Below, piece after piece: positions 1 through 32,000 of a DNA stretch of 32,000 nt. The position numbers and the translations under genes are program-made. The notes below the pieces were generated by a model. The model had not been told where the DNA came from and did not search any database. It was given only the letters and a program-made list of their open reading frames with translations. The stretch comes from Candidatus Saccharimonadota bacterium (GTDB taxonomy: Bacteria > Patescibacteriota > Patescibacteriia > 2-12-FULL-60-25): the NCBI GenBank assembly GCA_022843095.1, contig JALHOH010000002.1, positions 150,001 to 182,000 on the forward strand, in the 5' to 3' direction. Position 1 is the stretch's first letter. Each line of letters starts with the position of its first letter.

Positions 1-326
1 TCTCCCCGCTGCACAAGCTTCAGCTCGTGGACGGATGCCTCTACTTCGCGCAACGTCGCCTCCATCTGCTTCACACGTGCATGCACGAACGAAGACAACC
101 GTTCCGGCGATTCCGCCTGAAACAACTTCTTCTTCCCCTTCTCCACCGAACTCATGAGACCGACCCGCGTAAGCGATTCAATAACGGCGTAGGTGGTCAC
201 GCGAGAGACCTTCGCCTTCTTTGCTAGCACCTGCACCGTAGACGCCCCAAGCTCAAGCGCAGAAAGATACACCTGCGCTTCGCTTTCCGAAAACCCCATG
301 GAACGTAATGTTTTGACCCATTGCAT
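1..326 (-). CDS. TrmB-family winged-helix transcriptional regulator; only the N-terminal ~108 aa are in the window and the gene runs off the left edge
   Basis: Hand translation of the minus strand from ATG at 326-324 gives MQWVKTLRSMGFSESEAQVYLSALELGASTVQVLAKKAKVSRVTTYAVIESLTRVGLMSSVEKGKKKLFQAESPERL... with no stops to position 1. The LGxSExEAxVYxxLLxxG...VY..L..L...GL pattern is the typical TrmB N-terminal HTH. It is absent from the ORF track because it is truncated by the window edge. Confidence 0.7.
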   Translation of the reverse strand, partial: MQWVKTLRSMGFSESEAQVYLSALELGASTVQVLAKKAKVSRVTTYAVIESLTRVGLMSSVEKGKKKLFQAESPERLSSFVHARVKQMEATLREVEASVHELKLVQRG

Positions 327-419
327 ATACAGAGGATCATATCGCGTTCTCCCCGCAAAGGATAGTCTCCCCATTGACCAATCTTCGGTTTCTTGCTTCT
401 CTTTCTGCAGGAGGAACCC

Positions 420-866
420 ATGGAAAACCCGCCTCGTTTCTTTCTCCATCAGAACATGGTCCCAGCCGCGCTCCGCGACGGCATCCAACGCCTGTTCGGC
501 CTTCCGAACTTCGACCCGCTCCCCTCTATCGAGCATCCGCCGCAGTACCTCATCGTCTGCGTGAAGCTCGCCGAGCTTCCCTGCACCTACCCCCTGAACG
601 TCCGGGGGTTCGAGGAGCGTCCGATGGGATCAAGCGACGGCCGTGCCTTCAAACGGGAGCTCCAGGATGCGCTGAAGGACGGCCTTGTGACGACGCAGGC
701 CACGAGGGAGCACTACCGCTTCTCCGTCGTGGATCGTGGCACCGAGGCGGTCTTCGAGCTCGTGCTGGGTACCTTTGACCCGGACACGAACGTCCGGACA
801 CCCGCAACCAAGCTCGTCTCCCTTCACCTTCTCTGCAAGGGACTGGTCTCCATCCCGATGCTCTAA
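420..866 (+). CDS. hypothetical protein (148 aa), no recognisable family
   Basis: ORF 393..866. The internal ATG at 420 is preceded by GCAGGAGG (about 408-414) at good SD spacing. Amino-acid composition is protein-like, and a strong terminator hairpin follows directly. It is divergent from the TrmB-like gene. Confidence 0.6.
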   Translation: MENPPRFFLHQNMVPAALRDGIQRLFGLPNFDPLPSIEHPPQYLIVCVKLAELPCTYPLNVRGFEERPMGSSDGRAFKRELQDALKDGLVTTQATREHYRFSVVDRGTEAVFELVLGTFDPDTNVRTPATKLVSLHLLCKGLVSIPML

Positions 867-872
867 CCAAAA

Positions 873-904
873 CCCCCGCCAACTTGCGGGGGTTTCTTTG
901 TTTT
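873..904. terminator. bidirectional intrinsic terminator between the 420..866 gene and nrdA
   Basis: Stem CCCCCGC / loop caactt / stem GCGGGGG, flanked by AAA on the left and TTTCTTTGTTTT on the right. It reads as a hairpin plus U-tract on both strands. Confidence 0.75.
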
Positions 905-913
905 ACTCTCACT

Positions 914-2884
914 TCATTGGCACACCGCGCATTCTTCCGTCGCGATATCTCGCTTTTGCGTCTCCTGCGTGATCTTTGTTGCCTCAATAGGCGCGCTGGA
1001 ACGGAGGTAGTAAAGCGACTTCATTCCCAGTTTCCATGCAAGCAGGTGCACATCATGCAGATATTTCCCCGAGATCGGCGTCTGGAAGAACAGGTTGATG
1101 GACTGCGCCTGATCGATCCACGGCTGGCGATCCGCCGCCTGCTGCACGATCTCGCGCATATTCATCTCATACGCCGTTCGGAACACTTTGCGCTCTTCCT
1201 CGGACAGCCCCGGCACATTGATGACGCTCCCCTTGTCCGCGATGATCTGCTTCCACACCTCCGGCGCATTCATCCCTTTCTTCGCAAGCAGTTGATCGAG
1301 GTACTTGTTTTTGACAAGGAAACTCCCCGACAACGTCTTCTGCAAATACGCGTTCCCCGAGATGGGCTCGACGCACGGTGTCGCCTCCCCACAGATAAAC
1401 GCCGTAGACGCGGTTGGCTGGACACTCGTCACATACGTGTTGCGACGCGTGCCTCCATCCAACGGAAGTCCGCGTTCCTTCCCCAGCCGTTCGGACGCCT
1501 TCCGCGCATACGTCCCGATCCGTTCAAAGATCTGCTTGTTGATGAGCCGTGCCTGCAAACTTTCAAACGGCACCATCTTGGACATGAGATAGCCGTGGTA
1601 TCCCATCACCCCAAGCCCGATGGAACGTTCGTGCTTCACGGAATTGATGGACTTTCTATATTCCACCCCATCCGCCATCTCGCAAAACGTGTCCAAGTTG
1701 TTATCCAACGCCTTCACACACAAATAGGCGATCTCCTCGACCTCATCTTTCCATTCCTCAAACGTTTCGAGGTTCAAGTTTCCCAGACAGCACACCGCCG
1801 TACGATCGTTCGTCGTGGGCAACACGATTTCGGTGCAAAGGTTGCTTTGACGCACAAACAGCCCCTTCTCCTGATGGTGCGCCGGCACCGCCTTGTTCAC
1901 GGTATCGATAAACAAGAGATACGGCTCCCCGGTTTCTGCACGGATCGTCAGGATCTTGCGCCAGATGTCGAGCGCCGGAAGTTCCTTTGTGACGGTCTGA
2001 TAGTGCGGATCGATCAATTGATACGTCGTCCCTTCTTCCACGGCCTTCATGAACGCATCCGTCAGCACAACGCCATGGTTGATGTTCAAGCACCGACGAT
2101 CCGGGTCGCCCCCCGTCGGCTTGCGCACTTCCAAAAAGTCCTCGATGTCCGGGTGATCCACGCGAAGGTAGGCGGCCGCCGCCCCACGTCGGTGGGAATT
2201 GCGCGAGATGGCAAGCGTTTCCGAGTCCATGATCTTCAAAAACGGAATCACCCCGCTCGACTTCAATCCACTCGCCTTCAAAGGCGCATTCTGTCCACGC
2301 AGCTGCGACCAATCCGTCCCAATCCCCCCACCAAACTTCGCCAGAAAGGCGTTCTCGCGATACACGTCAAAAATCCCTTCCAACGTATCCGGGACCGTGT
2401 TCAAGAAACAGCTGATGCAAAGCCCCTTGTTCGTCCCAATGTTCATGAGCACCGGCGTTGCAGGGATAAACCAGTTCTTCGCCATGATGTCGTAGAGCTT
2501 CTGCGCAAATGCCGCATCTCCACGCGCCATCCCCGTTGCCACGCGCGCAAAAAACGTCTGCGGATTTTCACAGATCTCCCCGTTCTTATCCCGCAAGAAA
2601 TAGCGATCCCGCAGGTTTTCCATCCCGAAGTAGGTGATGTGATCCATCGCCTTTGGGTTGAACACGATGGATTCCTGAATCGCGCGCTCTGCCGTGTAGT
2701 GCGGACTGTCCCAACTCCCCTTCCCTTCGGTCTTTGCGAGGATCTCTTCCAACAAAAGATCCCGCGCCGCGACAAGATCGTTGTTTGAGAGGGCGTCGAT
2801 CACGCTTGCGTAGCGTGGCGCCTCCTTGGTTTGCATAGCTTGCATACGAAGAAAAAAATGAACGGGAGTAAAGATTAGGACCAA
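914..2884 (-). CDS. nrdA: class I ribonucleotide reductase large (alpha) subunit, lacking an N-terminal ATP-cone
   Basis: 656-aa ORF with the class I active-site motif SNLCTEI, the GGGIG loop-like FGGGIGTDWS, and a C-terminal redox pair ECAVCQ. It sits adjacent to an R2 gene. The true start is probably an internal Met (MQAMQTK, at 2845 or 2836), because the 2884 start overlaps the nrdB stop by 10 nt. Confidence 0.9.
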   Translation of the reverse strand: MVLIFTPVHFFLRMQAMQTKEAPRYASVIDALSNNDLVAARDLLLEEILAKTEGKGSWDSPHYTAERAIQESIVFNPKAMDHITYFGMENLRDRYFLRDKNGEICENPQTFFARVATGMARGDAAFAQKLYDIMAKNWFIPATPVLMNIGTNKGLCISCFLNTVPDTLEGIFDVYRENAFLAKFGGGIGTDWSQLRGQNAPLKASGLKSSGVIPFLKIMDSETLAISRNSHRRGAAAAYLRVDHPDIEDFLEVRKPTGGDPDRRCLNINHGVVLTDAFMKAVEEGTTYQLIDPHYQTVTKELPALDIWRKILTIRAETGEPYLLFIDTVNKAVPAHHQEKGLFVRQSNLCTEIVLPTTNDRTAVCCLGNLNLETFEEWKDEVEEIAYLCVKALDNNLDTFCEMADGVEYRKSINSVKHERSIGLGVMGYHGYLMSKMVPFESLQARLINKQIFERIGTYARKASERLGKERGLPLDGGTRRNTYVTSVQPTASTAFICGEATPCVEPISGNAYLQKTLSGSFLVKNKYLDQLLAKKGMNAPEVWKQIIADKGSVINVPGLSEEERKVFRTAYEMNMREIVQQAADRQPWIDQAQSINLFFQTPISGKYLHDVHLLAWKLGMKSLYYLRSSAPIEATKITQETQKRDIATEECAVCQ

Positions 2885-3840
2885 TCCAGGACCACCGCAC
2901 CTTTTGCGTATTCCGTCGCGCGATTCTCAAAGAAGTTCGTGTGCTCCTTGGCATTGATCATGACATCCAACCAATCCAACGGATTCGTGGCGTTATAGTG
3001 CTTATCCATCCCCAGATCGTTTAGCTTGCGATCGGCAATGTAGCGGATGTACGCCTTCACCTGCTCTGGCTGAAGACCGGGCACCGCCCCCATGGCAAAG
3101 CAGGTGTCGATGAATGCATCTTCCAAGCGCACCATGTCATCGCACGCAGCAAGCAACGTGGCGCGGAGCTTATCCGTCCACAGATGCTTATTCTCGCGCA
3201 TCAGGTCGCGGAAGAGATGACAGACACCCGTCGAGTGCAAGGATTCGTCACGGATGCTCCAGGTGACGATCTGCCCGACCCCCTTCAACTTCCCAAGACG
3301 CGGGAAGTTCATCAGGATCGCAAACGAGGAAAAGAGACTTACGCCTTCCATGAATCCACCGAATACCGCGAGGTTCACGGCCAGCTCTTCCACGGAATGG
3401 ATGTCGAACGTTTGGATGTACTGATACTTATTCCGCATGGATTCGTACTCCAAGAACGCGGAATACTCTTTTTCCGGCAATCCAAGCGAGTCGTTCAGGT
3501 ACGAATACGCCCACACATGAATGCTCTCCATCGCGGCAAACGCGGAAAGCATCATCTTGATCTCGGGCTTTGGAAACTGCGGGATCAATCGCGTGTTGTA
3601 GTTATTGTTCACTTCAATGTCGCCCTGCGTAAAAAAACGCAGGATGTTGTTGATGAGCGACATTTCTTGCGGCGAAAGCTTAAACCGATAATCGGAGATA
3701 TCCGACTCCATCGGCACTTCCGTCGGCAGCCAATGTGCCTGGTTCTGCTTCTTGAAATACTCAAAATATTGCGGATATTCGAACGGCCGGTAGAACTGCC
3801 GGTGCGTCAACATGGGGCACGCCCCCAGTAATTGGCTCAT
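2875..3840 (-). CDS. nrdB: class I ribonucleotide reductase small (beta, R2) subunit
   Basis: 321-aa ORF with di-metal ligand motifs: QGD...; ESIHVWAY (ExxH with Tyr at +4, the radical-tyrosine position); FMEGVSLF; and RDESLHS (ExxH). Confidence 0.9.
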   Translation of the reverse strand: MSQLLGACPMLTHRQFYRPFEYPQYFEYFKKQNQAHWLPTEVPMESDISDYRFKLSPQEMSLINNILRFFTQGDIEVNNNYNTRLIPQFPKPEIKMMLSAFAAMESIHVWAYSYLNDSLGLPEKEYSAFLEYESMRNKYQYIQTFDIHSVEELAVNLAVFGGFMEGVSLFSSFAILMNFPRLGKLKGVGQIVTWSIRDESLHSTGVCHLFRDLMRENKHLWTDKLRATLLAACDDMVRLEDAFIDTCFAMGAVPGLQPEQVKAYIRYIADRKLNDLGMDKHYNATNPLDWLDVMINAKEHTNFFENRATEYAKGAVVLDWS

Positions 3841-3861
3841 AGGAGAATCAACGCACAGGAA

Positions 3862-4770
3862 TTAGAGAAGCGACGGGGTCGACACGCTCGCATCAAAGGC
3901 GCCTTCTTGTTTGCCTCCAGGCACCATACCGATCGCTTGGCGTTCTTCGGGGGTCAAAAACTTCAGCGCAAGATAGCGGAAGATGTAATCCATCACGGAC
4001 GACGCTTCCGGGATATTCATGTTCTTGGTGGGACCGTTCGGCGCAAAGCGGGTGTCCGTAAACTTATTTGCAAGCACTTTGAGCGGAACGCCGTATTGGA
4101 GTCCGATCGAGATGGCCGTCGCAAAAGCGTCCATGAATCCAGAAAGTTCGGTTCCTTCTTTGCTCATTTTAAGAAAGATTTCGCCGGGCTGACCGTCATC
4201 GTACAACCCAACCGTCAAATACCCTTCTTGATCGCCCACCTGAAATTTATGCGTGAGCGCCTTGCGTTCTTCAGGCAACCGTCGGCGCCGCGCGGTGTAC
4301 GTTTCTCCGGTGTTCGTGGTGGACATAGGCTTAGGTTCAGACGTTTCAAGAACAGGGGTACTCACAGGGGGCATCGGCGGACGAACGGGTGTTGGTGCCG
4401 CAGGAGCAGGGACGCGCTTTCCGTGATAGGCCTCCTTTACCGCCAATTCTCCCCGCTCGGTCAGCACCGCATCCACGGCTGTCGCCACATCTTCCGTGGA
4501 AGGAACGCTCGCGCCATTAAATGCCGATTGCAAGCGCGTAAAGACCTCTTCCGTCACCGTACGCGCCGTGAATTCATCCGGTTTGCCCGCCGCATCAAAG
4601 GCGCGAATGATGGAGGTTTCCAAAACCAGCAGATCGAACTCCATCTCTTCTCCACCTTGGCGACGCACGCGTTTTAGCGCCGTGACGTAATTCCACAACG
4701 CGTTTGCCGCATCTGCCGCGTGTGACGCCGCTGCTCCGATCCCCGCAGAAAGACGATCCCCCTTTTTCAT
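3862..4770 (-). CDS. ATP-cone-like domain, Pro-rich linker, then a domain homologous to the C-terminal (TSCPD-type) region of class II RNR; first gene of the nrd operon
   Basis: N-terminal RVRRQGGEEMEFDLLVLETSIIRAFDAAG...STEDVATAVDAVLTERGELAVKEAYHGKR follows the ATP-cone pattern (v.KrdG..e.Fd..Ki..si..A ... i.d.Ve..L ... aY). C-terminal RLPEERKALTHKFQVGDQEGYLTVGLYDDGQPGEIFLKMSKEGTELSGFMDAFATAISIGLQYGVPLKVLANKFTDTRFAPNGPT..IPEASSVMDYIFRYLA matches my recollection of the conserved NrdJ C-terminal block (LP..R.G.T.K..VGG.K.YL.TGEY.DG.LGEIFIDMHKEG...). The start is set at the ATG of MKKGD (residue 45 of ORF 3862..4902). The GTG at 4902 and the ATG at 4797 remain possible. Confidence 0.7.
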   Translation of the reverse strand: MKKGDRLSAGIGAAASHAADAANALWNYVTALKRVRRQGGEEMEFDLLVLETSIIRAFDAAGKPDEFTARTVTEEVFTRLQSAFNGASVPSTEDVATAVDAVLTERGELAVKEAYHGKRVPAPAAPTPVRPPMPPVSTPVLETSEPKPMSTTNTGETYTARRRRLPEERKALTHKFQVGDQEGYLTVGLYDDGQPGEIFLKMSKEGTELSGFMDAFATAISIGLQYGVPLKVLANKFTDTRFAPNGPTKNMNIPEASSVMDYIFRYLALKFLTPEERQAIGMVPGGKQEGAFDASVSTPSLL

Positions 4771-4912
4771 ACGTAGATACACTTCAAAGACCAGCATGCG
4801 ACATGCCGGCACGAGAACAAAGTAAAACAAGGATGCGAAAGAAACTGGCGCGGGAGCGGCCCGACCCCGGACGGTCAGGCATTGGCGTGTGCTCCGATCC
4901 ACTCTCCTTCAG

Positions 4913-4960
4913 ACACCAGATCTTGTGGTGCACACTTTATGGTAGCACAAGATCTTGCGT
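4913..4960. promoter_or_regulatory. two tandem NrdR-box-like 16-bp imperfect palindromes upstream of the nrd operon
   Basis: Box 1 is ACACCAGATCTTGTGG (about 4913-4928). Box 2 is GCACAAGATCTTGCGT (about 4945-4960). They are 12/16 identical to each other and match 12/16 and 11/16 of the published NrdR consensus acaCwAtATaTwGtgt. Start-to-start spacing is 32 bp, about three helical turns. Confidence 0.6.
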
Positions 4961-4994
4961 CTGAAAGGCCAATGTTTTCAAGGGTTTTTGGCCG

Positions 4995-5003
4995 TGTGGA
5001 TAA
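4995..5003. promoter_or_regulatory. perfect consensus DnaA box (TGTGGATAA = TTATCCACA) upstream of the nrd operon
   Basis: An exact 9-mer read in the sequence, about 35 bp upstream (in gene orientation) of the distal NrdR-like box. It is a single copy, so a chance occurrence is not excluded. Confidence 0.35.
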
Positions 5004-5013
5004 CCCGTCCGCG

Positions 5014-5595
5014 TCAAAATCCAAGCGACAAGTTAATGGGGGGACGCGTGGTTTGGGAGGGCGGTTCAATCGGGAGTGGCAACATCTGCTTTTGCCCCTG
5101 ACGATCCATGAACGCGATCTCCCCAAACTGCAACGCATGTTCATAGACGTCTCGCGTCACCTTCACGTCCTGGAGACAATAGTCCTTCAACTTTTCGATC
5201 TCCCCCTTTTTCCAGAACTCCACGGCTTGCAACCCATGCCCAGACTTCCCAACCCCAAGCGTTGCCTGTGCCACGTCATCCAACTTGATGCGAAACCCCA
5301 ACCGCTTTTCGATCTCCGCAAGGAGGTCAAGCGACGGGAGACGGGAAAAATCGCCGGTGTAGTAGGACTGCAAACACGGGTAATCGAATCCGATGGTGTT
5401 GTAGCCCACGATCCGATCCGCACGCTCAAGGCGCGGCCAGAGCTTTGGCAAATCTTCTTCCAAGAACGCCTCAAATGTATCCGTTTCGTAAAAATACACC
5501 CCCACAAGCGACACCTGCAGCAGGGACGGGTTATACGCCCCCACATCCTGAAAGGTGTTGCGGGTTTCGATATCGAGGACAACTTCGCGTCGCAT
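5014..5595 (-). CDS. RNase H-fold 3'-5' exonuclease (DEDDy, PolB-exonuclease-like)
   Basis: ORF 5014..5652. It carries an Exo I-like VVLDIETRN, an Exo II-like IVGYNTIGFDYPCL, and an Exo III-like KDYCLQDVKVTRDVYEH (YxxxD). The start is placed at the Met of MRREVVLDIET (residue 20). Met13 (5616) or the TTG at 5652 are alternatives. Confidence 0.75.
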   Translation of the reverse strand: MRREVVLDIETRNTFQDVGAYNPSLLQVSLVGVYFYETDTFEAFLEEDLPKLWPRLERADRIVGYNTIGFDYPCLQSYYTGDFSRLPSLDLLAEIEKRLGFRIKLDDVAQATLGVGKSGHGLQAVEFWKKGEIEKLKDYCLQDVKVTRDVYEHALQFGEIAFMDRQGQKQMLPLPIEPPSQTTRPPINLSLGF

Positions 5596-5652
5596 AGGTT
5601 CGGCGCAGAGGAACATAGCATGCGCTCCGCCCGAGAGGGAGAGGGTTGTCAA

Positions 5653-5687
5653 ACCTCCGAAGATACGCTACACATTTTTGCGGAGGT
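5653..5687 (+). promoter_or_regulatory. inverted repeat pairing an anti-SD (ACCUCCG) with the SD (CGGAGGU) of the 5691 gene
   Basis: ACCTCCG (5653-5659), a 21-nt loop, then CGGAGGT (5681-5687), which ends 3 nt before the ATG at 5691. Confidence 0.3.
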
Positions 5688-5690
5688 CGC

Positions 5691-6383
5691 ATGAACATTC
5701 CATCGAATGAGATGCAAACAAAGCTACGAGATCCTCGGATCCTGATCTTCCGCGGAGGCGACGCGGAGCGCGATCGTCCTGCGTGGGTCACGTTCTACCA
5801 GGACCTGAGTCGCATCGGTTGCGACACGACGGCGAGCAACCTCACCACGCGCACCGAACCCGGGAAAAGCCTTTCTAGGGATTGGATTGAACGCACCCTG
5901 GAAGCGCTTTGGACCTCGAACGAGGATGCACGCGTGATTCTCTGCGTCTGGGTGGATGGCTTTAGCATCAACCACCTTGCGCAATGGATCACGTCTCTGG
6001 GGGATAAACCCGGGATCGTGGGAAAAAAGCTTCTCGAACAACCCATCCTGTGCCTCGTCCGCGAAGCGGACGTCATAACCACTGGCTTCTCTTCCATCAT
6101 GATGGGAAAGGGGCATCGGTTCGGGACCGGTCCAAAACAGTCTCGAGCAAAACGGGTGTACCTGTATCCCCTGCGACTGACCGGGCTTCGGGAGGAGGAA
6201 GAACGGGCGTTGCGCAACTATCTCCTGGTGCAACTCACCATGGCGCAAGCGGATGCAGAAGCCGCCTCCCACATCTCTTCGATGTCCTTTCAGGCGGTTC
6301 GTCCAAACTCCTCCGCCGACGAAACCCGACCCGTTCCCGCCATCCGCGTGGAAACGAATCCGGATCCGCCGGCAAAGAAATAG
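5691..6383 (+). CDS. hypothetical protein (230 aa), no recognisable family
   Basis: ORF 5646..6383. The ATG at 5691 is preceded by GGAGG (5682-5686). Alternating hydrophobic-strand and helix-like segments (ILIFRGGD, VILCVWVDGFS, ILCLVREADV) suggest an alpha/beta fold. It has its own intrinsic terminator. Confidence 0.6.
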   Translation: MNIPSNEMQTKLRDPRILIFRGGDAERDRPAWVTFYQDLSRIGCDTTASNLTTRTEPGKSLSRDWIERTLEALWTSNEDARVILCVWVDGFSINHLAQWITSLGDKPGIVGKKLLEQPILCLVREADVITTGFSSIMMGKGHRFGTGPKQSRAKRVYLYPLRLTGLREEEERALRNYLLVQLTMAQADAEAASHISSMSFQAVRPNSSADETRPVPAIRVETNPDPPAKK

Positions 6384-6387
6384 CCGG

Positions 6388-6417
6388 AACACACTCCACT
6401 CTGAGTGTGTTTTTTAT
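6388..6417 (+). terminator. intrinsic terminator of the 5691..6383 gene
   Basis: Stem AACACACTC / loop cactct / stem GAGTGTGTT, followed by TTTTAT, starting 5 nt after the stop codon. Confidence 0.7.
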
Positions 6418-6459
6418 ATGAAAAAACCCTCCCGAGGAACGAGAAGGTTAGAGATCGCC

Positions 6460-7104
6460 TCATTCGAGACGCGTATGCGCAGGTGCAGCAACCCAGCGTG
6501 GTTGGAGAACACATTCCGGACAGAGCCGGATGCGACCGAATCGGATGGGCAGCAGACGCTCATCCAAATGGAACAGGAGAAGGGATCGCCGCGGGAGACA
6601 CATGGGCATCACCTCATGGATCACCACACCGGCGCTGCGATCGCTTGCGTCGGAAAACGCAGCGGCATCCCACGACCGAACCGAATGGGTCGTCGCCACG
6701 GCGTACGGTTGCCGATGCAGGGTGTGCTCTGCCGTGAAGGCGAGCACGAGGAGCCCGAACGCGAACGCGAGGCAGACCACAGCGATCAAGAATCCGATCA
6801 CCGTCGAAACACTGGTCGCCTGAGCGTCCATCGCGTTCGCTTCCATCTCCCGCTCCGACTGCAGAGCGGAATGCTGCTCCGCGAGCACACTGTAGTCCTC
6901 TTCGAGGGACGCGTACCGCGACTTCAGCTCAGCATTCTCTCGCTCGAGCATGGCGACGCGGTCACCCAGAACGTCCGCGGGCGATCGCCGAAACGGGCTC
7001 TGCGGACCCGTATGACCGGGTTTTGGAGTCAGCCGCAGATACCGCCACCAGGTCAGACCGTAGAGAGGAACGAGGACGGCGAGGATCGTCGAAAAAACGT
7101 GCAT
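6460..7104 (-). CDS. hypothetical membrane protein with two TM segments flanking a coiled-coil region
   Basis: The ATG at 7104 is preceded by GGAGGTG at 5-nt spacing. N-terminal TM is FSTILAVLVPLYGLTWW. A heptad-like LERENAELKSRYASLEEDYSVLAEQHSALQSEREME follows, then a second TM VIGFLIAVVCLAFAFGLLVLAF. The C-terminal ~90 aa are of unconvincing composition, hence moderate confidence. Confidence 0.5.
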   Translation of the reverse strand: MHVFSTILAVLVPLYGLTWWRYLRLTPKPGHTGPQSPFRRSPADVLGDRVAMLERENAELKSRYASLEEDYSVLAEQHSALQSEREMEANAMDAQATSVSTVIGFLIAVVCLAFAFGLLVLAFTAEHTLHRQPYAVATTHSVRSWDAAAFSDASDRSAGVVIHEVMPMCLPRRSLLLFHLDERLLPIRFGRIRLCPECVLQPRWVAAPAHTRLE

Positions 7105-7181
7105 GCAACACCTCCGTGGGTGGTACGGTGCGGCGTTTTTGGCGTTCCGTCAAGGGTTGCGTAAGATAGAAGGAACGCGCT

Positions 7182-8309
7182 ATGCCCTTCCCTCGCCTTC
7201 TCCCCTTTCTTTTTGTCCTCGCACTGGCCCTCCCCGTTTCTACCAGCGCCGCCGCACCGAATCGGAACGCCGTTGTTTTAGTGGGCTGCGATAATCGACA
7301 GGGCTCTGGAACCGTTATCCATGGCGACAAGGGGTACGTCCTGACGAATGCGCATGTGGTCAAAAACGTAACAACTGGTGTGCATGCCGCAACTTGCGTC
7401 GTCGGCTTTCTTCGCGACGCGGACGCAAAAATCGACGTGTTATATGAAGCCGTCCCGCTTGTCACCTATTTTGATGCCGACCGAAACCTCGATTTCAGCA
7501 TCCTTGAGATCCGAAAGCATTTACAGGGCGAGGTCATTCAAAAACCGTTTCCCATGGCGCCATCCTATGAATTCCCTGAAACCGGCACGCCGCTTTGGCT
7601 CCTTGGATATTCTGGGACGGATGATGCGCTCGTGGAACGAGAAGGGACGATTACCGGGTTTTCAGACGGAGCGATCCAATCCACAACCAAAATCTCCCCA
7701 GGAGACTCCGGTGGTGCGGCGCTGAACGAACGCGGGGAACTCATGGGCATGCCAAGCCGTATGGTTACCCTGACCGGACGGGATGGAAGCGAGACGACGC
7801 ATTATGAATTGGTGGACATCCGCGCAATCATGCAATGGCTAGATACCGGAACGGCAGGAGGGCATGACGCGTACTTTGTCCATGCCGAACCCCTGCGCTA
7901 CCACCAATCCGCGATATTCATTGAATCCGCAGAGCTTGGCTGTTCCGTCCTGGCCCGCGCACCCACGGTGGACACGGTCTATTGCATCAAACCCAATCAA
8001 ACGCGTTTTGTCTTTCCGAATGCGAAGACCTTTTTTAGCTGGCACCCCTCTTTTGAAAAAGTGATCACCGCCTCCCCGGCATCGCTTGCGACGTTCACCT
8101 TGCAGAAAAACGTCACGCTCAAACCTGGAACCTTGGTGAAAAGCGCAACCGCCTCCCCGGTGTATGTGGTCACCGATATCTTTGGAACGATGCGCCACAT
8201 TCCATCCGAGGCAAAGGCGCGGGAACTCTGGGGCCCCAACTGGGCCGCGCAGGTCCAAGACATCCCCGATGAATTCTGGACCAACTACACCATAGGCGCA
8301 CCACTCTAA
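7182..8309 (+). CDS. secreted trypsin-like (S1/S1C-type) serine protease with a C-terminal tandem-repeat domain
   Basis: Signal peptide MPFPRLLPFLFVLALALPVSTSAAAP. Catalytic His context is GSGTVI...YVLTNAHVV, Asp context is DFSILEI, and Ser context is GDSGGAAL. The C-terminal ~140 aa form two related repeats. Confidence 0.8.
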   Translation: MPFPRLLPFLFVLALALPVSTSAAAPNRNAVVLVGCDNRQGSGTVIHGDKGYVLTNAHVVKNVTTGVHAATCVVGFLRDADAKIDVLYEAVPLVTYFDADRNLDFSILEIRKHLQGEVIQKPFPMAPSYEFPETGTPLWLLGYSGTDDALVEREGTITGFSDGAIQSTTKISPGDSGGAALNERGELMGMPSRMVTLTGRDGSETTHYELVDIRAIMQWLDTGTAGGHDAYFVHAEPLRYHQSAIFIESAELGCSVLARAPTVDTVYCIKPNQTRFVFPNAKTFFSWHPSFEKVITASPASLATFTLQKNVTLKPGTLVKSATASPVYVVTDIFGTMRHIPSEAKARELWGPNWAAQVQDIPDEFWTNYTIGAPL

Positions 8310-8315
8310 ACAACA

Positions 8316-8340
8316 AAAACGGGCCGAAGCCCGTTTTTTT
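8316..8340. terminator. bidirectional intrinsic terminator shared by the protease gene and typA
   Basis: AAAAA-CGGGC-cgaa-GCCCG-TTTTTTT. It abuts or overlaps the typA stop codon (8339-8341). Confidence 0.75.
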
Positions 8341-10147
8341 ATGCCCCCATCGACTGCTCGTACCGCTTGCGTTCAAATTCCTTCAGATACATTTTGCGGA
8401 TGCGCAGGTTCTGTGGCGTGACTTCCAGCAGCTCATCGTCTCCCAGATATTCCAGCGCTTCTTCCAACGACATGAGGCGTGGGGAATTCAATCCTTCCGC
8501 GACCCCATCTCCCTTGGAACGCATGTTCGAGAGCTTCTTTTCCTTGCACACGTTCACCACCAAATCTTCCGGCTTGGCGTTTTGACCAACCACCATCCCT
8601 TCGTACACCTTCATCCCCGGTTGGATAAACAGCTGGCCACGTTCTTGTGCGGCGAGCATGCCGTAGGTGTTCGCTTCACCCGTTTCATGCGCGATGAGCG
8701 ATCCATGCGGCGCTCCGTCGATCGCTCCGATAAACGCGCGATAGCCCAGGAACAACGTGTTCAACACCCCCTGGCCACGCGTATCCATCATGAACTCCGT
8801 GCGGAAACCGATAAGCCCACGGGTCGGAATCTCGAATTGAAGATACGCGGTGCCGTTTTCGACACGCATATCCTTCATTTCCGCCTTGCGACGTCCCATT
8901 TTTTCGATGACCGTCCCGGCAACGCCTTCCGGACATTCGATCGACACCTCTTCAAACGGTTCGGACTTTTGCCCGTCGATCTCCTTAAAAATAACCTGCG
9001 GACGGCTCACCTGGAGTTCAAACCCTTCACGACGCATCCGTTCGATCAAGATCGCGAGGTGCAATTCTCCGCGACCCGACACAATGAACGTCCCGTCGCC
9101 CGAACCCGCCTCGACGCGCAAGGCGACGTCGTTTTGCAATTCACGTTCCAACCGTTCTTTAACGTTCCGGGACGTCGTGAACTGCCCTTCCTGACCGGCA
9201 AACGGCGAGGTGTTGACACCGAACGTCATCTTCACGGTCGGCTCTTCGATCGTAATCGCCGGCAATGCTTCCGGTTTCTCGGCATCCGCAACCGTCTCTC
9301 CGATGTTCAGGTCCGCGATCCCAGCAAATGCGACGATGTCTCCGGCCTTCGCTTCCTGGACTTCCACCTTTTGCATCCCCATGAAGGAGAACACGTTGGT
9401 GATTTTTGCCGCTGCCGACACGCCATCGCGGTTGATCCACGTCACCGCCCCTGGACGGAACACGCCACGCACGACACGCCCGATCCCCATCTTCCCCTTG
9501 TAGTTATCGTACGAAATGTTTGCGACCGACACCTGAAGCGGCCCTTCCGCCACCACCTTTGGCGCCGGCACCTTCTCCACCACCGTTTGGAAGATCGCAC
9601 GGATGTCCGTCATTGTATCCAAGTTAGTATCCAACCCCGCTTTGCCCTGCTTTGCGGAGGCGTAAATCACGGGAAAATCCGTCTGCTCATCCGTCGCGCC
9701 GAGCGTCACAAACAAATCAAACACCTGATCCAACACCCAATCCGGACGTGCATCCGGCTTGTCGATCTTGTTGATGACGACGATCACCCGGTGACCGGCC
9801 TGGATGGCCTTTTTCAGCACGAACCGCGTCTGCGGCATCGGCCCTTCTTTGGCGTCAACAAGCAAAAGCACACCATCCACCAGGTTCATGATGCGTTCCA
9901 CTTCTCCCCCGAAGTCCGCGTGTCCTGGCGTATCCACGATGTTGATCTTGACGCCGTTGTACATGATGGCGCAGTTCTTCGCGAGAATCGTAATCCCACG
10001 CTCACGTTCGAGCGGGTTAAAGTCGAGGATGGTCTCCCCTTCGAGTCCCTTTTCCTTAAAGGTATCGGATTGTTTGAGCAGGGCGTCGGCGAGGGTCGTT
10101 TTGCCGTGGTCGACGTGCGCGATGATCGCGATGTTGCGGATATCCAT
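8339..10147 (-). CDS. typA: translational GTPase TypA/BipA
   Basis: MDIRNIAIIAHVDHGKTTLADALL (G1), DTPGHADFGGEV (G3), NKIDK (G4), and full-length EF-G-like domain order ending in the typical TypA C-terminus. The start is set at Met11 of ORF 8339..10177. Confidence 0.95.
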   Translation of the reverse strand: MDIRNIAIIAHVDHGKTTLADALLKQSDTFKEKGLEGETILDFNPLERERGITILAKNCAIMYNGVKINIVDTPGHADFGGEVERIMNLVDGVLLLVDAKEGPMPQTRFVLKKAIQAGHRVIVVINKIDKPDARPDWVLDQVFDLFVTLGATDEQTDFPVIYASAKQGKAGLDTNLDTMTDIRAIFQTVVEKVPAPKVVAEGPLQVSVANISYDNYKGKMGIGRVVRGVFRPGAVTWINRDGVSAAAKITNVFSFMGMQKVEVQEAKAGDIVAFAGIADLNIGETVADAEKPEALPAITIEEPTVKMTFGVNTSPFAGQEGQFTTSRNVKERLERELQNDVALRVEAGSGDGTFIVSGRGELHLAILIERMRREGFELQVSRPQVIFKEIDGQKSEPFEEVSIECPEGVAGTVIEKMGRRKAEMKDMRVENGTAYLQFEIPTRGLIGFRTEFMMDTRGQGVLNTLFLGYRAFIGAIDGAPHGSLIAHETGEANTYGMLAAQERGQLFIQPGMKVYEGMVVGQNAKPEDLVVNVCKEKKLSNMRSKGDGVAEGLNSPRLMSLEEALEYLGDDELLEVTPQNLRIRKMYLKEFERKRYEQSMGA

Positions 10148-10260
10148 AATGCAATTGAGATTTGCGGAAAATACCATGGGAAGCGGGTTCCGTCAATCGC
10201 CGGAATTGACTTTCCTCCCTTCATTGCTACGCTCCCGGGAGGAGAGAAGGAGGTTCATCC

Positions 10261-10623
10261 ATGGAACAGCACACAACATCCGCCGTGACCCCCGATCTGT
10301 TGGAGGCACTAGCGGAAGAGAACAAGCGACTCGAGCAGGCTCTTTTTTCACGAGATCGAGAGCTCTACGAGGCCCGGTTCTTCGTTACTCTCTTGGGGCA
10401 TATCGCTGCGCTCCTCGCGCTCCTCTGCTTTCTCATTGTTGCATCTGCATCGGACAAGTTCGGACGCCAGCCGCTGTCGGGCAAGGCGATCCATCAGGGA
10501 TGTCTCGGGACCGTCCCAGAACCCTTGCGTACCCAGACGATGCAGAACGGTCGCGTCCGCGCCGTATTCGGCCCGCTCGATCCCGCGGATGCACGCTGTC
10601 TGGAACACCCGCTCCCACGCTGA
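10261..10623 (+). CDS. small hypothetical membrane protein (coiled-coil N-terminus followed by one TM)
   Basis: Strong SD AAGGAGG (10247-10253) lies 7 nt before the ATG. It has LLEALAEENKRLEQALFSRDRELYEA followed by TM FFVTLLGHIAALLALLCFLIVASA. A perfect 11-bp hairpin terminator lies downstream. Confidence 0.6.
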   Translation: MEQHTTSAVTPDLLEALAEENKRLEQALFSRDRELYEARFFVTLLGHIAALLALLCFLIVASASDKFGRQPLSGKAIHQGCLGTVPEPLRTQTMQNGRVRAVFGPLDPADARCLEHPLPR

Positions 10624-10639
10624 TCGTGCAACATAAATA

Positions 10640-10670
10640 CCCCCATCCAGCTGGATGGGGGTTTCTTGTT
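10640..10670. terminator. bidirectional intrinsic terminator (10261 gene / 10686 gene)
   Basis: Perfect palindrome CCCCCATCCAG/CTGGATGGGGG (10640-10661), followed by TTTCTTGTTT on the plus strand and TATTTAT on the minus strand. Confidence 0.75.
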
Positions 10671-10685
10671 TCGCTCAACCTCTGG

Positions 10686-11489
10686 TCACGCCTCTCGCTC
10701 ACCGGCATCGATGAGCCACGTTGCGTAGCATTCGATGTCGCGACGATGAACCTCTTGGATCAAATCCGCGATCTCCGCGACTACCATCACCTCGTCCAAC
10801 AAGGTGATCTCCATAAGCCACTTCGCCAACGCCAGAAACGCGTCCAGATAATCCAACGAATGAGGAGGCTCTTGGCGGGTCAGCGTCTCTAACGCCTCCC
10901 GACAGGACTCCCACGGATCCTCTCCCACACCCGTCCAAGCCGGAGGCGGTTCACAGAACACGGTCTTAAACCCCGTGCGCCGACGCTCGTGCATCGCCTC
11001 CAGCCAGGCGATCCGAGGAGGGTCATTACATGCGTCCTGATACCGCTTGCAGGCCGCGTGCACCACATCCACAAGCGTAAGCGTCGGATGCGAAGGATAG
11101 GCATCCGGTGGGATATCAAACGGAGACGCATCTAACGTCATCCGCGACCCATCTACCAAGAGGACGGGAAGGAATGCCTTCAAGAGCGCCCCTTCCTCTT
11201 GAAGTCGCGGAAGCTGTAAGGGAAACGTGATGATCTGTTTCTCCCCCTCCACTTCGAGGATCAATTCCCGCGCCTCCTGTGGCAACTTTCTGAACGTCCC
11301 AAAAAAACATTCCTCCTTTGATGCGGGGCGGCAATAATAGGCGCGCGCCTTCATCCCAGAACGAATGATCGGCCCCTTGTATCCACGCTTACGGATCACG
11401 TCGCATTCCATGGCGCGTTTCGGGATTCCCGCATAGCGCGGAAAGGCCAAGGCATGTTTCACCGCAATCAACATTTTCGCAGCATCCAT
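10686..11489 (-). CDS. hypothetical protein (267 aa), no recognisable family; last gene of the dnaE-led block
   Basis: ORF 10686..11510. The Met at 11489 is preceded by GGAGGAACAG. Composition is protein-like. It is co-directional with, and 66 nt downstream of, the GH gene. Confidence 0.6.
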   Translation of the reverse strand: MDAAKMLIAVKHALAFPRYAGIPKRAMECDVIRKRGYKGPIIRSGMKARAYYCRPASKEECFFGTFRKLPQEARELILEVEGEKQIITFPLQLPRLQEEGALLKAFLPVLLVDGSRMTLDASPFDIPPDAYPSHPTLTLVDVVHAACKRYQDACNDPPRIAWLEAMHERRRTGFKTVFCEPPPAWTGVGEDPWESCREALETLTRQEPPHSLDYLDAFLALAKWLMEITLLDEVMVVAEIADLIQEVHRRDIECYATWLIDAGEREA

Positions 11490-11555
11490 CTGTTCCTCCA
11501 TGCAGCACAAAGACCTGCTGCACCGGTATCAAAAATGGCGCGGTACGTCAATCCA

Positions 11556-12578
11556 TCATTCCCGCTTGCGTGTCTCGAGCCAGCGCTTCATTTCTTGCCA
11601 AATCTCGGGGCGTTCCTGTTTCGTCTTCAGCCAATACCACCATTCGGCGCCCCAAAAATCTACGCGATGCATTCCCAGCCGCTCGGCATATGCCAAGTTC
11701 TCACGTACTTCCCGCATGCCAAAAAACGCCAGCTGTTCTTCAAGCGGAATGTCTCGAAGTGGTTTTGTGGCCCATGGTTCCATCTGGAATTCCGAAACAT
11801 AAATCGGGGCAATCCATGGCTTCACAAGCGCAGCTTTGCGTGCGTAAAAATACGGAGGGATAAACCAATACCTCCACGGCCAAGTTCCAAAGGCCAACAC
11901 CTTGCGATACACGCTTACTCCTTTCGTATCCAATTCTCGCGCATACGCAAGCCAGGTCGAAAGCTCCCCCGAATCCGCAAGCGTCACTGGGTGACGTTCT
12001 GCTTCCGGAAGCATCTGCATCTCGATATTCCGCACCTCTTGCATCTCCTGGCGAATAAATGCTGGACGCTGGTCTTTGCAGTTGCCAAAAAAGAGCAGAC
12101 CCGGTTCATTTTCGACCTGCCACATTTCAATCGCGGGATGGCGTGCAAAACGACCAACGACGTCCCGCACGTGCTGTAACTGCGCCGTTTCACGTTGGAC
12201 CTGTGTCAGTCCCTCGACCCATCCCGGCACCCAACATTCCGGCCACCGCGGCTGGGTTGCTCCTACCACGACGATCGCTTTCCCGTTGCGTTTTGCGAGT
12301 TCATCCAATTGCCATTGCAACTCGCGGGTATCAATAAGACCGCGCTCGCGTTCCATACGACTCCAATACGATGGAATACGCACACGCCGCATCCCAAGAT
12401 CATCCAACACCGCCAAAAATCCCGCGCGCCCATCGATCCCTAATTCCTCTGCGTAGGGCATGGACCAGGTGACTCCATACACCGTGTCCGGATGCACACG
12501 GCTCACTCCCACAAAAAAATACGCAAGTGGCGGCAAGAGCACGACCGCGAGGCCGATCAAGAGAGGACGGAGGGTCAT
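11556..12578 (-). CDS. membrane-anchored TIM-barrel glycoside hydrolase (clan GH-A-like)
   Basis: N-terminal TM LLIGLAVVLLPPLAYFFVGV. An acid/base-type motif WQVENEP and a nucleophile-type motif IYVSEFQ are present at the spacing expected for clan GH-A (4/7) enzymes. Confidence 0.7.
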   Translation of the reverse strand: MTLRPLLIGLAVVLLPPLAYFFVGVSRVHPDTVYGVTWSMPYAEELGIDGRAGFLAVLDDLGMRRVRIPSYWSRMERERGLIDTRELQWQLDELAKRNGKAIVVVGATQPRWPECWVPGWVEGLTQVQRETAQLQHVRDVVGRFARHPAIEMWQVENEPGLLFFGNCKDQRPAFIRQEMQEVRNIEMQMLPEAERHPVTLADSGELSTWLAYARELDTKGVSVYRKVLAFGTWPWRYWFIPPYFYARKAALVKPWIAPIYVSEFQMEPWATKPLRDIPLEEQLAFFGMREVRENLAYAERLGMHRVDFWGAEWWYWLKTKQERPEIWQEMKRWLETRKRE

Positions 12579-12581
12579 GCG

Positions 12582-13490
12582 TTATACGGTAACGGTTTCG
12601 GCGACGAGCGCAAGTCCGATCGCGACAAGTGCGAGTGCCGCCCCCTTTCGAAGCAGCACCGGACGTGACACCTCTTCCTTCAGAAGCGCGCGAAGACGCG
12701 ATCCGCCGATCCAGGCAACCAATACAATCGCGGCATATTGCACGGCCTGAAGCGCATTCACGATGGTCGGACTCCCATCCCGCAGTCCCAGTTGGACCAA
12801 CAAAAACCCGACCGCGCCAAGTGCCTGACCAACAAACAACAACGTCCCCGCTTTTTTGGGGGCATGCGCTGAATCTCGTGCTTGGAGTTCTTCCCGAATC
12901 CCGGGAACACACAAAAACAACAGGAGTCCCGAAACTCCCGCTGCCAGACGCGACCCCACAAACACCCCCAAAAACGGGGCGAGATTAAACGCGTATTTTC
13001 CCGCAACGGACGAACTGGCAAACAACGTGGCCGCAACAAGAGACATTCCAACCGCTCGCGTTGGCAGACGACCCGCTCCGGAACCACCCGCAAGCAACGC
13101 CGTCGCAACCAACAAACACCCAACGCCCGCAAGCACACGCACCGAGAATTGTTCCTGCAACAACCAGACACCCAGCACAAGCGTCGCGAGTGGGATGAGC
13201 GAGCAAACGATCGGCACCACCCGACTCGCCTCCCCCACACGCATTGCCTCAAAAAACGCCCAAAGCGCGGCCACAAACACAACCCCAAATGCGATCGTCG
13301 CGGGCCAGACATCCCAGGCGGGCCACACCTCGACCCAAGGAATCGCGACGGCGACAGCAAGCGAAAGCATCCCAATTGCTGCGGCATACGTGCCGCTTTT
13401 CTTGAACGCGGTCGTGAGCAATGACTTATCAATGATAAACGCCGCGGCGTTTGCCAGATGCCCGATGATCGTCCATGCAATCCAGGACAT
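12582..13490 (-). CDS. DMT-superfamily (EamA-like) multi-pass membrane transporter
   Basis: 302 aa with about 10 hydrophobic segments in two similar halves. It carries an EamA-like GEASRVVPI motif. Its stop lies 3 nt before the GH start codon. Confidence 0.7.
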   Translation of the reverse strand: MSWIAWTIIGHLANAAAFIIDKSLLTTAFKKSGTYAAAIGMLSLAVAVAIPWVEVWPAWDVWPATIAFGVVFVAALWAFFEAMRVGEASRVVPIVCSLIPLATLVLGVWLLQEQFSVRVLAGVGCLLVATALLAGGSGAGRLPTRAVGMSLVAATLFASSSVAGKYAFNLAPFLGVFVGSRLAAGVSGLLLFLCVPGIREELQARDSAHAPKKAGTLLFVGQALGAVGFLLVQLGLRDGSPTIVNALQAVQYAAIVLVAWIGGSRLRALLKEEVSRPVLLRKGAALALVAIGLALVAETVTV

Positions 13491-13493
13491 ACC

Positions 13494-14843
13494 TTAGACA
13501 GTCACCGTTTCTCCCAAACGAGGGACGTCCGCACGCACGCCGGCATCCGCAGAAAGCCGCGTGGCAAGCGCGGCACTCGCCCCTTCTTCTCCATGCGTAC
13601 AAAAGACTCGGCCCGGAGGATGCGCCGCTTCACGAACCCATCGCACCAATTTTTCCTGATCCGCATGGGCACTATACGCCCCAATCGACGTGATTCGTGC
13701 ACGTACATCCACCCGCTCGCCCAACACATCGACGCGCTTGTCTCCGCGGTACAGCTGGCGTCCAAGCGTCCCTTCCGCTTGGTATCCGATAATCAACACC
13801 GTCGAACGCGGGTCACTTAAATACCGCACCAAGTGATGCAAAATGCGTCCGCCGTTCATCATTCCCGAACCCGCGATAATCACCTTCGGACGCGGTGACG
13901 CATTGATCTCCTTTGACTGGTCGCGCGTGTGACACACGGTCAGTCCCGCAAAATCAAACAAATCATCGCCTGTCGCGGTCAATCGCAACGCCTCTTTGTC
14001 GTAATATTGCGGAAACTGCTTGATCACCTCCGTCGCCTTGATCGCCAACGGACTGTCCAAAAACACATCCACGTGTGGGATTAATTTGTTCTCCACGAGA
14101 TGATTGAGTTCGTAGAGCACCTGTTGCGTCCGTTCAATCGCAAACGCTGGAATGATCAACACCCCGTTTTGCAGAATAGTACGCTGAATCGCCTCGCGCA
14201 GCTTCACCTCGCGTGTGGACTCATCTTCGTGAATGCGGTTACCGTAGGTCGACTCCATCACCAGCACATCCGTTTCGGCGAGCTGTGCCGTCTCGCGCAA
14301 AATAGGAACGCGTGTGTTCCCCAAATCTCCGCTAAACGTAGCGCGCGCACCACCCGCTTCTTCGATCTCGATAAACGCGCTTCCAAAAATATGTCCGGCG
14401 TCCCGGAATCGAAAGGACACGCCGTCTAATTTTACGGATTTGCTGTATTCAATCCCTTTGAATTGCTTCAACGCAAAATTAATGTCTTCTTCTTGATACA
14501 AAAGTGGACGAAACTCGCGACGATGATCTTCCAACATGATCTGATACGCGTCCTCAAGGACGAGTTGTGCTAATTTCACGGTCGGACCCGTCGCGTACAC
14601 CGTCCCGCGAAATCCATGCGTCACGAGCCGCGGAATACGACCCACATGATCCAAATGCGCGTGCGAGACGACAACCGCATCCACGGTGGATGGATCAAAT
14701 GGGAGTGGATCAAAATTCCGCGCGTCATTCACCCGTGACCCCTGAAACATCCCGCAGTCCACCAGCAAACGCGTGCGCGCGGTCTCCACCAAGTAGCAGG
14801 ACCCGGTTACTTCACGGGTCGCGCCAAAAAATGAGATGCGCAT
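13494..14843 (-). CDS. MBL-fold beta-CASP family ribonuclease (RNase J/CPSF73-like)
   Basis: MRISFFGATREVTGSCYLVE...LLVDCGMFQG...VVVSHAHLDHVGRIP (HxHxDH), with downstream beta-CASP and RMMBL-type motifs (SAHAD near the C-terminus). Confidence 0.85.
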   Translation of the reverse strand: MRISFFGATREVTGSCYLVETARTRLLVDCGMFQGSRVNDARNFDPLPFDPSTVDAVVVSHAHLDHVGRIPRLVTHGFRGTVYATGPTVKLAQLVLEDAYQIMLEDHRREFRPLLYQEEDINFALKQFKGIEYSKSVKLDGVSFRFRDAGHIFGSAFIEIEEAGGARATFSGDLGNTRVPILRETAQLAETDVLVMESTYGNRIHEDESTREVKLREAIQRTILQNGVLIIPAFAIERTQQVLYELNHLVENKLIPHVDVFLDSPLAIKATEVIKQFPQYYDKEALRLTATGDDLFDFAGLTVCHTRDQSKEINASPRPKVIIAGSGMMNGGRILHHLVRYLSDPRSTVLIIGYQAEGTLGRQLYRGDKRVDVLGERVDVRARITSIGAYSAHADQEKLVRWVREAAHPPGRVFCTHGEEGASAALATRLSADAGVRADVPRLGETVTV

Positions 14844-14854
14844 GGAAAAGCAAG

Positions 14855-15325
14855 TTAGGGAAACAGCAGGTACTTACGCGACAGCGCATCGCAGAACTCC
14901 AGGAATGCCGGGGATGGCGCCTGACACTGACGCGCAAAGACCAAACGGATGAGCTGTTCATCCAGTGAACCCTCCGTAAAAAACAACACGAATAATAACG
15001 TTTCGACGATCAGCAAAAGCGCGCCCGTCACGAGGGCCAACCGAAACGAAAACTCTGGGTGCTGAAAACGCGCCTGCCATTTTGGCGCAAACATCCACAA
15101 TCGCCCTTCAGCCAGGACGTTCGCCAAAATAATGGTAAGCGATGACCCCATCCCAACACCGAACGCAGAGATCGGCGTCAGATCAAATCCATGCGCAATC
15201 CCACTCCCAATCGGAAACGCAAGAAAGGTCAGAAACGCCCAAAAATCACTGGTCTCCCATCGGCGTACGGATGTAGGTGGCGACGTCGGGGTAACCGAAC
15301 GCGCACGTTTGATAGCACGGGGCAT
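14855..15325 (-). CDS. hypothetical integral membrane protein (3-4 TM)
   Basis: ORF 14855..15352 lies immediately downstream of dnaE. The Met of MPRAIKR (15325) is preceded by TGGAGGA. Hydrophobic segments include FWAFLTFLAFPIGSGIA, ISAFGVGMGSSLTIILANVL and LALVTGALLLIVETLLFVLFF. Confidence 0.5.
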   Translation of the reverse strand: MPRAIKRARSVTPTSPPTSVRRWETSDFWAFLTFLAFPIGSGIAHGFDLTPISAFGVGMGSSLTIILANVLAEGRLWMFAPKWQARFQHPEFSFRLALVTGALLLIVETLLFVLFFTEGSLDEQLIRLVFARQCQAPSPAFLEFCDALSRKYLLFP

Positions 15326-15352
15326 AGTCCTCCAGGGAGGAGTATACCACAC

Positions 15353-18300
15353 CTACGAAACCTCCGTCTTCACCGTGTCGGCCCCAAGGATCCCTTCCAG
15401 CTCTTTTGCGATCAATTCATCGAACTTGATGCGGTAAGAAGACAAAATCTTCTGCTTCATTCCGGCGTTATCCACCGCAAAGTACACGCGGTAGTGTCCC
15501 GGATACTTATCCAGAATCGCCCGCAGTTTGTATAAGATGGATTCCGGCAACTGCGCACGCAAATACAACGTTACTGCCTGCTGGATCGCCTGCGTCGGCG
15601 CAGACGTCGAAGCTTCCGTGCCCCCCGCTTCTTCGGACACCCAGCTTGGCGCACCCCCGATATACTTCGCAATTTCATCAATATTGTCCTGATTTACCTC
15701 ATACCCCGTCTCCACCAAGAACTTCAGCGATTCATCTTTTTCTTGCACGCGGCCGGACAACACCACGGACTTATTCTCCACCCACAAATCCGGCTTTTCT
15801 CGATAGACACGCGGAAACACCACCGCCTCGATGTCGCCAGAGGTATCCTCCAATTTCAAGAACACCATGGGTTCATTATTTTTGGTCAGGATTTTCTTTG
15901 CCGTCGCCGTCATCCCACCCACACGCACACTTTTGTCTTTCTTGTGATCGCCAAGCTTCGCGATCGGGACAAACAATCCACGCAACCGCTCTTCATACTC
16001 TTTAAACGGATGCGCGCTCACATACAGACCCAGCAATTCCTTTTCCCATTGCAACACCTCGGATTGGCTGGCGGGAGGCGCCGCTTTCAAAATGAGCGGC
16101 GGACGCGCCGCGGTCCCCGAAGGTACTGCGAGCGCAAACAAATTGACCTGACCCGTCTCCGCCTCGCTAGTCACGCGCCGGTGATACTCCAGAATCGTTT
16201 CAATGTTGAAGAACAACATGTTGCGCTCCCCGAATCGATCCAACGCCCCGCTCTTGATCAGTGCTTCCAGTGATTTGCGATTGAACGATTTGTGCTTCAC
16301 CCGCGCCGCAACATCCGCCAGGTCTTGATAGGGGCCGTTTACCTTCCGTTCTTGGATGATGGCATCCGCGATATCCTCCCCCATCCCCTTAATCGCGAGC
16401 AACCCGAACCGCAACTTATTCGTCCCTTTGACCACCGAAAAACGCGTAAACGATTCGTTCACGTCAGGTGGCAGCACCTCAAGCCCCATGCGCCGACATT
16501 CTTCGACCTCAATCGTAATACGATCGATGTTCAAACAATCAGAATTCAGGAGCGCCGCCATGAAACATTCTGGCCAATGCGCTTTCAAATACGCCGTTTG
16601 ATACGCGATCATGGCGTAGCAAGCCGCGTGGGACTTGTTGAACCCGTAGGCGGCGAATTCCTCAAACTGCGTAAAAATCGCCTCTGCCGTTTCGCGCTCG
16701 ACGCCGTTCCTGACCGAACCATCAATAAACTTCACGCGCAATTCTGCCATGAGTTTCGCAATCTTCTTTCCCATGGCTTTGCGCAGCGTGTCTGCTTCGC
16801 CCGGGGTAAATCCAGCCATGTCTTTAGACACTTGCATGACCTGCTCCTGGTACACCGGGATCCCATAGGTGTTTTTGAGAGCGTTTTCGGTCAGCGGATG
16901 CATAAACACGATTTTTTCCTTGCCATGCTTTCGCGCAATAAACGAATCGATAAACTGCATCGGTCCCGGACGATACAACGCCACCATGGCGATGATATCT
17001 TCAATAACCGTTGGTTTGAGTTCACGGATGTACTTCTTCATCCCATCTGATTCCAACTGAAACACCCCCGTCGTTTCACCACGCGTGAGCAACGCAAAGG
17101 AATCTACGTCATCCAGCGGGATGGTTTCCATGTCGATCGTGACCCCATGGACCGCGCGCATGATCTCCAAACAATCACTGATGATGGACAGGTTCGACAA
17201 TCCCAAAAAGTCCATCTTGAGCAACCCTGTCACTTCGGCGGAGTGCCCCGCATATTGGATGACCTGCTCCACATCTCCCCCTTGGGCCTTTTGCAACGGC
17301 GCAAATTCCGCAAGACGCGCCGGCGCAATCACGATCCCACACGCGTGCTGCGACGCATGGCGCGTCGTGCCTTCCAGTTTGATGGCAAGGTCAATACACC
17401 GCTTTACGCGCGGATCAGTGTCATACATTTCCTTCAATTCCTGCGCTTCCACCTTCGATGTTTCAAGCGGGATGTGTTTGCCCTGGACCGGGGGTGGCAC
17501 GGCTTTGGCGATTTTATCCACATCCGCATACGGCAACCCAAGCACGCGTCCGACATCCCGCACCGCGGCGCGAGAAGCCATGGTTCCAAACGTGATGATC
17601 CCCGCCACACGTTCTTGCCCGTACTTTTGCGTCACGTATTCGATCACCTCTCGGCGATGCACGTCATCAAAGTCCGTATCAATATCCGGCATCGAGATAC
17701 GATCCGGGTTCAAAAACCGCTCAAAGAGCAATCCGTAATGGAGCGGATCCAAGTTCGTGATTTTTAACACATACGCCACCACTGAACCGGCCGCACTCCC
17801 ACGTCCCGGTCCCACGATCACGCCATGATCTTTTGCCCAGTTGATGTAATCGGCCACGATCAAAAAGTACGCCGCAAATCCCATGCGCTCGATCGTCGCC
17901 AATTCAAAATCCAACCGCTCCTTTGCCACCACCTGTTTTTCCGGTTCTGGATAGCGACGCGCCAACCCCTCTTCACACAGCTGACGCAGGTACGTCATGG
18001 TCGTGTGCCCCTCTGGCACCTCAAACGCCGGCAATAAGTTCTTGCCAAGCTCAAGCTTTACCGTGCAACGATCGGCGATCTTGCGCGTGTTCGCGATTGC
18101 TTCCGGCGTTTCCTTGAACGCCTCGACCATGACCTCCGGGGATGTCATGGACATATCCTGAAACGCCATGGAATGCCGATTCTGATCGGACAAGAGTTTG
18201 CCATCATGGATGCACAACAATACATCCTGCGCTTCGCGATCATCCTCGTGCAGATAGTGGACGTCTTTTGTGGCTACCAAGGGCGCCCCCGTTTTTTTTC

Positions 18301-18922
18301 CAAGCGCAATCAACCCATCGTTGATTTCAAGCTGCGTCGGCGATTCCGGGTGATGGACCAATTCCAAGAAAAAAGAATCTACGCCAAAAATATCCTGATA
18401 CACACGCAATACCTCTTCCGCCTTTTCTTGGTCATGCGATTGAATCAGGCGAGGCAATTCTCCTTTCGCACATCCAGAAAGCGCGATGATCCCCTCGTGA
18501 TAGGTACGCAACAACTCTTTATCGACGCGCGGGACATAATAGAACCCATCCAAAAACGCTTTTGACACGAGCGCAAGCAAATTCTTGTAGCCCGTATTCG
18601 TCTCTGCGATGAGCGTGATATGCGACACACGGTTGTCGATCGCGGGACGCTTGTCCGTGTGTTTGTGTGGGGCGACGGCAATCTCAACACCAATGATCGG
18701 CTTCACCCCAGCCTTGGTCGCCGCCTCATAAAACTCGATGGCACCGTACAACGCGTTGTGATCCGTGAGCGCGATCGCGTCATACCCAAGCTCTTTCGCT
18801 CGCGCGACCACATCCGATACATCACCCATCGCATCGGAGAGCGAATACATTGAGTGGACATGCAAGTGGACGAACGGAGACGGTGGAATCGGGGCCACGT
18901 CCTGTTTTGGCGCATCAGCCAT
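15353..18922 (-). CDS. dnaE: DNA polymerase III alpha subunit
   Basis: 1189 aa. It has the N-terminal PHP domain FVHLHVHSMYSLSDAMG, the palm/fingers motif GPGRGSAAGSVVAYVLKITNLDP, and HhH and OB-fold regions in canonical order. No intein-like insertion is present. Confidence 0.95.
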   Translation of the reverse strand: MADAPKQDVAPIPPSPFVHLHVHSMYSLSDAMGDVSDVVARAKELGYDAIALTDHNALYGAIEFYEAATKAGVKPIIGVEIAVAPHKHTDKRPAIDNRVSHITLIAETNTGYKNLLALVSKAFLDGFYYVPRVDKELLRTYHEGIIALSGCAKGELPRLIQSHDQEKAEEVLRVYQDIFGVDSFFLELVHHPESPTQLEINDGLIALGKKTGAPLVATKDVHYLHEDDREAQDVLLCIHDGKLLSDQNRHSMAFQDMSMTSPEVMVEAFKETPEAIANTRKIADRCTVKLELGKNLLPAFEVPEGHTTMTYLRQLCEEGLARRYPEPEKQVVAKERLDFELATIERMGFAAYFLIVADYINWAKDHGVIVGPGRGSAAGSVVAYVLKITNLDPLHYGLLFERFLNPDRISMPDIDTDFDDVHRREVIEYVTQKYGQERVAGIITFGTMASRAAVRDVGRVLGLPYADVDKIAKAVPPPVQGKHIPLETSKVEAQELKEMYDTDPRVKRCIDLAIKLEGTTRHASQHACGIVIAPARLAEFAPLQKAQGGDVEQVIQYAGHSAEVTGLLKMDFLGLSNLSIISDCLEIMRAVHGVTIDMETIPLDDVDSFALLTRGETTGVFQLESDGMKKYIRELKPTVIEDIIAMVALYRPGPMQFIDSFIARKHGKEKIVFMHPLTENALKNTYGIPVYQEQVMQVSKDMAGFTPGEADTLRKAMGKKIAKLMAELRVKFIDGSVRNGVERETAEAIFTQFEEFAAYGFNKSHAACYAMIAYQTAYLKAHWPECFMAALLNSDCLNIDRITIEVEECRRMGLEVLPPDVNESFTRFSVVKGTNKLRFGLLAIKGMGEDIADAIIQERKVNGPYQDLADVAARVKHKSFNRKSLEALIKSGALDRFGERNMLFFNIETILEYHRRVTSEAETGQVNLFALAVPSGTAARPPLILKAAPPASQSEVLQWEKELLGLYVSAHPFKEYEERLRGLFVPIAKLGDHKKDKSVRVGGMTATAKKILTKNNEPMVFLKLEDTSGDIEAVVFPRVYREKPDLWVENKSVVLSGRVQEKDESLKFLVETGYEVNQDNIDEIAKYIGGAPSWVSEEAGGTEASTSAPTQAIQQAVTLYLRAQLPESILYKLRAILDKYPGHYRVYFAVDNAGMKQKILSSYRIKFDELIAKELEGILGADTVKTEVS

Positions 18923-19024
18923 ACATCAAGCGTCCGGCTGACGGGACAAGCCCTGCCGAACGGATAAGAATGATGGCGGTATCTTACGGAAGGAGTTCGG
19001 ATTTGTGAACGACCGCACGCCTAC

Positions 19025-19053
19025 TTGACAATTATTGGATTTTCTGCTATATT
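19025..19053 (+). promoter_or_regulatory. sigma70-type promoter of the cold-shock gene
   Basis: TTGACA (19025-19030), a 17-bp spacer, then TATATT (19048-19053). This predicts a ~70-nt 5' UTR containing the hairpin GGATC-cttta-GATCC (about 19081-19095). Confidence 0.6.
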
Positions 19054-19127
19054 TTCATCATTCACGCTCGTCATCCGCATGGATCCTTTAGATCCAAGAT
19101 GGCGCTGCGTCGAAGAATGTTGCTCGT

Positions 19128-19331
19128 ATGATGCAAGGTGTTATCAAGAAGTTGACGGATCGCGGGTTCGGCTTTATTGGCGCGGAAGGTCAGGAAAAAG
19201 ACCTGTTCTTCCACAGCAAGTCCTGCGTGGACGTCCGCTATGACGATTTGCGCGAAGGGGACGCCGTGACGTTCGACATCGAACAGTCCGAAAAGGGCCC
19301 GAACGCGGTCAACGTGAAGCGCGCCGCGTAA
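19128..19331 (+). CDS. cspA: CspA-family cold-shock protein
   Basis: 67 aa: MMQGVIKKLTDRGFGFIGAEGQEKDLFFHSKS..., with the RNP1-like GFGFI and RNP2-like LFFHS motifs. Confidence 0.9.
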   Translation: MMQGVIKKLTDRGFGFIGAEGQEKDLFFHSKSCVDVRYDDLREGDAVTFDIEQSEKGPNAVNVKRAA

Positions 19332-19346
19332 GCGCCGCTTACAAAA

Positions 19347-19376
19347 CCCCCGTACCGAAAGGTGCGGGGGTTTTTG
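19347..19376. terminator. bidirectional intrinsic terminator (csp / 19380 gene)
   Basis: AAAA-CCCCCGTACC-gaaa-GGTGCGGGGG-TTTTTG, with one G-U pair. An A-tract and a T-tract flank it on both sides. Confidence 0.75.
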
Positions 19377-19379
19377 TTA

Positions 19380-19730
19380 TTAGGGCATGTCCGATAGTTC
19401 CTCATCATCCTCCTCGACCCGGCGACGGACCTTGCTTTTTGCTTTTCCGGTCGAGCGATCCTCTTTGCGATGAAGGAATCCGCTCATCGCCTTTCCCCCT
19501 TCTGCAATGAATCCAAGATACTGACTTACATTTGAAACTTTCTCGACCAGGGACACGACACCACGCTCCACGCGCTGAACGCGCTCTTTCGCCTCATCCG
19601 CCGCTTCATTGCCTTTGCGAACCAGAGACGCAATTTCATACAACGCCCAACAAAGAAAGCCCGCCACCACAACGATCACGACCGTTGCGATGGAATAATA
19701 ACTATCCTGAGGAGTAGCAAACGAGAACAT
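19380..19730 (-). CDS. small membrane protein (N-terminal TM, then coiled-coil, then basic/acidic tail)
   Basis: 116 aa. TM is YYSIATVVIVVVAGFLCWALY, followed by EAADEAKERVQRVERGVVSLVEKVSNV. The architecture resembles DUF948/YtxH-type proteins by general shape only, not by motif identity. Confidence 0.6.
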   Translation of the reverse strand: MFSFATPQDSYYSIATVVIVVVAGFLCWALYEIASLVRKGNEAADEAKERVQRVERGVVSLVEKVSNVSQYLGFIAEGGKAMSGFLHRKEDRSTGKAKSKVRRRVEEDDEELSDMP

Positions 19731-19806
19731 ACGTCTTCAGTATACCACACCCCCTGACTTGCAGAAGTCGCCGAGCGCGTGGCAGGCTTTTTTGCGGAGG
19801 TGATGC

Positions 19807-20331
19807 ATGACCATGGCATTAGCCCGGACGGACGAACGTTTTGCGCGCACCATTCGGGATTTGCGCCACCCAAGTAAAGGTCGCTTTCCCGTCACGCTGC
19901 ACGCGAATCCCTCGCGCATCCTTGAAGGCAACGCGGGGATCACGATCGAAAAACTCCCATACGAATGGACGTTCCCCCTCCATTTGCACAACGCCTCGCA
20001 CGCGATCAAATCGCGTACCATGGTGTTTTACGCTCCGCACGGGTATCTCACCGCCGAAGAAGTCATCAATCATTTTCGCCGGTGCAGTCTTCACCCGGCA
20101 ACGCTCCTGGATCTGATCGCAGTTGCGACCGATCCATTCGTGCCGGATGACATGCTGACCGAATCTCTCGTCGCGCTCGGTGACACCCTGGAACCGAAAG
20201 GGATACCCCTCTCTGCCCCAGCTCTCTACTTTCACAGACAGCACGCGTATCGCGTACTGTATTCGACGCTTGCAACACGGCCGTTCCCCCCAAACACGCG
20301 GTTTCTGGCGCACGAATCGTTCCTACACTAA
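19807..20331 (+). CDS. hypothetical protein (174 aa)
   Basis: GGAGG (19796-19800) lies 6 nt before the ATG, and a plus-strand terminator begins 2 nt after the stop. Composition is more protein-like than the Arg-rich overlapping minus-strand ORF 19819..20313. Confidence 0.55.
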   Translation: MTMALARTDERFARTIRDLRHPSKGRFPVTLHANPSRILEGNAGITIEKLPYEWTFPLHLHNASHAIKSRTMVFYAPHGYLTAEEVINHFRRCSLHPATLLDLIAVATDPFVPDDMLTESLVALGDTLEPKGIPLSAPALYFHRQHAYRVLYSTLATRPFPPNTRFLAHESFLH

Positions 20332-20332
20332 C

Positions 20333-20363
20333 ACCGCCGATCCAACAGGACCGGCGGTTTTTT
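20333..20363 (+). terminator. intrinsic terminator after the 19807 gene (may also serve pheT weakly)
   Basis: ACCGCCGATCC-aaca-GGACCGGCGGT with one mismatch, followed by TTTTTT. Confidence 0.65.
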
Positions 20364-20383
20364 CGTCCGTGACCAAACGCGAG

Positions 20384-22807
20384 CTACCCGCGCACCTCTG
20401 CACCAAATCGCTTCCCCAACCGCTCCGTGATCTGGGCGATAGCCACATCGACTTCGCTCGAGGCAAGCGTACGATCTGGTGTTGCAAACGTCAGATGAAA
20501 TGCCACGGATTTCTTCCCTTCCGGCACCCCCTTGCCCATGAACGTATCAAACCATTCGACCTGGGTCAGCAGCGTCGAGGCTTCCTGCATCGTCGCAGCA
20601 AGTGCAGCACACGCCGCATCGCGATCAACCAGGAACGCTAGATCGCGTTTCGCCTCTGGAAAGACGGGAAGCGGAACATAACGCTTGGTCGTCGTCGCAT
20701 GCGCAAAGATCTCTTCCAAGGCGAGATCAGCACAGGCAAGACGTCCTTCGATCTTAAACCGCGCGGCAATCTCCGGATGGATCTCCCCAATCGTTGCAAG
20801 TAAATGCTCTCCCTGGAACGCCTGAACCGTTCGACCGGGATGCCACAACGCCTCTTCCGTGACCGGTACCCAGCGAACCTGCTGAATCCCCCAATCCGCA
20901 AAGAGATGCTCGACAAACCCCTTGGCCTCACGCCAGGCGGAATCGCCTCCCAAAATCGCAAGCGAACAGGTCAATACCTCGTTTGGAAGCGCACGCCATC
21001 CCTCTGTTTCAGACGACGGCACATACACATGCGCCACTTCAAAGAGACGCATGGCGCGAAACCGTTCCTGGTTTTCCTGCACCACCTGCAACAACGATGG
21101 GACCAGGCTTGTGCGCATCACTTCGAATTCCGCCGACAGTGGGTTGGCAAGTGGCAGCATCTTTTGCGGGTTAAATCCCGCCTTCTTTGCCAACTCACGC
21201 GAAATAAACGAATACGTGTACGTCTCCGTAAATCCAGCGCCCTTTGCCAGCGCACGCATTCGTTCTTCCCACTGCAATTCCGGATCGGTCGGACGCGTCG
21301 GCTGACCCACAGGAAGGACGCCTGGAATCGCACCATACCCATACACGCGGGCGATTTCTTCGACCAAATCGCGTCCGTCTTCGATATCATGATCACGCCA
21401 ATACGGAACGGTTGCGACAAGCTGCTTTTTTACCGCTTTCCCGGTGAGCCTAACTTCAAACCCCAACCGCTTCAAAATAGCCACCATTTCTTTTTCCGGG
21501 ATGTCGACTCCAACGATCTCTTGCACACGCGCCACCGGAATCTTGTAGGTGCGCGGCTTGTAGGCTTTTGCACGCACGTCTGCAACTTTGGTCGCAACCG
21601 TTCCTCCGCACAGCGTGAGACACAACTCAACCGCACGCGCGAGAGCGACCGGCAAAAATTCCGTGGATAACCCTTTTTCAAAACGGAGCTGTGCATCCGA
21701 ATACAAATTCAACGCGCGCGCCGTGCGGCGGACAGACACATCATCAAACGCCGCGGCCTCAAACACGATACTGGTCGTCGCGCTGGTGACACCGGTATGT
21801 TCTCCGCCCATCACCCCTGCCACCGCAACCGGTTTTTCCGCATCCGCAATCACAAGCATGGAATCGGTGAGCGAATACCGTTTCCCATCCAACGCCTCCA
21901 GCGTTTCCTGGAGTCGTGCGCGTCGAACATGGAGTTCTCCTCCGGACAACGTCGAGGCATCAAACGCATGCATCGGTTGACCGATTTCGAGCATCACATA
22001 GTTCGTGATATCGACGACGGTGTTGATCGGACGAATGCCCGCAGAAAGCAACCGCCGTTTTAGCCACCACGGTGAATGACCGACCGTCACCCCCTCTACA
22101 CGCACCGCCATGTACCGCGGGCAAAGCGCCTTGTCTTCCACCTGAACGGATAGGGTCTGCTTACCCCCTTTTGGCAGTGACGACGGCTTCCACGTGAACG
22201 GACGGTTCAAAATCGTCGCGCATTCCCGAGCAAGACCCACCATCCCAAACGCATCTGGTCGGTTGCTGGTCACCTCGATATCCATCACCACGTCACCCAC
22301 AAGGCCAAGCGCTTGTGCAAGTGGCATCCCTGGAACTAGCGATTGCCCCGCAAGCGCCTCCCCCACATCCAAAATTTCCTTTTCTCCATGCGGAAAGGCA
22401 TCAAACAATCCGATCTCATTTGCGGCACAAATCATCCCCTCGCTTTTCACGCCACGAATCTCCGCCGGTTGCAACACAATCGGATCGCCTTCCCCATGCC
22501 ACCGCACCGAGGCGCCCACCTGTGCAACCGCCACCCATTGCCCCACGGCCAAATTCGACCCTCCGCACACGATATGCGCCGTTTGCTGTTTACTGACCTG
22601 AACGATGGCAATGCGTAATTTATCCGCGTTCGGATGCGGGCCGACCTCCAACACCTTCCCCACGATGATCTTCTCCAACTCCACGCCCTGTGGATACAAC
22701 CGCTCCACACCCGGACCGGATAACGACACGCGCGCCGCCAGTTGTTCCGGCGTTTCTTTGAGATCCACGTATTCCTTGAGCCAATCAAACGAGGCCAACA
22801 AATTCAT
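20384..22807 (-). CDS. pheT: phenylalanine--tRNA ligase beta subunit
   Basis: MNLLASFDWLKEYV start (Met12 of ORF 20384..22840). It has the tRNA-binding OB domain (GKVLEVGPHPNADKLRI), B3/4 and B5 domains, and the FDX-ACB C-terminal domain. Confidence 0.95.
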   Translation of the reverse strand: MNLLASFDWLKEYVDLKETPEQLAARVSLSGPGVERLYPQGVELEKIIVGKVLEVGPHPNADKLRIAIVQVSKQQTAHIVCGGSNLAVGQWVAVAQVGASVRWHGEGDPIVLQPAEIRGVKSEGMICAANEIGLFDAFPHGEKEILDVGEALAGQSLVPGMPLAQALGLVGDVVMDIEVTSNRPDAFGMVGLARECATILNRPFTWKPSSLPKGGKQTLSVQVEDKALCPRYMAVRVEGVTVGHSPWWLKRRLLSAGIRPINTVVDITNYVMLEIGQPMHAFDASTLSGGELHVRRARLQETLEALDGKRYSLTDSMLVIADAEKPVAVAGVMGGEHTGVTSATTSIVFEAAAFDDVSVRRTARALNLYSDAQLRFEKGLSTEFLPVALARAVELCLTLCGGTVATKVADVRAKAYKPRTYKIPVARVQEIVGVDIPEKEMVAILKRLGFEVRLTGKAVKKQLVATVPYWRDHDIEDGRDLVEEIARVYGYGAIPGVLPVGQPTRPTDPELQWEERMRALAKGAGFTETYTYSFISRELAKKAGFNPQKMLPLANPLSAEFEVMRTSLVPSLLQVVQENQERFRAMRLFEVAHVYVPSSETEGWRALPNEVLTCSLAILGGDSAWREAKGFVEHLFADWGIQQVRWVPVTEEALWHPGRTVQAFQGEHLLATIGEIHPEIAARFKIEGRLACADLALEEIFAHATTTKRYVPLPVFPEAKRDLAFLVDRDAACAALAATMQEASTLLTQVEWFDTFMGKGVPEGKKSVAFHLTFATPDRTLASSEVDVAIAQITERLGKRFGAEVRG

Positions 22808-22844
22808 ATGTGCCAAGAATACGGGATTCGCCCTGTCCACGCAA

Positions 22845-22868
22845 CAAAAAACGGGGGGGTTCCCGTTT
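22845..22868 (-). terminator. short terminator/attenuator-like hairpin between the 22867 gene and pheT
   Basis: The minus strand reads AAACGGG-aacccc-CCCGTTT-TTTG. The stem is only 5-7 bp, and it lies about 35 nt upstream of the pheT start. Confidence 0.4.
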
Positions 22869-23292
22869 ATTTGTCCGTTGCCATGGGTCCGGCCACGACT
22901 TCGATCCCATCCACCTTCCCGCGCAGGTAACTCTGGTCGTTTTCCATCACCTTGAGACGTTCATCCAGACGATCGTACCGGCGCAATGCGTCATCGGATT
23001 TATCATCGACGCGGGTCAGCGCCCGGCTCGACTGCTCGTCCACCTTCTTCCCGAGATCCGCGATCTGCCGTTCGTACGAGGCGCGTAACGCCATCTGTTC
23101 GGAACGATGCCACATAACCACGCCGACCATCCCCGTGATCCAAAACAACGCAAGTACGAGCCAAATCACGATGATGTGTGTCTGCCGACGCTTGTACTGC
23201 CCCAAGTCATTGATGAGTTGGACGTACGGGTCGTTCAAAAATCCACGCGTATCTGCCGCTGGCACCGGAGCGCCAAATGAGGGTTCAGGCAT
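22867..23292 (-). CDS. hypothetical bitopic membrane protein with an extended coiled-coil
   Basis: 141 aa. TM is IIVIWLVLALFWITGMVGVVMW, followed by a heptad-rich region RASYERQIADLGKKVDEQSS...RRYDRLDERLKVMENDQSYLRGKVD. Confidence 0.6.
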   Translation of the reverse strand: MPEPSFGAPVPAADTRGFLNDPYVQLINDLGQYKRRQTHIIVIWLVLALFWITGMVGVVMWHRSEQMALRASYERQIADLGKKVDEQSSRALTRVDDKSDDALRRYDRLDERLKVMENDQSYLRGKVDGIEVVAGPMATDK

Positions 23293-23301
23293 AGTGATGC
23301 C

Positions 23302-24135
23302 CTAAATCGAACCGCCCAAGATGCGATCTGTCAAACGACCGGGCAAAAACAGGCGTGCCACAAGCGCAAGCGTCGCCGTCCGCGTCACACGATACCGTTG
23401 CCGCGGATGCTTAACGGTTGCGGCACGCACAATCGTTTCTGCGACCAGTCGCGTGGGCAAACTCCGCTTCTCGATGCCCTCTAGTTTTGCAGGTCCCGCA
23501 TCATACAAACCAGCATACGCCGTCGCGTGTGGTCGATTGCGGGCAAGATTCGCATAGCCCGTGACGTTGATATTCGAAACGATCGGTCCCGGCTCAACCA
23601 GTACCACCTGAATCCCAAACGGACGCACTTCCATGCGAAGCGCATCGGTCATCCCTTCGACGGCATGTTTGGATGCGCAATAGGCGCCGTACAACGGAAA
23701 CCCAACACGTCCTGCGACCGAAGAAAGATTGATGATTCTCCCCTGCTTGCGCGCACGCATCGTGGGCAATAGCGCTTGCGTCACGGCCAACATCCCAAAC
23801 ACATTGGTTTCAAATTGACGACGCCATCCCTCGAGCGTCAGATCTTCCACGGGAGCAAGTTCTTGATAGCCGGCATTATTCACCAAGACATCCACCCCTT
23901 CGCCTTTGGTTTCTTGCAACAGCCAGGCCATGCTGCGCTCCCGCTCTTCTTCGGACGTCACATCCATGCGGAACGCGCGTAGCGACAACCCCTGATCCAG
24001 CGCAACGCGATTGATCTCGGCAAGCAACGTCGCGTCACGACCACATCCATACACCGTCCATCCCTGTCGGGCACACAAAAACGCCGTTTCTCGACCAATT
24101 CCTCGCGTGATTCCTGAAATAAACATCGTGGGCAT
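23302..24135 (-). CDS. short-chain dehydrogenase/reductase (SDR) family oxidoreductase
   Basis: The glycine-rich motif ISGITRGIG is a variant of TGxxxGIG. It also has NNAG and the catalytic S...YCASKHAVEG (YxxxK). The start is set at the first ATG (Met5 of ORF 23302..24147, whose first codon is GTG). Confidence 0.85.
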   Translation of the reverse strand: MPTMFISGITRGIGRETAFLCARQGWTVYGCGRDATLLAEINRVALDQGLSLRAFRMDVTSEEERERSMAWLLQETKGEGVDVLVNNAGYQELAPVEDLTLEGWRRQFETNVFGMLAVTQALLPTMRARKQGRIINLSSVAGRVGFPLYGAYCASKHAVEGMTDALRMEVRPFGIQVVLVEPGPIVSNINVTGYANLARNRPHATAYAGLYDAGPAKLEGIEKRSLPTRLVAETIVRAATVKHPRQRYRVTRTATLALVARLFLPGRLTDRILGGSI

Positions 24136-24176
24136 AAGAACGCCCACGAGTATAGCATCCTGTATCGTTGTCCGCG

Positions 24177-25241
24177 CTAGAACTGCTGCAAGAAACGCAG
24201 ATCATTCTTGTACAGAATGCGAATGTCATCCACCTTGATCCCTTCTTTCATCATGTAGGTGCGCTCCACCCCCCATCCGAACGCAAATCCGCTGTACACG
24301 TCCGGATCAATCCCACCGGCTTTCAGCACGTTTGGGTGGACCATCCCCGCTCCGCCAAGCTCCAACCATCCACGCTTACAGACCCGGCATTTTGCCCCAT
24401 CCACAAGCCCCGTGCCATCACAAATCCCGCACGAGATATCAATTTCGAAAGAGGGTTCGGTGAACCGAAAATGAAACGGGCGCAAACGCGACCGGCGCGT
24501 CGGGCCAAAAAAGGCCTGAAAAAAATGGTCCAAAATCCCGCGCAGATGCGCAATCGACACCTGCTTGTCCACAAACAACCCCTCAAACTGATGGAACATG
24601 GGCACATGCGTCGCATCGCTTTGTCGGCGATAGGTTTTCGCGATGTTAATCATCCGAATCGGCAATTCGCCGCGCAACATTTCGCGCACCTGTCCGTTGG
24701 AGGTGTGGGGGGTTAGCACCATTTTTCCATGCGTCTCCGAAACCGGCGCATCCACAAAAAACGTCTCCCACTCGTCTCGCGCCGGATGATCCTTGGGCAT
24801 GTTCAGCGCCTCGAACGCAAAGTGATCCCAATCTACTTCAGGATGGCGCGTGCGCGTGAATCCGATCTTCTCAAAAATCGCACTGATTTCCCGAATAGCT
24901 TCTGAGACAAGATGCAAATGCCCTTGGGGCGGACGCATTCCCGGTTCGGTGACGTCTTCTTTTTCCCCTGCCAGCTGCGAGGCGGACGCGGCCGTGCGCA
25001 ACGCCTGATCCGCAGAAGCAAACGACGCCTCAATGCGTTGCTTCATCTCATTGGCAAGCGCTCCCAACCGCGGCCGTTCTTCTGCAGTTGCCGTGGCAAG
25101 TCCCTTCAACAACTCCGCGAGCTCTCCCTTGCGCCCCAAATACGCCACACGCAATTCTTCCAGGCGTTCTAGCGTGGCGACGGTTCGGACGTCCTGTTCT
25201 GCACGAAGCGCAAGCGCTTCCAATCGAGCGGCGAGATCCAT
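24177..25241 (-). CDS. pheS: phenylalanine--tRNA ligase alpha subunit
   Basis: 354 aa with an N-terminal coiled-coil arm and class II aaRS motifs (HPARDEWETFF, FRFTEPSFEID, GWLELGGAGMVHPNVL, GFAFGWGVERT). Confidence 0.95.
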   Translation of the reverse strand: MDLAARLEALALRAEQDVRTVATLERLEELRVAYLGRKGELAELLKGLATATAEERPRLGALANEMKQRIEASFASADQALRTAASASQLAGEKEDVTEPGMRPPQGHLHLVSEAIREISAIFEKIGFTRTRHPEVDWDHFAFEALNMPKDHPARDEWETFFVDAPVSETHGKMVLTPHTSNGQVREMLRGELPIRMINIAKTYRRQSDATHVPMFHQFEGLFVDKQVSIAHLRGILDHFFQAFFGPTRRSRLRPFHFRFTEPSFEIDISCGICDGTGLVDGAKCRVCKRGWLELGGAGMVHPNVLKAGGIDPDVYSGFAFGWGVERTYMMKEGIKVDDIRILYKNDLRFLQQF

Positions 25242-25262
25242 AGTGATTTGATCGTGAGGGTA

Positions 25263-26450
25263 CTAGAACCCCAAGGCTTGAGCAACGGCCCGCAAAATCG
25301 CCCCGCCAAAGCGGCGTAAATCCTGAATCGTGACGATCGCGACCAACGTCAGCAGCAGAATGAATCCAATGCGATGCAAAGATCCTTCAAATTCAGCGCT
25401 CACCTTTTTTCGGCGCACCGCTTCGATCATCACAAACAGGATGCGCCCTCCATCCAACGCCGGGATCGGAAGGGCGTTGATGATGGCAAGATTGATGGAC
25501 AAAAGCGCAGCGAACTGAAGCAGCGCCCACATCCCTTGCGAGGCGACCTGACCTGTCATGACTGCAATGCCCACGGGGCCAGACACATCCGCTGCCACGC
25601 GACGTTCCACAAAAAGATCACGCACAAGCCCCCACAATCCACCCAGGATCAGTTTCGTGTATCCCCAGGTAAGCGTCACCCCCTGCACCAAAGCCTGCCC
25701 AGGAGAAAACCGAACGATCCCCGTATTCGCAAGCGCGACCCCAAGACCCGAACGACCCATCTCTGGAATGAGCGTCGGTGTCGCCTCGATCGTCATCTGT
25801 ACTTCATCCCGCTGGATACGCGTGACGATGGGACGACCACTTGAAACCGCCTCGGCAATGACCGTCTGCGCGGATTGAACCGTTCCAATCGCCTGTCCGT
25901 CTACAGAAAGCAAATAATCGCCCGGACGAATCCCCGCCTGATCTGCTCCCCCGTTCGGCAACACCTCGATCACCTGCACCTGACGCGCCTCCACGACCGC
26001 CGTTTCCGGCATCCCGTCCGTTTGCGCCGGAATCCCAACCAGGAATCCAATCGTAAAAATCGCCGCTGCCAACCACCAGTTCAAAAAGACACCGGCGAAC
26101 AAAATACAGAACCGGGCACACAACCCCTTTGCCGCAAACGAGTCCGCCTCTGGACGTGCTCCGTCGTCTTCCCCTTTCATCCGGACAAATCCGCCGAGCG
26201 GCAACCAGTTCACACTCCAAATGGTCTGCTTAAACGAACGGCGGTCGCCTGGCCCGATACGCACCCATTTACCGTCGACCTTCACGAATCCCACGGCACG
26301 CGGCGGAAAACCGAACCCAAACTCCTCCGCTTTCACCCCAAAAAACCGCGCCGCAAAATAGTGGCCGAATTCATGGATCAGCACGAGCACCGACAAAACG
26401 AGCAAAAATAAAAGAAGGGCAATCATACGTGAAAGAATACACAACCCCAT
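25263..26450 (-). CDS. rseP: site-2 (M50) intramembrane zinc metalloprotease RseP
   Basis: HEFGHYFAARFFGV (HExxH) in TM1, a central PDZ-like region (GIRPGDYLLSVDGQ), and a C-terminal NLAIINALPIPALDGG motif. Met9 (26426) is an alternative start. Confidence 0.9.
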   Translation of the reverse strand: MGLCILSRMIALLLFLLVLSVLVLIHEFGHYFAARFFGVKAEEFGFGFPPRAVGFVKVDGKWVRIGPGDRRSFKQTIWSVNWLPLGGFVRMKGEDDGARPEADSFAAKGLCARFCILFAGVFLNWWLAAAIFTIGFLVGIPAQTDGMPETAVVEARQVQVIEVLPNGGADQAGIRPGDYLLSVDGQAIGTVQSAQTVIAEAVSSGRPIVTRIQRDEVQMTIEATPTLIPEMGRSGLGVALANTGIVRFSPGQALVQGVTLTWGYTKLILGGLWGLVRDLFVERRVAADVSGPVGIAVMTGQVASQGMWALLQFAALLSINLAIINALPIPALDGGRILFVMIEAVRRKKVSAEFEGSLHRIGFILLLTLVAIVTIQDLRRFGGAILRAVAQALGF

Positions 26451-26469
26451 CCCGACCTGTCACGGAGCG

Positions 26470-27267
26470 TCACGTTTCCGCGATGTTCACGGACGTGATC
26501 TGAATCGGACGCCGCAACCATGCTTGTGCCACCTCCTGCGTCCGCGGAGAGGCATCCGTAAACAAAAACCGTTGCAACGGACGCTGGGTTGGCGCGAACA
26601 GGGAAGGTTCTGCCGTCTGGACCGCGCGCACAACGGCCGATGCAGAATCAATAAGTGTCACGCGGCGTTGAACGGATGCGCGAATCGCGTCGATCAACAT
26701 GGGATAATGCGTACATCCTAGAATAAGCGCATCCGCTTGAGCCTGACGAATGGGCTGCAGATACGTCCGCGCAATGCGACGCGTTTCTGCGCGCTTCACC
26801 CATCCCTCTTCGGCAAGTGGCACGAATAACGGGCATGCCGCCGTGACGACGCGTATTTGGCGATTCAGCTCCGCTGCACGTGTAGCGATGGTGCGTTGAT
26901 ACACCTCGGTCGCAATCGTGGTCCGTGTCCCGATCACGCCGACCACACGTGCGCTTGGAAGCGCAAGGGCAAGGGCAACTGCGGGCGTAATCACTTCGTA
27001 AAACCGTGTTTCCGGAAACGTGGCCTGAAGCGCAGAAATCGCGGTCGCGGAAACGGTGTTACAGGCAATCACGATGGAGGTCGCGCCTTCCGCAATCAAG
27101 GTGCGCACGCCCTGAATCGCATACGCCCGCACAAGATCTGGACTTTTATTTCCGTACGGCACGCGCGCCGTGTCACCTACATACACAAACGAAGATTCCG
27201 GCGCCATCTGAAGCAGCGCCCGAACAACCGAGAGTCCTCCTACGCCGGAATCGAACAACCCGATCAT
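26470..27267 (-). CDS. murI: glutamate racemase
   Basis: MIGLFDSGVGGLSV, catalytic Cys contexts IVIACNTVS and LILGCTHYP. There is a 4-nt ATGA overlap with the upstream PMM/PGM gene. Confidence 0.9.
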   Translation of the reverse strand: MIGLFDSGVGGLSVVRALLQMAPESSFVYVGDTARVPYGNKSPDLVRAYAIQGVRTLIAEGATSIVIACNTVSATAISALQATFPETRFYEVITPAVALALALPSARVVGVIGTRTTIATEVYQRTIATRAAELNRQIRVVTAACPLFVPLAEEGWVKRAETRRIARTYLQPIRQAQADALILGCTHYPMLIDAIRASVQRRVTLIDSASAVVRAVQTAEPSLFAPTQRPLQRFLFTDASPRTQEVAQAWLRRPIQITSVNIAET

Positions 27268-28646
27268 ACTCCTTGGATGATCTTGGACAGCGCCTCTTTG
27301 CGAGAACGCATCGCCTCGTCCGTACGCGCTTCCAGGTTCAACCGAAGCAACGGCTCGGTATTTGAGGCACGCACACTAAACCACCAATCCTGTTCTGGAT
27401 GCGCCGGATCCCGGAACTCCATCCGAATACCATCGATGGTGATGATCTCCGTCGCGGAATCGGCATAGCGGGCATGCAGCTCCGCGATCTTCCCTTTTGG
27501 ATCATGCACCTCAAAATTGATCTCCCCGCTGTGCACGTACCGACGTAATCCCTTCCAGAGCGCCGACAATGGTTTTCCGGATTCCTGTAATCGCTTAAGC
27601 AGCAAAAGCAGGGCAAAATCTCCTGATTCACAATTCCACATCTCCTGAAAATAAAAGTGCATGGAGAGCTCCCCGCCAAACACGGCGCCCGTCTCGCGCA
27701 TCAAATGCTTGATTTTGGCATGACCAACCGGACAGAGCACCGGCGTTCCACCCGCCTCGCGTACGGCTTCTGCCACCGACCACGACGAACGCACGTCATA
27801 CAACACCTTTCCTCCCGGATGCGCACGAAGCACCTCTTCGGCAAACAGCGCCGTCAACAAATCCCCCGGAATCGGCGTGCCCGTCTCATCCACAAAGCCT
27901 ACACGATCCGCATCGCCGTCATACGCGACCCCAAGCGCACATGCATCACGCCGGACACGTGCCACGAGCGCCTCGAGCGTCTCTACATTTAATGGATTTG
28001 CCTCATGGTTCGGGAATCGTCCGTCCAATTCCCAAAACAGTGGTACCAGAGTTGCGTTTCGCACCACCTCTTTTAGGGCGGGCAGCACATGGCCATTCAT
28101 GCCGTTGCCTGCATCCACGGCGACACGCCATTCCGGAAACGCCTCCGTAAGCCGTGCTGCTTGCACCACATGTGCAACATACCGTTCCAACACCTGTGCA
28201 TCCTCCGACACCGTGCCACGATTCGGCGCATCCACAAACGCCTCCTCTCCCAGCATGGCGTCCCGGATCGCCTCCATCCCAGACCCCATCCCAACCGGAC
28301 GAACATCTCCGCGCGTCAGTTTGAACCCATTGTATTCCGCCGGATTATGAGAAGCCGTCACCATGATCCCCAATCCGTATGCCCCGTTTGCCTCACCGAC
28401 GGCAAAGTTAAACATGGGCGTCGAACACAAACCGATCCGGACCACATCCACGCCCGCGCTCGAGAGCCCATCTATCAACGCCGATTCCAATTCCGGCGAC
28501 GTCGTACGCATGTCCCGACCGACCACCATGATCTTTGTGGGATACAGATGCGCCAACACCTTCCCTAATCGACGCGCAAACGCGGCATCCAGTTCACCCG
28601 GCGCTTTTCCTCGAATATCGTAGGCCTTAAACACGGTGGAAGTCAT
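27264..28646 (-). CDS. phosphomannomutase/phosphoglucomutase (alpha-D-phosphohexomutase family)
   Basis: FKAYDIRG start region, phosphoserine loop TASHNPAEYNGFK, metal loop DGDADR, and sugar-binding loop GGELSMH. Confidence 0.9.
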   Translation of the reverse strand: MTSTVFKAYDIRGKAPGELDAAFARRLGKVLAHLYPTKIMVVGRDMRTTSPELESALIDGLSSAGVDVVRIGLCSTPMFNFAVGEANGAYGLGIMVTASHNPAEYNGFKLTRGDVRPVGMGSGMEAIRDAMLGEEAFVDAPNRGTVSEDAQVLERYVAHVVQAARLTEAFPEWRVAVDAGNGMNGHVLPALKEVVRNATLVPLFWELDGRFPNHEANPLNVETLEALVARVRRDACALGVAYDGDADRVGFVDETGTPIPGDLLTALFAEEVLRAHPGGKVLYDVRSSWSVAEAVREAGGTPVLCPVGHAKIKHLMRETGAVFGGELSMHFYFQEMWNCESGDFALLLLLKRLQESGKPLSALWKGLRRYVHSGEINFEVHDPKGKIAELHARYADSATEIITIDGIRMEFRDPAHPEQDWWFSVRASNTEPLLRLNLEARTDEAMRSRKEALSKIIQGV

Positions 28647-28672
28647 ATTTTGTGGGAAATCCTAACAGTTCG

Positions 28673-28701
28673 TTGACCCGACCGGAAGGGTTGGGTACGC
28701 T
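28673..28701 (+). promoter_or_regulatory. candidate promoter of lemA, giving a near-leaderless transcript
   Basis: TTGACC (28673-28678), a 17-bp spacer, then TACGCT (28696-28701). The ATG at 28712 is only about 10 nt downstream of the -10 element, and no SD is visible. Confidence 0.3.
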
Positions 28702-28711
28702 CTAGATATCT

Positions 28712-29266
28712 ATGAATACTACGTTCATCCTGCTGATTGTCGCCGTCGTCCTTGTGTTGTGGCTCATCAGCACCTACAACCGCTTGGTCCGTCTGAAGGT
28801 CCAAACGGATGAAGCCTGGTCTGATATCGACGTGCAGTTGAAGCGCCGGTATGACCTCATCCCGAACTTGGTGAACACGGTCAAAGGCTATGCCACGCAT
28901 GAATCCGGCGTGTTCGAAAAAGTAGCACAGGCGCGTTCCGCAGCCATGGGGGCACAGAATCCGCACGATAAAGCGGTTGCTGAAGGGATGTTGACGAACA
29001 CGTTGAAAACGCTGTTCGCCGTCGCGGAAGCCTATCCGGAACTCAAAGCCAACGAAAACTTCCTCAAACTGCAGGACGAACTTTCTGACACGGAAAACAA
29101 AATCCAGGCCAGCCGTCGCTTCTACAATGGCATGGTGCGTGAATTCAATTCCGCGTTGCTCGTGTTCCCGACCAACATTGTCGGCAACCTGCTTGGATTC
29201 AAGGCGCGCGAATTCTTTGAAATCGAAAACGAAGCGGAACGCAAAAACGTGGAGGTCAAATTCTAA
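28712..29266 (+). CDS. lemA: LemA family membrane protein
   Basis: N-terminal TM followed by YNRLVRLKVQTDEAWSDIDVQLKRRYDLIPNLV...AYPELKANENF..LQ.EL...EN.I..SRR.YN, the canonical LemA signature. Confidence 0.9.
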   Translation: MNTTFILLIVAVVLVLWLISTYNRLVRLKVQTDEAWSDIDVQLKRRYDLIPNLVNTVKGYATHESGVFEKVAQARSAAMGAQNPHDKAVAEGMLTNTLKTLFAVAEAYPELKANENFLKLQDELSDTENKIQASRRFYNGMVREFNSALLVFPTNIVGNLLGFKAREFFEIENEAERKNVEVKF

Positions 29267-29273
29267 CGACGAC

Positions 29274-29300
29274 AAAAAAGGGGTGGCTTGCCACCCCTTT
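29274..29300 (+). terminator. intergenic hairpin between lemA and htpX (weak terminator or processing/attenuation element)
   Basis: AAAAAA-GGGGTGG-cttg-CCACCCC-TTT. The U-tract is only 3 nt, so read-through into htpX is likely. Confidence 0.4.
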
Positions 29301-29332
29301 CGATCCTTGAATCGTGCGCGCCGCTCTCTTCT

Positions 29333-30235
29333 ATGTATTCCCAAATCGACTCCAATCGTCGCAAAAGCACGGTGCTTATCTCCCTGTTCATTGGGATCTT
29401 GGCGCTTGCGGGATATGCCTACGGAGAAGCCACGGGCACCGGCTCTGGCGGCCTCGTGATTGCGCTCCTCATTTCGGTTGGCATGACGTTGTTTTCTTGG
29501 TTCTTTGGGGATTCGCTGGTGCTTTGGTCTTCAGGAGCGCGACAGATCACCAAAAAAGAAGATTTTCCCTATCTCTGGAACATGGTCGAGAACCTGTGCA
29601 TCACGACAGGCCTCCCCATGCCCGCGGTGTACGTCATCGATGACCCAAGTCCCAACGCGTTTGCCACGGGTCGTGATCCAAAACATGCAAGCGTCGCCGT
29701 GACGCGTGGCCTGATCGAGCTTCTGGAAAACGAAGAGCTTGAAGGGGTCCTCGCACACGAACTGTCCCACATCAAAAACTACGACATTCGCTGGATGCTT
29801 TTGGTTGCCGTTCTTGTGGGCGCACTCACCCTCATCGGTGACATGTTCTTGCGTGGTGGATTTTTGGGACGACGTTCGAGTGACCGTGACTCAGGAAACG
29901 GAATCCTGGTTCTTCTCGGGATCGCCTTTCTTGTGCTCTCCCCCATCATCGGTCAACTCATCAAGTTCGCCATCAGCCGACAGCGCGAATATCTCGCCGA
30001 CGCTTCCGGTGCCCTCATGACCCGCTATCCGCAAGGACTTGCTAGCGCGCTGGCCAAAATCCGCGACCACGGCGTCCCCTTGCAAACCGCATCACGTGCA
30101 ACCGCACACCTTTGGATCGCGAACCCATTCGGGGCGCATGCGATTGGATCACGTGCCGCCGAACTGTTTTCCACCCATCCGCCGATTGAAAAGCGCATTG
30201 CCGCGCTCGATAAAATGTCCCGCGCAGAATCCTAA
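29333..30235 (+). CDS. htpX: M48-family zinc metalloprotease HtpX
   Basis: HELSHIKNYD (HExxH), flanking TM segments, a downstream glutamate context REYLADASGA, and a C-terminal STHPPIEKRI. The start is set at the ATG of MYSQIDSN (29333), because the 29288 start lies inside the upstream hairpin. Confidence 0.85.
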   Translation: MYSQIDSNRRKSTVLISLFIGILALAGYAYGEATGTGSGGLVIALLISVGMTLFSWFFGDSLVLWSSGARQITKKEDFPYLWNMVENLCITTGLPMPAVYVIDDPSPNAFATGRDPKHASVAVTRGLIELLENEELEGVLAHELSHIKNYDIRWMLLVAVLVGALTLIGDMFLRGGFLGRRSSDRDSGNGILVLLGIAFLVLSPIIGQLIKFAISRQREYLADASGALMTRYPQGLASALAKIRDHGVPLQTASRATAHLWIANPFGAHAIGSRAAELFSTHPPIEKRIAALDKMSRAES

Positions 30236-30244
30236 CCAAAACGT

Positions 30245-32000
30245 ATGCTAGAACCACACCTGCTTGGTCGATTCACGACCCATCTGAAAGAGGCGCTGCA
30301 CAAAGCGCTGCTGTTTGCGATCCAGCACGGACGCGACCTGGTGGAGCCGGGCGATTTAGTCGTGGGGCTGCTGCGCGAACAGGGGTCACTTGGTTCTGAA
30401 ATTTTGCGGAAGGCGAATATCACGGTAGAGGCGGCTGAACGCGCGTTTCAAGGCACACCCGTGGCGCGTGAACCTGGAAGCGCAATCGCCCCGGACCTTT
30501 CCTCTGGGGTCAAACGTGCTCTAGAAAAAAGCGTGCTCACCGCGCATCAGTTTGAACATAAATACATCGGTACCGAGCATCTCCTTTCTGCGCTCTTGGA
30601 ACTTGCCTTACCGGACGTTCAGGCGTTTTTTGCCGAACAGGGCATGAACCTAGAACTTGCCCGCGAACAGGTCACGAACGTGCTCAAATCCACGGGAAAG
30701 TTTCCGGATCTGCACCCGACGGAACCCATCGACAGCCACACGCATCCGCACGCCGCGGCAGGAGAAGAAGAATCCGCCACAGAGACGCCGAATCCCCTCC
30801 CCGGAAAATCTCCAGACCGAGGTCGCAAGCCGCGGGCACTCGAAGTGTTCGCGCGCGAGCTGACCGCCCCGGAACTGCTGCAAAAATTAGATCCGGTGAT
30901 TGGACGCGAACAAGAGCTGGATCGCGTCATCGAAATCCTGTGCCGACGCACAAAAAATAATCCCATCCTCCTGGGCGAGCCGGGCGTTGGAAAAACCGCA
31001 ATCGCGGAAGGATTGGCTCAACGCATTGCGCAAGGTGCCGTCCCGGATGCCCTGCAAAACAAACGATTATTCGCCATTGACCTGGCGCTTATTGTCGCGG
31101 GCACCATGTATCGCGGCGAATTTGAGGCGCGTCTCAAGCAATTGTTGGAAGAGGTCAAGCAAGACGCCAACGCCATTCTCTTTATCGATGAAATCCACAC
31201 CATCGTCGGTGCCGGTTCTACGTCCGGCAGTTTGGACGCGGCAAATATCCTCAAACCGGCGCTTGCCCGTGGAGAAATCCGATGTATCGGCGCGACCACG
31301 TGGGCGGAGTACAAAAAACACATCGAACCGGATGCGGCGCTTGAACGGCGCTACCAACCGGTGTCGGTCGAAGAACCGTCTGCCGAACTAACACGTCGCA
31401 TGTTGGACGGAATTTGTGGCGCCTACGAATCGCATCATGGCGTAAAATTCACCAAAGAAGCGTTGTCGTGTGCGGTCGCCTATGCCGAACGCTATCTCAC
31501 GGATCGGCATTTTCCGGACAAAGCGATTGACCTACTCGATGAAGCGGCGGCGCATGTGGCCTCCAAACGCTCTTCCCGCGAACTCACCGAACGCACGCGA
31601 AGTCTGGATGTTGCGCTTTCTGCTATCCGGGAAGAAAAAGAACGTCTTGTAGCGGAAGACAAGCTCATCGAAGCGGCCAAGCGCATGAAAGATGAACAGC
31701 GACTCTTGAAAGAAAAAGCGTCGCTTGAAAAGAAGGGGAAACGCGATCGCGAAGCGCAACGACTGACCGTGGAAGCAGACCATATCGCCGCCGTCGTGGC
31801 ACGTCATGCGCATATCCCGCTCACACAACTCCTGCAAAGCGATCGTGCCCAGCTGAACGGATTAGCAACTCGATTAGCCAAACAGGTGCACGGCCAACCG
31901 GAAGCGGTGCGGGTCGCCGCAGAAGCAGTGCGTCGTGCGCGCTTGGGACTCGGTGATCCGATGCGACCCAAAACCAGCCTTCTCTTTGTCGGCCCCTCTG
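30245..32000 (+). CDS. clpC: ClpC-type AAA+ chaperone/Clp protease ATPase subunit; N-terminal ~585 aa, with the 3' end beyond the window
   Basis: Hand translation from the ATG at 30245 gives [25 protein letters not shown]... (Clp_N repeats). It then shows Walker [16 protein letters not shown], Walker B ILFIDEIH, a short UVR-like middle region ([15 protein letters not shown]), and the start of D2 (VHGQPEAV...SLLFVGPS). It is not in the ORF track because it is open at the window edge. Confidence 0.85.

Follow-up and report, generated by a model that had tools for sequence, protein, structure and literature searches.

The window, by which we refer to the whole stretch of 32,000 nucleotides that was analysed, contains a minus-strand gene for a 302-aa protein with an ATP-cone and an IscU-like (TSCPD) domain (3862..4770, from the ATG at 4770; hereafter X), followed on the same strand by nrdB (2875..3840), which encodes a 321-aa class I ribonucleotide reductase (RNR) small subunit (PF00268 at 1.7e-72), and by nrdA (914..2845), which encodes the large subunit (PF02867 and PF00317) and has an uncertain start (TTG 2884, ATG 2845 or ATG 2836). 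An earlier note on this DNA had placed X directly upstream of nrdB, in the same direction and with a 21-nt gap, and this was borne out by the positions of the X stop codon (TAA, 3862-3864) and the nrdB start codon (ATG, 3840), which are in the same frame. The window NrdB has a Tyr at the radical position and the metal ligands D/E/H/E/E/H, and its best structural match was 9DWS followed by the Chlamydia R2c structures, the NrdBi structures not being the closest. The window NrdA has a C-terminal CxxC and was closest to the class Id alpha structures 6DQW and 6DQX, and Pfam detected no ATP-cone in it, in agreement with the earlier note.

Upstream of X are two 16-bp NrdR-box-like palindromes at 4945-4960 and 4913-4928 (minus strand, span 4913..4960), the starts of which are 32 bp apart. 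Under an assumed NrdR-box consensus, these were the only two matches in 32 kb, with 0.11 expected, and the pair is a putative operator of an X-nrdB-nrdA operon. The same pair recurred upstream of most loci that were checked, whether of the X, short-X, no-X or nrdJ type. Beyond it lies an RNase_H_2/PolB-exo-like 3'-5' exonuclease gene (5014..5652, minus strand), which was used as a synteny anchor; this RNaseH-like gene is conserved throughout the clade as the gene upstream of nrdJ, of X and, at some no-X loci, of nrdB. The window gave no match in Rfam and tRNA scans, and PADLOC returned none for X.

The maximal open reading frame of X (3862..4902, minus strand) gives 346 aa from GTG 4902, which is unlikely to be the start. 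Translation likely begins at ATG 4770 (302 aa) or ATG 4797 (311 aa); the former fits the N-terminal lengths of the homologues, and the latter gives the length of P0001, a database protein identical to X. ATG 4644 has a good SD-like AAGGTGGAG upstream but was rejected, as it would cut off the conserved cone strand (beta-hairpin) present in all homologues. A programmed read-through from X into nrdB at the in-frame TAA was likewise rejected because the spacing of the two genes elsewhere is 6, 7, 13, 18, 23 or -4 nt and the frame relation is therefore not conserved.

The AF2 model of X consisted of two confident domains with a disordered linker between them. An N-terminal helix before the cone (4684..4746, minus strand) was assigned from the model (H18-38) and from an alignment with NrdJ N-termini, and its motif A.A.W.(F/Y)(V/I)T(S/A)(V/L)K is common to CPR NrdJ N-termini in that alignment. 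The ATP-cone domain (4420..4671, minus strand; residues 43-126 in the 311-aa numbering) was delimited by Pfam, AF2 and the family profile. The Pro-rich linker of the earlier note corresponds to a disordered tether (4294..4419, minus strand) with pLDDT <60 and variable alignment columns, the length and sequence of which differ among homologues. The conserved C-terminal module (3928..4293, minus strand) comprises an RRRRL..ERK..THKF motif and a Cys-free TSCPD or "IscU-like" alpha+beta domain that derives from NrdJ, where it forms the part of the "CRD" without cysteines. The alignments placed after it a disordered tail with a short conserved hydrophobic motif (3865..3927, minus strand); the motif reads STPSLL in the window, while most homologues and CPR NrdJ have Q-x-x-L-[LFIV]-D. 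X ends at the point where the NrdJ Zn finger would start. A PDB sequence search with the whole of X gave no meaningful match.

PF03477 matched the window X at 21.3-21.6 bits (E 4e-4), below the gathering cut-off of 25.8, and matched all 33 aligned homologues at E<=0.01 with a best E of 5.9e-14. A profile built from the cone regions of the family recovered the ATP-cone of Leeuwenhoekiella blandensis NrdB (PDB 5OLK) at E 1.7e-10. The four-helix plus beta-hairpin cone fold was present in the AF2 model at pLDDT 95-97, and Foldseek aligned it to 5OLK, 5IM3, 9D3X, 8P28 and NrdR cones with a probability of 1.0 and an rmsd of 1.4-2.6 A over ~90 residues, 5OLK being the closest structural match. The cone noticed earlier is thus real despite its sub-threshold Pfam score. 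The canonical nucleotide-binding residues are taken here to be E. coli NrdA K9, R10, E15 and K21, and the alignment to 5OLK and 5IM3 confirmed the register. At these positions the window X (RRQGG..V) has R, Q, M and V, so that three of the four canonical ligands are gone. The K/R-R..K ligand residues were kept in about half of the family (KRDG..K in P0006, for example) and in all CPR NrdJ cones, and about a third of the family, including P0030, was degenerate at these positions (the TRSG..M type, T-R..M). Nucleotide sensing by the window cone is doubtful because these residues are largely substituted, and this cone may be a structural or interaction module only.

The C-terminal block likewise proved to be of the NrdJ type, as had been proposed. 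It matched TSCPD (PF12637) at 46.2 bits against a gathering cut-off of 22.8, and in NCBIfam residues 151-289 of X aligned to positions 732-870 of the 960-position B12-dependent RNR model PRK06556 at E 7e-51. The score on that model was 173 bits, far under its cut-off of 859 bits, and Pfam gave no match in X to the ten-stranded class II catalytic barrel with its finger-loop cysteine (PF02867), which makes X a NrdJ derivative and not a member of the class II RNRs. The TSCPD domain is described in Pfam by four conserved cysteines and a TSCPD motif. Neither the four cysteines nor the motif was found in X, where the motif position reads S-V-M-D-Y and the 302-aa product contains no cysteine at all. 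Most class II IscU-like domains also lack these cysteines (PMC9669993). The module has ~50 invariant columns among 33 sequences, and ~50 also among 32, with invariant His, Asp and Glu residues. Its core reached a pLDDT of about 90 in a domain-only AF2 model, with an alpha+beta topology of three strands and then helices. Foldseek of the isolated domain found nothing significant in the PDB (best E 0.27), the IscU entries 1Q48 and 2KQK matching at E 0.6-1.4 with a TM of about 0.25, and a profile of the domain gave no meaningful match among PDB sequences. The likeness to IscU, and the mechanisms drawn from it, are weak since a significant structural neighbour in the PDB is lacking. The role of this domain in class II RNRs is not known (PMC9669993). 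The same Cys-free domain also occurs in proteins other than RNRs, one example being two copies that follow a SIR2-like domain.

The X family was found in ultra-small bacteria, CPR bacteria of the Uhrbacteria and Magasanikbacteria types. A profile search of genome contigs with the family alignment returned mostly NrdJ C-termini and one full-length X locus, L001, and its matches served for the NrdJ synteny comparison only. The survey of gene neighbourhoods confirmed the linkage to the class I genes: nrdB was directly downstream, and then nrdA, at all 24 distinct X-type loci tallied (14 with cone and IscU-like domain, seven with the IscU-like domain only and three fused), and at the X-type loci read X and nrdB overlapped or were separated by no more than ~25 nt. 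Sixteen of 40 distinct related nrdB-nrdA loci were without any X, which is therefore not required by this type of enzyme. The cone was lost at least twice in a neighbor-joining tree without support values, in L003 and separately in the clade of L093, L096 and L100, and many relatives without a cone, P0086 among them, keep the C-terminal domain.

In at least four lineages (L103, L104/L105, L106 and L107) the cone, the IscU-like domain and NrdB form one stop-free open reading frame, and the database protein P0245 joins ATP-cone, TSCPD and Ribonuc_red_sm in a single chain. These fused frames are not a sequencing artefact, since their DNA is 78-85% identical or more diverged. Such fusions point to the beta subunit as the partner of X. 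The adjacency or fusion of X to the metal-containing subunit might also suggest a factor for assembly or maintenance of the NrdB cofactor, a metallochaperone or scaffold of IscU-like ancestry with a role like that of NrdI or YfaE. The fold class has been described as IscU-like (PMC9669993) and the invariant His, Asp and Glu could be read in the same way, but the window X is free of cysteines and the family conserves none where IscU has its ligands, the invariant residues are shared by NrdJ, for which no metal cofactor has to be assembled, and the structural match to IscU was not significant. As a main explanation this was rejected, and we consider it very unlikely.

CPR NrdJ proteins matched X twice, with 25-35% identity in the cone and 61-65% in the C-terminal domain. 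In sister lineages the site of X is occupied by a full-length nrdJ with cone, class II core, IscU-like domain and Zn finger; the order is BipA, RNaseH-like, nrdJ, RmuC and DUF218 in L017 and L014, and the RNaseH-like gene is directly upstream of nrdJ in L004, L006, L026, L030, L034 and L036. X is therefore a positional orthologue of nrdJ, as it shares the site, the RNaseH-like gene and the NrdR-box pair. These comparisons strongly support X being the remnant of this lineage's nrdJ, with the class I genes just downstream. Two nrdJ parts were lost, namely the class II catalytic core of ~730 aa and, at the C-terminus, the zinc finger with its six cysteines. P0010, at locus L099, kept a CxxC..CxxC tail remnant with nrdB and nrdA downstream and is an intermediate between nrdJ and X. 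The loci can be arranged in a series from nrdJ through cone and IscU-like domain (with or without the Zn-finger remnant) before nrdB and nrdA, to further forms in which the cone and IscU-like domain are fused to NrdB, only the IscU-like domain is left, or nothing is. A transfer of ATP-cones from catalytic to radical-generating subunits has been proposed (PMC5794259, PMC9669993), and this series provides concrete intermediates for it. Within the CPR bacteria, the series also records a change from class II to class I RNR in which the ancestral NrdR operator was retained.

One of the explanations in the earlier note was an internally deleted nrdJ, and its account of the origin stood on the double NrdJ match, the shared site and the NrdR boxes. 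The decaying remnant that it implied did not. The dN/dS of the IscU-like domain was 0.02-0.07, compared with 0.02-0.05 for NrdB and 0.01-0.08 for NrdA, so relaxed selection was not evident there, and that of the cone and linker was 0.14-0.22. Mean identity over eight lineages was 76% for the IscU-like domain, 81% for NrdB, 77% for NrdA and 31% for the cone. Related loci examined at the DNA level contained neither frameshifts nor stops in X. X is protein-coding and under purifying selection, and it is not decaying. A non-functional nrdJ pseudogene, possibly kept only for the promoter, operator and translation start that drive nrdBA, would accommodate the derivation from nrdJ with its operator, the stepwise loss of parts across lineages and the 16 related loci without X. 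It is effectively refuted as a main explanation, and is hardly credible, given a constraint on the C-terminal protein sequence equal to that on NrdA and NrdB, the ~50 invariant columns in 33 sequences, the intact reading frames at the related loci examined, the confident folding of both domains by AF2 from the family alignment and the in-frame NrdB fusion conserved across diverged lineages.

The uneven conservation within X also bears on whether it is a dedicated trans-acting ATP/dATP sensor, in which the cone is the active end that would give a cone-less class I enzyme overall activity regulation and the C-terminal domain is an anchor only. This is a strict form of the other explanation in the earlier note, a trans-acting allosteric or accessory subunit. 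The absence of a cone from NrdA is as this would require, the cone fold is intact and nearest to the two-dATP cones of 5OLK and 5IM3, the K/R-R...K ligands persist in about half of the family as in NrdJ cones, and the fusions put the cone at the NrdB N-terminus as in L. blandensis (PMC5794259). However, conservation of the cone is lower than that of the C-terminal domain by a factor of ~2.5, many lineages deleted the cone while that domain was kept under strong constraint, and in the window X the residues matching R10, E15 and K21 are Q, M and V and the Pfam score is sub-threshold. On balance a dedicated sensor is rather unlikely. The broader explanation of the note gains indirect support from the natural fusions of cone, IscU-like domain and NrdB, and for the window X it is weakened by the substituted cone residues and by the many relatives that keep the C-terminal domain without a cone.

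The preferred reading, to which we assign a probability of about 0.6, is that the nrdJ remnant was kept as a non-catalytic accessory subunit acting on or through beta. A class I nrdB-nrdA pair sits directly behind the remnant and the original NrdR operator, and the product of X would serve as an accessory or regulatory subunit of the class I enzyme through beta, modulating an enzyme for which it is dispensable. The Cys-free IscU-like domain would be the constant and functionally essential part, most likely mediating association or oligomerisation, with the cone attached through a flexible tether ~50 aa long. Where a lineage has intact ligands, the cone could add ATP/dATP control of quaternary structure by analogy to L. 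blandensis NrdB, in which the ATP-cone of NrdBi drives dATP-induced beta4 formation (PMC5794259). NrdJd forms dimers, tetramers and hexamers only with its CRD region, which also influences effector affinity (PMC5704485), although these data may not transfer to the X domain because the construct also held the Zn finger. As dATP and dGTP drive the CRD-dependent oligomerisation of NrdJd, the IscU-like domain might itself respond to purine dNTPs. It is possible, if only tentatively so, that the Cys-free IscU-like CRD domain is a self-contained, portable module for regulation or oligomerisation, and that once the class II core had been lost it was exapted as a third, beta-bound class I subunit, alone or with a tethered cone.

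The retained similarity to NrdJ could also be explained by a partner outside RNR, where the IscU-like domain and tail motif tether dNTP synthesis to, for example, the replisome, or where the cone hetero-oligomerises with NrdR to tune repression. Despite the loss of the class II core, with which the C-terminal domain presumably interacted, this domain has kept 61-65% identity to its NrdJ counterpart, which suggests that a partner surface is still in the cell. X and CPR NrdJ both conserve the tail motif, the NrdR boxes indicate that NrdR is present in these organisms, and the Cys-free domain is found outside RNRs. The motif Q-x-x-L-[LF] may resemble a beta-sliding-clamp binding motif, but it is short and degenerate, an interaction with NrdR is purely conjectural, and the NrdB fusion and strict nrdB adjacency favour RNR itself. 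We regard such a partner as improbable.

If the IscU-like domain was indeed exapted as a portable, beta-bound module, X would represent a way of controlling class I RNR that has not been recognised before, and the locus series would be a living record of an allosteric cone moving from the alpha gene to the beta N-terminus. Most dimeric class II RNRs carry the IscU-like domain (PMC9669993), and in X it persists under strong selection without class II core, B12 chemistry or redox cysteines. This persistence, sometimes in fusion to NrdB, narrows its possible functions to those independent of RNR class, such as association, oligomerisation or regulation. X would be a small, soluble-sized protein with which to probe the domain.

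In agreement with the earlier note, literature searches found no characterised protein that combines a cone and an IscU-like domain in this architecture. The full-length dimeric NrdJ of CPR bacteria (such as the 1074-aa protein of L017) shares with X the N-terminal helix and ATP-cone, the RRRRL..THKF motif and Cys-free IscU-like domain, the Q-x-x-L-[LF] tail motif, and the genomic slot with its NrdR-box pair, whereas X is without the catalytic barrel (PF02867) and six-Cys Zn finger and can perform neither nucleotide reduction nor electron shuttling. NrdJb of the split class II RNR of Pseudomonas aeruginosa is likewise a stand-alone polypeptide with the NrdJ C-terminal (CRD/IscU-like) region, and it acts in trans on the catalytic subunit, its shown role being thiol-disulfide exchange with NrdJa (PMC4520616). 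Unlike X, NrdJb has retained both the Zn finger and the Cys pair; X is cysteine-free, has an ATP-cone and adjoins class I nrdB and nrdA instead of nrdJa, and only P0010 keeps a Zn-finger remnant.

Stand-alone TSCPD proteins (PF12637) and IscU resemble X in its above-threshold TSCPD score and alpha+beta topology, and differ from it in that X has neither the TSCPD motif nor the four cysteines and matches IscU only at a non-significant E of 0.6-1.4. L. blandensis NrdBi and the Grx-cone-NrdB of Facklamia ignava (PMC6187632) have, like this locus, a cone that is not on alpha and a beta-alpha operon with a cone-less NrdA, and the likeness extends to the structural proximity of the X cone to 5OLK and the cone at the NrdB N-terminus in L103-L107. 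In the window, however, the cone is on a separate polypeptide with degenerate ligand residues, and an extra IscU-like domain stands between cone and NrdB. NrdR is a small stand-alone ATP-cone protein dedicated to RNR control and its cone superposes on that of X, but the N-terminal part of NrdR is a DNA-binding Zn ribbon (CxxC...CxxC) where X has only a single helix, and the gene for X itself lies downstream of NrdR boxes.

The ORF of gene X, which joins an ATP-cone to a TSCPD domain, was present at 3862..4902 on the minus strand directly upstream of nrdB as the earlier note had described, with its stop codon at 3862-3864 and 21 nt to the nrdB ATG. Comparison with 32 homologues placed the start at ATG 4770 (302 aa) or ATG 4797 (311 aa), both of which precede a conserved helix and a 'V.KR.G....F...KLERSI' hairpin, and the database protein P0001, identical to the X product, is 311 aa long, matching ATG 4797. 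Not only the C-terminal block noted previously but the whole protein was free of cysteines. The proposed domain content held outright for TSCPD (PF12637, 46.2 bits, above threshold), while the ATP-cone (PF03477) scored 21.3 bits in X, just below the cut-off of 25.8, and was matched by 33 of 33 aligned X homologues. A cone profile built from the X family found the L. blandensis NrdB cone (5OLK, E 1.7e-10), and the cone in the AF2 model (pLDDT 95-97) superposed on RNR and NrdR cones with a Foldseek probability of 1.0. Profiles and model together confirm the predicted ATP-cone at the family level. In the model, a helix at the N-terminus leads into the cone, which a disordered Pro-rich tether of ~50 residues links to an alpha+beta domain (pLDDT about 90), and the tail after this domain is disordered. 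A Foldseek test of whether the C-terminal domain is IscU-like returned nothing significant.

Downstream on the minus strand, nrdB (2875..3840) and nrdA (914..about 2845) gave clean class I Pfam matches, and NrdA was without a cone of its own as previously stated. The solved structures nearest to NrdA were class Id alpha subunits (6DQW, 6DQX), while NrdB, which retained the radical-site Tyr, was nearest to PDB 9DWS (E 3e-84; no paper on it was found in a literature search), followed by Chlamydia R2c. The second-best NCBIfam model for NrdB was a glutaredoxin-NrdB fusion family. Two NrdR-box-like 16-bp palindromes upstream of X, at 4913-4928 and 4945-4960 (CCACAAGATCTGGTGT and ACGCAAGATCTTGTGC, gene strand), start 32 bp apart and were the only two box matches in 32 kb, where 0.11 were expected. 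The box pair was also located 5' of X, cone-less short X, nrdB lacking X, and nrdJ in most other loci checked. By its position, X is a member of the operon behind the NrdR-box-like pair.

Full-length class II NrdJ proteins (1051-1102 aa) of the CPR, a group of ultra-small bacteria, matched X in two separate parts. The N-terminal helix and cone shared 25-35% identity, including a pre-cone 'A.W.F.TS.K' motif, and the C-terminal domain shared 61-65%, which bears out its claimed resemblance to class II NrdJ. The gene order BipA, RNaseH-like, nrdJ, RmuC, DUF218 at locus L017 placed nrdJ in X's slot, and seven other loci (L014, L004, L006, L026, L030, L034, L036) likewise had the RNaseH-like gene directly 5' of nrdJ. 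Throughout this CPR clade, nrdJ or X always has this RNase_H_2/PolB-exonuclease-like gene (5014-5652 in the window, minus strand) next to it on the upstream side, and the gene was also upstream at some nrdB loci lacking X. The tail of X (3865-3927, minus strand), otherwise disordered, carries a short conserved motif that reads 'STPSLL' at the end of the window protein and Q-x-x-L-[LFIV]-(D) in most X homologues and in CPR NrdJ (L004, L014, L017, L026, L030, L034, L036). In NrdJ, Q-x-x-L-[LF]-D directly precedes the 'FDNQSDAPAC..' Zn finger; X terminates at the motif, which resembles bacterial beta-clamp-binding motifs (QL[SD]LF). The X homologue P0010 (L099 2272-3231), which nrdB-nrdA also follow, still has a CxxC..CxxC vestige of the NrdJ Zn finger at its C-terminus and is an evolutionary intermediate. 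Because of the two-part match, shared slot, box pair, tail motif and P0010 remnant, X is the positional orthologue of nrdJ, minus its catalytic core and redox tail and with a class I operon just downstream. The slot, box pair and two-part match strongly support the suggestion of an internally deleted nrdJ as origin.

That X is a decaying nrdJ remnant, the other outcome considered earlier, is contradicted by dN/dS estimates for three pairs of related loci. Values for the IscU-like domain, the Cys-free TSCPD part, were 0.02-0.07, similar to NrdB (0.02-0.05) and NrdA (0.01-0.08), while the cone and linker gave 0.14-0.22. Across eight lineages the IscU-like domain averaged 76% identity, NrdB 81% and NrdA 77%, against just 31% for the cone. 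These substitution patterns show that X is under purifying selection and is not a pseudogene.

The database search identified ~70 clusters (90% identity) of 256-322-aa proteins with both Pfam domains, those bearing source names being labelled Patescibacteria. A further ~45 clusters comprised TSCPD-only proteins of smaller size, in the main 166-211 aa, with 55-73% identity to the C-terminal half of X. NrdB relatives at 75-88% identity were labelled Uhrbacteria, Magasanikbacteria or Patescibacteria. At every X locus read, the RNase_H_2-like gene was followed by X, nrdB and nrdA in that order, in most cases with RmuC and DUF218 next. Short cone-less proteins occupied exactly X's position in L003, L093-L096 and the closed genome CP060222.1 (NrdB labelled Magasanikbacteria), where the intergenic space was too short for a hidden cone. 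The anticipated linkage to nrdB-nrdA therefore held for all X loci read but not in reverse, as 16 distinct related nrdB-nrdA loci with NrdB 72-82% identical lacked X (L117, L123-L126, L128, L130, L133-L138, L140, L141, L143), several of them directly behind the RNaseH-like gene and NrdR-box-like sites. A rough NJ tree of NrdB and NrdA, without support values, suggests that the cone was lost independently at least twice and that X disappeared altogether at least once in a lineage nested among X-bearing ones.

The canonical N-terminal cone ligands, E. coli K9, R10, E15 and K21, were placed in a register confirmed against 5OLK and 5IM3. They were retained in CPR NrdJ and about half of the X family, and in roughly one third of the family T..M takes their place. 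The window copy has R, Q, M and V at these positions, which makes nucleotide sensing by it doubtful.

When 1.84 billion representative proteins were searched with a profile, P0245 (599 aa) was recovered, in which Pfam identified ATP-cone, TSCPD and Ribonuc_red_sm. The metagenome scan that also gave the 16 loci lacking X revealed stop-free single ORFs that combine cone, IscU-like domain and NrdB, each with nrdA downstream, in at least four diverged metagenomic lineages (L103 4084-6057, L104/L105 4938-6785, L106 3-1544 and L107 4926-6785). L103, L104 and L106 shared 78-85% DNA identity and L107 was more distant, and the fusion is therefore conserved across diverged organisms. These ORFs show fusion of the cone and IscU-like domain to NrdB in sister lineages and, by Rosetta-stone logic, are the best available evidence that X may work with the beta subunit.

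X is probably an accessory, non-essential, beta-associated subunit of class I RNR, in which the constant part would be an association or oligomerisation domain and the cone would add ATP/dATP control in lineages where ligand residues survive. The NrdJ CRD (150-220 aa) consists of an IscU-like domain and six Cys and is required for dATP- or dGTP-stimulated dimer, tetramer and hexamer formation and for electron transfer (Loderer et al., PMC5704485), and it acts in trans as NrdJb (Crona et al., PMC4520616). Burnim et al. named the fold IscU-like, noted that it has no known role, and proposed that beta subunits acquired their cones when genes inserted into alpha genes that carried one (PMC9669993). 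An NrdB-borne cone drives dATP-dependent beta4 formation (Rozman Grinberg et al., PMC5794259). Compared with the CRD, X has the non-redox half plus a cone, and it is tied to class I beta genetically and in some lineages physically. Literature searches found no paper describing this architecture, in agreement with the earlier note.

Contigs L001 and L007 were titled 'uncultured Gammaproteobacteria'; L001 was syntenic with CPR loci, with surrounding proteins about 70-80% identical, and the nrdJ of L007 was of CPR type. Both bins are probably mislabelled. A partial minus-strand TrmB-like gene (1-323), cut by the window start, was 65% identical to the TrmB-like gene 3' of nrdA in L081, and about 590 nt without a called gene separate it from nrdA. 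No Pfam matches were found for the minus-strand ORFs 6460-7104, 10686-11510 and 28643-29344 (214-274 aa), nor any tRNA genes or Rfam families in the window. The remainder was ordinary chromosome, including BipA, a trypsin-like protease, DnaE, PheS/PheT, and RseP-like, racemase and GlmM-like genes. Among related proteins, five stand-alone members of 248-393 aa (P0241, P0242, P0243, P0246, P0105) featured two tandem Cys-free TSCPD domains. P0248/P0382 (584 aa) and P0247 had two Cys-free NrdJ-type copies fused to a SIR2-like domain that was LmuA/ThsA-like in PADLOC (E 8e-21), possibly a defence protein using the TSCPD domain as a sensor or adaptor.
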